Assembly: GCA_041690135.1 (NCBI GenBank)
Contig: JAWLHY010000003.1
Coordinates: 1-64,000 of the forward strand
Direction: 5' to 3'
Length of the DNA stretch: 64,000 bases
Source: Armatimonadota bacterium
GTDB taxonomy: Bacteria; Armatimonadota; SYMT01
The notes beneath the pieces were generated by a model, which was not told where the DNA came from, did no database searches, and saw only the letters and a list, made by a program, of their open reading frames with translations. Position 1 is the first letter of the stretch, and the number at the start of each line of letters is the position of its first letter. The translations under genes and the position numbers were made by a program. Positions 1 to 64,000 of this stretch are shown here, piece after piece.

Positions 1-170
1 ACCCAGGCTCCGTGGTTGAACCCGATTGAACCGAAATGGATCCACGGGAAACGCGCCGTCGCGGAACCCGGCGAAGTCCTGGAAGGGAGCGAACTGATGG
101 AGCGGGTCTACGCCCATTTTGACTGTCCGGCTCACCCGCGCCTTTCCACGAAGGTCTCTTGAGTTTGCAC
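1..170 (+). mobile_element. 3' end of IS630-family element (transposase C-terminus 1-162, truncated by window edge)
   Basis: Frame 1 reads TQAPWLNPIEPKWIHGKRAV...VS* (TGA at 160-162). PWLNPIE is the IS630/DDE_3 final-Glu motif. The element ends at ...GCAC|TAG, consistent with a TA target. Not in the ORF track. Confidence 0.7.
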
Positions 171-1975
171 TAGGGAAGCGAGAAGGCGAAAACCATTCCC
201 GAGGAGTTGTGGTTCTTGATGTCCTTGAAGAAGTCCTGAGAGATGTAGGTGGGGTTCGCTACCCCACCTCGGCCGGACATCACGGCGACGTACTGCCGCC
301 CGTTCACGGAGTAGGTGACGGGGTGCGCCATGATGCCGGAGCCGGTCTGGAACTGCCAGAGCGGCCGGCCGTTCTCCGCGTCCAGGGCCTGGAGGAAGCC
401 GCGCATGGTGCCGGTGAACACCAGGTCGCCGCCGGTGACCAGCGGGCCACCCCAGCGGATCTCGGACTCGCGGGGCGCCTCCCACACCTTCTCCATCGTC
501 CGCAGGTCCCAGGCGGACACGCGGCCCGGACGGGGAGAGGTGCGCCGGGTGTGCGCCCGGAACTGCTCCGCATCCCAGCCGATGTACTCCTTACCCGGAT
601 CATACTTCATGGGCTCCCACACGTGCTGCATGCCTGTTTCGTTGGAGACCAGGATCACGGAGCTGCGGGCCCGGTCGTAGGCGCAGCCCCACCAGTTGGC
701 GGCTCCCAGGGCGGAGGGGATCACCTCCACCTGGGTGCGGGTGCCCTTCGGCGGGCGGGCGGTGCCGGTTTCGATGGGGCGGCCCGTCACCGGGTCGAGC
801 CCCTTCGCCCAGTTGACGCGGTCGGCGAACTGCACGCCCTTGAGGAAGCGGCCGTTGCGGCGGTCGATGAGGTAGAGGAAGCCGTTCTTCACTCCGGTGG
901 TCATCACCGGGACGCGCTCCCCTTTCCAGTCGATCTCCGCCAGGATCGGCGTGGTGCAGCAGTCAAAATCCCACTCATCGTTCGGGACGAACTGGAAGTG
1001 CCACTTGATCTTGCCCGTGTCCGCATCCAGCGCGAGGACGGAGCAGCAGTAGAGGTTGTCGCCGGGACGGTTCTCGGAGCTCCAGGGCGCCCCGTTGCCG
1101 GTGGTCCAGTAGATGAGGTTCAGCTCCGGATCGTAGGAACCGGTCACCCAGGTGGGGGCGCCGCCGTTCTTCCACTGGTCGCCCTGGGGCCAGGTTTCGT
1201 GTCCCGGCTCGCCCGGCGCGGGGATGGTGTGGGTGGTCCAGACCGGCTTACCGGTCTCCGCGTCCAGCGCCTCGACGAACCCGCGGCAGCCGAACTCGCC
1301 GCCGCTGGTGCCCAGGATGACGCGGCCCTTCACGATGAGCGGCGCGAGGGTGCGGGTGTAGCCCAGGTTGTAATCCGCCGTCGTCCGCTTCCAGCGGACT
1401 TTTCCGGTGCGGGCATCGTGCGCGAAGATCTGGCCGGCGAAGTTGACCCAGATGACCTTGTCCCGGTAGAGCGCCGCGCCGCGATTGTTGTCCTTACCGA
1501 AGCGAGCGGCGTCGGGCGGGAGTTGGGAGTCGAAGCTCCAGACCAGGTCGCCCGTGTCGGCGCGGAGGGCGTGGATGAGGCCGCCCGCGCCGGTGAGGTA
1601 CATCATGCCGTTATGGACCACGGGGGTGCTTTGCTGCGCCCCGTGCGTGCCGGTGGAGTAGGCCCACTTCGGCGCCAGGGTGGCGACATTGGCCCGGTGG
1701 ACCTGGTTGAGCGGGCTGAACCGCTGGCCATTATAGGTGCGGGCCCACATCAGCCAGTCCGCGGAGTACTCCTCGGCGCGCAGCAGCACATCGTCGGTCA
1801 CCAGGCGCGGGGCGTGGACCGCCTTCACCTCGCCCGCCTGGGGCGGGGGCGGGGGAAGCGGGGGCAGTTGCGGGGTGGGGGGCTCCTGCGGCAGCGCGCG
1901 CGCCAGCCCGAAGCCGGCGCCGGCACAGAGGAGGAGGGGAACGAGGCGAAGAGCGAGGGAGAGTGGTGGTTTCAT
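170..1975 (-). CDS. PQQ-dependent alcohol dehydrogenase (methanol/ethanol family), probably lanthanide-type
   Basis: Signal peptide from ATG 1975; WLMWARTYNGQRFSPLNQV, GGEFG, GGAPTW, TGNG, NDEWDFD and W-docking beta-propeller repeats. Confidence 0.9.
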   Translation of the reverse strand: MKPPLSLALRLVPLLLCAGAGFGLARALPQEPPTPQLPPLPPPPPQAGEVKAVHAPRLVTDDVLLRAEEYSADWLMWARTYNGQRFSPLNQVHRANVATLAPKWAYSTGTHGAQQSTPVVHNGMMYLTGAGGLIHALRADTGDLVWSFDSQLPPDAARFGKDNNRGAALYRDKVIWVNFAGQIFAHDARTGKVRWKRTTADYNLGYTRTLAPLIVKGRVILGTSGGEFGCRGFVEALDAETGKPVWTTHTIPAPGEPGHETWPQGDQWKNGGAPTWVTGSYDPELNLIYWTTGNGAPWSSENRPGDNLYCCSVLALDADTGKIKWHFQFVPNDEWDFDCCTTPILAEIDWKGERVPVMTTGVKNGFLYLIDRRNGRFLKGVQFADRVNWAKGLDPVTGRPIETGTARPPKGTRTQVEVIPSALGAANWWGCAYDRARSSVILVSNETGMQHVWEPMKYDPGKEYIGWDAEQFRAHTRRTSPRPGRVSAWDLRTMEKVWEAPRESEIRWGGPLVTGGDLVFTGTMRGFLQALDAENGRPLWQFQTGSGIMAHPVTYSVNGRQYVAVMSGRGGVANPTYISQDFFKDIKNHNSSGMVFAFSLP

Positions 1976-2634
1976 GCAGGGATGCCGGCATAGACGAAGC
2001 CGTCGCGCTCGGCCCGGCCGGCGAGGCTGACGGAAAGGGACTGGGAGAACATGGGCCCGGCCCAAACGAAGGTGTGGAACTCCCCCGCTTCGCCGCAGGG
2101 GTCGACCTCGGGGGGCAGATCCCGGAGCAGCGCGGCATCGAACGGGCGGCCCACGAACTCGGCGGAGAGCCGGCGGGGATCGACACAGGTGAGCTGCGCC
2201 CGCAGCCCACCTGCGATCATCTCTCGCGCCAGGTCGGCGGTCGGCTCCCCCCAGAGCGGGAACAGCGGTTCGAGCCCGGAGCCGCGCAGCAGGTCTTCAC
2301 GATAGGCGCGGACCCCCTCCAGGAAGAGATCCCCAAACGCCACGTGCGTGATCCCGAGGGTTTCACGCGCCGTTGCCAGGGCCCGCAGCACCTCTTCCGC
2401 ATACACCGCGTTGCTGCAGGGCCACGGCACCATGACCGGGAGCAGAGGCAGCCCCGCCGCCTCACTCTGCCGCTCCACCCATTCCGTGGGCACCCCGTGC
2501 ATGCCGACGGAGCCCCGGGCCGCATCGAGCGTGGTGAACAGGCCCACCACCTCCACCTCCGGCTGCAACCGCAGCCGGTGGAGGGTCCAGGCGGAGTCTT
2601 TTCCGGAGCTCCAGGCGAGCAGAATGCGCTTCAA
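1972..2634 (-). CDS. PP-loop adenine nucleotide alpha-hydrolase (diphthine-ammonia ligase/MJ0570-like)
   Basis: AWSSGKDS PP-loop, FGDLFL, PLWG, DPCGEAGEFHTFV; ATGA overlap with the PQQ dehydrogenase start. Confidence 0.88.
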   Translation of the reverse strand: MKRILLAWSSGKDSAWTLHRLRLQPEVEVVGLFTTLDAARGSVGMHGVPTEWVERQSEAAGLPLLPVMVPWPCSNAVYAEEVLRALATARETLGITHVAFGDLFLEGVRAYREDLLRGSGLEPLFPLWGEPTADLAREMIAGGLRAQLTCVDPRRLSAEFVGRPFDAALLRDLPPEVDPCGEAGEFHTFVWAGPMFSQSLSVSLAGRAERDGFVYAGIPA

Positions 2635-2721
2635 GGGATACCTCTTCGACGAGAAAAACGGTGGGCGAGCGGCCGGCCGCCCGAGAGTTGTAGCACGGAA
2701 CCCGCCGCGGCATACAGCGGG

Positions 2722-3522
2722 CTACTTCAGGCTCTGCTCCCGGAGCAACTCGTCCGCCCAGGCCTGATCTTCGACCGCGAGCGGCGGCACCGGGTCGGTG
2801 TTGTAGTCCAAAAAACGCGCGTGGGAGCTGGTCTCCCAACTCCGGTTGAAAACAGCCTGGAGGTCCAACTCCACGTCCGGATCCCCAGGCCCCAGGGGTA
2901 CCAGAACGGTCGGCAGCGGCTGGCGTAGTGAGATCGGCCAGACTTCCCAACGGAGCCGGTCGGTCCCGCGGTGCAGGCAAGCCAGGTAGTCCCAGGTCCC
3001 CTTACGGCAAAGCGCCTCGTACGGCGCGGCCACGGTATGGGCGCCCGAGCGGAGCAGGTCGATCTCCAACAGGTTGACGCCGGCTTCCAGGGTCTCCTGT
3101 TGCTTCGTCAGGTACAGTTCCCTTCCGGGACTGCCAGAAGCCTTGTTGCTGGGGCTGAGGACTTCCACCACCGTGACGATGCGCGCCGGCTGCCCGATCC
3201 GCACGACCTCGATGTAGACCTCCCGCATCTCAATTGGGTCCACGGTGAGCACCCAGGGCGCCTCGGCTGCGTTTCGCGGGGCAACCGCCACCCCACCCGA
3301 GGGGCGCGTGCCCGGCGTCGGATGCTGGAGTACCGCCACGTCCGGATAGATATTCCGGTCCGGCTGCACGACGTAGAGACGCTCCCCCATCTCCGCGGCG
3401 TATCCGCTGGGAAGTATCTGGTTGAGGATTTCGCGGGTGTACGTGATCAGGCCCTGGTGGATCGAGGGCCACCGGGCCGGATGCTCCAGGTAGGGGTTCA
3501 TGCCGGGGAAAGGGTTGAGCAT
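2722..3522 (-). CDS. DUF4058 family protein
   Basis: NPFPGMNPYLE..W..IH N-terminus, IYPDV, EVLSPSNK, EIDLLRSG, PLPT..VPL. Confidence 0.88.
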   Translation of the reverse strand: MLNPFPGMNPYLEHPARWPSIHQGLITYTREILNQILPSGYAAEMGERLYVVQPDRNIYPDVAVLQHPTPGTRPSGGVAVAPRNAAEAPWVLTVDPIEMREVYIEVVRIGQPARIVTVVEVLSPSNKASGSPGRELYLTKQQETLEAGVNLLEIDLLRSGAHTVAAPYEALCRKGTWDYLACLHRGTDRLRWEVWPISLRQPLPTVLVPLGPGDPDVELDLQAVFNRSWETSSHARFLDYNTDPVPPLAVEDQAWADELLREQSLK

Positions 3523-3696
3523 CGTGTTTCCTGCGCGATCCATCCTCATCGGGATTCCGTCTCCTTTGATTTTACCGCTTTCCAGAATGCCCTGGCCTCG
3601 CCCCGCCCGGCTGGGGGGAATGCGCGTGGACGGGCGGCGTTCCCTGCGCTAACATTGAGCGGACCGGGTTCCACCGGCCTCATTTGAATTCCATAC

Positions 3697-3790
3697 GTGC
3701 CCTTTGTGACTGGGGAAGTCCGGTGAGAGTCCGGCGCTGTCCCGCAACGGTATGCCCTCTGGGTGAGCCCGAATACCAGCCGAAGGCAGG
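3697..3790 (+). ncRNA. Cobalamin riboswitch (compact form)
   Basis: GGGAAGTCCGGTGAGAGTCCGGCGCTGTCCCGCAACGGTA core followed by B12-box-like GAGCCCGAATACCAGCC; closing stem CCTTTG..CTGG/CCAG..CGAAGG. Confidence 0.85.
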
Positions 3791-3867
3791 TCGCAGCACC
3801 CTTCGCGCGCAAAGGGGCGACATCCGCACCGGCTTGCGGTCCCCTCCGCCGGCCGATTGCGGACGCC

Positions 3868-3897
3868 GCCACCGGCCCCAGAGCCCGGTGGTTTTTT
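3868..3897 (+). terminator. Intrinsic terminator/attenuator in the riboswitch leader
   Basis: GCCACCGG-loop-CCGGTGGT followed by a T run, between the riboswitch and ATG 3973. Confidence 0.75.
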
Positions 3898-3972
3898 GTT
3901 GCCCTTTCCGCACCGGGTGCATGGCCGGCACCAGAGTGTCGCCCGCGCGTGACGGGCGAGAAAGGGTCTCTG

Positions 3973-4467
3973 ATGAAACGCATCCCATTCATTCCCGCCG
4001 CAGTACTGTTGGGAGCTTTGCTGGTTCCATCGTCCGCCGTCCCGCAGGAAGCCAAGCGCACGCTATGGGAGGGCGTGATCCACCTGGGGGATAGCCCGGC
4101 CGCTTATCCGATGGTCACCTCGGCCGGCATGGCGTTCCAGGTGCCGTTCAAGAGCCAGGGGTTCGGCAAGGCCCGGATCACGGTGACCGCGGCCGATCTG
4201 CAGACGCTTTCCGGCGAGGGCCACTACCTGGAAGCGGTGGCGCACGTGGAAAGTCCCCAGACCCCGGCCCGGGAGTTCGTGGTGGCGACCGCGCGCCTGA
4301 AGGGCCAGGCGAAGGAGGACCGGGAGTACGCCCTGGAGTTGGACACCAGCAAGGCCGTGGAGGGCATGCGGCCGGACTACTACTCGGTGCGCGTGCGGGT
4401 GGACACGTCGGTCGGCTATACCCTCTGGGACGACATCCTGGTGAAACGCATCGCTTTGGAATTCTGA
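3973..4467 (+). CDS. Secreted hypothetical protein (164 aa) under the B12 riboswitch
   Basis: MKRIPFIPAAVLLGALLVPSSA signal peptide; GC3-biased codons; predicted beta-rich. Confidence 0.8.
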   Translation: MKRIPFIPAAVLLGALLVPSSAVPQEAKRTLWEGVIHLGDSPAAYPMVTSAGMAFQVPFKSQGFGKARITVTAADLQTLSGEGHYLEAVAHVESPQTPAREFVVATARLKGQAKEDREYALELDTSKAVEGMRPDYYSVRVRVDTSVGYTLWDDILVKRIALEF

Positions 4468-4546
4468 CACGGACTTCACGGATGGGACGGATCGACACGG
4501 AGGAAAGCCGATGGGTGTAGGTCCTTTCTCAGCGTCAGGGGACCGT

Positions 4547-4651
4547 CTTCGACACAGACGGACACGAGAGGAAACGAGAAGGAACGCAGAGCTTCGCGCA
4601 CTGGGATGAGGAGTCATTAGATTTCCCCTTTTTTGTCCCTCTGTGTCGAAA
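4547..4651. repeat. Dispersed ~9-10-nt-period repeat with inverted arm; homolog at 27491-27540
   Basis: CTTCGACACAGACGGACAC...CAGAGCTTCGC (4547-4597); inverted arm TGTCCCTCTGTGTCGAA at about 4635-4651. Confidence 0.7.
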
Positions 4652-4803
4652 GGTGCTGACTCGCTGGGGTATCGGCGGTCCAAGTCGCGACGCGGGGGAA
4701 AGAGTGATTAGCGGGCAACAGAACCTGCGTCGAAAGCAGTACAATTGAGTAGCGTGTGACGCAACCAGGCAGCGGGTGCGCTAGCGAAAGCCGGGGCCCA
4801 GGT

Positions 4804-6669
4804 ATGGCGACGGTCTACGAAGAGTTCGAGCGGCAGATCGCGGGGTGGCGACGGAAATACGCCGGCCGGCCGCAAGAGGAGATCACCCATCTGTTGCTAC
4901 TCTCGCTGGAGCGGGAGGGGATCGTCAGCGTGGCGTACCGCGAGGAGCGCATGCTCTCCCGGCTCCGGCAGGCGCCACTCTCGGATGAGGTGCGCGATCT
5001 CATCCACCACGCTCTGCTGTGGGCGTGGAAGGACGAGGAGATGCACGCGATCTACATTCGCGGCGCCCTCCTTAAGGCCGGACGCTTCCCCCTCCGTACC
5101 CGTGCTTTCCTTTCCCAGGCAGCGGGGATTACCGGCGGCTGGGCCAGCTCGGTCCGGCAGCACGTCCGCTGGACCGAAGCCCCGATCTCCCGCACCCTGG
5201 CCACGCTCATCATCACGGCCGGGGCGCTGACGGGGCAGGTCCCGAAGGAAGTTACCGAATACCTGCGGTACCGGCCGTTCCGGGACTTCTGCCGCTTCAA
5301 CGTGGAGGCCGAGAAGACGGCCTGGCTCTGCTACCAGCGGCTGCTCGAGCTGGCGGGGGAGTATCCCGACCGCTTCCCCGCCCTGGCGGAAGACTTCTCC
5401 CGGATCCAGGCCGACGAGGCGCGGCACGAGGAGATCTTCGAGATCCTCTGCGCGGCCCTGGATGCGGAGGACCGGCTCGTGCCGGGAGAAACGGCGGAGG
5501 CGCTGGCGGAGCGGATCGGGGCGGTGGGAGAGTACTTCCTACCGCGAGCCCGCCGCCGCATGGCCGGAGCGGACAACCCCGTCGGCCGCGGAGGCGAGGT
5601 GCGGGTGGTGATCGGCTCCGGCGGCGACGAGAAGCGAGCGCTATTCCGCCGGCTTCTGGAAGACTCCGGGCTGGCGGACCGGCTGCTGGAGCGCGCCCGC
5701 GCCCTGGGGAAGGCCGTCTCCGAACTGCGGGTGGCCGTCAAGCCCACGTTCATGATGGGGTACCACCGGAAGGATCTCTCCCCCATTACCGATCCGGAAC
5801 TGCTGGAGGAGCTGGCGCTTTTCCTCCACGCGTGCGGCTGCCGGGAGATCGCCGTGGTGGAGGCACGGAACATCTACGACCGCTTCTACCGGAACCGGTC
5901 CGTGGCGGAGGTCGCCCGGTATTTCGGCTTTGCCTCGCCGTACTACCGCGTGGTGGATCTCACCGACGAGCAGGTGACCTACGCCTACATGCGCGGGCTG
6001 GCGCAGTACACCGCCGGGCGAACGTGGAAGGACGCGGACTTCCGCCTTTCCTTCGGCAAGCTGCGGAGCCATCCCGTAGAAGGGGTGTCCCTGGCGCTTG
6101 GCAACCTGGAGGGGATCGGCGCGCGCTGTGACGAGTTCTTTTTCGCCGAGCGGCAGGCCCACCGGGACACGGCGCTGATGATGCTGCTCGATGCCTTTCC
6201 GCCGCACTTCTCGCTGGTAGAGGGCTACGACCGGGCGCCGGATGGAATGGTCGGCATCATGGGCTGCCCCGATCCCCGGAGACCCCGGCGGCTCTACGCC
6301 GCGGAAGACCCGCTGGCCCTGGACCTGATCGCGGCTCGCCACCTGGGCCTGCGGGATCCCCGCCGGGGGAGCTTCCTCCGGGCCGGGTGTCACTGGTTCG
6401 GCGATCCCACCCCCCAGGTGCATTTGGTCGGACCGGACGAGCCGGTGCGGGGGTGGCGCGATCCCTATCACAACGAGTGGGCCACCCTGCTGAGCCTGGT
6501 TGCGATGCCGGTCTACCGGTACGGAAGCTGCCGGGGCGCGCTGTTCGTGCCCGAGATGGACACGGAGGCGTTTCCGCCGCGCGAGCGGGAACCCCGGCGG
6601 CTGCGGGCCGCACGCCGTGTGGTGCAGGCGCTGCTGGGCCTGCGGCTGGCGCGAGGTTCGGCCGGATGA
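4804..6669 (+). CDS. Ferritin-like di-iron domain fused to a DUF362 domain
   Basis: N-terminal E..DEEMH..E..DEARH di-iron pattern; C-terminal VAVKP..ITDPELLEEL..GCREIAVVE and DPLALD DUF362-like motifs. Confidence 0.75.
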   Translation: MATVYEEFERQIAGWRRKYAGRPQEEITHLLLLSLEREGIVSVAYREERMLSRLRQAPLSDEVRDLIHHALLWAWKDEEMHAIYIRGALLKAGRFPLRTRAFLSQAAGITGGWASSVRQHVRWTEAPISRTLATLIITAGALTGQVPKEVTEYLRYRPFRDFCRFNVEAEKTAWLCYQRLLELAGEYPDRFPALAEDFSRIQADEARHEEIFEILCAALDAEDRLVPGETAEALAERIGAVGEYFLPRARRRMAGADNPVGRGGEVRVVIGSGGDEKRALFRRLLEDSGLADRLLERARALGKAVSELRVAVKPTFMMGYHRKDLSPITDPELLEELALFLHACGCREIAVVEARNIYDRFYRNRSVAEVARYFGFASPYYRVVDLTDEQVTYAYMRGLAQYTAGRTWKDADFRLSFGKLRSHPVEGVSLALGNLEGIGARCDEFFFAERQAHRDTALMMLLDAFPPHFSLVEGYDRAPDGMVGIMGCPDPRRPRRLYAAEDPLALDLIAARHLGLRDPRRGSFLRAGCHWFGDPTPQVHLVGPDEPVRGWRDPYHNEWATLLSLVAMPVYRYGSCRGALFVPEMDTEAFPPREREPRRLRAARRVVQALLGLRLARGSAG

Positions 6670-8066
6670 GCCGCTCCGTCGTCATCGTTGGGGCGGGCAT
6701 GGGCGGGCTCACCGCGGCGCTCCGCCTGGCGCAGTCCGGCTTTCGGGTCACCGTGGTGGAGGCACGCGGCGGCCCGGGTGGGCTGGCCTCCGGACTGGAA
6801 CGAGACGGCCTGACGTTCGATGCGGGACCCTACATCCTGCTCGACCGGAACGGCCTGGACTGGGCCTTCCGTTCCCTGGGGCTGGAGCTTGCCGAACACG
6901 CGGAACTCCGCCGCGTGGAGGACGTGTACGCGGTCGACACGGGTGAAGGTGAAGCGGTCCGGTTCCATGCCGACTTGGAGCAGACCGCCGAGGGTTTCGA
7001 GCGGCGCTGGCCGGGGAGCGCCAAAAGGTACTTGAGTTTCGTGGCGGAGACCCGCGCCCGCTACCGACGGCTGGAGCCGATGCTGCACGCCGCGCCCCGG
7101 CCGGCGAGTCTCCTCCGGAACGGCGGATGGCGCGATATCCCGTTCCTCGTCCGGCCGCTCGGCGCCATCCTGGCCCAGGCCGGCCTTCCGCCGCCCGTGG
7201 TGGACGGCCTCGGCATCTGGACGCACGTCGCGGGGCGGCGCCTGGCGGAGTCCCCCAGCCCCCTCGCGTTCGTTCCGTCGCTGATCCACACCGTCGGGTG
7301 CTACCTGCCCGCGCAGGGGATCGGCGCCATTCCCCAGGCCCTGGCTCGCGAAGCCGTCCGGGCGGGAGTGGAGCTGCGGTACGGCGTGGCGGCGCGGGAG
7401 ATCCGCACGGAACAGGGCCGCGCGACCGGCGTCGAAACCTCGAATGGCTTCTTCCCGGCCGACGCGGTGCTCTCCAACGCAGGCGGCGTCCGGACCTACC
7501 TGGACCTGGTGCGGACCACCCCTCCGCCGGCACGAGAGCGACTGCAGTGTCTCCCTCTCCAGTCTCCGGGGGTTTGTGCCTACCTCGCCGTGCGAGGCCG
7601 GCCGCGTCCGCCTTACTTACGATTCCGTCTCCCGGCCGGAGAGCTGTGCCGGCTCCTGGTCACTCCGGCCGTCGTCGTTCCGGAGTTGGCACGGGAAGGG
7701 TGGTCCCCGGCCCGGCTCATTGCGCCGATGCGCCACAACCAGGCGGAAGGAGGCGGGGTGGCCGGGCAAGAGGCCTATCTCGAGCGGGTCCTGGCAGAGC
7801 CATGGTGGCGGGAGGGCCTGGAGGAGTTACGGGTGCTGGAGCGGCGCACTCCCGCGGCGTGGGGGGCCGAGTTCCACCTTTACCGTGACAGCATGAACCC
7901 GGTGATGACCGCCCGCTTTATGCGCGCCGGCCGCATCGCCCACCGGAGCCCTTATCTGCGCGGCCTCTACCTGTGCGGCAGCTCCACCCATCCCGGCCAA
8001 TGGGTGAGCTTCTGCGCCATCTCCGGCATCCTGGCCGCCGACCGCATCCGCGAGGACCTGGCCTGA
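6666..8066 (+). CDS. Phytoene desaturase (CrtI)-family FAD-dependent oxidoreductase
   Basis: VIVGAGMGGLTAA, E..PGG, FDAGP, GLYLCGSSTHPG; ATGA overlap with upstream gene. Confidence 0.85.
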   Translation: MSRSVVIVGAGMGGLTAALRLAQSGFRVTVVEARGGPGGLASGLERDGLTFDAGPYILLDRNGLDWAFRSLGLELAEHAELRRVEDVYAVDTGEGEAVRFHADLEQTAEGFERRWPGSAKRYLSFVAETRARYRRLEPMLHAAPRPASLLRNGGWRDIPFLVRPLGAILAQAGLPPPVVDGLGIWTHVAGRRLAESPSPLAFVPSLIHTVGCYLPAQGIGAIPQALAREAVRAGVELRYGVAAREIRTEQGRATGVETSNGFFPADAVLSNAGGVRTYLDLVRTTPPPARERLQCLPLQSPGVCAYLAVRGRPRPPYLRFRLPAGELCRLLVTPAVVVPELAREGWSPARLIAPMRHNQAEGGGVAGQEAYLERVLAEPWWREGLEELRVLERRTPAAWGAEFHLYRDSMNPVMTARFMRAGRIAHRSPYLRGLYLCGSSTHPGQWVSFCAISGILAADRIREDLA

Positions 8067-8887
8067 TGCTACCGACCCACACCGAGATCCTGGAAGGCGG
8101 GCACCGGCTCCGGGTGGCGTGGCTGGGGAGCGGTCCTCCGCTGGTGCTGCTGCACGGCTATCCGGACAACCTGCAGGTCTGGTGCGAGCTGGCCCCGCGC
8201 CTGGCCGCGCGGTTTGAGGTGATCGCCTTCGACTGGCCGGGGCTGGGATACAGCGATCCCTGGCGGGGCGGGACCACGCCCGGGCACCTGGCGGAGCGAC
8301 TGCGGACGCTGCTGGATCGGTGGGAGATCGACCGGGCGGTGGTCGCCGGGATGGACATGGGCGGGCAGCCCGCGCTGGCATTCGCCGCGACCTACCCCGA
8401 CCGCGCTGCCGGCCTGGTGGTGATGAACTCCCTGGCCCTGCCGGAGGAAAAGACTTCGTGGGAGATCGCGCTCTTGCGGAAGTTCGGCTGGAACCGGTTC
8501 ATCCTGCGCCGGCTTCCGCACGTCGTCTTCTTCCGGGCCGAGCGCACGTTCCTGCCGTGGGGCACCTCGCTGCCGCGGGACCTCCGCGCGGACCTGTGGG
8601 AGGCGTTCCGCCGGCCGGAGGTGCGGAAGTTCCTCGTCCGGATGTGTGCGGGTTACCAGGGCACGCTGCCGCGCCTGGAGAAGCTGTATCCCCAGATCGC
8701 CTGCCCCACCCTTGCCTTGTGGGGAGAGCGGGACCGGCATTTTCCGCCGGTCCACGCCGAGCGGCTCCACTCCCTCATCGCCGGCTCCCGCCTGGAAATC
8801 GTTCCCGGCGCCGAGCATTGGATGGTCTGGTACCGGGCCGAAGAGGTCGCGGAGCGGATAATCCGGTGGCACGGCTGCGCGGATTAA
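8066..8887 (+). CDS. Alpha/beta hydrolase, epoxide hydrolase/dehalogenase-like
   Basis: LLHGYP, G-M-D-M-G-G (Asp nucleophile), WGERD, PGAEH; TGATG overlap. Confidence 0.85.
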   Translation: MLPTHTEILEGGHRLRVAWLGSGPPLVLLHGYPDNLQVWCELAPRLAARFEVIAFDWPGLGYSDPWRGGTTPGHLAERLRTLLDRWEIDRAVVAGMDMGGQPALAFAATYPDRAAGLVVMNSLALPEEKTSWEIALLRKFGWNRFILRRLPHVVFFRAERTFLPWGTSLPRDLRADLWEAFRRPEVRKFLVRMCAGYQGTLPRLEKLYPQIACPTLALWGERDRHFPPVHAERLHSLIAGSRLEIVPGAEHWMVWYRAEEVAERIIRWHGCAD

Positions 8888-9383
8888 GATGAGGGTCATG
8901 ATTAGGAACGCGGGATTGCCAGGGGTCATCAAGTTCACGCCAGGGCAAGCAGGACCCCAACTCCGCCGGGTATACGGCAAGGATGAAGGAGGAAGCGGCC
9001 GCGTGGTGTAGTGACGTTGACACGTTCGTTCGCCCCCCCCCCTCTTTTCGTGTCTTTCGCCGGGTGCCCGGGTACCCTCTGGGTGGTGGCGTCGCGATTT
9101 CGTCCCTACGGACGCCCGTAGGGGCGCGTTCTCTCCGGCTGGACGGTCCCGGGTGGGAGGGCGGAGGGCTGGTTGGACTATGCAGAAGTGTTGCCGGCGA
9201 GAAGGCATGACGGAGGCTGGGGCCGAGATAGCTCTCGGACTCCCCGGCAAAGTACAGTGTGGCACCCGGGTTGGCGATGACGGTATCAACGGCCTGGGGT
9301 GGTGTCCGGTTCTTCGCGCGGAAGTAAAGCGCCAGCAGCACGGCAACCACCAGGCACAATAGCGAGAGGCCGCGCCGGTTCAC
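8775..9383 (-). CDS. Hypothetical membrane-anchored protein, probably disrupted in its 3' half
   Basis: Plausible N-terminal anchor coupled to the upstream ORF (GTGA overlap); the 3' part runs through repeat elements and overlaps the hydrolase. Confidence 0.35.
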   Translation of the reverse strand: MNRRGLSLLCLVVAVLLALYFRAKNRTPPQAVDTVIANPGATLYFAGESESYLGPSLRHAFSPATLLHSPTSPPPSHPGPSSRRERAPTGVRRDEIATPPPRGYPGTRRKTRKEGGGRTNVSTSLHHAAASSFILAVYPAELGSCLPWRELDDPWQSRVPNHDPHLNPRSRATGLSAPRPLRPGTRPSNARRRERFPGGSRR

Positions 9384-9781
9384 GGTTTCGCCGCAATGGG
9401 CTCGGTGGTGGGTAGGGCGACCCGGCAGTCCTGGGGTGGGCCGGGGCCGTAAGTCTCCTTGTGCTTCACGGTGCCGTCGTCCAGGACGATGACCTGGTAG
9501 GAGTCCAGCGTGACCCCTCGGTGGTCGAGGCGGACGAAGTGGGCCAGGGTGAAGTCATTCGACCAGCCGAGGTGGCGGACACAGAGGCCGCCGGGGATTG
9601 CGGCCCGCTGGTCCGGGGGCAGGGCCGCGTACCAGGCGCGGATGCAGCGCTCCACGTCCTGCCGGATTTTCACCCGGATCTTCACGACAGGGGAAGGCTT
9701 CCGGTAGGCCGCGGATAACCACTGGTTCATGGTGAACAATAGACCAACCAGCAATCCCGCCCGCACGATGAAGCGCCACAT
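9380..9781 (-). CDS. Hypothetical exported protein
   Basis: N-terminal hydrophobic segment, AGGGA just upstream, GC3-biased codons. Confidence 0.6.
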
Positions 9782-9808
9782 CCCTGTTCCCTATCGAGGT
9801 GCCGCAAG

Positions 9809-12328
<2,520 letters not shown>

Positions 12329-12549
12329 TTGAGCCGCCAAGGCGCCAAGAGAGAATAGGATGTAATGGGACGGGGTGAGAGAGGTAGAACAGCCCCTCGT
12401 GGGCGTTGGTCGCGGTACGCACGCCAGGCCAGACCAGACGTGGTCTGATCACGGGGAACTCCTGTCACGCTGACGGTACTCGCGCTATCGGACCCCAACC
12501 CTCGCCTACCGCTCCGGCGCCCCTGGCTGTCCCCGGAAAGCAGGACCTG

Positions 12550-13596
12550 ATGGACCGCACTACGGCACTGGTACAGGCACTGCGGGAGGGCAACTCCCGT
12601 ACCCGCAGGGCAGCGCACGAGGAGTTGGTGCGGCTCGGGGATGCGGCAGTCCCGGTGCTTCGAGAAGCACTGGGCAGCACGGACTGGCGGCTCCGGTCGC
12701 GGGCGGCCCAGGTCCTGGGGGAAATCGGGCTGGAGGCCGCACCGGCGGTAGGAGCCCTCCGAAGTGCGCTTGATGATGCACAGGTGGAAGTACGATGGCG
12801 AGCGGCGCAGGCACTGTCCGCGATCGGCGCCCACTCCGCACCCGCCGTGCACGAGCTGGTCCGGGCGCTCGGCGACGAGGATAGTCGCGTGCGGGCCGCG
12901 GCGGTCCGGGCGCTAACGAGGATCGGTGAACCGGCCGCGGGTGCACTAGTCGAAACCCTGCGTTCTCGCGATCACCGCGTGCGATCTGTCGCGGTCAAGG
13001 CGCTCTGCCTCATCCCGTCCTCGGCACCTCGTTACCTGGTGACCGCCCTCGCCTCACAGGACGAAGGGGTGCGCCAGGCGGCCGCGGGGACGCTCTTGAA
13101 GTTCGGAGAAGCCGCCACGGACGCGCTCGTAGAGGGGTTGTCCGCCGATGATGCGGAGGCCCGGCGGTGGGCCGCCTGGGTCCTGGTTGAAATCGGTGCA
13201 CCGGCCGTCGACGCCGTTTCCCGCTCCCTCGACAATGCCCGGCCGCACACGCGAATGCTCGCCGCCTGGGTCCTGGCGGAGGTGGCTTCCAGGCAACCCA
13301 TCCCACTTCTCCGGACGACGCTATCGCTGCTCCAGCGGGCCGCGAAACGCTCCCGCCGCCCCGAGGAGGCCGCAGAGCATGCTCGCGCCATCGAGAGCAT
13401 CGAACACGCCACGAAAGGGATCAAGAACCTTCCCATTCCGGCCACTCAGCGCGTAGCGGATACGAGATCCCTACCCCGTACGGCCAGCCCGCCAACGCAA
13501 GAGAGCGACACCCTACCCCTACCCGGCGGATCTGGCGAAGGCCCCTCGCCTCCCTCCGAGCCGCGCGCTCCCTGGTGGGCGTCCATCAGATTTTGA
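12550..13596 (+). CDS. HEAT (PBS lyase-like) repeat protein
   Basis: Repeated L.D....VR..AA.AL..IG units; Pro-rich tail ending PWWASIRF. Confidence 0.85.
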   Translation: MDRTTALVQALREGNSRTRRAAHEELVRLGDAAVPVLREALGSTDWRLRSRAAQVLGEIGLEAAPAVGALRSALDDAQVEVRWRAAQALSAIGAHSAPAVHELVRALGDEDSRVRAAAVRALTRIGEPAAGALVETLRSRDHRVRSVAVKALCLIPSSAPRYLVTALASQDEGVRQAAAGTLLKFGEAATDALVEGLSADDAEARRWAAWVLVEIGAPAVDAVSRSLDNARPHTRMLAAWVLAEVASRQPIPLLRTTLSLLQRAAKRSRRPEEAAEHARAIESIEHATKGIKNLPIPATQRVADTRSLPRTASPPTQESDTLPLPGGSGEGPSPPSEPRAPWWASIRF

Positions 13597-13599
13597 AGT

Positions 13600-14958
13600 A
13601 TGGATCCTACCACCACGACAACTCGGGTAACGGAGACGCCGCGATCCCCTACACCCAATCCCGCCGATGCCAACGGCGCGGCCGAGGGATTGGGCGCAGT
13701 TGAAAGCCTGTTGAGTGCGCTGAAAGCTGAGGATGCGGAGGCGAGAGAGGGGGCGGCGGAGGCGCTGGGGCAGTTGGTTCCACCGCCGGCTGGGGTGGTG
13801 GAGGCGCTGATCGGCACGCTGGCGGACCCGGAAGCACGGGTACGCCGGGCGGCCGCGGTTTCGCTGGCGCGGTTCGGGGTTCCGAGCATCCTGCCGCTGG
13901 CTGCCGCCCTGGACCACCCGGACGGGAAGGCCCGGGTGCACGCCGCCTGGGCGTTGCGGAGGATCGGGAAGCCCGGTAAGCCGGCGGTGCACGCCCTCGC
14001 GGCGGCGATGGGCGATCCGGATCCCCGCGTACGGGCACGGGCGGCCGAAGCCCTCGGCTGGCTCGGCTCCCCTTCCGTCCCGGCGATCGAGGCGCTGCTC
14101 CGGGCGCTGCGGGACCGGGTGGCGGAGGTCCGGGAGGCGGCGGCGCAGGCGCTCGGCCGGATCCGGCAGGTCCCGGCCCCGGCGGTAGCGGCGCTGGTCG
14201 AGGCCCTCGGGGATCGCGCTTCGTGCGTGCGCTCCACCGCCGGCTGGGCGCTCGGCAAGATCGGCGCGCCGGCCGTGGTGGCGTTGGCCGGCGCCCTGGG
14301 TGGTGAGACCGCAGAAGTACGGGCCCAGGCCGCCCAGGCGCTGCGGGAGATCGGTCCCGCGGCGGCGCCCGCCACCCGTTCTCTGATGCTCGCTCTCCAC
14401 GATCCGAACCCGGAAGTGTGGCTCCAGGCGACGCGTGCGCTGGGCCGTATCGGCCCGGGAGCAGCCCCGGCGGCGGAGTCGCTGGGCCGGCTATTGGGCG
14501 ATGAGCGCCGGGAGGTGGGAGCCCACGCGGGATCTGCCCTGGCACGCATCGGCGAGCCCGCGATCGAGCCGCTGCTGTATGCCCTGCGAGAAGGATCGCC
14601 TCTGGGCCGGCGCCGGGCCGCCGAGGCCCTGGGGGAGATGGCAATGCTCCACCGAACCCTCACCCTGCGGGCCGCCCTGCCGGGGCTCGAACGCCGGGCC
14701 CGCGGCCGGGATTCGCTGGAACGCGAGGCGTGCCGGAGCGCCGTGCAGGCCATCCGGGCGGCGACCGAGGACCTCAGCCGGACCCCGATCCCCGCCTCTT
14801 CGGAAACGCCGGGTGCGGACTCGCTTCCCCGTCCCGCCGGCGGAGGGGGGCCGGACCCCGAGAGGCTGCCGTTGGTGGGTGAAGCTCCGGAGGGGGATGA
14901 CCTCTCCCCGGCGCGCAAGCTTTCCTGGTGGGCAAGAATTGTGGCCTGGTTTCGGTGA
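13600..14958 (+). CDS. HEAT (PBS lyase-like) repeat protein
   Basis: About a dozen L.D....VR..AA.ALG units; tail ending SWWARIVAWFR. Confidence 0.88.
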   Translation: MDPTTTTTRVTETPRSPTPNPADANGAAEGLGAVESLLSALKAEDAEAREGAAEALGQLVPPPAGVVEALIGTLADPEARVRRAAAVSLARFGVPSILPLAAALDHPDGKARVHAAWALRRIGKPGKPAVHALAAAMGDPDPRVRARAAEALGWLGSPSVPAIEALLRALRDRVAEVREAAAQALGRIRQVPAPAVAALVEALGDRASCVRSTAGWALGKIGAPAVVALAGALGGETAEVRAQAAQALREIGPAAAPATRSLMLALHDPNPEVWLQATRALGRIGPGAAPAAESLGRLLGDERREVGAHAGSALARIGEPAIEPLLYALREGSPLGRRRAAEALGEMAMLHRTLTLRAALPGLERRARGRDSLEREACRSAVQAIRAATEDLSRTPIPASSETPGADSLPRPAGGGGPDPERLPLVGEAPEGDDLSPARKLSWWARIVAWFR

Positions 14959-15564
14959 ACGGCGTGGGTGGAGATCGTGAGAGTGCCGGTTCAGGCGGAG
15001 GGCGGGTTGGTTATCCACCCGGCCTGACGGATACAGGACCAGAACCTGCCGGTTTGCAGTATGGGTACGGGGGAAGGATCGTGGGCGGGAATGGCTACCG
15101 GGATGTAATCCGGGAGCGAGGGCACGATCCTGGTCGGGGACAGCGGCGCCGACCCTACCCGTGTGCATTGCGGCTACCGTTGTGCATGCCGGGTGCGGGA
15201 GCGCGATCCGGGCCGGGGGTGGCCCTGACTCCGCCGGGTGTACGACCCGACCCTACCGGGGGTTATTGCGGGTGCGGATGGAGGGTCGGTCATCCAATCC
15301 AGAGATAGTCGCGCCTAGTCAAAACGGGATCCGCGGTCAGGATCGCCAGGCGCCGCTGCAAGCGGCGATTCCACACTCAGCAACAGGACGGCGCTCACTG
15401 GTCGAAGCGAGGTCGGGTTGGCTGTGGGAAGCGGTGGGTTGTGGGACGCGCGCCGCACCGGAAGAGGGCAACCCGATGCGCTGACCGAACTGTAGGTAAC
15501 TCTTACTGGGTGCTGCGTTACGTGAGCGCGGCCGCCGAACCACCGTCGGATTGGATTGGGCACC

Positions 15565-16113
15565 ATGAAGCCTCACCGGGGGCAGGGCATCTCGATCTTC
15601 ATTGGCTTGATCGTGAGCCTCTTCGGCTTCTTCCTGGTCATGAGCCAAACCCGGCAATTGACCCGCTACGTGCCGGTGGAGGCCGTGATCCTAACTGCGC
15701 GGGTCGAAGAGAGAACCGACGAGACGTCTACCTATTTGCCCGAAATCAAGTTCGAGTATGTCGTGGGTGGCCGCACCTACCTGGGCCGAAGAGTATTCCC
15801 GCTCACAACATCCAACAGCTTCCGGTATTTGGCCGAGGGTTGGGTCAAGAAGTTTCCTCCAGGGCGCCACGTTAAGGCCTACTACGATCCCCGGAAACCG
15901 GCCGAGTCCTTTCTCGTACGGAAGGTGGGTCTGCTGCCGTATGCGATGCTACTCATCGGCGCCGGCATCCTGCTGGGTGGGCTGGGGATGGGGGCCAACT
16001 CACGGCTGTCGCTCGGAGTGGGGCGCCGCAGCGGGGTCGGCGTCGGGACGGTGTGGGGGGTACTGGCCGGGTTGTCGGTGGTCCACTACCTCTACATGGT
16101 GATCCGCTATTGA
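15565..16113 (+). CDS. DUF3592 membrane protein
   Basis: TM - Y.P.I.FEY.V.G..Y - V.AYYDP.KP.ES.L - TM architecture. Confidence 0.8.
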   Translation: MKPHRGQGISIFIGLIVSLFGFFLVMSQTRQLTRYVPVEAVILTARVEERTDETSTYLPEIKFEYVVGGRTYLGRRVFPLTTSNSFRYLAEGWVKKFPPGRHVKAYYDPRKPAESFLVRKVGLLPYAMLLIGAGILLGGLGMGANSRLSLGVGRRSGVGVGTVWGVLAGLSVVHYLYMVIRY

Positions 16114-16125
16114 AAGGAACACGGA

Positions 16126-17196
16126 ATGCCCAGACGAGAACCGATCGCCCGTCGCACGTTCCTCCGCAGCGGGGGTGCCGCGCTGGGGGCACTTGCGGTG
16201 ACTTCCGGCAACGAAGCGCGGGCGCAAGAGGCGGGAAAGCCGATCCGCGTGGGTGTGATCGGGATGGACAACTACCAGTGCGTGGAGTTCGCGCAGTTCA
16301 TGAACAACCCCCAGGCAGCGGGGGAGTTCGCCGGGCTGCGGGTGGTGGCCGGCTATCCGGGCGGGAGCCCGGATCTCGCCGAGAGCCGGGAAGGGCTGCC
16401 GAAGTGGGTCGAACAGATCCAGCGCTTCGGCGTGAAGATCGTTGACACCATCCCCGAGGTGCTGAAGCAGGTCGACGCCGTGCTGGTCATGAGCCTGGAT
16501 GGCCGGACGCACCTCTCCCTGGCCCGACCCGCGATCGAGGCCGGGAAGGCGGTCTACATCGGCCGCCCGCTCGCCGCCTCGCTCGAGGATGCCGTCCGGA
16601 TCTTCCGGCTGGCCGAGCAGAAGAAGGTTCCGGTTTTCTCCTGCTCCCAGCATCGCTTCAGCCCGGGCTTCTACGACATGCGCAACCATCCGGAAGTGGG
16701 CAAGGTGCTGGGCTGCGAGGTCCACGGTGGCTGCCCCCTCGAGCCCACGCACCCGGACCTGTTCTGGCACGGCATCCACGGCGTCGAGACGCTCTACACC
16801 ATCATGGGGCCGGGCTGCGAGAGCGTGACGCGCGTCCAGACCCCGGTTACGGAGTTCGTCACCGGCACCTGGAAGGACGGGCGCGTGGGCACGTACCGGG
16901 GCATCCACCAGGGCGCCATCACCTATCAAGCCCTGGTCTACGGCACCCAGGGAATCGTCCCATCCGGCAAGTACGGGGGCTACGCGCCCGTGAAGGGCGT
17001 CTATCCGGAGGGGAAGTATGCCGGCTACGAGCCCCTCGCGCGGCAGATCTCCACCTTCTTTAAGTCCGGCAAGCCGCCGGTCGCCCCCGAGGAGACGCTG
17101 GAGCTCTTCGCCTTCATGGAGGCCGCCCACGAAAGTAAGCGGCGCGGGGGCGCACCGGTCAGCCTGGCGAGCGTCCTTGAACGGGCCCGTCGCTAA
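16126..17196 (+). CDS. Tat-exported Gfo/Idh/MocA oxidoreductase
   Basis: RRTFL Tat motif, IRVGVIGMD, DAVL...DGRTHL, LFWHGIHGVE; AAAGGA RBS. Confidence 0.85.
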   Translation: MPRREPIARRTFLRSGGAALGALAVTSGNEARAQEAGKPIRVGVIGMDNYQCVEFAQFMNNPQAAGEFAGLRVVAGYPGGSPDLAESREGLPKWVEQIQRFGVKIVDTIPEVLKQVDAVLVMSLDGRTHLSLARPAIEAGKAVYIGRPLAASLEDAVRIFRLAEQKKVPVFSCSQHRFSPGFYDMRNHPEVGKVLGCEVHGGCPLEPTHPDLFWHGIHGVETLYTIMGPGCESVTRVQTPVTEFVTGTWKDGRVGTYRGIHQGAITYQALVYGTQGIVPSGKYGGYAPVKGVYPEGKYAGYEPLARQISTFFKSGKPPVAPEETLELFAFMEAAHESKRRGGAPVSLASVLERARR

Positions 17197-17356
17197 TGCG
17201 TGCAGCGTGATCCGTAACTCGAGCCGTCTATGCACGTGGCTGTGCCCGGCTCCCCGACGCCTTTGAAGGACGTATCAGAGGACGCACGTCCTCGTGTGCG
17301 GAAAGTGGATTGCGCGCCCGATATCGGTGGGTGTCGCGTTCTGAGGGAGTGGGGGT

Positions 17357-19174
17357 ATGGGTCGCAAGCAATGGATGATTTCGGCGGGCCTGCTGGTCGG
17401 CGCTCTGGCGGCAGTGGGCGCGAGCGGACGTTCCATCGCCGCAGCGCAAATGCCAGGCTCCAACTCCCTCCCCGATCCGGGCGGCGTTCCCGTGCTGACC
17501 TCGCTGGTACGCACGCCGCAGAGCGAGCTGCGGGAGGGGGTCGACCGCTACCGGGACGACTACGGGGCGCTCTCCCGCCGGTACGACGCGGACTACTCGC
17601 CCGCGCGGCGGAAGCGGTTCCACGAGTTCTTCACGGGCTGGCAGGCGCGCCTGGCGGAGCTCGATTTCGACCGCCTGAGCCAGGAAGGGAAGATCGACTA
17701 CCTGCTGCTGGACCACCGCCTGCGCTATGAGCTGTACCAGTTGGACCGGGACCGGCAGCTCTTAGTGGAGATGGCGGAGCTGTTGCCGTTCGCGCCGCGG
17801 ATCATCGAGCTGCAGGAGGCGCGCCGGCGGATGGAGCCCGTGGTCCCGCGCGCGGCGGCGGACACCGTGGCGGCACTGGTCCCACAGGTGGAGGCGGTCC
17901 GCGGCAAGCTGGAGGCGGCGGCCCGCGAGGGCCGGCGAAAGCTTCCCTCGCCGGTGGTGGGCGCCCGGGCTCTCCGCGCGACCCAGGACCTGCGCCGTAC
18001 CTTCGGTCAGTGGTACCGCGCCTACGCGGGGTATGATCCCCTCTTCACCTGGTGGGTGGCCGAGCCGTACAAGAAGGCGGAGGCCTCGCTGGCCGCTTAC
18101 GAGCGCGTGCTGCGCGAGCGGGTGGTCGGCCAGCGGGAGGGTCAGGAGGAGCCGATCGTGGGCGATCCCATCGGCGCCAAGGGGCTGGAAGCGGACCTCG
18201 CCGTCGAGATGATCCCGCACACCCCGAAGGAGCTGGTCGCCCTTGCGGAGCGGGAGTTCGCCTGGTGTGAGGCGGAGATGAAGAAGGCGGCCCGCGACAT
18301 GGGCTTCGGCGATAACTGGAAGGCCGCCCTGGAGAAGGTGAAGACCCTCCACGTGGAGCCGGGGCAGCAGCCGGAGCTGATCCGCAAGCTGGCGCTGGAG
18401 GCGATCGAGTTCGTGGAGAAGCGGGACCTGGTGACCGTCCCCGCGCTGGCGAAGGAGACCTGGCGGATCGAGATGATGTCGCCGGAGCGGCAGAAGGTGA
18501 GTCCCTTCTTCACCGGCGGCGAGGTGATCAGCGTCTCGTTCCCCACCGACGGGATGGCCCACGAGGACAAGCTGATGAGCCTCCGGGGCAACAACATCCA
18601 CTTCTCCCGCGCGACCGTCCAACACGAGCTGATCCCCGGCCACCACCTGCAGCAGTTTATGAACGCCCGGTACAACTCGCACCGGTACGCCTTCTACACG
18701 CCGTTCTGGATCGAGGGATGGGCGCTCTACTGGGAGATGCTGCTCTGGGACGAAGGCTTCCCGAAGTCGCCGGAAGACCGGATCGGGATGCTGTTCTGGC
18801 GGAGCCACCGCGCGGCCCGGATCCTTTTCTCACTCAACTTCCACCTGGGCCGGATGACCCCACAGGAAGCCATCGACTTCCTCGTGGATCGGGTCGGGCA
18901 CGAACGCGCTAACGCCACGGCGGAGGTCCGGCGCTCCTTCAACGGCACCTACCCGCCCCTCTACCAGGCCGCCTATATGCTCGGCGGGCTGCAGTTCCGC
19001 GCGCTCTACCGGGAGCTGGTCGGCTCCGGGAAGATGACGCCCCGGCAGTTCCACGACGCCATCCTGCAGGGCGGCACCATGCCGGTGGAGATGGTCCGCG
19101 CCCGGCTGACAGGGCTGCCGCTCACCCGCGACTACCGTGCTCGCTGGACGTTCGCTACGGGAGGGAAGGAATGA
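17357..19174 (+). CDS. DUF885 family protein (putative metallopeptidase)
   Basis: HELIPGHHLQ, EGWALYWE, YQAAYMLG. Confidence 0.9.
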   Translation: MGRKQWMISAGLLVGALAAVGASGRSIAAAQMPGSNSLPDPGGVPVLTSLVRTPQSELREGVDRYRDDYGALSRRYDADYSPARRKRFHEFFTGWQARLAELDFDRLSQEGKIDYLLLDHRLRYELYQLDRDRQLLVEMAELLPFAPRIIELQEARRRMEPVVPRAAADTVAALVPQVEAVRGKLEAAAREGRRKLPSPVVGARALRATQDLRRTFGQWYRAYAGYDPLFTWWVAEPYKKAEASLAAYERVLRERVVGQREGQEEPIVGDPIGAKGLEADLAVEMIPHTPKELVALAEREFAWCEAEMKKAARDMGFGDNWKAALEKVKTLHVEPGQQPELIRKLALEAIEFVEKRDLVTVPALAKETWRIEMMSPERQKVSPFFTGGEVISVSFPTDGMAHEDKLMSLRGNNIHFSRATVQHELIPGHHLQQFMNARYNSHRYAFYTPFWIEGWALYWEMLLWDEGFPKSPEDRIGMLFWRSHRAARILFSLNFHLGRMTPQEAIDFLVDRVGHERANATAEVRRSFNGTYPPLYQAAYMLGGLQFRALYRELVGSGKMTPRQFHDAILQGGTMPVEMVRARLTGLPLTRDYRARWTFATGGKE

Positions 19175-20277
19175 TGACTACTCGCTGCGGCCGGCTGGGA
19201 CTGGCCCTGGTTCTGCTGCTCGCGGCCCTGGCGGGTGGGGCCGCGCCCAAACAGTCGCCGGCGAAGGGAAAGCTGGAGATCGAACGCGTTTTCGGACCGG
19301 AGATCCCCACGGGACCCTATAAGCACCCAGCCTCGATTACGGAGCTGGCGAACGGCGATCTCTACCTGGTCTACTACGGGGGCGAGGGGGAGTATGCCGT
19401 GGACACCGGCGTGTTCGGCGCGCGGCTGAAGAAGGGCTCCCGCAAGTGGAGCCGCCCACAGCTCGTGGCCCGCGACCCGTTCCGCTCGCTCGGGAACGCG
19501 GTGGTGTGGCAGGCGCCGGACGGCCCCGTGTGGCTCTTCTACGTGGTGCGCTGGGGGGATACCTGGTCCACCTCCCGCATCCAGGGCAAGGTCTCCCGTG
19601 ACGGAGCGAAGACGTGGTCGGACAGCTTCGTGGTCTCGGATGTGGAAGGGATGATGGTCCGCGGCGGCCCGATCGTGCTCTCCTCGGGCGAATACCTCCT
19701 GCCGGTCTACCACGAGACCGGCTTCAACACGGAGATCGTGGGGCCGGACACCACCTCTCGTTTTCTCCGCTTCGACCCGAAGGCGAAGACCCAGGCGTGG
19801 CAGCCCGCCGGGATCATCCGCTCAGCGAAGGGCAACCTCCAGCCGGCGGTCGTGGAACTGGAGCGCGACCACCTGGTGGCCTACTGCCGGCGCGGCGGCG
19901 GCTACGATCCGGTGACGGACGGCTACCTCGTCCGCTCGGAATCGCGGGACGGGGGCCGGACCTGGACGGAGGGCAAGGACAGCACGTTCCCCAATCCCAA
20001 CGCCGCGGTGGACTTCTTGAAGCTCCAGAGCGGTCGTTTGCTGCTGGTTTACAACGCCAGCATGAACGACCGCACGCCCCTCACGGTGGCCCTCTCCCTG
20101 GACGGCGACAAGACGTGGCCGCACCGGCGGGACCTGATGAGCGGAAAGGGCGACTTCGCCTATCCCTACGCCATCCAGACCCGCGACGGAAAGATCCACG
20201 TGATCTTTACCACGGACGAACGGACGGTGATCCGGCGCGCGGTATTCGACGAAGAGTGGGTGGGCATCGCGGATTAG
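19171..20277 (+). CDS. Sialidase/BNR-repeat family protein
   Basis: Asp-boxes SRDGAKTW, SRDGGRTW, SLDGDKTW; PNPNA, RTPL, AYP. Confidence 0.88.
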   Translation: MMTTRCGRLGLALVLLLAALAGGAAPKQSPAKGKLEIERVFGPEIPTGPYKHPASITELANGDLYLVYYGGEGEYAVDTGVFGARLKKGSRKWSRPQLVARDPFRSLGNAVVWQAPDGPVWLFYVVRWGDTWSTSRIQGKVSRDGAKTWSDSFVVSDVEGMMVRGGPIVLSSGEYLLPVYHETGFNTEIVGPDTTSRFLRFDPKAKTQAWQPAGIIRSAKGNLQPAVVELERDHLVAYCRRGGGYDPVTDGYLVRSESRDGGRTWTEGKDSTFPNPNAAVDFLKLQSGRLLLVYNASMNDRTPLTVALSLDGDKTWPHRRDLMSGKGDFAYPYAIQTRDGKIHVIFTTDERTVIRRAVFDEEWVGIAD

Positions 20278-20288
20278 GATGAGGGTGG

Positions 20289-20315
20289 GGAGTAGGAGTA
20301 AGAGTAGGAGTAAGA
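20289..20315. repeat. Hexamer tract (GAGTAR)n
   Basis: GGAGTAGGAGTAAGAGTAGGAGTAAGA; similar tracts at 22183-22208 and 23282-23324. Confidence 0.8.
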
Positions 20316-20462
20316 GGGTTGGAGACCTGACCGGGCCGGGGTTGGCCGGAGGGAGGTGCGTGCTTCAGCCCTTTCGGCCCCCGGGGCTGCGCGGATTAGT
20401 CTCTTGTCAACATACTTCTGGGCAGAACGTACACAAACGGTGTTGCTGCGGAAAGCTAGCGC

Positions 20463-20741
20463 GCGTCACTGCGAGCCCCAACCAATCCCGCGGTAACTAC
20501 GCGTGCCGTCCTTTGTTTAGTGTCGCCTTCGCGTGCGAGGTCCGTCCACTGCGGGGCCCTATGCTGCGCCGGGTAAACTGTGGCAATCCCCCTGGGGACC
20601 GCAGTGGGACTCGATCCTGGTACGTCGCCCTCCGGCTCCGGGGTCCGCAGCGACTTCTGCAAAGCGGGCGAACCGTGATAATGGCGGCGGCGCGGAGGGC
20701 AGGGGGATTGCCGCAGTCGCTAAGGCTCCTTCGCAATGACG
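20463..20741. repeat. REP-like nested inverted-repeat element
   Basis: GCGTCACTGCGAG / TTCGCAATGACGC and CTGTGGCAATCCCC / GGGGATTGCCGCAG arm pairs. Confidence 0.55.
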
Positions 20742-21072
20742 CCGTCTTCCTCTTAGTTCCGGCTACGCCGGATCAGGGTGAGGATTAGGAGAGCCGTCAC
20801 AGGGGATCCGCGGATGGTCGCGACGGGATCCCCTGCCCTGGCTGCGCGGATTAGGATATGGATTACGATTAGGACTAGGAGGGCCGTCGCAGGAAGACAG
20901 CGGTTGGTGTTGCCGGGGCCCTCTGCCGCAGTCGCAAAAGCGCAGCGTTAACAGCACTGCAGAGAACCCGATGCACTTGGAATGCTCGTGCTGTTACGCC
21001 TTTTTCTCGTCTTCTTCCGCGCCATTCCGTGTGTTCCGCGGGCAAGAATGGTTTCCGGATTTCGCGTCTTGT

Positions 21073-22140
21073 TTAGCCGTCGGTGGCGTTCCAGGCGGTG
21101 CGGAAGAGGCGCATGAGGTTGCCGTGCATGATATTGGCGACGTCGGTATCCGTGTAGCCGCGGTCGCGGAGCATGGCGGGGAGCTTCTGGAGGTCGGCGA
21201 TGGTGTCCAGGTCGTGGGGGCACTGCTCGGTGCCGAAGCCGCCGTCGAGATCGGTGCCGATGGCCGCGTGGCGAGAGTTGCCGGCAAGCTGGCAGACGTG
21301 GTCGAGGTGGTCGACCAGCATGCTCAGGCTGCAGGCTTTGCTCTCCGTCACATCGATGATCCAGCCGGGCGTGAGCATCCAGGCGTCGAGCGCGCCGCCG
21401 ATCACGCCGCCGCGGGCGATGACGGCCTTGAGCTGCTCGTCGTCCATCTGGCGGTCGCCGGGGACCAGCGCCCGGCAGCACTGGTGGCTGCACTGGACCG
21501 GGCCGTCGAATAGCTCCAGCGCCTCCCAGAAGGCCTGGTCGGCGAGGTGGGTCAGGTCGAGCACCAGGCCGGCCTTCCGGACCTCGGGGAGGAGCTGCCG
21601 GCCCAGGTCGGTGAGGCCGCCGGTGGTGGAGGTGCCGTGGGCGTAGTTGCTGAGGCCGTAGTGGGAGAGGCCGATGCAGCGGAGACCGTCTTCCTTCCAG
21701 CGGTGGACCTGCTCCGGGTAGACGACCGGGTCCGCCCCCTCCATGGTGAGGATGATGCCGAGGGGCGTGGTTTCCGGGTTGGCTTCCCACTCCCGCACGT
21801 GGGCTTCCAGGGAAGGCCAGTCCTTCAGCATCCGCAGGTGACCCTGCTCCTCGCGCATCCGGTAGTAGGCGAGCTGGCCCTGCGCGGCGGCAAAGGCGCT
21901 CTCGGCGGTCCGGTAGCCGGGAAGCGGGTTCAGCGGTTTCTGAACGCGCGCGATCACGGTGGCGATGCTCACCGCCACGTGCCCCTTACGGAGTTCCGGG
22001 TAAGCGACGGTGCCCCGTGCCATCCCCTTCTTCGGCAGGCCCTCTTCCAGGCGCCGCATCTCATGCACGGGCAGCGACAGGTCCCGGTTCCAGGACAGGG
22101 CGTTCATGGCGAGGTCGAGGTGTCCGTCGAAGATCCACAT
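21073..22140 (-). CDS. Membrane dipeptidase (peptidase M19)
   Basis: DGHLD, MEGAD, DLTHL, CSH, IGTDLDGG. Confidence 0.92.
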   Translation of the reverse strand: MWIFDGHLDLAMNALSWNRDLSLPVHEMRRLEEGLPKKGMARGTVAYPELRKGHVAVSIATVIARVQKPLNPLPGYRTAESAFAAAQGQLAYYRMREEQGHLRMLKDWPSLEAHVREWEANPETTPLGIILTMEGADPVVYPEQVHRWKEDGLRCIGLSHYGLSNYAHGTSTTGGLTDLGRQLLPEVRKAGLVLDLTHLADQAFWEALELFDGPVQCSHQCCRALVPGDRQMDDEQLKAVIARGGVIGGALDAWMLTPGWIIDVTESKACSLSMLVDHLDHVCQLAGNSRHAAIGTDLDGGFGTEQCPHDLDTIADLQKLPAMLRDRGYTDTDVANIMHGNLMRLFRTAWNATDG

Positions 22141-22236
22141 GGCTTTGGAAACTCTTTCGTGCTGTGAGAACCGGAGGATAGGGGAGTAAGAGTAAGAGTA
22201 AGAGTAGGAACCGGGTTGAGAAGAACGGCGTTGGGC

Positions 22237-23148
22237 TTATCGTCGGCTCTTGGCCTGGAGGACCTTCACCGTGAAAAGACCCTGGAAGTCGTCGCCGTCG
22301 CGGTAGCCCCAATCCTCGACATCCTCGACCTTGCCGCGGACCCGGTCGCCCTCGCGCATGAACTTCAGGTTCAGGGGCTGGTTGGCCAGGTCACCCAGGA
22401 TCTCGTCCCCCTCGATGCCCTGCACGGAGACCCAGATGTGTTCCGTGATCTTGCCGTCGCTGATCGGCAGCTTCACGTTGAAGTCGCCCTGGTTGGGGCG
22501 CGGGTTCCGGTAGGCTTCCAGGAATTCGGGCCAGCGGCTGCGCGCCTCGGCTTCGGCCTTCTTCAGATCGGGGTCGTCGGGCCGAATCTCCGTCACCGGG
22601 GCGAAGCCGACGTGCAGGCTCCCCAGGGGATCCTCTTCCCGCAGCGCGTCCGGCAGCTCCGGGTTGTAGGGCAGCGTCTGCCCCAGGTGCGTGACATGCA
22701 GCGCCAGGCAATGGTCGTCCGCGAGGGCCGCCGCAATCCGGGCGATCATCTGCTGCCCGCGGGCCAGCTCCTCTCCCTCGTATTCGCCGAGCAGGTCCGC
22801 GGAGATCCAGGCGCGATGTTCGCGCACCGCCTGGGCAATCCGCCCTTCGGAGATCGACTTGGCAACCGCCTCGGGGTTGTCCATGTAGGGAACCGGGAAG
22901 GTGTTGAGCAGGAGCATGTGCTGGTCCAGCTTGACCATGAAGGAGGGCGCCTCGCCCACCACGAAGCGCGGCGCCTCTTCGCTCGGCTCTGCGGGAAAGT
23001 CGATTTCCAGCGCCTGTCCCACCAGCCGGCGCACCGTGTCGACATCCAGGCGCCGGGGTTCGTCCAGCAGCCAGACGAAAGCCACCGGCGGTGATTCCTT
23101 CTTCCGCCCGAACAGCCCCCGTATCCAGTTGAACAGTGCTCTCAGCAT
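22237..23148 (-). CDS. DUF2314 (YegJ-like) domain protein
   Basis: A..EAR..W..F..A, F.VK, EHIWV, G.L.N.P, V.DW C-terminal domain; GGGAG RBS before ATG 23148. Confidence 0.8.
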   Translation of the reverse strand: MLRALFNWIRGLFGRKKESPPVAFVWLLDEPRRLDVDTVRRLVGQALEIDFPAEPSEEAPRFVVGEAPSFMVKLDQHMLLLNTFPVPYMDNPEAVAKSISEGRIAQAVREHRAWISADLLGEYEGEELARGQQMIARIAAALADDHCLALHVTHLGQTLPYNPELPDALREEDPLGSLHVGFAPVTEIRPDDPDLKKAEAEARSRWPEFLEAYRNPRPNQGDFNVKLPISDGKITEHIWVSVQGIEGDEILGDLANQPLNLKFMREGDRVRGKVEDVEDWGYRDGDDFQGLFTVKVLQAKSRR

Positions 23149-23474
23149 CGTGCTCCCTCCCGGCTGGCAACCGATCCGTCCTTCCGTGCAGGTTCGCCGT
23201 CGCGGGAGAGCTTGCCTGCGCCGGGGAGAAACGATCCGCGAATTGGGCGAATGAGGCGAATGGGGACGGAATGGGAGAATGGGGGAGTGGGAGTGGGAGT
23301 GGGAGTAAGAGTAGGAGTAGGAGTTACGCTGGTCACCTGTGGAGGGATGGCGGGCGGTGAGGGGAAAGAGATAGGGGAATGCGCACCGGTCCCGAGCTTG
23401 AGGCTCCGCTTGGAGCGGGCCGAGGGGGTTCGCAGTACATGGTGCAAACCCCGCGGCCGATCCTGCCCCAGACC

Positions 23475-23668
23475 TCACGTTTTACGCATCACGTTTCAGC
23501 GCGAGCACACCCTACTGCGTCCCATCCGAGACTCCGTCCGTCCCTTGCGCATTACGTTTTACGCATCACGTTTCACGCATCACTTCCCCACGTCCGAGAC
23601 GAAATCTCTGCCCTCGCAGCCGCCTCGCACGTAAGCTTCACGTTTCACGCATTACGCAACACGCACCA
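23475..23668. repeat. Heptamer tandem repeat tract (TCACGTT/TTACGCA/TCACGCA)
   Basis: Three clusters such as TTACGTTTTACGCATCACGTTTCACGCATCAC immediately upstream of the sulfatase. Confidence 0.75.
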
Positions 23669-23673
23669 CTACC

Positions 23674-25071
23674 ATGCGCCGCCTGCTCTCCCTCGTTTCC
23701 CTCTTCGGCCTGGCCGCGGGCCTTGCGGTCTCCGCTCCCGCCGCCCGGTCTTCCCGGCCGCCGAACATCGTCATCCTGTTCGCCGATGATCTCGGCTATG
23801 GGGATCTCGGTTGTTACGGGCATCCTTCCATCCGTACGCCGAATCTCGACCGCATGGCGGCCGAGGGGATGCGCTTCACCGACTTCTACTCCGCCGCGCC
23901 GGTCTGCACCCCCAGCCGGGCCGCGTTGCTGACCGGTCGGCTCCCGCAGCGCTCCGGCATGACGAGCGACACCCGGCGGGTGCTGTTCCCGAACTCGAAG
24001 GGCGGGCTGCCGGCGCAGGAGATCACCGTGGCGGAGGCGCTGAAGGGCCAGGGTTACGCCACCGCCTGTATCGGCAAGTGGCACCTCGGGCACCGGCCGG
24101 AATACCTCCCCACCCGGCACGGCTTCGACTACTACTTCGGCATCCCTTATTCCAATGACATGGACCGTCTGCCCACCGCGGGTGGACCGTCCGGCAGCCT
24201 CACGCCGAAGGTCGAGTGGTGGAACGTGCCACTGCTCCGGAATGAGGAGGTGGTCGAGCGCCCGGCGGACCAGCACACCCTCACGGATCGGTACACCCGC
24301 GAGGCGGTCGACTGGATCCGGAAGAGCAAGGACCGTCCGTTCTTCCTCTACCTGCCCTACACCATGCCGCACGTGCCCCTCTTCGCCTCGAAGGCGTACG
24401 CCGGCAAGAGCCCGCGGGGCCTTTACGGCGACACGGTGGAGGAGATCGACGGGAGCGTGGGACGGATCCTGGAAGCCCTGCGCAAGGAGCGGCTGGCGAA
24501 GAACACGCTGGTCTTCTTCACCAGTGACAACGGTCCGTGGCTGATCCAGAAGCTGGCCGGCGGCTCGGCGGGACTCCTGCGCGAAGGGAAGGGCAGCACC
24601 TGGGAAGGCGGGATGCGGGAACCGGCTGTCGCCTGGTGGCCCGGCAAGGTGCCGGCCGGGCGGGTGGAGCAGACGGTGGCCTGCACGATGGACCTCTACA
24701 ATACCAGCCTGAAGCTGGCCGGAGCCGAGGTGCCGACCGACCGTCCCCTCGACGGCAAGGACCTCTCACCCGTGCTGTTCGGCAAGGGCCCCACGGATCC
24801 CGAGCTCTTCTTCTATTACCGCGATACCCAGCTCTACGCTGTGCGCAAAGGCCCCTATAAGGCGCACTTCATCACGAAGTCTGCCTATGGCCGAGACCCG
24901 GCGGTGAAGCATGATCCGCCGCTCCTGTTCCACCTGCGCCACGATCCTTCGGAGCAGTACAACGTCGCCGCCGAGCACCCGGAGGTGCTGGCGGAGATTG
25001 CGCAGGAGGTCGAGAAGCACCGCGCCGGCATGGTTCCCGGCAAGCCGCAGTTGAACGAGGTGGAGCAGTAG
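23674..25071 (+). CDS. Sulfatase (arylsulfatase A-like)
   Basis: PNIV..ADDLGYGD, CTPSRAALLTG, GKWHLG, SDNG. Confidence 0.95.
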   Translation: MRRLLSLVSLFGLAAGLAVSAPAARSSRPPNIVILFADDLGYGDLGCYGHPSIRTPNLDRMAAEGMRFTDFYSAAPVCTPSRAALLTGRLPQRSGMTSDTRRVLFPNSKGGLPAQEITVAEALKGQGYATACIGKWHLGHRPEYLPTRHGFDYYFGIPYSNDMDRLPTAGGPSGSLTPKVEWWNVPLLRNEEVVERPADQHTLTDRYTREAVDWIRKSKDRPFFLYLPYTMPHVPLFASKAYAGKSPRGLYGDTVEEIDGSVGRILEALRKERLAKNTLVFFTSDNGPWLIQKLAGGSAGLLREGKGSTWEGGMREPAVAWWPGKVPAGRVEQTVACTMDLYNTSLKLAGAEVPTDRPLDGKDLSPVLFGKGPTDPELFFYYRDTQLYAVRKGPYKAHFITKSAYGRDPAVKHDPPLLFHLRHDPSEQYNVAAEHPEVLAEIAQEVEKHRAGMVPGKPQLNEVEQ

Positions 25072-25161
25072 AGATCCAACGCGAGTTGCGGAAGGAACCC
25101 CGTGCGGAGGCTGCCAACTCCTCTTCAAGGACACGAGGGCTCTCACGAAAGGAGACCTGCG

Positions 25162-25845
25162 ATGAGTGGACTGAAGAGTGGTCCCGCCGTGCCGACCTGG
25201 CTGGCGGCCGGCCTGATTGGGGTGGCGATTGGCGGAGCGGGAGGGTTCTACGGCGCTTCCTGGGCGAAGAAGCCCGCCAGCGCCGCTTCCGCGCCTGGCG
25301 GGATGGGTGGGGGTATGATGGGCGGCATGGGCGGTGGGATGATGGGTGGGGGCGGAGGCGGTGCCCAGGACCATCCCAGCGCGGCGGCGTTGATCCGGAC
25401 GGTCGGCTCCCTGACGACCCTGGAGAAGCTGCGTGGTAAGGAACTGACCGCTGAACAGCGCGCCAAGGTGGCCGAAGCGGCGGCGGCCCTGAAGACCGAA
25501 GCCGCGATGACCGAGGCCGAGTGCGAGCAGAAGCTGGCCGAGCTCACCTCCGCCTTGACGGAGGACCAGCGAACGGCCCTGGAAGAGCTGAGCCCCCGGC
25601 GCGGACGCGGCGGGCGTGGTGGACCTGGGGGCGGCACGACGGCCGGGCCGGGAGGGGGTAACGCACCGGCCGCCAATAATCCCGGAAGCGTCAACGGTCC
25701 CGGCGGCGGCGGGATGATGCCCGCTTCGATGGGAGGCGGAGGCGGCATGGGAGGCGGCCCGCCGCGGATCGATTACGAACACCCCTTCAAGGAGGGGCGG
25801 GGCCGGGAGCGCCTGGAAGAGTTGCTGAATTTGCTGGGCAAGTAA
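25162..25845 (+). CDS. Gly/Met-rich exported protein with LTxxQ-like motifs
   Basis: AAGGAG RBS, TM anchor, LTAEQ and LTEDQ motifs. Confidence 0.7.
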   Translation: MSGLKSGPAVPTWLAAGLIGVAIGGAGGFYGASWAKKPASAASAPGGMGGGMMGGMGGGMMGGGGGGAQDHPSAAALIRTVGSLTTLEKLRGKELTAEQRAKVAEAAAALKTEAAMTEAECEQKLAELTSALTEDQRTALEELSPRRGRGGRGGPGGGTTAGPGGGNAPAANNPGSVNGPGGGGMMPASMGGGGGMGGGPPRIDYEHPFKEGRGRERLEELLNLLGK

Positions 25846-25862
25846 GGGAACGGAAGGGACTG

Positions 25863-26849
25863 ATGAGACGGAGAGAGTTGCTAGAGGGCGCGGCGGTGGC
25901 CGCGTTGTTGGGACTGGCGCCGCGGGTGGGGGGAGCGCAGGAGCTCTCCCTGCCGGACGCGAAGCCGATTCCGCGGATGCAGGTGCTGCCGCTGCCGCAC
26001 GACCAGGCGTCGTTCGAACGGGAGCGCGTTGAGATCACGCGGTATCACTTCGGGCCGAACCAGCGACGGCCGTTCCTCTATCCGATCATCGGTCCCTCCG
26101 GCCGTTCCCTCACCCGGATGGGCCACCCGCACGCGGCGGCAAGCCACAGCCACCACAACTCCGTGTGGATCTCGCACCACGACGTGAACGGCGACGCCTT
26201 CTGGCCGGACAACACCGCAGGGCGGATCGTGCCGCAGTGGATCGTCCAGTACACGGACGGAGACCAGGAGGCCTCGCTGGTGGCCATCAACCACTGGGTG
26301 GGTAAGGAAGACCGGGTCCACCTGGTCGAGCGGCGCGGGGTGAAGGTGGTCGACCTCCCGAATAAGGAGTGGCTCCTGGTCGTGGACCTGCAGTTGGAGC
26401 CGAAGGGCCAGCCGGCGACCCTGGGCAAGACCCCGTTCGGGATGTTCGCCGTCCGGATGGCCAAGACCATCGGCGTGAACGACGGCGGCGGCATGATCCG
26501 TAACTCCGAGGGGAACGTCAACGAGCAGGGCCCCAACGGCTGCTTCTGGAAGCGTGCTCGCTGGGTGGACTACTCCGGGCCGATCCTGCCGGGAGTGAAC
26601 GAAGGGATCACCCTCTTCGACCACCCGGCCAATCCGAATTACCCCAGCCACTTCCACGTGCGCCAGGACGGCTGGATGGGTTCGAGCCTCACCTTCGAGG
26701 GCCCGCTCGTCCTGGAGCCCGGCAAGCTTCTCCGCCTGCGCTACGCGCTTTACGTCCACCGCGGCGTGCCTTCTCCGGCTATCATAGACCGGCAGTGGGA
26801 GCCGTTCTCGAAGACAAAGATCGAGGACCTGCCCAACTTCCGGAAGTAG
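25863..26849 (+). CDS. DUF6807/PmoA-like (PF14100-type) exported protein
   Basis: RPFLYP...G..LT, H.HH.S.W, DHP.N, RR-type signal. Confidence 0.8.
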   Translation: MRRRELLEGAAVAALLGLAPRVGGAQELSLPDAKPIPRMQVLPLPHDQASFERERVEITRYHFGPNQRRPFLYPIIGPSGRSLTRMGHPHAAASHSHHNSVWISHHDVNGDAFWPDNTAGRIVPQWIVQYTDGDQEASLVAINHWVGKEDRVHLVERRGVKVVDLPNKEWLLVVDLQLEPKGQPATLGKTPFGMFAVRMAKTIGVNDGGGMIRNSEGNVNEQGPNGCFWKRARWVDYSGPILPGVNEGITLFDHPANPNYPSHFHVRQDGWMGSSLTFEGPLVLEPGKLLRLRYALYVHRGVPSPAIIDRQWEPFSKTKIEDLPNFRK

Positions 26850-26854
26850 CGGGG

Positions 26855-27475
26855 ATGTCCGTTCTTAACAGACTGCTGGGCCGGGGACCGGGTAAAGAAG
26901 AAGAGTTCTGGGAGTGGTTCCGCGAGCACTCCGAGGCGCTCTGGCGGCTCACGGCGGAAGACACGGACGCCATTGTGGAGTTGACCACGCGCCTGAAGCG
27001 CGTGCACCGGGATCTCGGCTTCCAATTCGGGCCGGTGTACGAGGGGGTGCGGGAGCTGGCCATCACGGCGGGCGGGGTCCAGGCCGCCTTTCCGGCCGTG
27101 GTGCGGCTGGTGGAAATGGCCCCGGAATTACCCGGGTGGGAGGTGGTCTCCTTCCGGCCCCGCGTCCGGATTACGGGCTATTCCGTGAAAACGGAAGAGC
27201 TCGAGCTGGCGGCGGACGACGTGTGGTTCGAGGCGAACCCCGATGGGCCAAAGGTCGCCCTGCGCCTGTACATCAAGGGGCTGCCCCGGAAGAACCCACG
27301 TCCCTACCAGACCGCCGCTTACACGCTGCTGGACCACGCCCTCGGCGAGTTCGACGTGGTGATGCTGGTCGGCAGCATCTGGTGGGAGCCCCTCCCGGAC
27401 AACCCCGCCGCCCGCGGCCTGCGCCCCCTCCACCAGGTGCCGGAATTCGTGGACCGGCTGGTGCGGTTCGGTTGA
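26855..27475 (+). CDS. Conserved hypothetical protein (FWxWF N-terminus)
   Basis: FWEWF..ELAITAGG..FP.V..LV..AP..W..FR..LLD..LGE pattern. Confidence 0.7.
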   Translation: MSVLNRLLGRGPGKEEEFWEWFREHSEALWRLTAEDTDAIVELTTRLKRVHRDLGFQFGPVYEGVRELAITAGGVQAAFPAVVRLVEMAPELPGWEVVSFRPRVRITGYSVKTEELELAADDVWFEANPDGPKVALRLYIKGLPRKNPRPYQTAAYTLLDHALGEFDVVMLVGSIWWEPLPDNPAARGLRPLHQVPEFVDRLVRFG

Positions 27476-27856
27476 CAGTCCCCTGCCCACCTTCGACACA
27501 GAGGGACACAGAGGAGACCAGAAGGGACACAGAGCTTCGCCGGAATGGAGGGGGCGTTGGACCCGGATGGGACGGATAAGCACGGGGTTGAGATGGAAGA
27601 GGGAAACGTAGATCGGGCGCGATAACTCCAGGCCAGGGATTGGTTGAATTGAAATGTAGGGGCAGTCGCTGTGCTTGCCCTGTTCTGGGGCTGATGAGCG
27701 CCTGCAAACTCGTATTTGCCGGGTAGCATTGTTGGCCTGTGACTGCCCGTTGGCTCGCCCACATGGACTTGCGCGAGTATGGCCGCAGCGAGCGCCAGCG
27801 GCTCAGGACGCCAAAGTTGTGTTGCGTCGGCGAACTGCCGACCCAAGCGTAGGGCG

Positions 27857-30142
27857 CTATTCCAGCACCACGTAGAGCGTATTCTTTGGGAAGCGAAGTC
27901 TCACACCGGAGTTGGTACGCGTGAGGGGCGTCTCGCCCATGGGATTGCCGTTGGGGTCCAGGGCGGTGGCCTTCTTTAGCTTCGGATTGCCGAGGGTGAG
28001 GGTGACCTGGGCGGTAACCACCTGCCACGGTGCTTTGCCGAAGCTCTCCACCCGGTAGCCCTCGAAGCTCCCTTCCTTGACCTTGATGGTGGTGGGGACT
28101 TCCTTCCAGCCGGTGGGACGGCCGGGAGTGTTCACCTGAACCAGCACCTTGCCGGAATTCTTCAGGGGCAGGCCGTCCATGGACACCGTGTAGACCGCGC
28201 CGAACTCGTTGCCGGAATCGATCTCTACGTCCGTCAGCTTGAAGTTCCGCCGATTGCCGAAGAAGGCCGCCACCCCCTGGGCGCGGGGCGCGTTCACGGT
28301 GCAGTAGCCCTTACCGTAGTCCAGCAGGATCTCGCCGGTGTTGCTGCGGACCGTCTTCGCGGCAGGATCGACGTACTTCGCCAGGTCCGCCACCCGGCTC
28401 TTAGCGGGATCGCCGCCGTAGCGGACCTCCACCGGACCGACCAGGAACGCTTCGGGCGGGACCCGCTGCTTTACACTGGAGGTGGGAGCGAGGTTGCCGG
28501 CGTCCCGGTTTGGGTCGAAGCTGGCGCCCTCGGAGATGATGGGGGTGCGGCGCTGCCAGAGATCGGCGAGCGAGCGCTCCTCCGCCACCACGGGTTCCCC
28601 TTTCCGGAGGTAGCCGCGGCGATACATCAGCGCCGCGGCCGGGAAGCCACCCAGCATGTCCGGGCTGCCGAAAAGCCACTTCCCCTGCGACTGGAGGTAG
28701 CCGTTCGCGGACTGCGGGGGCGTCCACTCGTCCTCCCTCGTGGCGAACCAGTAGAAGGCGTCGACGCCGGTGAGGGACTGGTACGCGGACACGAGGAACG
28801 GCCCCTCCGCCGCGCGGCCGTTCGGCATCACCCACGCACTCTCGGTCACGATCATCGGGAAGCCCTTCACCTGCTTCAGGTTGATGGGCAGCTCCCGCGG
28901 CTCTTTCAGCACGGAGGGGCTGGTGAACTGGTCGCCGTTCACGATCGCCCAGCCCTGGTTTGGCCCCACGTGCATCCCGCCGAAGTAGTGGTTTACGGCG
29001 AGGACGTCGTTGGCGGTGTAAGTCCACCGCTCGGCGTCGTTCAGCCGGACCATATCCCCGGTCTTCCAGTTTGTGGCGTTGACGAGCTGCTTGCAGCCCA
29101 GCTCCTTCCGCAGGTACTCCGCCGTTTGCCGGTGGAATGCGTGCATCGTCTCCGCCCAGAACTGGAGCTGGTCGTCCAGGCGTTTCGCCCGCCCGCCGGA
29201 GCGGTTCTGGGTCATCTCCCAGAGGTTGTGGAAATCGACGACCTTCCCGGCCCGGTCGTCGCCCGGCAGCGCATCGTTGTTCCACGCGGCGAAGGCTGCG
29301 TCGAGGGAGCCGTGCTTCTTCTCCAGCCAGGCGGCGAACTTCATCCCCAGGCGGCGCCGCTGCTCGCCCTTGATGTTGTTGACCGTCCAGAAGAGGAGGC
29401 TGTCCTCGTTCTGCACCTGGATGATGGCGACGGCCGGGTCCTGGGCGAGCGGGATGCCGGTGTAGGGGTTCTTCTCCAGGAAGAGCGCCCGGAGCCAGGC
29501 GCGGTACCCCTCCTGCAGCTTCTCATCGAAGAAGAGCAGCCCGTGCACCGACTGCTGGGGACCGCCGGGGATGCCCCAACCCGGCCCCAACTGCGTGGTG
29601 TTCGGCCAGTAGGGGGAGATCGTGGTGTAGATCCCCTCCTTCTTCATCGCCGCGACCGTGCGCCAGATCCAGTCCCGCTCGCTCGCGTTGATATCGGTAA
29701 GCGCGGCGTTCGGGTTCGCCTTCAGGTCCGGGTTCACGTGGGCGTGGCAGCGGACCATGTTCACCCCGCGCTTCGCCAGGAACCGCGCGTGGCGGGCGAG
29801 GTCCGGCTCCGTCTTCCGCCAGAGCGGGCGGGGGCGGTACGGCTTTTCGCGGCCCACGTTGGTGTTCACCGCCCAGAACCGGACCGGCTGGCCGTTACCC
29901 AGGAGGAAGTCGCCGTTCTTGTCGGTCCGGACGAACCCGGACTCGCCGGCCGTCTTCTCATTGAGCGAGCGGAGATCCAGCAGCGCCTGGGGGGAGAACT
30001 CATCCGGCTTGGGCTGGAAGGGCCAGGTTGACGCCTCCTCGACCTGAGCCTGCACCGGCGGTGCGGGCACCGAGGCCGCGCACCCGGCCAGCAGCCCGCC
30101 CACCACGCACAACTGAACGACTCGCAAGCTCTGATCCGGCAT
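27857..30142 (-). CDS. GH-A clan (GH5-like) glycoside hydrolase lipoprotein
   Basis: LLAGC lipobox, VRFWAVN, GVNMVRCH, NPYTG..LA.DP, QNE acid/base, P.IVTE nucleophile. Confidence 0.8.
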   Translation of the reverse strand: MPDQSLRVVQLCVVGGLLAGCAASVPAPPVQAQVEEASTWPFQPKPDEFSPQALLDLRSLNEKTAGESGFVRTDKNGDFLLGNGQPVRFWAVNTNVGREKPYRPRPLWRKTEPDLARHARFLAKRGVNMVRCHAHVNPDLKANPNAALTDINASERDWIWRTVAAMKKEGIYTTISPYWPNTTQLGPGWGIPGGPQQSVHGLLFFDEKLQEGYRAWLRALFLEKNPYTGIPLAQDPAVAIIQVQNEDSLLFWTVNNIKGEQRRRLGMKFAAWLEKKHGSLDAAFAAWNNDALPGDDRAGKVVDFHNLWEMTQNRSGGRAKRLDDQLQFWAETMHAFHRQTAEYLRKELGCKQLVNATNWKTGDMVRLNDAERWTYTANDVLAVNHYFGGMHVGPNQGWAIVNGDQFTSPSVLKEPRELPINLKQVKGFPMIVTESAWVMPNGRAAEGPFLVSAYQSLTGVDAFYWFATREDEWTPPQSANGYLQSQGKWLFGSPDMLGGFPAAALMYRRGYLRKGEPVVAEERSLADLWQRRTPIISEGASFDPNRDAGNLAPTSSVKQRVPPEAFLVGPVEVRYGGDPAKSRVADLAKYVDPAAKTVRSNTGEILLDYGKGYCTVNAPRAQGVAAFFGNRRNFKLTDVEIDSGNEFGAVYTVSMDGLPLKNSGKVLVQVNTPGRPTGWKEVPTTIKVKEGSFEGYRVESFGKAPWQVVTAQVTLTLGNPKLKKATALDPNGNPMGETPLTRTNSGVRLRFPKNTLYVVLE

Positions 30143-30495
30143 CACCAACGTTACTCCCTGGGGGCCCACACTCTGGCATGCGTAGCAAACAGGCAGGTCA
30201 CTCGGCTTGCCGCTCCACCTGGCGGGGCAGAAGATCCACACCACACGACGGGTGCGAGCACATTGGCAGGCGGTGACGGAGCATCCCGCCCTACACCGGT
30301 GCCGGTTCATGACAAGTTCCGCTTACCGGGACAGCGGGTATGAGGTTAGTTTCGCACAGGGACGGTGTCGTCAACCAGGGTCTTTGTATATGGGGACCTC
30401 AAGACCCATCTTCACGGTATGTCCCGGTACGCGGTACACTTCTCCTGAGTTGCCCGGATTGCCTCCTCTGTCCGGGTCATGGAGAACCCCCACAA

Positions 30496-30807
30496 ATGGA
30501 TGCCTCGGAATTCGAAACCACGCGCCTGCTGGAAGTCACCGGGCAGACGCCTCACCTCACCGACCGCGAGAAGCACCTGGTTGGGCTGGCCGTTACCGCT
30601 ACCCGCGGCTGCGTGTACTGTACGGGCGGCCGGATCCGCAAGGCAATCGACGCCGGTATCCCCTACGAAACGGTGCGCGCCGCCCTCGACCTGTCGGCGG
30701 CGGTCAATGCGGGCGTGACGCTGCGGACGGCCCTCCAGGGTGCGGAAGCCCAGGGCGTCAACTCCGCCTGTAACGGCGACGAGTGTGCGGTGGGTGTTGG
30801 CGGATGA
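30496..30807 (+). CDS. Carboxymuconolactone decarboxylase/AhpD family protein
   Basis: L..REK.LV.LAV...GCVYC; GGAG RBS. Confidence 0.85.
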   Translation: MDASEFETTRLLEVTGQTPHLTDREKHLVGLAVTATRGCVYCTGGRIRKAIDAGIPYETVRAALDLSAAVNAGVTLRTALQGAEAQGVNSACNGDECAVGVGG

Positions 30808-30909
30808 GGAGCGCGGACGTCCCGTCCGCCGGTGGTCAGGTGTTCGGGTGGTCAGGTGGTCAGGTGTTCGGGTTGGGCATATAGGCGGTCCGGCAATTCA
30901 GGCATTCAG

Positions 30910-31041
30910 GATGTTGTTGGGAAATCGATACCGCCATCGAAGACCGCACCGTAGGGAATGTGACGCCGTTCCATTCCGTTGCTTGCGAAGCTGATCTCGT
31001 TAGGCCAACTCGCGTACACCCGAGAATTTGCCAATAACATC
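30910..31041. mobile_element. Candidate 132-bp MITE
   Basis: Terminal IR GATGTTGTTGGGAAAT / ATTTGCCAATAACATC (14/16), flanked on both sides by ATTCAG. Confidence 0.5.
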
Positions 31042-31114
31042 ATTCAGGCATTCGGGCGCTCAGGCATTGGGCATGGGGTGAGGCCGCGTTGGTCAGGGAA
31101 GCAGAGGTACGAGC

Positions 31115-31963
31115 GTGAGCCTGGGGGAGGGGGTTGGGATCACCTGCCGGTTGGAGGTACTGCCCGGAGAGCGCGTACGGGATCGCCTGGAAGCGGCCCG
31201 TCGCTACGGCTTCGACGGCGTGGCGCTGCCGGGGCGGTACCTGGACCGCTACCGGGAGGAGCTGCGAGCCTGCGTGCGCGATTCCCCGGTGCCGCTGGAC
31301 GCGCTGTCGCTCGGGTTCACTGGCTCGCTGGTGAGCCCGGATTCCGCTGTGCGGCGCGGCTGCCGGGATAGCCTGTTCCGGCTCTTCGATCTCTGCGCCG
31401 AGCTGGGCGTGGGGAAGTTCAACATGCCCCCGGCGCTGATCCAGGACAACCCGATCCGGCTCACCGGTCCGGGACCCTATCCGGATGTCACCGCGGCGCA
31501 GGATGCGCTGCTGCTGGAGCAACTTCCGGCGCTGGCTCGAGAGGCCGCGGCGAGGGGCGTGCTGTTGCTGCTGGAGCCGGTGAACCGGTACGAGTCGGAC
31601 TACCTGAACCGTCTGGAGCACGCCGCGCGGCTTTGCAGGGAAATCGACCATCCCCACCTGGGCTGCACCGCCGACTTCTTCCACATGCAGTTGGAAGAGC
31701 TGAACCCGGCGGAAGCGATCCGTAGTGCCGGAAGCGGGCTGCGGCACGTTCACGTGGCGGAGAACACGCGTGTCGAGCCGGGGCCCGGAACCCTGGACTT
31801 TCGCCCCGGGTTCCAGGCTCTCCGCGAGATCGGCTACACCGGCACGCTGGAGGTGGAGTGCCGGTCGCTCTCCGGCCCTCCGGAGGAGGTGTTGCCGCGG
31901 TCCGTTGCTTACCTTCGGGGGCTGTGGCTAGAGGCTGAAAAAGACAGGGGCCACGGGTTTTGA
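31115..31963 (+). CDS. Sugar phosphate isomerase/epimerase (xylose-isomerase-like TIM barrel)
   Basis: LEPVNRYE, DFFHM..EE, HVHVAEN.R..PG.G..DF. Confidence 0.9.
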   Translation: MSLGEGVGITCRLEVLPGERVRDRLEAARRYGFDGVALPGRYLDRYREELRACVRDSPVPLDALSLGFTGSLVSPDSAVRRGCRDSLFRLFDLCAELGVGKFNMPPALIQDNPIRLTGPGPYPDVTAAQDALLLEQLPALAREAAARGVLLLLEPVNRYESDYLNRLEHAARLCREIDHPHLGCTADFFHMQLEELNPAEAIRSAGSGLRHVHVAENTRVEPGPGTLDFRPGFQALREIGYTGTLEVECRSLSGPPEEVLPRSVAYLRGLWLEAEKDRGHGF

Positions 31964-32076
31964 CCCGTGGCTGACTGACCGAAGTCCGCCTGCGCCATCG
32001 GGGCATGCGTTCCCGAACGGTCTCCTCCCCGGATTGAAATCCGTGGCTGACTGACCGAAGTCCGCCTGCGCGGACT
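31948..32076. repeat. REP-like doublet
   Basis: Exact 31-bp direct repeat CCGTGGCTGACTGACCGAAGTCCGCCTGCGC at 31965-31995 and 32041-32071; palindromes GCCACGGG..CCCGTGGC and AGTCCGC..GCGGACT. Confidence 0.75.
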
Positions 32077-32294
32077 CAGGTGACATCGAGAGTACGCCTG
32101 ATACATTCGAATACCAAGTGGAGTCATTTGCCGCACGGGTTCGCATTCTATCGGTGGAAGCGGAGTCCCACACGGCATGACAAGTACGTACCCAGGCCCA
32201 GGCAGGCATCGGAGAGCCTGCCCTACTTCTACCGATGCGAGAACAGAGGCCACCCCGGTTACCAGACAACCGGGTTTGCGTGGCCAATGTCCCA

Positions 32295-33161
32295 CTAGGG
32301 TTCGTCGTAGCCTTTGAGCTCGCGGACCCAGACGTTGCGGTAGCGGACCGGGTTGCCGTGGTCCTGGAAGCTGATGGGGCCTTTAGGACCATGGGGCGTG
32401 TACTTGGGTAGCGCTCGGAAGGACATGGGGCCCAGCAACTCAACGGCGTGGTGGACCGCTACCCCGTTGTGGAGCACCGTCACCACCGCCGGAGAAATGA
32501 GCTTGTCGCCGTCGAACCGGGGCGCGCGGAAGAGGATGTCGTACGTCTGCCACTCGCCCGGCTTCCGCATGGCGTTCACCAGCGGCGGGAACTGGCCGTA
32601 GATGGCGGATGCCTGCCCATCGGGATAGGTGGGGTTCTGGTAGCTGTCGAGCACCTGGACCTCGTACCGGCCGAACAGGAACACGCCGCTGTTGCCCCGC
32701 CCCTGGCTCTCGCCCTGGATCTGGGTGGGGGCGGACCACTCCACATGGAGCTGGCAGTCGCCGAACTCGTCGCGGGTGTAGATGGCGCCCCCGCCGGGCG
32801 TGCCTTTGGGCGGCACCACCATGGCGCCGTCTTCCAGCTTCCAGCCGGAGGGGTTCCCCTTGTCGTCGCGCCACTTCGCGAGGTCCTTCCCGTCGAACAG
32901 CACCACGGCATCCGAGGGCGGCTGGCCTGGGACTTCCTGTGTGCTGAAGGTGCCGGGTTGAACCACCTTCGGCTGCGGGCGGGTGCCGTCGTGGACGCGC
33001 CATTTGCCTCCGGGGAGAAAGGGGGTATCGGTATAGCCGAGCTGCTTGCCCTGGGCCTGGGCGCTCAGGCCGATGAACACGCCGGTTCCGACGGCGGCCG
33101 TCAGGGCCAGGGTGAGGCCGAAACCGCGCTTGAGGCGGGTGGATAGGGATGGGTTCTTCAT
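32295..33161 (-). CDS. DUF1080 (3-keto-disaccharide hydrolase-like) protein
   Basis: PPSDAVVLFDG, FGDCQLHVEW, GNSGV, YEVQVLDS, QDHG.PVRYRN. Confidence 0.92.
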   Translation of the reverse strand: MKNPSLSTRLKRGFGLTLALTAAVGTGVFIGLSAQAQGKQLGYTDTPFLPGGKWRVHDGTRPQPKVVQPGTFSTQEVPGQPPSDAVVLFDGKDLAKWRDDKGNPSGWKLEDGAMVVPPKGTPGGGAIYTRDEFGDCQLHVEWSAPTQIQGESQGRGNSGVFLFGRYEVQVLDSYQNPTYPDGQASAIYGQFPPLVNAMRKPGEWQTYDILFRAPRFDGDKLISPAVVTVLHNGVAVHHAVELLGPMSFRALPKYTPHGPKGPISFQDHGNPVRYRNVWVRELKGYDEP

Positions 33162-33315
33162 GGTCTTCACCTGCGAAGGGAGGCGAGGCCGCACCGCTCG
33201 CATCCGCGGTTTCCGGAGCCGTCACGGAGAACCGGTTGGTGCGGTGGCTGGTCGCGGTAGGAAATCCGTTAACGAAAGGTCTCTTCCGCTTTCGGCCTCC
33301 AGAGTCCTCCGGTAG

Positions 33316-33918
33316 TCAGGGGCGGGAGACCCGGAAGCCGACCTCGTAATCGTCCCACGGCTCGCTGACCACGCGGTTCCGGCAGGAGCCTTCGAATTCC
33401 ATCCCGTGGGTATCGATCAACTCCACCCGCACCACGCCGCGCTCGCCGGGGGAAAGCAGCCCGGCGTGGACGACCGCCGCCGCGAGCTTCGAGTCGAGGG
33501 TGTAGAGATCCGTGCCCCACAGGGGGCCGCCGGTCTGGCCCACCACTTCGAAGAGGAAGCTCCGTCCCACGTGGTGCACGTAGCCCTCCAGTGTGTCCGG
33601 CCCCGGTTCCACGGCTCTGCCTCCCTGCCGCAACCGGCGGATCTCCGCGCGAATCGCTAGGGCTTCATCGAGCAGTCCCTCGCGGGCGTACTGCGTCTGG
33701 AGCGGCTTCAGCTTCTCCGCCAGTTCCTGTTGAAGGGCCTGCACGCTCTCATCGCGCTTTTCCTGCAGCAGGGTGAGATCGCGGTCCGCCTTCTGGCGGA
33801 TCCGGTGCGCCTCCCGCTCCGCCTTGCCGGAAACCACCTCGATCGCGCGGGAGGTCGCCTCGATCAGGGTGCGCGCATCCGCCGGAAGATCCTCGTCCAG
33901 ACCCACCTCGAGACTCAT
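33316..33918 (-). CDS. Coiled-coil + LCCL domain protein
   Basis: WGTDLYTLDS.LAAAVVHAG LCCL motif; AGGAG RBS. Confidence 0.8.
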   Translation of the reverse strand: MSLEVGLDEDLPADARTLIEATSRAIEVVSGKAEREAHRIRQKADRDLTLLQEKRDESVQALQQELAEKLKPLQTQYAREGLLDEALAIRAEIRRLRQGGRAVEPGPDTLEGYVHHVGRSFLFEVVGQTGGPLWGTDLYTLDSKLAAAVVHAGLLSPGERGVVRVELIDTHGMEFEGSCRNRVVSEPWDDYEVGFRVSRP

Positions 33919-34101
33919 GGTCCGCTCCTCGTGCGCCCGCTTGCAGGGAAAGCGCGAGACTTGCTTACTTCTCCGACCCATGTCCGACACATCGCTCGGG
34001 AGTTCCTACTTGTTTGCCGAAACGGGACAAGGGGGGAATGCTCCCGTTTGCGAACTCTTCTGATAGACACATTTCGAACGGGGCCGGACGGGAGAGGGTT
34101 T

Positions 34102-35280
34102 ATGGAGCCGAAGGTCGCCTATCTGGCGGATGGAAAGCTGTTCCTGCACGACGGGGGAGCCGCTGCGCGCGAGGTGGGGAGCCGCTACGCACAAGAGATG
34201 GTGGAAGACCTGCAGCGGGCGCGGCAGAAGAACGAGTGGAAGACGCGCAGCCAGACCGGCCGCATGATGGCGGGAGGTATGCCCTGGGGGGTGGATTCCT
34301 CCGACCCCTCCGCCCGGAACTTCCGGATCGTGGGGGTCGCGCCGGGTGAAGAACCGGGGAGCCTCCTCTACGCGCTCGACACCGGCACCGTTTCCGGTCT
34401 CTTCCGGTACGAGGTGGCGGAGGATGCCGAGCACCGGCTCTTCCACAACAACCGGTTCCACATCCGCCACCTGGCGCCGCACCCGGATGGAAAGCAGGTG
34501 GCATTCTCCAACGCCAACGACGACGGCACCGCCGGTATCGCCCTGATCCCGATGAATGGGAACGGTCTGCAGGTGCTGACGGAAGGGGACTCGCAAGACG
34601 AGGCCCCCGCCTGGGTGCCGGGTGGGGGCAACCGGCTGGTGTTCCAGTCCGCCGGGATTGGTCGCAACCAGGAAGGCCACTTCGCCGGTATCGGCCCCAC
34701 CGCGATCCAACTCCTCGACCTGGACCGCGAGGACCTGGAGACGCTGCTGGAAGACCCCAAGATAGACTACCTCCTGCCCCGGATGACGGCGGACGGCACG
34801 CTGTACTACATCCGGCGGCCCTACCAGCCCCACCGCGCGCCGGGCGCCGGCCACCTGATCAAGGACCTACTGCTCCTCCCGGTGCGCATCGTCTTCGCCC
34901 TCTTCGGCTTCCTCAACTTCTTCTCCCAGGTGTTCGCGGGCAAGCCCCTGATGACGGCCGGCGGCCCGAAGAAGGAAGGGTCCGACCCCCGCTACGTGAT
35001 GCTGTGGGGGAAGGTGGTGGACGCCGAGCGGGCGGAGCGGGCAGCGAAGAAAGGGGAGCCGGCCGCCCTGGTCCCGAAGGACTGGGAGTTGATCGCCCGC
35101 ACCGCGGACGGAACGGAGCAGGTTCTGGCCGAGAGCGTGGTCTCCTATGACCTGAGCCCGGATGGGAGCGTGGTGTACACGGACGGGAGCACGATCTATC
35201 GCTTGAGCCCCAAGGGGGAGAAGGAGCGCCTCGGCGGAGGTAAGCGGATCGAGCACGTCATGATTCTCGACCGGTGTTGA
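34102..35280 (+). CDS. TolB-like beta-propeller protein
   Basis: PDGKQVAFS, LTEGDS.DEAPAW, SPDG repeats; one internal hydrophobic segment. Confidence 0.75.
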   Translation: MEPKVAYLADGKLFLHDGGAAAREVGSRYAQEMVEDLQRARQKNEWKTRSQTGRMMAGGMPWGVDSSDPSARNFRIVGVAPGEEPGSLLYALDTGTVSGLFRYEVAEDAEHRLFHNNRFHIRHLAPHPDGKQVAFSNANDDGTAGIALIPMNGNGLQVLTEGDSQDEAPAWVPGGGNRLVFQSAGIGRNQEGHFAGIGPTAIQLLDLDREDLETLLEDPKIDYLLPRMTADGTLYYIRRPYQPHRAPGAGHLIKDLLLLPVRIVFALFGFLNFFSQVFAGKPLMTAGGPKKEGSDPRYVMLWGKVVDAERAERAAKKGEPAALVPKDWELIARTADGTEQVLAESVVSYDLSPDGSVVYTDGSTIYRLSPKGEKERLGGGKRIEHVMILDRC

Positions 35281-35282
35281 GG

Positions 35283-35558
35283 CTCCAATCATACTTGCGG
35301 AAACTGATGCGGGAGTGCTGAACCTTCGCCGCCAACTCGGGCGGCAGGTGGCGGGCGAGGAAGTCTCGCGGGTCCGGATCAAAGTCGCGCCGGTACCACT
35401 TCAGCAGGGGGCTCGTTACGATCCGGTCTCCTTCTACCTCGGTTTCCGTGCCTAAATAGGAACGGGTCGCAAGGTCGAGTTGCATGTCAATCCGGTCGGG
35501 CGTGTAGTAGGCGATGGGCGGGCAGGAGCGGCTGCCGCAGTTGAGGGCGAAGTGGACC
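35283..35558 (-). pseudogene. Orphan 3' fragment of the DUF547 gene (duplicate of 41191-41466)
   Basis: Encodes VHFALNCGSRSCPP...YDWSLN, collinear over 276 bp with the intact gene end; no 5' part. Confidence 0.85.
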
Positions 35559-35568
35559 AGGTGGAACC

Positions 35569-37023
35569 GGGTGTGATTACGAGGTACGGTAACTGCACTT
35601 TTGGTGCCCCCGTGCGATTCACTTCGGGTAAGTGATCGCGGCCTCCTCTCTGCGGGCCGCCCGACCCGGAGACCTGCATGACCCCCGAAGAACGTCAACG
35701 CCGCATTCGCGAGGTCGCGGAGCGCCTCGCCGAGCGCCTCGCCGAACACTGGCCGGAAGAGGGAGCCGACATTAACGACCTTGAGGATTTCGCCGCACCG
35801 GGCACCCTCTGGGTGGAGGTCGCGACGTGCAGCGGGAGATTAATGAGGGAACGCTCCAAGAGGAATGCGGGCGCAAGGAAGGAAACCCGTCCGCCTATCC
35901 TTGTGGGGGCGTAGCTACCTACCAACGGCACCACGGTCTGACCTTGGTAACGGCAGCGGGCAGAGTACGAGTGCGTCGTCCCTACTATCATTGCGAGCGT
36001 TGCGGGCACGGGCACTGTCCGGCGGATGCGCGGCTGCATTTGGGTCCCAACAACACCACGCCGACGGCCCAGGCCGGGTGCCCCCTGGGCGTCGCGGTCC
36101 TCTCGACGCTGGAGCCGTACGTGCAGGTGGACGACCTGATCTTCCAACTCGGACTGCCACTGCAGGTGGACCTCAAGAGCACGGAGCGGGTCACGCAGGC
36201 CGTGGGCGCCTGCCTCACGGCGGCCGGGCCACGCCGTCCCCACGGGCGCACCGCGCGGCCGGTGGCTGTGGGCTTTGACGGGGTGATGATCCCTACCTGG
36301 GAAGGGCGCAAAGAGATGCGGGTGGGGGTGGTCTATGAACCCGACCCCGAAGCGCCCCGCACGCCGGCCGGGGAAGCGCGGCTGCGCAAGGAGTACTTTG
36401 CCACCAGCGGCAGTCGCGAGAGCCTGGTCGCGGCGGTGTGCGCGCGGGCTCGCGAACGCGCGGGAGGGGGCGTAGTGGCAGTGGTCTCGGACGGAGCGGC
36501 GCTCGAATGGGTGGACCTGGACCGGTATCTGCCGCTGCGGGTGGAGATCCTGGACTTTTACCACGTGCTGGAGCGGGTGGGCGAGATTGCGCGGGCGATG
36601 CATCCCGACGCACCCCAGAGTGCGAATGCGTGGCAGGCCGCGATGAAAAAGGAACTGTATGAGATCGGGCCGTGGGAGTTGCTGCGGAAATTGGTCGCTT
36701 GGGAGCCGGCGAGTGCGGAAGCGCAGGGGGTCCGGCGAGTCCAACTGGCCTACTTCCAGAAGCAACAAGATCGGATGCGGTATCCAGAGTATCTCCGTCG
36801 GGGCTTCCCGCTAGGCAGTGGCGCCGTGGAAGGTGCGTGTAAGCACGTCGTGGTAGATCGGATGCGGCGGAGCGGGATGCGCTGGAAGCCGCCGACCGCC
36901 GATCCCGTGCTGCAGTTGCGAGCGGCGTTACTCACCGAACCGCGTTTGGATTTCCGGAGCTACGCCGCGACCAAACCTGCCGTAGCTGCAGCGTAGACCC
37001 TACCGTACCAGAGAATCACACCC
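35569..37023 (+). mobile_element. ISKra4-family (IS256-related) insertion sequence, 1455 bp
   Basis: 23-bp imperfect TIRs (GGGTGTGATTacgaGGTACGGTA / TACCGTACCagagAATCACACCC); 9-bp TSD GGTGGAACC at 35560-35568 and 37024-37032. Confidence 0.9.
35678..36996 (+). pseudogene. ISKra4-type DDE transposase, frameshifted near 35800
   Basis: YYHCERCG, FDG, SDGA, LDFYH, GSGAVEGACK..RM...GMRW; N-terminus (35678) is in a different frame from the body. Confidence 0.85.
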
Positions 37024-37292
37024 GGTGGAACCCCTTGTGTATATTCCGCCGCAGCCGCCGCCGCGTGTTCCACGTATCCGCTTGCTTACTCCCGATGTGT
37101 GTCTCAGCTTGGGGGTTCACTTCAAATACAGCATACAAGAGATCAAAAACATTCTCGCCGTTGTAGGACAAGTAGCCTAACGTATGCTAACATAACACGG
37201 AGCCTCCCAGTGGACCAAGATGCAATGGACCGCTGGATGCAGTCAGCGGCAATGATGCCCGAGGCTGCCCGGTTAATCTCAAGGAGCATTTC

Positions 37293-38297
37293 GTGTTATT
37301 GCGTCATTATGTGGGTGAACTCAAATCCGCCCTAGTGACTCCTGTTGCTTGCCTCGTAGCAGGGCTGACGTTGCTCTTCTCCACTGGACCGGCGGAAGCC
37401 GGTTACTACGAACTCGTGCGTCACACGGGTTCAGGTACTCTGAATGGCAACCCCATTGAGAAGGGCGAGTACGATCCGTTCGAGAACGGGGATTGCACAC
37501 CAACTAGTGGTTCATACACCTTCACGGACACCTACGAGTATCAGTGGGTGCCGAATGGAGGTGACACCGTGGCCGACCCACCGGTAGAGACTGTGATTGT
37601 GGCGATGGCCGACGTCTCCTGGGGCGGATCTCCGACCGGAGCTTGGGAGCAAGAATGTAGCACTCAGGCTTCTGCGGTAGCAGGTGAGACCAGCTTGTCG
37701 GCAAGCTGGTATAACACCATTGATAGCCAGGGTGATGGCCAGTTCTACGAGGCGACTTCTGGAGGGGGCGTGCTCCACAAGGACGGCATTCTCTCCGGAG
37801 CAAATCCAGTGTTCGAAGTCACCTGGAGTATGTCCACTACAAGATCTGGATACAACCCCGCCCTCCAGGAACCGTACTGGGACTACATGACGCTCTCTCG
37901 GCAAGTTCCTGGCGGCAAGTATATCGCCATTTCGAGTGCCACAGTTTCCTCTCCACCGTTGACGAACCCTAATACCCCCATGCCGCTATCGGTTAATGGA
38001 GTGTGGACGACGGTACCTGGCTGCGGCACACTTCGACTGGAGTATTGGATCAAGTGCTACCACAAGGGAAGTCCAGGGAACTACACAACCACCCCAGGTT
38101 GGGAGGGTCATCCAACCAACAGCCCGAGTGGGACTTGGTCGGCCACATGGAATATTGCTTGGAGCGGCTATGGGGAGGCAGGAGTCGTCAAGGCAGAACT
38201 CTATTATGACTCCACACCCCTAGCTTTCGGCCCTACGTGGGTTCGATGCACACCTCTAGCGAAATCGTATAACACTCGGACTGTGGTCTCGCCGTGA
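37293..38297 (+). CDS. Secreted hypothetical protein (lower-GC island)
   Basis: Signal peptide ending PAEA; rich in T/G/S/W/Y; atypical codon usage; start uncertain. Confidence 0.7.
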   Translation: MLLRHYVGELKSALVTPVACLVAGLTLLFSTGPAEAGYYELVRHTGSGTLNGNPIEKGEYDPFENGDCTPTSGSYTFTDTYEYQWVPNGGDTVADPPVETVIVAMADVSWGGSPTGAWEQECSTQASAVAGETSLSASWYNTIDSQGDGQFYEATSGGGVLHKDGILSGANPVFEVTWSMSTTRSGYNPALQEPYWDYMTLSRQVPGGKYIAISSATVSSPPLTNPNTPMPLSVNGVWTTVPGCGTLRLEYWIKCYHKGSPGNYTTTPGWEGHPTNSPSGTWSATWNIAWSGYGEAGVVKAELYYDSTPLAFGPTWVRCTPLAKSYNTRTVVSP

Positions 38298-39763
38298 CTA
38301 CAAGAGGCTTGTGTGGCGTGAATGGCGCCTGGGCTTGGCTTATATTCGGTGTATACCCGATCATGGGCATAGGGCCAGCACGCGCAGATTCCAAGCAACT
38401 CCCCACACTCAGGGAACAGGCGCATTTCCGTGCGCCTGTTCTCGTGAGCGGGCGGCCATCACCACTAGGCGAAATCATCAAGAACGTCACGGGCGTGGTT
38501 TCGCGCATTGCGAACACTTCGCCGGATGTTCGTGTGCCCCGTGTAGTATTGGACCCAGGTATACATGATGAACGCGCGGTCATCACTGGCGGTGCGGCAC
38601 CCGCTTGGGAGATTATGGAAGGTCTGGCTCGATTGTCGCACACGAAGTGGCGTCAAATCGGACAAGATTGGGTGCTTTCTCCCATACCAGATCTTGCGGG
38701 GCTGGCAGTCAAAGATAATCAGGAACGTGTTGCAGCCTTGACTTCGAGAATTCAGCCGCTGAAGTCTCTTACTGCAGCACAAGTTCGCCTCCTTCAAAGC
38801 CGTCGCGTATTCCGATCTTCCGACTTGACGCCTCAACAGCGCGATGCGATGCGGTCTGTTGCTCGCCATGCCTATGTGTACTATGGCCCGAGTGGCATTG
38901 GCCGAGAGGCTTTAGAGCTCCACAACGTTTCGCTGAGAGTGTCGCCGTCAGCGTCAACTCTACCTAACACTCCCCAAGTCTTCGTTGATATTGTAATGCC
39001 TGCTGCCGACGGTGGAGATGAAACGCCCATTCTCTCCGTTGGGGTAGAGCAACTTCGCGCGATTCCGCTCTTACCGGCTAATTCGGAATTGCCTGCCCCG
39101 AAGGGCGAGCCGCCACCGAGTTTCACGGGCTGGACGTTGCCAAAGACCGCGTCGGACTACGTCGACGATGTGGCACTGGCGCCCAAAATAGGCAAAGCGA
39201 GGCTTGTCGTTCAATCAGCGTTATCGGCTCTTGGACGTTTGACGGCTGCGAACAGGACCCCTCGCCGGTTTATTTGCAATACTCGATTTCAATTCAGGGC
39301 ACTGCACGCTGCGAACGCGGAAAGTACTGGAACAGAGGTGATGCGAGTTGTTGAGAGGCGAACGGGTGGTCAATGGAGACGCATTGGCGACACCTATGTC
39401 CTGGAGACGGATCCCCTACTTGACCGACTCGGGCGGCTTGAGGGAACCGCACGGAGCGAGTGGTTGCTCGCCGCTTGCAAAGAGATGCACCGAAAGTTGG
39501 GCATCCGTTCCCGTGAAATACTCCATGGCAGAGGGATACTTACCAGTGAGGACTTGAATAAGGAACAGCAGCGCCAGCTTGCGTGGATCGCGGGAGTTGC
39601 GTTCGCGACCCGGAATTCCGTGGCTTTCGATGCACTGGAGCTAAAGAAAGCCTTCCTCAGGCAGCGAAGCGCGGATGCTGCATCGGGGTCACGTCGAAGA
39701 GTACAGTACATCGTACCCACTTACTGGGGTGGAGAGGAAGTATTGGCAGAGTTGCCAATCTGA
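38294..39763 (+). CDS. Hypothetical exported protein with internal duplication (lower-GC island)
   Basis: 489-aa ORF with GTGA overlap; two similar halves. Confidence 0.7.
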   Translation: MTTRGLCGVNGAWAWLIFGVYPIMGIGPARADSKQLPTLREQAHFRAPVLVSGRPSPLGEIIKNVTGVVSRIANTSPDVRVPRVVLDPGIHDERAVITGGAAPAWEIMEGLARLSHTKWRQIGQDWVLSPIPDLAGLAVKDNQERVAALTSRIQPLKSLTAAQVRLLQSRRVFRSSDLTPQQRDAMRSVARHAYVYYGPSGIGREALELHNVSLRVSPSASTLPNTPQVFVDIVMPAADGGDETPILSVGVEQLRAIPLLPANSELPAPKGEPPPSFTGWTLPKTASDYVDDVALAPKIGKARLVVQSALSALGRLTAANRTPRRFICNTRFQFRALHAANAESTGTEVMRVVERRTGGQWRRIGDTYVLETDPLLDRLGRLEGTARSEWLLAACKEMHRKLGIRSREILHGRGILTSEDLNKEQQRQLAWIAGVAFATRNSVAFDALELKKAFLRQRSADAASGSRRRVQYIVPTYWGGEEVLAELPI

Positions 39764-39952
39764 TCACGTTTGCGGGTCAGCCCACTAGTGGTAGCACCCC
39801 ACTTGAGCGTGGTCGAGGGTTAGAAGTCAAGCAGTGGGGCCGTGTGATTCAATTCCGGTGGGATGTCTACCAGAGCTTCCCGTCGTGATGAACCCATGGC
39901 CCCGGCAGAGATGTTCTGCGCGGCCGACACATGTCCTCGGCGTGGTCAAATC

Positions 39953-41144
39953 GGGTGCCCGTCAGGTTTTCGCGTGAACGGAGAGTGCGGTGGGGCGAAT
40001 ACGGGCGAGTACGGCGGCAGTCGCCTGCCACGCCGCTTTCCACCGGCCGCTACACTGCGCATTCCGGAGGGCGAGCATGGGGTTTACGTGCGCCTCTCCC
40101 CGGCCCACCAGTGCTGGTTCCCTTCGCTCCGCGCCCAGCGGACGCGGCTAAAGGTATGGAGATGTTCGGCCGCGTGCCAGAAGTCGAGCCCGCGGAACGC
40201 CTCCGGACAGTAGCGTTCCGGAAAGCGTGGACACCACGGGGCGCCGTCCGAGCCGAAAGCGACCACCGGAGCTTCCGCCAAGCCGCAGAGCGCCACTTCT
40301 CCGGTCGCTTGTTCCACAGATTCCTCGGCGGTTACCTTCCGGGAGAAATAGGAGAGGGCTGTGCACGGGGGAGTACCGTCCGCGCTCGGCTCTACCGCGC
40401 CGATCACCAACGTGCGCACTTCGGCCCACCGGCCGCCGGTCAAGGGGACATGTGCCTCATCGACACTCGTATACAACCGGTCCGGTGGGTCGTCTCCTGC
40501 CGCCACGGGGGCGGGGCCAAGACCAGCAGCACCGGCCCGGCCCGTTCTACGTACCGCCGCACCGTCGTTTCGCTAACCGGCGTGCCGGTGAAGGCGGTGA
40601 ACAACTCGCCCGCCCGCCCGAACGAAGGCACCATGTTGCCCGGCTGGACGAGCCGCTCGTGCAGCAACGGGGTCAGGTCTCCCGACCGGAGGCCCAGTTC
40701 TTCATCCAGAGGGGAAAAAAGCCTGCTCGCAACCGGAGCAGGTCGCATGTTCGCCAAACGGACCTCCTGATCTCCGTGGCCCCGCAGCGTCCGCGTTTTG
40801 GCGCCGCGGGGCTGCACCGGCACGCCGCGCGTGGGGCACACCGGGCGCTCCTCTGGAGGGTGGGTGGAGAAGAACGCGGCCTCGCTGTGCTGCGCCAGGT
40901 CTTGCACCAGAGTTGCTTGTAGACGGGTCAGTACGCGCTGGGCCTCCGCTTCGATGGCGGCCAGGGTGGCCTGCGGATGTTCCCGCCGCCACGCGGTCAA
41001 GTGCTCCTGGACTTCGGTGAAGATTTCGGACCAATCGGGCTGGAAATCATGTCGGGTCATCGGTGTGTCCACTGAAGGTTGAATCACAGTCCGTTCCGGA
41101 TGAGTCATTTATCTCCCATCGGCCCGAAACCCTGACGGGCACCC
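39953..41144 (-). mobile_element. Decayed ISKra4-family IS
   Basis: 20-bp TIRs GGGTGCCCGTCAGGTTTTCG / CGAAACCCTGACGGGCACCC (19/20); broken transposase (WRREHPQATL..IE, PLDEELGL, SDGAPW, LDFWHAAEHL) lacking its C-terminus; no TSD. Confidence 0.8.
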
Positions 41145-41174
41145 CGTTTCTGCAGTCCTGGTACTCGATGGACC

Positions 41175-42785
41175 TCACCCGCTGTTCAGACTCCAATCAT
41201 ACTTACGGAAACTGATGCGGGAGTGCTGAACCTTTTCCGCCAACTCGGGCGGCAGGTGGCGGGCCAGGAAGTCTCGCGGGTCCGGATCAAAGTCGCGCCG
41301 GTACCACTTCAGGAGCGGGCTCGTTACGATCCGATCCCCATCCACCTCGGTTTCCGTGCTTAGATAGGAACGGGTCGCAACGTCGAGCTGCCTGTCGATC
41401 CCGTCGGGTGTGTAGAAGGCGAGGGGCGGGCAGGAGCGGCTGCCGCAGTTGAGGGCGAAGTGGACCCGCGGGTCGAACTCCGCCTCCGCCAGTGCGAACC
41501 TCCGGCGGGGATCGGAAGCGCGGAACGGACGCCACCAGGTATACGGCGCGGGACGGTTGGCCCGCAGGATGCCATGCTCAACGGTGTGCAGGCTGAACCG
41601 GCAGCCTCCCACGTCGTAGGCGGCCCGCTGGAAGAACCCCGGCACGAACCAGACCGTTCCCCGCGGGCGGAAGGTGATTATTGCGTGGATCGTCAGGGCG
41701 TTGTAGACGTTGATCCAGAACGCCTGCTTCTCCGCGGTGCCTTGCAGCGATCTCGGATCGAAGCCCCGCAACTCCTGGGCTGCCTCCAGCAGCGTGTCGA
41801 ACTCCAGTGAGCGGGCGGCGCGTTCATAGTCGAGAGTGCCCGTCGCGGAGTCCGTATAGGCTGCGGTGAGTGCCAGTGTCGCCTGCCGCAGCTTCCGCGC
41901 CGGATCGGCGGCAGGCTGCTCGGGGAGTGCCGGACCGTCGTTGAGCACCCCTGGGGACCACCACCCGGAGCGGCTCGAGCCCCTCGGTGGTGGTTGAGAG
42001 CGCGGATTCACTTCCACGGACAACCGCGCGGGGTCCGCCACGGGCAGTTGCTCCCGCGCGGCCGTCTTCAACAGACGTTTGCGCTGGTACCTGATCAACA
42101 GGGCTGCCAGTGAGGCGAAGGGGAGAATCGCCAGAGGAACAAGGCATACGAGCAGAAGTATCAGCAGCACGATCAGCCAGCCAGTGCTGATCTCCCACGG
42201 TTGGTAATAGAAGAGCCACCAGATAACGGCAAGTGGGACGGGGGTCCAGCCAGCGAGGAGGCAGAGCCTGCTTACGTAACTCTCATCTGCGTGGACGAAC
42301 TGGACTTTCTCCTGAAGGACCGCGGCCCGGTGGCTGGCGTAAGCGGCCCTACGCACTTCCACGGGCGCATCCGTTCGTGCGGTGATCTCGATAGCCTCGG
42401 CCCGAGCTCGCGCGAACGCTAGTCGTCGGATTCCTCTGCCGGCCAGGACCAGCATTCCGCTTAGCGGAAGCAGTAGAGCCGCCATGATCAGGAGACGAAT
42501 AGCCCAAGGGAGCAAGAACGCGGCGTGCTCCGCCCGGTTTGGCAGCGCGAACACCACCGAGACGACCTCCAGTAAGCCTGCCAGGACGCAGCCGCTCATC
42601 CCGCGTTCCTCCAGGCGATGGGCCATTACGAGGCGCTTTCGTAGGGCCTCCTCTCGCTCCCACCGCCATTGCTGGTCGGCGGCCAGGCCGGCTTCCAGGC
42701 GTTCTCCCGTCGTGGGTTCCGCCACGGTAAGCGCTGGAGTCGTCTGGGGAGTCGCTTCTTCGGAGCGATGCGTCTGCACAGGCAT
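41175..42785 (-). CDS. Multi-TM protein with C-terminal DUF547 domain
   Basis: AFWINVYNAL, SL..VEHGILR, DPRVHFALNCGSRSCP, YDWSLN. Confidence 0.88.
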   Translation of the reverse strand: MPVQTHRSEEATPQTTPALTVAEPTTGERLEAGLAADQQWRWEREEALRKRLVMAHRLEERGMSGCVLAGLLEVVSVVFALPNRAEHAAFLLPWAIRLLIMAALLLPLSGMLVLAGRGIRRLAFARARAEAIEITARTDAPVEVRRAAYASHRAAVLQEKVQFVHADESYVSRLCLLAGWTPVPLAVIWWLFYYQPWEISTGWLIVLLILLLVCLVPLAILPFASLAALLIRYQRKRLLKTAAREQLPVADPARLSVEVNPRSQPPPRGSSRSGWWSPGVLNDGPALPEQPAADPARKLRQATLALTAAYTDSATGTLDYERAARSLEFDTLLEAAQELRGFDPRSLQGTAEKQAFWINVYNALTIHAIITFRPRGTVWFVPGFFQRAAYDVGGCRFSLHTVEHGILRANRPAPYTWWRPFRASDPRRRFALAEAEFDPRVHFALNCGSRSCPPLAFYTPDGIDRQLDVATRSYLSTETEVDGDRIVTSPLLKWYRRDFDPDPRDFLARHLPPELAEKVQHSRISFRKYDWSLNSG

Positions 42786-42788
42786 GCC

Positions 42789-43700
42789 TCAGGTCAAGCG
42801 ATTCCAACCGCGGACTTCCGAGTTCGTGGGAGGGTGATAGACACCTACCGCCTCCGCCTGGGGCCGGTCGTGCTTCAAGTAAGGTGAAACCCGGGCGGGG
42901 TCGTGGACAGCCGCTCCACAACGGACAGCTTGCTGGAGGAGATGCTTCCGGCGGCACCAGCTATACAGGCTGCCGATCGCCGCGAACGGCACGGCGATCA
43001 GGGGCAGTGCGGCAATCACGCCGGTGAGTACTAACAGACTCCCCTCGATCCTTCCGGTCGTCAGTGGGAACACTCGCAGGGCAGTGATCACACCCCAGAG
43101 AACGAGGGAACACCAGCCCGCCAGCACACAGATTCCACTCCCCAGTCGCTCATCCGCGAGGCTGACTTCCAGCTTCTCCTGAACCGCGCCCGCGTTATGA
43201 GCACCGGACGGTACCGGCGTGGATTGGAGGTGGGGCGCGGAGACCGCGGGAAGCTCGACCGCATTCCGCCGTGCCTGCCCGAGGAAGATTCGCTGCAGGA
43301 GGGCGCCGGCCAGCCCCACCAGGCTGCTCGCCGGAAGCAGCAGAGAAAGGACCTTGAAGAGCTGCCCGGCTACTTCCCACGAGGCATGCGGCTGCACGAA
43401 GGGGTCGTACCGGAGAATCCCGCACGGAAGTACCAACAAGCCCGACAGGACACACCCGGCTCTCCCGAGATTCTCCAGGCACAAGGCCATTGCGAGCCTT
43501 CGCCGCAGTGCTTCTTCCCGCTCGCGGCGCCAGTTCCGGTCTCGGGTCAGGGCGGCATCCATCCGGCATCCCGGGTTGCGCACGTGCCCGGGCGACTCGA
43601 GATCGACCACGGATGAAGCCTCCTCCCCACGTGTGTCCGCGGCCGTCGGAGCGGACAGCGCCGTCGCCGTTGGATTTTCGATCGTGCTCTGGGTTTGCAC
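42789..43700 (-). CDS. Multi-TM hypothetical protein, paralog of the N-terminal half of the DUF547 protein
   Basis: Shared W..EREEALR.RL.MA..LE..G..GCVL.GLL, QEK....ADE, C.LAGW, DPAR.S; GGAGGG RBS before GTG. Confidence 0.7.
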   Translation of the reverse strand: MQTQSTIENPTATALSAPTAADTRGEEASSVVDLESPGHVRNPGCRMDAALTRDRNWRREREEALRRRLAMALCLENLGRAGCVLSGLLVLPCGILRYDPFVQPHASWEVAGQLFKVLSLLLPASSLVGLAGALLQRIFLGQARRNAVELPAVSAPHLQSTPVPSGAHNAGAVQEKLEVSLADERLGSGICVLAGWCSLVLWGVITALRVFPLTTGRIEGSLLVLTGVIAALPLIAVPFAAIGSLYSWCRRKHLLQQAVRCGAAVHDPARVSPYLKHDRPQAEAVGVYHPPTNSEVRGWNRLT

Positions 43701-43951
43701 GTATCCCTCCCGCTGGCCCGGCGACGCACATCCGGGCCGTTACTTCAAGAATGCACTCACGTTGGCAAGTGGAAGAAATGTCGAGCCAATTTGCCGGCGT
43801 GCTGCCTTTCCGGGGCTGCTTCGGCTACCTGAGGAATCCGGTCCTTATCGTTGGAGGTCAGGGGGAATTCGAACCTTCTGTCGAACTGTTCGTCAAAGGG
43901 GCCGGTCCATTACTCCCCCGTGCGGACCCCGATTTGTAAACGAGAGCAGGA

Positions 43952-45376
43952 ATGAATCCGAAACGCCTTCCCCGCCTTCCGTTCGCCGGCACGTTGCTGG
44001 CCACGTTCGCCACGCTGGGGGCATTGTTGCCCTCCACGGCGGCTCCGGGTACCCCGAAGGGGCCTCGGCGGCCCGTCGACAAGCCGAACCTCATCTTCAT
44101 CATGGCCGATGACCTGGGGTACGGCGACGTGGGCTGCTACGGGCAGAAGGAGATCCGCACTCCGAACATCGACCGGCTCGCCCGGGAAGGCCTCCGGTTC
44201 ACGCAAGCCTACGCCGGGTCTACCGTCTGTGCCCCCTCGCGCTGCGTGCTGATGACCGGCCTGCACACCGGCCACTCGGTAGTCCGGGGCAACCGCGAGA
44301 TCAAGCCGGAGGGGCAGACGCCGCTGCCGGAAGGCGCAACCACGCTCGGAACCGTGCTGAAGAGCGTCGGCTACGCCACGGGGGCTACGGGCAAGTGGGG
44401 GCTGGGCTTCCCCGGCTCCTCGGGCGAGCCGCACAAGCAGGGTTTCGACTTCTTCTACGGCTACAACTGCCAGCGCCAGGCCCACAACTACTATCCCGAG
44501 CACCTGTGGCACAACGGCGAGAAGGTGATCCTGGAAGGCAACCTAGGCGGCAAGGAGGGGCAGTACTCGCACGACCTGATCGCGGCCCAGTCGCTCCAGT
44601 TCATCCGCAAGCACCGCGATCGTCCCTTCTTCCTGTACGTGCCGTTCACTATTCCGCACACCCGCTTCCAGGTTCCGGACCTGGGCCAGTACTCGGACCG
44701 CCCGTGGACGCCGCAGCAGAAGATGCAGGCGGCGATGATCAGCCGGATGGACGGCGACGTGGGGCGCATCCTGAACCTGCTCAAGGAGCTAAGTCTGGAC
44801 GACAACACACTGGTGATCTTCACCAGCGACAACGGTCCCCACGGCGACGCGGGCACCCTGCAGCACTTCCGGGCCGCAGGTCCCCTCCGCGGGAAGAAGC
44901 GCGACATGTACGAGGGCGGCGTGCGCGTGCCCTTTATCGCGCGCTGGCCGGGGAAGATCCGCGCCGGGGCCGTGAGCGAGCATGTCACCGCCTTCCAGGA
45001 CATCCTGCCCACCTTCGCCGAGCTGGCCGGCGCGCCGGCTCCGCAAAAGATCGACGGCCATTCCCTCGTGCCGGCCCTTCTGGGTAGGCCCGGACAGAAG
45101 CAGCACCCCTACCTCTACTGGGAGCTTTACGAGCAGGGTGGCAAGCAGGGCATCCGGGTCCTGGACGACCCCGCGCATGCGTGGAAAGGTGTCCGCCTGC
45201 AAGTCTCCCGCGACCGGAACGCCCCCATCGAGCTCTACGACCTGAAGACCGACCCGGCCGAGGAGCGGAACGTCGCGGCCGAGCATCCCGAGGTCGTGGC
45301 GCGGATCGCGAAGCTTATGGACGAGGCACACCGCCCCTCCGAGTTGTGGACCTGGGCGCCCCGCCAACAGAGATGA
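43952..45376 (+). CDS. Arylsulfatase
   Basis: PNLI.IMADDLGYGD, CAPSRCVLMTG, GKWGLG, SDNG. Confidence 0.95.
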   Translation: MNPKRLPRLPFAGTLLATFATLGALLPSTAAPGTPKGPRRPVDKPNLIFIMADDLGYGDVGCYGQKEIRTPNIDRLAREGLRFTQAYAGSTVCAPSRCVLMTGLHTGHSVVRGNREIKPEGQTPLPEGATTLGTVLKSVGYATGATGKWGLGFPGSSGEPHKQGFDFFYGYNCQRQAHNYYPEHLWHNGEKVILEGNLGGKEGQYSHDLIAAQSLQFIRKHRDRPFFLYVPFTIPHTRFQVPDLGQYSDRPWTPQQKMQAAMISRMDGDVGRILNLLKELSLDDNTLVIFTSDNGPHGDAGTLQHFRAAGPLRGKKRDMYEGGVRVPFIARWPGKIRAGAVSEHVTAFQDILPTFAELAGAPAPQKIDGHSLVPALLGRPGQKQHPYLYWELYEQGGKQGIRVLDDPAHAWKGVRLQVSRDRNAPIELYDLKTDPAEERNVAAEHPEVVARIAKLMDEAHRPSELWTWAPRQQR

Positions 45377-45498
45377 GAACCGTAAGTGAACCTGCCACGG
45401 GTAGCGGAAACGTGCTCCTGGATCTCGTCCCCGGCCGCAGCAAGTTGATCGTGCAGCCTCCGGGTTAGATCCGTGTTACACGTCAAACGGGAACCGCG

Positions 45499-45530
45499 TA
45501 TAATGGGAGGCGAACAATGGTTTGCCTCCC
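45499..45530 (+). promoter_or_regulatory. uvrC promoter: TATAAT -10 element plus LexA/SOS-box-like palindrome
   Basis: TATAAT at 45499-45504; CGAACAATGGTTTG at 45511-45524 (GAAC-N4-GTTY) inside the IR GGGAGGCGAAC..GTTTGCCTCCC. Confidence 0.6.
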
Positions 45531-47378
45531 ATGAATGAAGTTCTTCAGCAAAAACTGGCGCTGCTGCCCGACAAGCCCGGCTGTTACCTGTTCAAGGACG
45601 GCGCGGGCCAGGTGCTGTACGTGGGTAAAGCGGAAGTGCTGCGCAACCGGGTGCGCTCCTACTTCCAGGAGAGTGCCGCGCACTCGGCTCGCATCCGCCT
45701 GATGGTGTCGCGGGTGGCGGACCTGGAGGTGGTGGTCACCGACAGCCCGGTGGAAGCGCTCCTGCTGGAGTGCAACCTGATCAAGCGCCACCGGCCGCAC
45801 TTCAACGTGCGCCTGCGCGACGACAAGCAGTACCCGTACATCTGCCTGACGATGAACGAACCGTTCCCCCGGCCGATCATCGTCCGACGCGTGCGGCGGG
45901 ACGGCAACCGCTACTTCGGCCCCTACACTAATAGCTGGTCGATGCGGCAGGCGCTCCGCGTCATCAAGGCGGTTTTCAAGCTGCGGAGCTGCGGGCGGTC
46001 CATCAAAGAAGGCGACCGCCAGAAGCTCTGCCTCGACTACCACCTGGGTCTCTGTTCCGGTCCCTGCGCGAGCATGATCACCCGGGCGGATTACCTCCAG
46101 GCCGTGGACGAGGTGACCGAATTCCTGGAAGGCAAGGCGGACCGGGCGCTCGCGCAGCTCCAGCGGGAGATGGAGCAGGCCGCGGAAGACCTCAACTTCG
46201 AGGCCGCCGCGCGCTACCGGGACCAGATCCAGGCGATCGAACGGGTCATCGAGCGACAGAAGATGATCTCCACGGACCTGGAAGACCAGGACGTGGCGGC
46301 GCTGGTGAGCGATGGCTACCACACGGTGGCCTGCGTGCTGCAGGTCCGCGGCGGGCGGCTCCAGGGGCAGGAGCAGTTCTTCCTGGAAGGAGCGCACCCC
46401 GACGAGCTTCCGGAGGCGGTCCGGCAGTTTGTGGAGCAGTATTACCAGCGCGTGACGCACTTCCCCCGGCAGCTTCTGCTGAGCCACGACGTGCTGGACC
46501 GGGAAGTGCTGGAGACCTGGCTCACCGAACGCCGCGACCAGACGTCCCGCGGGAAAGAGCGGCACAAGGTCCATGTGCTCGTCCCCCAGCGCGGCGAGAA
46601 GCGCCGGCTGGTGGAACTGGCCGAGAAGAATGCCAGCCTGCAGATGGCCGAGCAGAAGACGCGCCTCGCCTCCGACCAGGCCCGCGCGGAAGAGGCGGTG
46701 ATGGAGTTGCAAGAGGCGCTCGACCTCCCCGGCGTGCCGTACCGCATCGAGTGTTACGACATCAGCAACACGCAGGGAACCGAGTCGGTAGGCGCGATGG
46801 TCGTGTTCGAGGGCGGGCAGTCCAAGAAGAGCGACTACCGTAAGTTCAAGATCAAGACCGTGGAGGGCCCGAACGACTTCGCCAGCATGCAGGAGGTGCT
46901 CCGCCGGCGGCTGGAGCGCGGTAAGTCCGGCGACCAAAAGTTCGGCGACCTCCCGGACCTGATCGTCATCGACGGCGGTAAGGGACAATTGAACGCCGCC
47001 CTGGAAGTGGAACAGGAGATCGGCGTCGAAATTCCTACCGTGGGCCTGGCCAAGCGCCTGGAAGAGGTATTTGTGCCCGGCCGGTCGGAGTCGGTGCTGC
47101 TCCCCCGCAACAGCCAGGGACTGTTCCTGCTGCAGCGCATCCGGGACGAGGCGCACCGCTTCGGGCTCACCTACCACCGGAAGCTGCGTGGCCAGCGCCA
47201 GACGCGCAGCGCCCTGGACGAGATCCCCGGCATCGGTGAGAAGCGCCGGCAGGCCCTATTGAAACACTTTGGCAGCGTCGATAAGATGAAGCAGGCCTCC
47301 GTGGAGGAGCTGGGCCGCGCCCCCGGCATGAACCGACCCACTGCGGAAAAGCTGTTCGAGGCACTGCATACGCAGTAG
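45531..47378 (+). CDS. uvrC: Excinuclease ABC subunit C
   Basis: LPDKPGCYLF..LYVGKA..LR.RV.SYF GIY-YIG domain, RIECYDISN, IDGGKGQ, RDEAHRF, HhH. Confidence 0.98.
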   Translation: MNEVLQQKLALLPDKPGCYLFKDGAGQVLYVGKAEVLRNRVRSYFQESAAHSARIRLMVSRVADLEVVVTDSPVEALLLECNLIKRHRPHFNVRLRDDKQYPYICLTMNEPFPRPIIVRRVRRDGNRYFGPYTNSWSMRQALRVIKAVFKLRSCGRSIKEGDRQKLCLDYHLGLCSGPCASMITRADYLQAVDEVTEFLEGKADRALAQLQREMEQAAEDLNFEAAARYRDQIQAIERVIERQKMISTDLEDQDVAALVSDGYHTVACVLQVRGGRLQGQEQFFLEGAHPDELPEAVRQFVEQYYQRVTHFPRQLLLSHDVLDREVLETWLTERRDQTSRGKERHKVHVLVPQRGEKRRLVELAEKNASLQMAEQKTRLASDQARAEEAVMELQEALDLPGVPYRIECYDISNTQGTESVGAMVVFEGGQSKKSDYRKFKIKTVEGPNDFASMQEVLRRRLERGKSGDQKFGDLPDLIVIDGGKGQLNAALEVEQEIGVEIPTVGLAKRLEEVFVPGRSESVLLPRNSQGLFLLQRIRDEAHRFGLTYHRKLRGQRQTRSALDEIPGIGEKRRQALLKHFGSVDKMKQASVEELGRAPGMNRPTAEKLFEALHTQ

Positions 47379-47387
47379 AAAACCACC

Positions 47388-47771
47388 ATGCAATTGCTCC
47401 TGAGATGGGCCATCACCGCGGGCGCGCTTTACGCCACGGTCTTCATCCTGAGCCAGCTCAACCTCGCCAGCCTGGGCAAGGGGCCGTGGTATTCCTGGTT
47501 CATTGCGGTTATCATCATGGCGTTGGTCAACGCACTCATCCGGCCGGTCCTCCGGTTCATGACCGCGCCGCTCAACTGTTTGACGTTCGGCCTGGTAGGG
47601 GTGGTGATCAATGCCCTGATGTTCTGGCTGGTCCCGGTGATCTCGGAGGCCGCCGGAATGCCGATCTTTACCGTGAAGCCGTTGGGGGCGGTGCTCGGCT
47701 CACTCCTGGTGGGGCTGATTGGCGGTATCGCGAGCAAGTTGATCATCCGGAAGGAAGAGGAAGAAGACTAG
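47388..47771 (+). CDS. Phage-holin-like membrane protein (YvlD family)
   Basis: LVNALIRPVL....PL..LTFGL...VINA. Confidence 0.88.
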   Translation: MQLLLRWAITAGALYATVFILSQLNLASLGKGPWYSWFIAVIIMALVNALIRPVLRFMTAPLNCLTFGLVGVVINALMFWLVPVISEAAGMPIFTVKPLGAVLGSLLVGLIGGIASKLIIRKEEEED

Positions 47772-48737
47772 ATGGCGGAGGGCACAGTAGACAAGTCGCT
47801 GCCGGCGGTTACGGACCATCCCTCCGTCACGTCCACTCCCGCGGTGGCCGGCGCCCACCCGTTGAACGGCCGGCGCGGCTCCGCGGCCCGCTTCGTGATC
47901 ATTACGGGCATTTCCGGCTCGGGCAAGTCGCAGGCGCTGCGGATCTTCGAGGACCTGGGCTACTACTGCGTGGACAACCTCCCGCCCGCGCTGCTGCCGC
48001 AGCTCGCGGACCTCGGCAACGGCCGCTCGCCCAACATCGCCTGCGTGGTCGACGTGCGCGCGGGAACGGGGCTCGACTCCCTGGAGCCGGCGCTCAATGC
48101 CCTGGAGGACCGCGAGGTCAATACCACCATCCTCTTCCTCGAGGCCTCCGACCCGGTGCTCGTCAACCGGTTCAAGGAGACGCGGCGCAAGCACCCGCTG
48201 CTGCTGGAGGTCGGGGGGATCCTTCCCTCCATCCAGCGCGAGCGGGAGTTGCTGACGGACCTCAAGGACCGGGCGCACAAGATCATCGATACCAGCGACC
48301 ACACGCCTCGCTCCCTCTCCACCCTCATCACGGAGTTGTTCGGCGACCAGCCGGGACCCCAAGCCGGCCTGGTCATTACCGTCGTCTCCTTCGGCTTCAA
48401 GCACGGATTGCCCCTGGACGCGGACCTGGTGTTCGACGTGCGGTTCCTCGCCAACCCGCACTACGTTCGCGAACTCCGGTGGCAGGACGGGCTACAATCC
48501 CCAGTAGAGGAGTTCATCCGGCAGGACCCCGTTACCCAGCCGTTCCTGGATAAACTGAGCGATCTCGTGAACTTCACGATCCCCCATTACATCCAGGAGG
48601 GTAAAGCGTACCTGACGATCGCTATCGGATGCACCGGGGGACGCCATCGTTCGGTGATGGTTGCGGAGGACCTGGCCCTGTTCCTGCGAAGTCGCGGTTA
48701 CGAGCCACTCGTCCAGCATCGCGACATCAAGAAGTAG
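47772..48737 (+). CDS. rapZ: RNase adapter / P-loop protein RapZ (YvcJ)
   Basis: GISGSGKS, EDLGYYCVDNLP, SFGFKHG, FDVRFL.NP, GCTGGRHRSV. Confidence 0.96.
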   Translation: MAEGTVDKSLPAVTDHPSVTSTPAVAGAHPLNGRRGSAARFVIITGISGSGKSQALRIFEDLGYYCVDNLPPALLPQLADLGNGRSPNIACVVDVRAGTGLDSLEPALNALEDREVNTTILFLEASDPVLVNRFKETRRKHPLLLEVGGILPSIQRERELLTDLKDRAHKIIDTSDHTPRSLSTLITELFGDQPGPQAGLVITVVSFGFKHGLPLDADLVFDVRFLANPHYVRELRWQDGLQSPVEEFIRQDPVTQPFLDKLSDLVNFTIPHYIQEGKAYLTIAIGCTGGRHRSVMVAEDLALFLRSRGYEPLVQHRDIKK

Positions 48738-48796
48738 CGTCTCCCGGCACCCGGCAGCCGTCCGGCTGCGATAGGGGACCTACGGGCAGTTTGTTG

Positions 48797-50353
48797 ATGC
48801 CGATACAGGAGCAAGAAAACCAACCGCGGACGGCCAACGGCTCTCCGCGTTCGGGGACCGCCGGATCCGAGGAAGCCGAGCGGAGGCGGGAGGCGCGCTC
48901 CGTATCGGTTGCCCGCCGGGCCAGCGGCTCCCCTTCCGAGCGCTCCGCTTCCGCTCCCAGCTTGCGGGAGAAGATCCTGCACACCATCAAGTGGCTGCGG
49001 CCCGGAATGCGCGTCAAGCGCTGGGTGATGGTCGCGCTCCTCGGGATCTTTATCCTGGTGGTGGGCGCCGACCTGATGTTCCTGATGCAGCTCGCCGACC
49101 TGGGCGACGAGTTGAACCGGTGGCTCTTCACCCGTTTCGGGATCCTCCTTCCCGGTCGTTCGGTCCTCTCCTTCTCCTACCAGATCCTCATCGGATTTCC
49201 GACCGCAGTCCTTGGCCTGCTCGTTTTCCTGTACGGCGTTCGGAATGTCCTCGTCTCCGTGACCTCCGCGGTGATGCCCACCGGCAACCAGTCGATCGCG
49301 GACGTGATCTGGCGGCGGCGGCAACTCGCCCAGGGCGCTCGCATCGTCGTGATCGGCGGGGGAACGGGGCTGTCTACCCTGCTCCGGGGCCTGAAGGAGT
49401 ACACCAGCAACATCACAGCGGTCGTCACGGTTACGGACGACGGCGGCAGCAGCGGACGCCTCCAGCGGGAGTTCAACATGCTGCCGCCGGGGGATATCCG
49501 CAACTGCATCCTGGCCCTGGCCGATGCCGAACCCCTGATGCAGCGGCTGTTCGACTACCGTTTCCCGACCAACGGGTCCAACGGCTCGAAGCCGGACGGC
49601 GCGGAGCACGAGAACGGCCTGGAGGGGCATGCGTTCGGCAACTTGCTCATCGCCGCGATGCTGCATGTGACGGGAGACTTCGAGGAAGCCGTCCGCCAGA
49701 CGAGCCGGGTCCTGGCGATCCGCGGCCGCGTGCTCCCCTCGACCACCCGCAACGTGCGACTGATCGCCGAGATGGCGGACGGCGAGACCGTGGAGGGCGA
49801 AACGAACATCTCCGCCCTGGGACACCGGATCGAACGCATGCGGTTGAGCGAGCCGGACGTGGCGCCGCTGGACGAGACGCTGGAGGCGATCCGTACTGCC
49901 GACGCAATCATCATCGGCCCCGGCAGTGTATACACCAGCATCGTACCTAACTTCCTGGTGAAGGGAGTGGCCGATGCGGTGGCCGAAAGCCGCGCCATCA
50001 AGATCTACGTCTGCAACGTGATGACCCAGCCGGGCGAAACCACCGCCTTCACCGCCAGCGATCATGTGAGCGCCGTCCTCAAACAGGCCGGCGTGCCTGT
50101 GTTCGATTACGTGCTGGTCAACACGGAGGAACCGAGCGAGGCCCTGCGCGAACGTTACGCCGGGGTCGGCTCGGCGTGGGTGGCGCCCGACGTGGATCGC
50201 ATCAAAATGCTCGGCCTGAAGCCGATTACCGGAAGTTTCATCAGCCAGAATGCCGTCGTCCGCCACGATCCGGATAAACTGGCCGAAGCTATCGTCCACC
50301 AGATCAACCGCAAAGCCCGCCCCCTCTTCTGGATGCTAGACCGGCGGGAATAG
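48797..50353 (+). CDS. yvcK: Gluconeogenesis factor YvcK/GlmR family with N-terminal TM segments
   Basis: IGGGTGLS, DDGGSSG, PPGDIRNC, GHAFGNL, GPGS.YTS, NVMTQPGET, RHDP; start uncertain. Confidence 0.93.
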   Translation: MPIQEQENQPRTANGSPRSGTAGSEEAERRREARSVSVARRASGSPSERSASAPSLREKILHTIKWLRPGMRVKRWVMVALLGIFILVVGADLMFLMQLADLGDELNRWLFTRFGILLPGRSVLSFSYQILIGFPTAVLGLLVFLYGVRNVLVSVTSAVMPTGNQSIADVIWRRRQLAQGARIVVIGGGTGLSTLLRGLKEYTSNITAVVTVTDDGGSSGRLQREFNMLPPGDIRNCILALADAEPLMQRLFDYRFPTNGSNGSKPDGAEHENGLEGHAFGNLLIAAMLHVTGDFEEAVRQTSRVLAIRGRVLPSTTRNVRLIAEMADGETVEGETNISALGHRIERMRLSEPDVAPLDETLEAIRTADAIIIGPGSVYTSIVPNFLVKGVADAVAESRAIKIYVCNVMTQPGETTAFTASDHVSAVLKQAGVPVFDYVLVNTEEPSEALRERYAGVGSAWVAPDVDRIKMLGLKPITGSFISQNAVVRHDPDKLAEAIVHQINRKARPLFWMLDRRE

Positions 50354-50593
50354 CCGGTGAGGGAGTATGGAAGTAGGGGAGTATGGGGGTGGGGAATTCA
50401 CCCCAACGCTCACCGCCCGAGTTGCTGGATATCTGAACGCCTGAACGATATCGTTGAAAAATCCGATCGCGGGCAGTGCAACTGCAGCCGATCAATCCGA
50501 ATTTACCAATAACTTTCCGAATCCCCGAACACCGCCTCCCCAATTCGCTTTATTCGCGCCATTCGCGGATCGTTTACCTGACTCCTAACGCCC

Positions 50594-51841
50594 ATGCATC
50601 GCCGAACCCTCCTTTCCTCTCTCCTCCTCGTGGGCCTCGCCGCATCGGCGGAAGCCGCCACCCAGGAAATCCGTTTTAAGGTCTCCGCCGGCAAGCACGA
50701 TCGAACCCACACCCCGGTGGTCGTGCCCGTTAAGGTCTCTTCCGGGGTCGCGGACGTCCAGGCGGCGACGCTCACGATCGGCAAGGGCAGCGTGCTGGCC
50801 GGACAGGTCACTCGCCCCGGCCTCCACTCGGACGCCACGGACCCGCTCGCCCGCGAGATCCACTTTCTCCTCCCGAAGTTGGCCGCGGGCGAGTCGCTGG
50901 AAGTCAAAGCGGTGCTCAAGTCCGGGCCGGCCGCTTCCGCCGCGGGCTTCGCGTGGGCCGATACCCGCGGCAAGCACATGGACCTTACCTGGGCCGGGCG
51001 GCCGGTGCTTCGGTATATGTACGAAGCGCTGGACGACAGCAGCAAGGAGCGACGGGAGCTGACCTACAAGCCGTTCCATCACCTCTTCGATCCCACCGGC
51101 AAGGTGCTGTTGACGAAGGGGGCGGGCGGGCAGTTCACCCACCACCGGGGCCTCTACTACGGCTTCAACAAGGTCACCTACCGGGTCGGCAAAACGGCCG
51201 ACGTGTGGCACTGTACCGGCGACGCACACCAGTCCCACCAGAAGTTTCTGTCGCAAGAGGCCGGACCGGTGCTGGGTCGCCACCGGGTGGAGATCCACTG
51301 GCACGGGCAGGGGAAAGAGGTCTTCGCCCGGGAAGAACGGGAGATGACCGTCTACAACGTTCCCGGCGGACACCTCGTGCAGTTCGCCAGCCGGCTGCAC
51401 AGCGCGGGTGGACCGGTCCACCTCGACGGGGACCCGCAGCACGCCGGGTTCCATTTCCGCGCCGATAACGAGGTCGCCGCCACGACCAAGGGGCAAACGT
51501 TCTACGTGCGTCCGGACGGCGTAGGCGCGCCGGGCCAGACCCGGAATTGGCCCGGCAACAAGGACCATGTGAACCTGCCGTGGAACGCCATGAGCTTTGT
51601 CCTCGGCGGGCAGCGTTACACCGCGGCCTATCTCGACCGGCCGCAGAACCCGAAGGAAGCCCGGTTCAGCGAGCGGGATTACGGGCGCTTCGGCTCCTAC
51701 TTCGTTTACGACCTGGACGACGAGAGGCCGCTCGACGTGCGCTACCGCCTCTGGCTGCAGCCCGGGGAGATGACCGTTCCGGCCGTCGCCGCTCGCAGTG
51801 CCGATTTCGTAGAGCCGGTCGGCGTGACCGTGCGGCGGTAG
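50594..51841 (+). CDS. DUF6807/PmoA-like exported protein
   Basis: KP.HHL..P.G..LT, HHRGL, GDPQHAG..FR, D.P.NP, ERDYGRFG. Confidence 0.8.
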   Translation: MHRRTLLSSLLLVGLAASAEAATQEIRFKVSAGKHDRTHTPVVVPVKVSSGVADVQAATLTIGKGSVLAGQVTRPGLHSDATDPLAREIHFLLPKLAAGESLEVKAVLKSGPAASAAGFAWADTRGKHMDLTWAGRPVLRYMYEALDDSSKERRELTYKPFHHLFDPTGKVLLTKGAGGQFTHHRGLYYGFNKVTYRVGKTADVWHCTGDAHQSHQKFLSQEAGPVLGRHRVEIHWHGQGKEVFAREEREMTVYNVPGGHLVQFASRLHSAGGPVHLDGDPQHAGFHFRADNEVAATTKGQTFYVRPDGVGAPGQTRNWPGNKDHVNLPWNAMSFVLGGQRYTAAYLDRPQNPKEARFSERDYGRFGSYFVYDLDDERPLDVRYRLWLQPGEMTVPAVAARSADFVEPVGVTVRR

Positions 51842-51847
51842 GGTGCG

Positions 51848-52966
51848 ATGATCCGACCGGCGGGACGCGGGGTCGTCCACGTCACCTCACAGTTTCCGCC
51901 GCACTCCAACGGGGGCCTGGGCACGCACGTCCAGGCTCTCTGCTGCGCCCTGGCTCCCCACGTCCCCGTCTCCGTCCTCGTTCCGGCCGAGCCGCGTTAT
52001 CCCAGCCTGCCGGGCGTGCGGTATTGGCTGCAGGCCGGTGATCCCCTCCAACCGTCGGCTGCCGAGGCCTGGGGGGAGACCCTCGTCCAGGCGGTCGCCG
52101 CGCTGCGCGGACCGAGCGGACGCCTGCCGATCATCCACGCCCATAACTACGAGGCCGCCCTGCCGGCGCTGCATGCCCGGTCCCGATCGGGTGCGCCGCT
52201 GGTCGTAACGCTGCATCTACCGGCGCCCGCAGACCTAGTCGAGCTGGAGCGGCAGCTTCTGGAGCAGGCCGACGCGGTGATTGCGGTGAGTCGCTCGCTG
52301 GCGGAGGATTACCGGAAGCGGGGCTGGAGAATTCCCGACCCGATCCCCGTTCCGAACGGCGTGGACCTCGCCACGTTCCATGGTGCTCCGACCGGACACA
52401 GCACGCGCCGCCACGGGCAACTACTTATTGCCGGCCGTCTCACGCCCCAGAAGGGGGTCGACCTCGCCATCCGGGCCCTGGCGCGCCTGCTGCCGGACTG
52501 TCCCAATCTGCATCTGCGCATCGCGGGCATCGGCCCCTGGGAGCGGGCCTATCGGAACCTGGCGCGCGAGTTGGGTGTTTCCGATCGCGTGAACTGGCTG
52601 GGTTTCCTCGGTCCGGAGGCGCTACGCCAGGAATACCAGCACTGCGGGATCCTGTTGATGCCCAGCCGGTTCGAACCGTTCGGCCTCTCCGCGCTGGAAG
52701 CGATGGCCTGCGGCGCGCCCGTGATCGCCTCCTGGGTGGGCGGGTTGCCGGAGTTCATCACCCCCGACCAGAGCGGCTTGTTGGTCCCTCCGTGCGATGT
52801 CCCGGCGCTGGCGGAGGCGATCCGCTATCTGGTGGCGTTTCCGGAAGAGGCCGCCTGGCTCGGCGCCGGCGCCATGACCGCGGCCCGTGCCCTTAGCTGG
52901 GAGCGAACCGCGCAGGGCACGCTAGAGGTCTACCGCAGCCTCCCGGACCTGGGGGAGGCCGCCTGA
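51848..52966 (+). CDS. Glycosyltransferase family 4
   Basis: GGLG.HV, IHAH, VPNGVD, GRL..QKG, EPFGLSALEA. Confidence 0.92.
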   Translation: MIRPAGRGVVHVTSQFPPHSNGGLGTHVQALCCALAPHVPVSVLVPAEPRYPSLPGVRYWLQAGDPLQPSAAEAWGETLVQAVAALRGPSGRLPIIHAHNYEAALPALHARSRSGAPLVVTLHLPAPADLVELERQLLEQADAVIAVSRSLAEDYRKRGWRIPDPIPVPNGVDLATFHGAPTGHSTRRHGQLLIAGRLTPQKGVDLAIRALARLLPDCPNLHLRIAGIGPWERAYRNLARELGVSDRVNWLGFLGPEALRQEYQHCGILLMPSRFEPFGLSALEAMACGAPVIASWVGGLPEFITPDQSGLLVPPCDVPALAEAIRYLVAFPEEAAWLGAGAMTAARALSWERTAQGTLEVYRSLPDLGEAA

Positions 52967-52968
52967 CC

Positions 52969-53529
52969 GTGGACGTCGATATCTTCCTCAACGACCCGAA
53001 CCCGCGGCTGGGCGCCACCCTGGAAGAGGTGCTGCGAGGCTATCCCGAGCTATTCCGAGTCCGCTGGCACCCGCGGTCGGAGCCGGAGCTTTATCAGCAG
53101 CTGTACCTCGCCTCGTACCCCCTGGACTTGTGCAGCGGACATCCGCTAGAAGCCGACGAGCCATGCGAGGCTACCGGTTACCTGATAGGCTACGGAGAAC
53201 CCGAACTGGCGATGCCCCCAGCCGTCGCCCTTTTCAACCGCCTTGCGCTGCTGGATGCGCCCGGTGGGGTGAAAGAGCTACGGGCCGGCGTGTGGACCGC
53301 CGCTTTCACGGAGCCCGAAACCCTGCGAGCCGGCTTCTACCGGGCTTTCCAGGATGCCCTCCGCGCCCTCACCGCCGCCGATCAGGCACTTCTCAGCCGC
53401 TGTCCGGACCTCTCCGATACCGACGCCGCGCATCAACTGGAAGTCACCATCGCAGCCCTCCGCCGCGCCCGCGAGGCCATCTGGGAACCCATCCGGGCCG
53501 GGAAGGAACAGGATGGACAGGATGGGTAG
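52969..53529 (+). CDS. Hypothetical protein, probably cotranscribed with the GT4 gene
   Basis: GGAGG RBS; GTG 2 nt after the GT4 stop. Confidence 0.6.
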   Translation: MDVDIFLNDPNPRLGATLEEVLRGYPELFRVRWHPRSEPELYQQLYLASYPLDLCSGHPLEADEPCEATGYLIGYGEPELAMPPAVALFNRLALLDAPGGVKELRAGVWTAAFTEPETLRAGFYRAFQDALRALTAADQALLSRCPDLSDTDAAHQLEVTIAALRRAREAIWEPIRAGKEQDGQDG

Positions 53530-53675
53530 GATGATTGGGATCACCTTACCGCAGGGATAAAGTTATGTTTGTAACGCAGAGTCGCCGCGAGGAGGGGTAG
53601 AGCCCCGCCGACTTCCCAGACACAGGCCGCCGCATGGTCGGAGCGCAACCACCTTGAGTCTGAACCTTGTGACCC

Positions 53676-53938
53676 GACGTGGCAGGCCCCCTGGTCAGGG
53701 CACCAGTCGTTGCGCGGTCCGGCAGGCCACTGGTCAGGGCACTCGTTCCGCTCCGAGGTCCTTATCTTAATCGTAATCCTGGTCTTAATCCTTCCCGGCT
53801 CCCTAGCCGGGGCAGGACAGCGGATTGGGACTCAGATTACGATAAGGATAGGGAGTCCCCATCCATGACAACCTCCCTGACCCGGGGGCTGGCGGTCCGT
53901 GTAAGCGCGACTTCCCTGACCAGGGGGCTGGCCACGTC
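53676..53938. repeat. Nested long inverted repeat
   Basis: Outer arms 53676-53700 / 53914-53938 (23/25), a second CTGGTCAGGG-type arm pair, and inner hexamer arms (TAATCS / GATTAC-type). Confidence 0.75.
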
Positions 53939-54094
53939 GCTGACGACTTCAGGTATGTCAGGCTGTTTGCTCCGGTGGAAGGTTCATCAGATTCGGGGAA
54001 GTTGCTGCGGGTCTATCGCTCCTCGCCATGACGATCAGAATCATGGACTGAACACCCGAACACCCGAATACCCGACCACCCCAACTACCCCAAT

Positions 54095-54868
54095 TCAAAA
54101 GCAGTTGAACTCGGTGCAGAATTCCTGGACCACGTCGGCGAGGCCGTCGTTGAGATAGGTCCAAACCCGGTCCGCGATGGAGGCGGGCACCCCGCCGTAG
54201 AGCGCCTGGGCCATCCCTCCCGTAATGCAGGCCAGGGTATCGCTGTCGCCGCCGAGGGAGATCGCTTTCCGCACGGCATCCTCGTAGTTTTCCGACTCCA
54301 GTAGCGCGAGGATCGCCGGCGGCACCGTCCCCTGGCAGGAGATGTCGAACCGGTAACCGGGCCGGATCTCGTCCAGGGTGGTCCCCAGGTTGTAGCGGAA
54401 CGTATCGGCGACGTAGGTGCGGATCGCCTCGCGGGAGTGCCCCGTGCGGGCCAGGTAGATGACCGCCGCCGTCGCCTGCGCGCCCTTGATCCCCTCCGGG
54501 TGGTTGTGCGTGGCCGCCGCGCTCCGCTCCGCCTCCGCCAGCACTTGTTCCAGCGAATCGAAGGCAAACCCCACCGGGCTGACCCGCATCGCGGAGCCGT
54601 TTCCCCAACTGTTGTAGGGCTCCCGCGTGTTTGATCGAGACCACCGGATAAACGTGCCGCCGTACCCCGCGTTCGGGTACTCGCGGGCGTACTGCTTCAG
54701 GTTGTCCACCCAGTCGTCCCCTGTCAGCAGGGTGTCCGCGAGAGCCACGGTGAGGACGGTGTCGTCTGTAAACCGACATTCGGAATGGAACAGTGGGAAA
54801 TCCGTCCGCTTGATCGGCCGGGTCTCGTAGACCGACCCGATGATATCCCCGGCAATCGCACCCAGCAT
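54095..54868 (-). CDS. ADP-ribosylglycohydrolase family protein
   Basis: GAIAGD, TDD, GNGSAMR, TH, GGDSDT. Confidence 0.93.
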   Translation of the reverse strand: MLGAIAGDIIGSVYETRPIKRTDFPLFHSECRFTDDTVLTVALADTLLTGDDWVDNLKQYAREYPNAGYGGTFIRWSRSNTREPYNSWGNGSAMRVSPVGFAFDSLEQVLAEAERSAAATHNHPEGIKGAQATAAVIYLARTGHSREAIRTYVADTFRYNLGTTLDEIRPGYRFDISCQGTVPPAILALLESENYEDAVRKAISLGGDSDTLACITGGMAQALYGGVPASIADRVWTYLNDGLADVVQEFCTEFNCF

Positions 54869-54981
54869 TGAGAACTCCTATTGCGTATTGCGTATGCGAC
54901 GTATCAGGATCGGGAGGGGAGCAAACGGAGTCGCCCGCGGGCGTGTACCCTTCGGAGCCCCACTCCCTTCGGAGAAAATGC

Positions 54982-55398
54982 ATGACTGTTGAACCCATGA
55001 TCGCCGTTTCCGACGTCGAGCGCAGCTCGGCGTGGTACTGCCGCCTCCTCGGCTGCGTCAGCACGCACGGAGGGCCCTACTTCGACCGGCTCACCTCCCC
55101 CGCGGGAGAGGTGGTAATACTGCTCCATCATTGGGACGCGGAAGAGCATCCCGCCATGGCTGGCGGTCGCGAGACGGGGGTGGTCCCCGGCCTCGAGCTG
55201 TACTTCCGCGTTGGCTCGTTGGAGGAGCTGCACGCCATCCACCAGCGCGCCGTCGAGTTGGAAGCGACCGTGCTCGCCGAGCCCGCCTTCCGCGAGATCT
55301 CCCACCAGCATGAAGTTCGGATCCAGGACCCGGATGGTTACGTCCTGACCCCCTGCTGGGCGCCCAGCGAGGAGATTTTCGCGGGTGCGGCCCAATAG
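54982..55398 (+). CDS. VOC/glyoxalase family protein
   Basis: V.DVERS..WY..LLG, LYF, DPDGY; GGAG RBS. Confidence 0.85.
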   Translation: MTVEPMIAVSDVERSSAWYCRLLGCVSTHGGPYFDRLTSPAGEVVILLHHWDAEEHPAMAGGRETGVVPGLELYFRVGSLEELHAIHQRAVELEATVLAEPAFREISHQHEVRIQDPDGYVLTPCWAPSEEIFAGAAQ

Positions 55399-55431
55399 GG
55401 TAGGGTTGCTTTCCGGAAAGGATCTCCCGCC

Positions 55432-56739
55432 ATGGACCGCCGAACTCTCCTGACCGCCGGGGCCGCCCTGCTGTGCGGCCGTCCCGCGCCTGCCGCGGAA
55501 CCTTCCGGCGAGGACTGGCCCCAATACCGCGGACGGAACCGCGACGGCTTCTGGCGGGAAACCGGTATTCTGGAACGGTTCTCCGGGGCGGAGTTGCAGC
55601 CGAAATGGCGGGCGCCGCTCTCCAACGGTTACTCCAGCCCCACGGTGGCCGCAGGTCGCGTGTACGTCAGCGATCTCGTCCTGGAGCCGCAGCCATCGGA
55701 ACGGGTCCACTGTTTCGACTGGCAGACGGGACGCTCCCTCTGGTCTCACAGCTACCCCTGCAATCACCGAGCGGTCGCCTTTCCCAATGGGCCCCGCGCG
55801 GCCGTAACGGTCCACCAGGGTCGCGCCTATTCCCTGGGGGCGGTGGGCCACCTCCACTGCTTCGACGCCGCGACCGGCAAGTTGCATTGGTCGCATGACT
55901 CCGAGAAGGAGTTCGAGGCCCGGATCCCCACCTTCGGCATCTCGTCGGACCCGTTCATCGACGGCGATCGGGTGATCGTCCAGATCGGCGGCAGCAAGGG
56001 CGCGTGCGTGGTCGCCTTCGACCGGAACACCGGTGAGGAGCGGTGGCGCAGCCTGAACGACCAGGCCGGCTACGGAGCTCCTGTTGTTGTGAACCATGCG
56101 GGCAAACGGGTCCTGGTGGTCTGGACCGGAGAGCGCCTGGCGGGCCTCGAAGCGGCGACGGGAGCACCGCTCTGGGAGTATCCGCTGCGCTCCCCGGGTG
56201 AGATCGACGCGATCATCAGCCCGATGGTCCAGGGTGACCGGCTGTTCATCTCCTGCTGGTTCGGCGGCGCGCACATGCTGCGACTCTTGCCGGACCGCCC
56301 CTCCATCGAGAAGATCTGGGTCCGCAAGGGGCAGGGCGAGCGCAGCACGGACGCCATCCACGCGCTGTTCACCGCACCCCTATGGCTGAGCGACCACCTG
56401 TACGGTGTCGACACCTTCGGCGAGCTGCGCTGCCTGGACGCCCGCACCGGAGACCGCGTCTGGTCGACCCAGGAAGCCGTGCCCCGCGGCCGGAACGCGG
56501 GGGCGCACCTGGTGCGGCAGGGGGACCGCGTCTGGATCTTCAACGAGAAAGGCGAGCTGATCATCGCCCGACTCTCGCCCCAGGGTTACCAGGAGCTCTC
56601 GCGCGCCGCCCTGATCCGGCCCACCCGCGGCCAGTTCAACCAGCGGGGCGGGGTAGCCTGGTCCCACCCCGCCTTCGCCTACCGGCACGTCTTCGCCCGC
56701 AACGACGAAGAGCTCCTCTGTACCAGCCTTCAGGGATAA
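55432..56739 (+). CDS. PQQ-like beta-propeller repeat protein (BamB-like)
   Basis: DWPQYRG.NRDG, GYSSP.V, TG..LW repeats, WSHPA. Confidence 0.88.
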   Translation: MDRRTLLTAGAALLCGRPAPAAEPSGEDWPQYRGRNRDGFWRETGILERFSGAELQPKWRAPLSNGYSSPTVAAGRVYVSDLVLEPQPSERVHCFDWQTGRSLWSHSYPCNHRAVAFPNGPRAAVTVHQGRAYSLGAVGHLHCFDAATGKLHWSHDSEKEFEARIPTFGISSDPFIDGDRVIVQIGGSKGACVVAFDRNTGEERWRSLNDQAGYGAPVVVNHAGKRVLVVWTGERLAGLEAATGAPLWEYPLRSPGEIDAIISPMVQGDRLFISCWFGGAHMLRLLPDRPSIEKIWVRKGQGERSTDAIHALFTAPLWLSDHLYGVDTFGELRCLDARTGDRVWSTQEAVPRGRNAGAHLVRQGDRVWIFNEKGELIIARLSPQGYQELSRAALIRPTRGQFNQRGGVAWSHPAFAYRHVFARNDEELLCTSLQG

Positions 56740-56986
56740 TGACGGAAGCGGGTTGCCAGAGGAGCCGGCGTAGGTTTACGCCCGGGTACCCATGGAGTGG
56801 GTGTGGGTGCCGGCTTCGCAGGCTGAGATGGCTATAATCCAGGCACTTCCACGATTGGCAACCTTCTTGATCGTGACAACAACCCCTACTCTACGGAGGT
56901 GGAATGCCCGAAGAGCCGGCTTAGGCCGGCTTCGCTGTTTGTAGCCGCGAGTTTACTCGCCCACCCGGAACCTTCCCGCGGCATCC

Positions 56987-58447
56987 TTATCCCCGCTTCA
57001 CCTCCAGCACGATCACCGAAACGGCGGGGTCCGGGCCCTGGGAGGGGACCATCACCACGCTCCCGCTGCCGGACTGGCTCACCTGGAGCTTCGTGCCCTT
57101 ATCCGCCAGGAGGTAGGCGCGCTTGACTTCCTGTGCCAGGGGCGGGACCGCGAGCTTGCCGTCCTTCGGCCAGTCGAAGACGTGGAGGTAGATCTTGCCC
57201 GGGCGGGTGGTGGCGCGGCCCCACGGGAGCTGCTTTTCGAACGGGCTGGCCTGGGTACCGTAAACCGCGTCCCCGTTCACCTTCGTCCACCGACCCACAT
57301 CCGCCAGGCGCTCCACGCTGGGACCGGGGATCAGCCCCTCGGAGGTCGGCCCCACGTTCAGCAGGAAGTTGCCGCCCTTGCTGGCGATGTCGGAGAGCTT
57401 CCGGATCAGGTCGGCGGAGGTCTTCCAGTTCTGGTCGAACGACTTGTAGCCCCAGGTGTCGTTCATCGTCATGCAGGCTTCCCAGTCCACGCCGGGGAGC
57501 CCCGTCGGCGGGATCTGCTGCTCGGGCGTGCCGAAGTCGCCGGCGTAGCCCTCGCCCTTGTTCAGGCCTTCCATCCCCTTGCGTCCCTTGCCGATCCGGT
57601 TGTTGATGATCAGCTTCGGGTTCAGGGTGCGCAGGTAGTTGTACAGCGCCTTCCCGTCCGGCTCCGTCCACCAGCCGACCCACTCCCCGTCGAACCAGAG
57701 CACGGCCGGGTCCAGCTCCTCCACGATCTCGCGGAGCTGGGTCTTCATGTAGGTGACGTACTCTTCCTTACGCCCGTCCTTCATCGCGTTCGAGGCGAGC
57801 GACTGGTGCGGGGTCTTCCCCATGGGGTTGGGCATCTGCGACGGGTGGTGCCAGTCGAGGATCGAGTAGTAGGTGCAGAACTTGAGCCCCTGCTTCTTGC
57901 ACTCCCGGCTCAGCGCCTTGAGGACGTCCTTCTTGTAGGGCGTTCCGTCCACGATGTCCCAATCCGTGACCTTGCTGTCGAACAGGCAGAAGCCGTCGTG
58001 GTGCTTGGAGGTGATCACGAGGTACTTCATGCCGGCGTTCTTCGCGGTCCGCACCCACTCCGCCGCGTCGAACTTCACCGGGTTGAACTGCGGGGGGTAC
58101 TTCCGGTACTCCTCGGGCGGGATGTTCGCCGAGGCCTGGATCCATTCCCCGATGCCGTCGATCCGCTTGCCCTGGTAGGTCCCGGCGGGCACGGAGTAGA
58201 CGCCCCAGTGGATGAACATCCCGAAGCGGGCGTCGCGCCACCACTTCATTCGAGAATCGCGCTGCGGCTTCGCTTCACTCAAGAAGTCCCTCGGCTGCAG
58301 GTCCTCGGCGAAGAGCGCCGGGAGCGACGACCCGCCCGCGGCGAAGGCGAGCGAGGTGCCGAGAACGGTCCGTCGGGATAGGCGGGTTCCATTCTGGGAA
58401 GAACCGGGTGCGGAAGGGTGGTGGTCGTTGGGCATGGCGGTCTCCAT
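56987..58447 (-). CDS. Alpha-L-fucosidase (GH29), Tat-exported
   Basis: SRRTVL, ARFGMFIHWG, KHHDGF, LWFDGEW, GGNFLLNVGP. Confidence 0.95.
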   Translation of the reverse strand: METAMPNDHHPSAPGSSQNGTRLSRRTVLGTSLAFAAGGSSLPALFAEDLQPRDFLSEAKPQRDSRMKWWRDARFGMFIHWGVYSVPAGTYQGKRIDGIGEWIQASANIPPEEYRKYPPQFNPVKFDAAEWVRTAKNAGMKYLVITSKHHDGFCLFDSKVTDWDIVDGTPYKKDVLKALSRECKKQGLKFCTYYSILDWHHPSQMPNPMGKTPHQSLASNAMKDGRKEEYVTYMKTQLREIVEELDPAVLWFDGEWVGWWTEPDGKALYNYLRTLNPKLIINNRIGKGRKGMEGLNKGEGYAGDFGTPEQQIPPTGLPGVDWEACMTMNDTWGYKSFDQNWKTSADLIRKLSDIASKGGNFLLNVGPTSEGLIPGPSVERLADVGRWTKVNGDAVYGTQASPFEKQLPWGRATTRPGKIYLHVFDWPKDGKLAVPPLAQEVKRAYLLADKGTKLQVSQSGSGSVVMVPSQGPDPAVSVIVLEVKRG

Positions 58448-58694
58448 TGAGCCAGGCGAAACGGGTGCGGAATCCGGCCCCGGAGACGGGCACCGGAATC
58501 CTCTGGGTACGTATACGTTGTCCCTGTGGAACGCGGCACCCTGCGTGGAAGCGGAGTGCTACCGTACAGATTGCCCGTGCCTGCTCCGGAGTTTCGTGAC
58601 CCAACCGGCACCGGGTGGCTGCCCTTCCCATCGAACCTGGGTATAAATAATCAAATGACTGTTTGATTTACGGAGTGCGGAATGGGGAGAACGG

Positions 58695-58889
58695 ATGCAG
58701 ACCTGGCGGAACACGGAAGAAGAAGCGGAGTTGAAGCGGGAAGCCGGCTACGACGCGTGGCTGTTGCAGTTCGAGTACGTTGCCTGGCGTCGCGGCCAGG
58801 GGCTGGAGCCGGATCGGACGCGCCTGAACCTCTGGGAACTGGCCATGGACAGGATCGGTGAGGACCTGGAGGGTAACCCAGGTAAATAA
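58695..58889 (+). CDS. Small hypothetical protein (64 aa)
   Basis: GGGGAG RBS, AT-rich upstream region, fills the gap up to the convergent PPTase gene. Confidence 0.55.
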   Translation: MQTWRNTEEEAELKREAGYDAWLLQFEYVAWRRGQGLEPDRTRLNLWELAMDRIGEDLEGNPGK

Positions 58890-58891
58890 TC

Positions 58892-59638
58892 CTAACGGGT
58901 CTCGGCCCATTCCCAGCAGCGCACGGTCACTACATTGCCTTCGGTCACCAGCGCTCCCGCGTAGCCGGGGCCGGGGTCGAGCGACCAGAGCCGCCACCGA
59001 TGCAGGGCTTCCGGATCGTGGCGCGCACCCAGCAGCGCCGCCGGTTGGTCCGGGTGGAGCGACACGTCAAACTCGTCCAGGGGCAGCGCCAACCCCGTTC
59101 CGAGCGCCTTGATGTACGCTTCTTTCCGGGACCAGCAGAGGAAGAAGGCCGTCCGCCGCGCCTCCGCGGGCAGCGCGAACAGCGCCTCCACCTCGGCCGG
59201 GGAGAAGAACCGGTGGGCGATCTTCTCGCACTCCACCTCCGGGCGGAACCGCTCCACGTCCACCCCCACCTCCCCACCCCACGTCACCGCATAGAGCGCC
59301 AGCCCCCCCGAGTGCGACATATTGAACCGGATCCCCGCCGCCGCGCCCGCTCCGGCAAGAGACGGCTTGCCGTGGGGACCGTACTCGAACCGCAGGTCGC
59401 GCGGCGCCGCACCGGTGTACCGCGCCAGGATCTCCCGCAGGAACCCCCGCCCGGCGATGAAGTGCCCGCGGTGTTTCGGAAACCGAAAGCGGTCCGCCCG
59501 TTCCCGTTCGTCCGGTGAGAGCCACTCGTAGTAGCGGGACAGATAAGCCCCGGGCAGCGCTAGGGATGCACGCCAGACGTGCACCTCATCCGCACTGAGT
59601 TCCGGAGTCGTGGAAGGAGTCACCCAGGGCTTCTGCAT
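58892..59638 (-). CDS. 4'-phosphopantetheinyl transferase (Sfp/HetI type)
   Basis: GKP, FNMSHS, VGVDVE, WSRKEAYIKA.G.GL. Confidence 0.95.
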   Translation of the reverse strand: MQKPWVTPSTTPELSADEVHVWRASLALPGAYLSRYYEWLSPDERERADRFRFPKHRGHFIAGRGFLREILARYTGAAPRDLRFEYGPHGKPSLAGAGAAAGIRFNMSHSGGLALYAVTWGGEVGVDVERFRPEVECEKIAHRFFSPAEVEALFALPAEARRTAFFLCWSRKEAYIKALGTGLALPLDEFDVSLHPDQPAALLGARHDPEALHRWRLWSLDPGPGYAGALVTEGNVVTVRCWEWAETR

Positions 59639-59641
59639 GGC

Positions 59642-60235
59642 TTATCGGTCACCACTCCTTGAATGCCTCCCGTTAGGAGGTGCGGGAGGCACCGGCACTA
59701 CCAGGCGCTGTGTGGAAAGTGGGTAAACCTCGATATCCTCCGACCGCCGGATCGCGCCGGGCCACGATGCCGGCATCCAGTCCCTCCGGCCCCGCGGCAA
59801 TTGGGTGCATCCCTCCACCTTCAGACAAAGCGATCCGGAAGACGGCTGTCCAGTCCGAAGAGAGACGGTGACCTCTCCCGACCGTACCGCCTTCCCTTCG
59901 AGCAGACTCTGGACAGGGCTGATCCACGCATGCGAGCTACCCAACCGGCTCCACTCCACCCGGAGGCCGTGCGGACCGGACATCAGTCCCCCGTCCGCGC
60001 GGCGCAGCCGGAACTTCACCTCAAGCGACCTGGACCGGCCAGGCAGCCAGCGGGTCGCCACAATTTCGATAGTATCCGGCCGGTGTCGGGCGCGCCGCGC
60101 CGCTTCCGCACGCCGGACGCCCAGGACGGTCGCCACTCCGAGGATCACTCCGCTCACCAACAGGACGATCCCGGCCACTCTCCAACAACGCACGGTGGCC
60201 GGACTCCAGCTATCGATTCGAATCTCATCAGTCAT
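59642..60235 (-). CDS. Hypothetical membrane-anchored protein
   Basis: Single TM segment after ATG 60235; ends 3 nt before the PPTase start. Confidence 0.5.
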   Translation of the reverse strand: MTDEIRIDSWSPATVRCWRVAGIVLLVSGVILGVATVLGVRRAEAARRARHRPDTIEIVATRWLPGRSRSLEVKFRLRRADGGLMSGPHGLRVEWSRLGSSHAWISPVQSLLEGKAVRSGEVTVSLRTGQPSSGSLCLKVEGCTQLPRGRRDWMPASWPGAIRRSEDIEVYPLSTQRLVVPVPPAPPNGRHSRSGDR

Positions 60236-60458
60236 CTCTGCAGTCAGGACGGTTGCGGGCGCTCTCGAGTTATCTTCGCACGCTCGGCGGCAACACGCCA
60301 GCCCGCCTGCGGATCCTCGCACGGTTGATATCAATGGGGCCCTCGAGGAAACCGCCACCGCATAGGAAACTCCGATATGACGGAACGAGAACACCGCGAT
60401 AGGGTACCTTGGAGAGGTGGGAAGTCGCCTTTCTCTCCAGGCGAGGGAAGCACGGATA

Positions 60459-61037
60459 GTGGCAGTGGCGTGCGGAAACAGCGGAGCGACGTGCGACCAG
60501 TGCGGCGCGGCGGTTTGCGGAAGGCAGGCGGTGATGAGCCGGATCCTGGGTGGAAAGGAACGCCGGCTGTGCCTCCCCTGCCTGAGCGGCTCGCTGGATA
60601 CGCCGCCCGACCGCCTGTGCGAGTTGGTGGGCAACTACCTGGCGCGGCGGGACTGCTATCGACGGGACTGGCGCCGCGCTTCGGTGTGCGACCGGGACGG
60701 GCAGGCTCCCTGCTGCCCCAGTCGGCTGGAGAATGCGCCCGACCCGCCCGCGTGGTTCCGGCCGGAACTGTTCGAGCGGACGGACCTGGACGATTTGCCC
60801 GACCCGGACCTGGTGGTCGACGCCGAGGAAGCCGGCTGCGGGGACCTGATGGTGCTCTTGATGCGCTCCATCCGGAAGCTTGCACCGGGGCAGGTCCTCT
60901 CGATCACCGCCCGCGACCCGGGCGCCGAAGCCGACATCCCGAGCTGGAGCCGCCTCACGGGACACGCCCTGCTGGCCGGCCCCACCGGTGAAGATGAAGC
61001 CACGTACTACATCCAGAAGAAGCAGGAGGGCGGATAA
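60459..61037 (+). CDS. Cys-rich domain fused to a TusA/SirA-like sulfur-carrier domain
   Basis: CDQC..C..CLPC..C..C..C..CC, then VDA...CGDL...I..L.PGQVL....DPGA..DIP.W....GH; start uncertain (60417 or 60459). Confidence 0.8.
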   Translation: MAVACGNSGATCDQCGAAVCGRQAVMSRILGGKERRLCLPCLSGSLDTPPDRLCELVGNYLARRDCYRRDWRRASVCDRDGQAPCCPSRLENAPDPPAWFRPELFERTDLDDLPDPDLVVDAEEAGCGDLMVLLMRSIRKLAPGQVLSITARDPGAEADIPSWSRLTGHALLAGPTGEDEATYYIQKKQEGG

Positions 61038-61174
61038 CCCCTCCCACGGCGCCATGCGCCAACCTTCAACCCCTGGCCCCCGCGGGGGGCTTCAACCTTC
61101 AACCTGCAACCTGCAAACCTTCCAACTTTGATCCCCTTATGGGGAACACGTACCGACCATTGGAGGATCCAAAG

Positions 61175-61534
61175 ATGCCTAAGCTGATGATCTCGCTCAC
61201 CTGCGCCAGGGACAATACGGACAAGGCTACCGTGGCCTTTGTCGTCGCCAACGCCTCCGTCGCGTCCGACGTGGAGACGGTGGTCTTCCTCAGCACCGAG
61301 GGCGTCCGCCTCGCACAGAAGGGGTACGCCGATGATATCCACGAAGAGGGCTTCAAGGCCCTGAAGGAGCTGATGGACGACTTCGCCGAGTTCGGCGGCA
61401 AGATCTACGTCTGCTCGCCCTGTTTCAAGAAGCGCGGCCTGGATGAGAACAACCTGGTGGAAGGCGCGGCCATCGTCGGTGGGGCCAAGGCGGTCGAGTT
61501 CCTGACCAGCGGCGCGAGCTGCATTAGCTATTGA
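61175..61534 (+). CDS. DsrE/DsrF-like family protein
   Basis: ATVAF..A, VFL..EGV, GGKIYVCSPC.KKRG; GGAGG RBS. Confidence 0.88.
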   Translation: MPKLMISLTCARDNTDKATVAFVVANASVASDVETVVFLSTEGVRLAQKGYADDIHEEGFKALKELMDDFAEFGGKIYVCSPCFKKRGLDENNLVEGAAIVGGAKAVEFLTSGASCISY

Positions 61535-61540
61535 TCTTCC

Positions 61541-62833
61541 ATGAGTGAATCGATCGACGAACGAGATGCCTTCTCCGTCATCGGCATCACCCCGGACCGG
61601 GTGGTGGATGGCGGAGATCTCGACTGCGGGTCCGGCCTGCTGCTGATCATCCGGCGCGCCATGAACCAGCTCGAGCCAGGGCAGGTGTTGGAGGTGGACA
61701 GCACCGAGATCAGCGTGCGTGACGACCTGCCCGCCTGGTGCCGGATGACCCAGAACGAGTTCCTCACCGCGCTGGACGGGGGAGACCGGATCAAGTACCT
61801 GGTCCGGAAGGGCCCCGGCACGGGCGCCTGGGGCAAGCCGGACTGGGGCATCGAGCTGCCGCGGCGCACCGGCAACCGCCTGGACGTGCGGGACTGGCTG
61901 ACCGGCCGCGTGGGGGAGATCCCGCAGGAGGCGCCAACCTACTTCGGGTTCGTGCCGCGGGGAGCGGTGCCGGAGCCGGGCATGCCGGACTACGGCTTTG
62001 CCATCAACCACAAGGACGACGTGTGGGCGGACAACATTGGCGACCTGTACGAGCAGGCGAAGGCCGCCCAGTGGGACGCCTCCTCCGCCATCGCCTGGGA
62101 CCAGCTCCCCAAGCTGGATGAGGACGTGGAGCGGGCGGTCTGCCAGATCATGACGTTCCTGGCGGAGAACGAGTACTCGGCCCTTTACATCCCGAGCAAG
62201 TTCTTGCCGCAGATCAACCCGCAGTTCACGGAAGTGGTCCTCTTCCTGGCTACCGTGGTGAACGACGAGGCCCGTCACATCGAGGCGTTCACCAAGCGCG
62301 CCCTCGCCAATGGCGGCGGTCTCCAGTACGCGTCCGCGGCGACGGAGTGGTCCCTCTACAGCCTGCTGATCCAGGAAGACTACTTCAACTCCAGCTTCCT
62401 GCTCCATGTGCTAGGGGAGGGGACCTTCCTCGACCTGCTGCGGTTCTGCGAGGAGTTCGCGCCGGATCCCGTGACGAAAGATGTCGTTCGGCGCGCTCGC
62501 CAGGACGAGGCACGGCACGTGGCTTACGGCGTGGCGCACCTGAAGCACCAGCTCCAGCAGCACCCGGAGAACATGAACCGGCTGTTGGAAGCCGTGGAGT
62601 CCCGCGCGGATGCCATCGCGGCGACCTCCGGCACCACCCCCTTCGTGATGGAAGCGCTGGCCGTACTGGCCGGCGGCGGTGCCTCGCCGAAGCAGATGTC
62701 CGCCGGGGTGGAGAAGGTGAAGGAGCTGTACCGGACCATGGACCAGAACCGCACGCAGCGCCTGGTCCAGGCCGGGGTTTCTCTCGATCTCGCCCGTAAG
62801 ATGAGCGAGATGCACACGCCGAATTTCATGTAA
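61541..62833 (+). CDS. TusA-like domain fused to a ferritin-like di-iron domain
   Basis: DGGDLDCGSGLL...L.PGQVLE....DLPAWC; then ENE..DEARH..GE..DEARH. Confidence 0.85.
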   Translation: MSESIDERDAFSVIGITPDRVVDGGDLDCGSGLLLIIRRAMNQLEPGQVLEVDSTEISVRDDLPAWCRMTQNEFLTALDGGDRIKYLVRKGPGTGAWGKPDWGIELPRRTGNRLDVRDWLTGRVGEIPQEAPTYFGFVPRGAVPEPGMPDYGFAINHKDDVWADNIGDLYEQAKAAQWDASSAIAWDQLPKLDEDVERAVCQIMTFLAENEYSALYIPSKFLPQINPQFTEVVLFLATVVNDEARHIEAFTKRALANGGGLQYASAATEWSLYSLLIQEDYFNSSFLLHVLGEGTFLDLLRFCEEFAPDPVTKDVVRRARQDEARHVAYGVAHLKHQLQQHPENMNRLLEAVESRADAIAATSGTTPFVMEALAVLAGGGASPKQMSAGVEKVKELYRTMDQNRTQRLVQAGVSLDLARKMSEMHTPNFM

Positions 62834-62834
62834 T

Positions 62835-62986
62835 TCAGGTGTTCAGGTAGTCAGGTGTTCAGGTAGTCAGGTGTTCAGGTGGTCAGGTAGTCAGGTGGTC
62901 AGGTAGTCAGGTGTTGAGGTAGTCAGGTGTTCAGGTGTTCAGGTAGACCGAACACCCGAACACCGAACACCCGAACACCGAACACC
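62835..62986. repeat. Octamer tandem array (TCAGGTRK x14) plus inverted (C)CGAACAC arm between convergent genes
   Basis: 14 units at 62835-62946; reverse-oriented units at 62947-62986; could fold into a hairpin. Confidence 0.9.
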
Positions 62987-64000
62987 TACTTCTTCGTTTC
63001 CATCGCCGGCCGGGTGCCGCCGCGCTTGCCGCCGAAGCGGTGCGTTACGCTCGCGATGATGGAGTAATCCGCGAACGTCGAGTCGCGCGGCACGCCGGGG
63101 ATCTGCGCCCGGATGTTGCGCTGGGTCACCACCGGGAAGGTGATGGAGAACACCGTGCGCCCTGTGGAGTAGAGTAGGCCGGGTTCCACGGCGATGCTAT
63201 AGCCGGGGCGTCGGAAACCCTCGGTCTTTCCGATGAAGTCTTCCGTCGGCACCCCTTCCAACCGGCCCGCCAGGATCACGTTGAGACCGCGGACGTCCGG
63301 CACCGGATGGCTCCAGCCGAGGCGGGCCACGTACTGGTCGGGCACGGTGTTGAACCGCTGGAACGCGGGCACGGCGCTGGGGCCGTTGGGGTTCAGGAAC
63401 GCCGGAGGCGACAGCGTGTTGTTTTGACCGCGCGGGTTCGCCAGGTAGACGCCGGAGAAGAACACCGTGCCCGTGCCCACCTGCCGGAACGCCTGCACGT
63501 CGAAGATGATCCCCCAGCCGCCGTCGCCGGGTTGGATGGAGGGGTCGAGAGGACGCAGTTGAGGGTTCTCGCCACGGCCGTTCGGGAAGCGGTCCATCGC
63601 GTTCGAGTTACCGGTTGGGGCTTTGAAACCGAACCCGAGCGAGATGTTATGCTGCATGTGCTCGTCGCAGTCAAGCAGCCACCGGCGTGCGACCAGGGAG
63701 ATATCTCCCAGGCCCTCGACGCTCTGGACGAAGCGCGGGCTCCCGGCCATGTTCGCCGGCAGGGCGCGGCTCGAACTGCCGTAGGTAATGTACGGCACGT
63801 TCAGCGTGAGGTTGAGCTGCCGGTTGAGGGCGTAGGTGCCGGTCAGGTCCAGGGTCTGCAGCTTGGAGATCACCTGGGTGCCGAGGTCGGTCACCGGCTG
63901 GCTCAGGCGGGTGCCCTGGTACTGCTCGTCCGCGCGGAAGGTGCGGAAGGTCGAGCCTACCTGCCACTCGCCTCTTTCAAGATAGGGTCCCAGATTGGCG
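62986..64000 (-). CDS. Outer-membrane beta-barrel 'transporter' family protein (5' end outside window)
   Basis: GLGDI, GFKAPTG, QPGDGG.G, GFRRPG...EPG and alternating strands; frame stays open to the window edge. Confidence 0.75.
   Translation of the reverse strand, partial: ANLGPYLERGEWQVGSTFRTFRADEQYQGTRLSQPVTDLGTQVISKLQTLDLTGTYALNRQLNLTLNVPYITYGSSSRALPANMAGSPRFVQSVEGLGDISLVARRWLLDCDEHMQHNISLGFGFKAPTGNSNAMDRFPNGRGENPQLRPLDPSIQPGDGGWGIIFDVQAFRQVGTGTVFFSGVYLANPRGQNNTLSPPAFLNPNGPSAVPAFQRFNTVPDQYVARLGWSHPVPDVRGLNVILAGRLEGVPTEDFIGKTEGFRRPGYSIAVEPGLLYSTGRTVFSITFPVVTQRNIRAQIPGVPRDSTFADYSIIASVTHRFGGKRGGTRPAMETKK

Follow-up and report, generated by a model that had tools for sequence, protein, structure and literature searches.

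A TusA-DsrE-TusA carrier trio joined to a ferritin-like di-metal domain in an Armatimonadota genome: a rare version of a widespread bacterial module

The closest described relatives of the carrier genes reported here are the cascades of sHdr/Dsr oxidisers, represented in the sections we draw on by DsrE3A-TusA of Metallosphaera (PMC4175335) and DsrE3C-TusA of Hyphomicrobium (PMC11094781). According to those sections, the TusA CPxP cysteine and the conserved cysteine of DsrE3 carry sulfane sulfur or thiosulfonate (PMC11094781; PMC4175335), and CPXP is the characteristic TusA motif (PMC11094781). Two further gene sets bear on the locus. The Rv1679 (FadE16), Rv1680 and Rv1681 cassette (NCBIfam NF049984, NF049985 and NF049973) is uncharacterised; Rv1680 is called a putative phosphonate transporter component in the part of one published table that lists it, and the Rv1681-family protein begins with a TusA-like region. 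The other set consists of TusA, DsrE and either TusA-OsmC or TusA-MetE-like genes, for which a full-text search found no paper. That search, which covered the main texts of open-access literature, likewise found no description of the present cassette or of a hybrid bridging the two sets, and the main text of PMC7857596 mentions none of TusA, DsrE, OsmC or ferritin.

We analysed a window of 64,000 nucleotides (contig JAWLHY010000003.1, positions 1 to 64,000 of the forward strand) from an Armatimonadota bacterium with a 9.1-Mb, 97% complete genome. A first-pass annotation had read three co-oriented open reading frames (60459-61037, 61175-61534 and 61541-62833, plus strand) as encoding TusA, DsrE and TusA-ferritin-like proteins, and this reading stands: Pfam cut-offs are passed, AlphaFold2 folds agree, and the motifs GCGDL, CSPC, DCGSG and two DEARH are all present. 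The features are as follows.

60459 to 61037, plus strand: gene 1, Cys-rich N-terminal domain and TusA1, 192 aa (Pfam, homologues, model)
60492 to 60760, plus strand: Cys-rich N-terminal domain with C12xxC15, C38xxC41 and C66 (five cysteines invariant in 92/92)
60798 to 61025, plus strand: TusA1 domain with GCGDL, Cys127 codon at 60837-60839 (PF01206, fold match)
61175 to 61534, plus strand: gene 2, DsrE family with CSPC, 119 aa, C80 at 61412-61414 and C83 at 61421-61423 (PF02635)
61541 to 62833, plus strand: gene 3, TusA2 (DCGSG), Trp-rich linker and ferritin-like di-metal domain, 430 aa
61580 to 61813, plus strand: TusA2 domain, Cys29 codon at 61625-61627, predicted DsrE docking face
62036 to 62830, plus strand: VlmB/R2lox-type domain, predicted ligands E211, E243, H246, E293, E323 and H326

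The cassette shares with the sHdr/Dsr cascades, as the cited sections present them, the TusA and DsrE folds, cysteines at equivalent positions, adjacent genes and a TusA-DsrE contact, which is predicted in our case. It differs from them in having CGD/CGSG loops instead of CPxP, a CxxC motif in DsrE and two TusA domains of which one is fused to an enzyme, and in its genomic setting: dsrA was not found in the 97% complete genome, soxB had no match over cut-off, and no sHdr/LbpA gene was recognised among the ORFs neighbouring the cassette. The mnmA gene lies on a different contig. A direct role in tRNA thiolation (TusABCDE/MnmA) was rejected, given the unlinked mnmA and the absence of a TusD-type score. 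Within the genome, PF01206 exceeds its cut-off only in the gene 1 and gene 3 domains and PF02635 only in the window DsrE; a weaker, Cys-less TusA is found in a paralog of gene 3 located at G000:C1:1300218-1301495. A promoter and terminator scan of the cassette gave no sigma-70 site and nothing convincing as a terminator, and three expression runs with 6-9% of words yielded scattered short contigs only.

Gene 1 starts at a GTG with a purine-rich stretch upstream, in a frame that opens at 60417. Its TusA part scores 38.2 bits against Pfam TusA (PF01206; cut-off 28.6), and in an AlphaFold2 model (pLDDT 90) residues 114-189 form a TusA fold that matches E. coli TusA (3lvj_C) with Z 12.9; C127, invariant in 92/92, occupies the same motif position as the TusA active cysteine at the start of helix 1. 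It lacks CPxP, and it failed the equivalog NF001423 (42.7 vs 78 required). The Cys-rich domain is probably a zinc or other metal site, although no Pfam family exceeded its cut-off there, comparison with the Atlas gave nothing informative (best 0.91, a hypothetical protein; a zinc-ribbon lead at 0.85), and matches in fold searches with the gene 1 model were filled by the TusA part. It is not obligatory, as TusA1 stands alone at many loci (the domain is missing at L002, L012 and L013); the 39 gene 1 homologues range from 113 to 361 aa.

The gene 2 product scores 58.2 bits against Pfam DsrE (PF02635; cut-off 22.7). Its C80 aligns with the cysteine of PDB 3mc3, and C80 and C83 are both invariant (67/67). 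It fails the TusD/DsrE, DsrE2 and DsrE3A tests (TIGR03012, 14.2 vs 89.25; NF047629, 13 vs 210), and its CxxC motif contrasts with the Cys-X7-Cys of DsrE3A in the cited section of PMC4175335. Features that speak against a sulfur relay are the loops without CPxP and a CxxC unlike both single-Cys DsrE and Cys-X7-Cys DsrE3A; CxxC is equally suited to disulfide chemistry.

Gene 3 begins 6 nt past the DsrE stop. Its TusA2 domain passes the Pfam TusA cut-off more narrowly (31.6 vs 28.6 bits) and matches 3lvj_C with Z 13.4, and an alignment puts Cys29 on the CPEP cysteine of E. coli TusA; the domain too lacks CPxP and failed NF001423 (27.5 vs 78 required). The AlphaFold2 model (pLDDT 93) combines this TusA with an R2/VlmB-type helical bundle. 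The nearest structures are helical di-metal bundles, the azoxy synthase VlmB (PDB 6D9F/8WVR; Z 23.3, rmsd 2.9, 256 aligned) and R2lox (PDB 4HR0; Z 21.5, rmsd 3.2, 252 aligned), and the E/ExxH/E/ExxH ligands of all three align, E211 with the first R2lox glutamate, which completes the set. The predicted ligands are invariant in 44/44, and the five from E243 to H326 are found in 120/120 closest homologues. Gene 3 is nevertheless only 16-19% identical to VlmB and R2lox, adds the N-terminal TusA, an extra H289 and a conserved C-terminal HTPNFM, and showed no valanimycin-type gene context. It falls below the cut-offs of the R2lox family NF006200 (33.5 vs 194 bits) and Pfam AurF (14.6 vs 29.6 bits) and fails NF049973, the Rv1681 radical-SAM family (15.1 vs 380). 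AurF, one of the di-iron oxygenases named earlier, is not the nearest structure: AurF and CmlI match the fold at Z 14.2 and 14.7, well under VlmB; MiaE was not among the family-profile and fold matches listed for gene 3. From fold and ligands, we predict that the catalytic domain belongs to the R2/VlmB/R2lox subclass of ferritin-like di-metal carboxylate oxidases, presumably using iron and O2.

The identical three-gene order was seen again in other genomes and is thus not a chance arrangement, and, as the first-pass annotation required, the genes co-occur: we found 7 distinct loci with DsrE and TusA(DCG)-ferritin. The conserved unit, however, is broader than these. Among 101 distinct DsrE genes of the subfamily, 98 have a TusA directly upstream and 84 a TusA-bearing gene downstream (the other 17 have none, many lying at a locus or contig end), and, as the fused enzyme, 43 have a MetE-like protein, 24 an OsmC-like one and just 7 the di-iron domain. 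The unit is TusA(xCGD/E), DsrE(CSPC) and TusA(DCG) fused to an exchangeable enzyme. OsmC and methionine synthase-like partners had been predicted, and both prove to be the usual third domains. Their cassettes have the same three carriers in the same order as the window, with DsrE 49-87% identical, and differ from it in their clients. With MetE-like zinc enzymes and OsmC-like domains also among its clients, the trio is an input module of general use, not one specific to di-iron enzymes, and the window cassette is a rare version of a widespread, unstudied bacterial module. A cysteine desulfurase, the other expected partner, was not supported as a conserved neighbour: none was linked in 80 trio loci, the one divergent case being on a Paracoccus plasmid, and this lack of a linked sulfur donor also speaks against a sulfur relay.

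The cargo might instead be selenium, with the relay carrying selenide or selenopersulfide and the di-iron domain oxidising or salvaging a selenium compound, a reading we consider distinctly unlikely. SelD occurs in 6/6 Cys+DsrE genomes and 42/44 other TusA-ferritin genomes, as compared with 62/111, 79/111, 65/91 and 138/151 in background samples, but that background is high and the genomes are related rather than independent. The trio has SelD or SelA as a neighbour at 3 of 80 metagenome loci and also on the Paracoccus plasmid, G002 carries selD on the cassette's contig at a distance of 11.4 kb, and the present genome has SelA, SelD and tRNA-Sec; yet neither SelD nor SelA turned up in the flanks fetched for 80 ferritin loci (58 flanks of at least 12 kb). 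Moreover, SelD is present in all 7 genomes of the organism's own family, 3 of them without the cassette, and in 5 of 7 trio-only genomes, and is absent from the genome of the radical-SAM version. Selenocysteine at the relay cysteines was rejected, there being no TGA in 112 DCG, 114 xCG, 110 CxxC and 62 FMCG matches.

The cysteine of the fused TusA follows DsrE. All 7 TusA-ferritin fusions that adjoin DsrE keep Cys29, as against 1 of the 76 that do not; L023 keeps the cysteine beside ACAD/SBP in a genome where no DsrE of this subfamily was found. The claim that the TusA cysteines are conserved stands for TusA1 (the DsrE pair being invariant too) but not for the fused TusA, whose cysteine is missing in 75 of 83 TusA-ferritin fusions; among the closest homologues of gene 3 it is present in 30/120. 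The di-iron family TusA is usually without cysteine, and in 71 of 83 an Rv1679-like flavoprotein and an Rv1680-like protein stand beside the di-iron domain; such genes adjoin most gene 3 homologues, including the paralog in this genome. In contrast to the Rv1679-Rv1681 cassette, the window cassette has neither partner gene beside it, carries a di-iron domain where the other has radical SAM, and retains its TusA cysteine. Since most fusions lack Cys29 and no ferritin-domain position is unique to Cys-bearing versions, the family's di-iron chemistry must be independent of it.

These counts bear on a looser coupling, in which the trio acts as a sensor of persulfide or redox state and switches the enzyme by way of TusA2 while supplying no substrate, or in which the genes simply share a transcript following a gene fusion. 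In front of the ferritin and of the Rv1681-type radical SAM enzyme alike, a TusA domain persists without its cysteine and so has a non-catalytic role in those proteins; at L248 and L249 the third TusA of the trio stands alone and an enzyme is lacking, and the catalytic domain looks unchanged in Cys-bearing versions. We nonetheless judge this decidedly improbable: wherever DsrE is a neighbour, which is so in three lineages, both the cysteine and the docking face have been retained, and no alternative client of the trio is evident here, because its proteins are the only TusA/DsrE proteins in the genome, which has no MetE-like gene.

The seven Cys+DsrE ferritin loci amount to about three independent lineages. 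On a quick tree with long outgroup branches (frameshifted locus L072 left out; no clade test) these versions fall in at least three places, three changes being forced by well-supported branches, and one recent domain swap is not supported. The gene 3 TusA resembles DCG-TusA from MetE/OsmC fusions, at a median of 55-56%, more than it does Cys-less ferritin TusA, at a median of 35%. An obligate heterodimer with the paralog was not supported either, as G055 and G136 (69% complete) show the Cys+DsrE copy only, nor was the idea that the trio serves every Cys-less ferritin in trans: in a survey covering 50 of 79 ferritin loci, the DsrE subfamily was found in only 10 of 50 ferritin-bearing genomes, of which 4 are the Cys+DsrE loci themselves and one is a weak match only. 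It was in 0/201 genomes of the G047 phylum sample, a search without a positive control. Two cultured carriers, Neobacillus sp. LXY-4 and Ammoniphilus sp. YIM 78166, possess the trio as well as the ACAD cassette.

How the carriers might meet is suggested by a complex model in which TusA2 sits on a DsrE trimer, modelled as three copies on the strength of the family. The score was 0.81 (best control, 0.04), above a mark that 116/157 solved and 2/215 mismatched pairs reached, counts that are only roughly valid here; agreement between runs is 85% of contacts or better, and partner pLDDT does not fall below 86. TusA2 is thus predicted to dock with its Cys29 loop at the CSPC motif, the interface including its residues 28-32 and, between C80 and C83, S81-P82 of DsrE. 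At 21 interface positions, the window residue is kept in 77% of DCG-TusA of MetE/OsmC fusions (41% elsewhere) as against 33% (29% elsewhere) for Cys-less ferritin fusions, statistics that are partly circular because DCG served to delimit the group and the predictor drew on the same conserved columns.

We interpret the operon as a relay of cysteine-based carriers attached to a di-iron oxidase, and we hold the chances of this being right to be about evenly balanced. The DsrE trimer, with CSPC at the subunit interface, would exchange a cysteine-bound group with Cys127 of TusA1 and, as modelled, with Cys29 of TusA2; the cargo would most likely be sulfane sulfur (persulfide or thiosulfonate). TusA2 would pass the group to the O2-activating di-iron centre on its own polypeptide or take it from there, with delivery slightly favoured over collection. 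In most di-iron family members the input would have been replaced by an ACAD-fold flavoprotein and a cytoplasmic binding-protein-fold protein, and the TusA2 cysteine and docking face would decay. The coupling of carriers to a di-iron centre proposed at first pass thus fares well in part: a cysteine relay is likely, in view of the predicted docking and the Cys29-DsrE link, but most family members have no such cysteine.

The same parts could serve as an electron relay, CSPC and the two TusA cysteines passing on equivalents by disulfide exchange so as to re-reduce either the di-iron centre or the extra cysteine of MetE-like clients, with the ACAD-fold flavoprotein substituting in cysteine-less operons. 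We consider this unlikely, although the invariant CxxC, the chemical diversity of client enzymes, the lack of a conserved ferredoxin or reductase gene adjoining the cassette and an ACAD without the catalytic Glu (MAPT for YEGT) would all suit it, as would the finding that beside ferritin the thiol trio (7 loci) and the flavoprotein (72 loci) never occur together. Against it count the usually slow reduction of di-ferric centres by thiols acting directly, the operon of L084, which combines ACAD+SBP and the trio, and thioredoxin reductase, linked at one plasmid locus only and in none of 80 trio loci. TusA and DsrE are, in addition, characterised as sulfur carriers and not reductases in the cited section of PMC11094781. 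A more specific form of the carrier relay, which we find doubtful, is that the di-iron oxidase, fed by a plug-in CG-type TusA/DsrE chalcogen module, makes or breaks a C-S or C-Se bond on carrier-bound cargo; we found no di-iron precedent described for such chemistry. If true, the hybrid would reveal a shared substrate of the MetE-like/OsmC and the ACAD + SBP-like cassettes, including the radical-SAM form.

The locus is a meeting point of two widespread gene sets without known function. The two are shown here to have a plug-in TusA docking domain in common, which points to related chemistry, and both probably deal with sulfur or selenium. Selection for partnership with DsrE, the locus further shows, acts on TusA-like domains that lack CPxP. 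Because three small soluble proteins and a specific predicted contact (Cys29 against CSPC) are involved, the question of cargo is directly testable, and the cysteine-less paralog in the same genome offers a built-in control.

The three co-oriented genes that the first-pass annotation placed at 60459-62833 are real, all are present with the motifs it described, and they form an operon:

60459-61037, gene 1, a Cys-rich domain plus a TusA domain with GCGDL (TusA1)
61175-61534, gene 2, co-oriented with gene 1, DsrE with CSPC
61541-62833, gene 3, co-oriented with both, a TusA domain with DCGSG (TusA2), joined through a Trp-rich linker to a ferritin-like domain that has two DEARH motifs

Across the whole genome, TusA domains over the Pfam cut-off occur only in this cassette, as does the sole DsrE; mnmA is present but unlinked to it, neither a MetE-like gene nor dsrA was found, and no soxB exceeded the cut-off. 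Close relatives are Armatimonadota records, and the six other genomes in the family include three that carry the same cassette. Upstream lies an Sfp-type 4'-phosphopantetheinyl transferase gene (58892-59638, minus strand) that is not kept beside related cassettes. Convergent with the cassette is a beta-barrel-like gene (62986-64008, minus strand; weak PF13557 MetA-pathway match), a 64% homologue of which is directly upstream of the cassette in one mapped locus (L001), while in two further genomes (G055, G136) the homologue sits on contigs other than the cassette's. Short tandem repeats at 62835-62986 and 61090-61122 (TCAGGTGG x13.8, CCGAACAC x5, CTTCAAC x4.6) are not operon-specific, because similar arrays are present 12-62 times in the genome.

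The gene-1 alignment retrieved 524 metagenome loci; in the best 80 of them, DsrE adjoins the gene-1 homologue in 74, and the third gene is a TusA(DCG)-MetE-like fusion in 34, TusA(DCG)-OsmC in 16 (mostly with a MetE-like gene next) and TusA-ferritin in 1. When all mapped loci were combined, a sample biased by the queries used, TusA was upstream of 98 of 101 distinct DsrE genes, and what follows is TusA-MetE in 43, TusA-OsmC in 24, TusA-ferritin in 7 and a TusA on its own or truncated in 10, with nothing visible in 17. The third TusA(DCGS) stands alone, with no enzyme domain, in L248 and L249. A porin-like gene, for which NCBIfam gives no match, lies 5' of the trio in 13 of the 80 metagenome loci (L083, L085, L086, L110, L152 and others). 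On Paracoccus ferrooxidans plasmid pFER4 (L162:3639-11853), the trio includes a TusA-MetE-like fusion and is accompanied by a divergent cysteine desulfurase gene, with selA and trxB downstream.

The enzyme keeps other company. In the best 80 of at least 579 confirmed GTDB loci, an acyl-CoA-dehydrogenase-like (ACAD) and/or PhnD-fold binding-protein gene is beside the gene-3 homologue in 58, and TusA plus DsrE, as in the window, in 4; the TusA part is lacking or lost in 14, and no partner was seen in 4. NCBIfam top scores were Rv1679 for ACAD and Rv1680 for the PhnD-fold protein, both under cut-off; the cassette ACAD has MAPT in place of the dehydrogenase YEGT, and no signal peptide was evident at the 12 PhnD-fold N-termini inspected. 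At a locus over the Rv1680 cut-off, a Cys-less TusA-like domain is fused instead to an Rv1681-family radical-SAM enzyme. The window's own genome holds such a cassette on C1:

C1 1298204-1301495 (L081:6205-9496), ACAD-fold, PhnD-fold and Cys-less TusA-ferritin genes

Its TusA-ferritin is 52% identical to gene 3, and what we take, from its sequence, to be a Fur/PerR-like gene diverges from this cassette. A further genome (G071) also carries both cassette types, and in L084:1-2465 the ACAD and PhnD-fold genes are directly 5' of Cys-rich TusA, DsrE and TusA(DCGS) in a single operon whose third trio gene is interrupted by the contig end. Since the carriers mostly accompany MetE or OsmC and the ferritin mostly ACAD and PhnD-fold genes, what is conserved is the trio of carriers, and the window carries a rare cross between this trio and the di-iron family.

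The first-pass annotation had proposed that carrier-bound sulfur is delivered to a di-iron centre or oxidised by it. The carrier cysteines are in line with this, TusA1 C127 being invariant in 92/92 sequences and DsrE C80/C83 in 67/67, but the fused-TusA cysteine, the aligned counterpart of the active cysteine in E. coli TusA, is not general (8/83 fusions). The 83 distinct TusA-ferritin fusions divide into 7 with both the cysteine and DsrE, 71 without the cysteine but with ACAD/SBP, 1 (L023) with the cysteine and ACAD/SBP, and 4 with neither the cysteine nor a visible partner. This distribution counts against a family chemistry requiring TusA-bound sulfur and favors the view that Cys29 and DsrE are functionally linked. 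The near-exclusivity of the Cys trio and the flavoprotein would also fit an electron relay through the carrier cysteines, as would the CxxC of DsrE, though we consider this unlikely. Cys-plus-DsrE versions fall in at least three places in a quick ferritin-domain tree; of the 20 listed positions that distinguish them best from the remaining members, 11 are in the TusA domain, and the ferritin-domain residues they have in common are found in Cys-less members too.

Modelling the gene-3 TusA domain in complex with three copies of DsrE gave a score of 0.81, versus 0.04 for the best control, against a mark (met by 116/157 solved and 2/215 mismatched pairs) that applies only roughly to this job; contact agreement was at least 85% and partner pLDDT at least 86. 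The predicted interface places TusA residues 28-32, including Cys29, against S81-P82 inside the DsrE CSPC, at a subunit boundary. No solved DsrE-TusA complex was seen among the PDB matches. At 21 interface positions the window's residue is kept at 77% in the DCG-TusA of MetE/OsmC fusions (41% elsewhere) and at 33% in Cys-less ferritin fusions (29% elsewhere), a comparison that is partly circular because DCG defines the groups. Nearly all members retain W66, which suggests from sequence that the Cys-less TusA domain may still be structural or docking.

The AlphaFold2 model of gene 3, built from an 83-row alignment (pLDDT 93, pTM 0.86), best matched VlmB (Z 23.3, rmsd 2.9, 256 aligned), described in PMC11705231 as a diiron oxygenase of valanimycin biosynthesis, followed by R2lox (Z 21.5), with AurF at Z 14.2; Foldseek ranked R2lox first. 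The ligand set E211, E243, H246, E293, E323 and H326 is invariant in 44/44 close homologues, the five of six ligands counted in a wider set are present in 120/120, and E211 is the aligned counterpart of the first glutamate of R2lox. Because gene 3 nevertheless scores under the R2lox and AurF cut-offs, it represents a separate di-metal oxidase family, and we infer that it uses iron and O2. Distant family members without TusA occur as tandem pairs (L244, L245, L246, L250-L253; G010 phylum sample), suggesting a two-subunit oxygenase. Other ferritins without TusA often have a cupin gene next (L037, L040, L047 and others; L262-L268); this arrangement accounts for 11 of the 80 best GTDB loci, mostly from Latescibacterota and Gemmatimonadota.

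According to PMC11094781 and PMC4175335, cysteines of TusA and DsrE3 hand sulfane sulfur or thiosulfonate to one another, and by this precedent we favor, at about an even chance, a sulfane relay from TusA1 through DsrE to TusA2 that would serve the di-iron centre; in most relatives, ACAD and the SBP-like protein may be an alternative input to the enzyme. A selenium role for the relay is improbable: SelD is present in 6/6 Cys-plus-DsrE and 42/44 other TusA-ferritin genomes (backgrounds 56-91%), but it is also present throughout the window's own family, no relay Cys position has selenocysteine, and SelD/SelA appear in the fetched flanks of 0/80 ferritin and 3/80 trio loci. Unpublished genomes appear as rows in the ferritin counts (G045) and in one background sample (G351, G398, G438), and no conclusion rests on them. 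Slightly less probable still is a regulatory or loose coupling of the trio to the enzyme. Full-text literature searches gave no description of a DsrE plus TusA-ferritin cassette, and every part falls within a known fold family yet fails the named equivalogs. The window cassette is a variant of the TusA/DsrE cysteine-relay type, joined to a di-iron domain.
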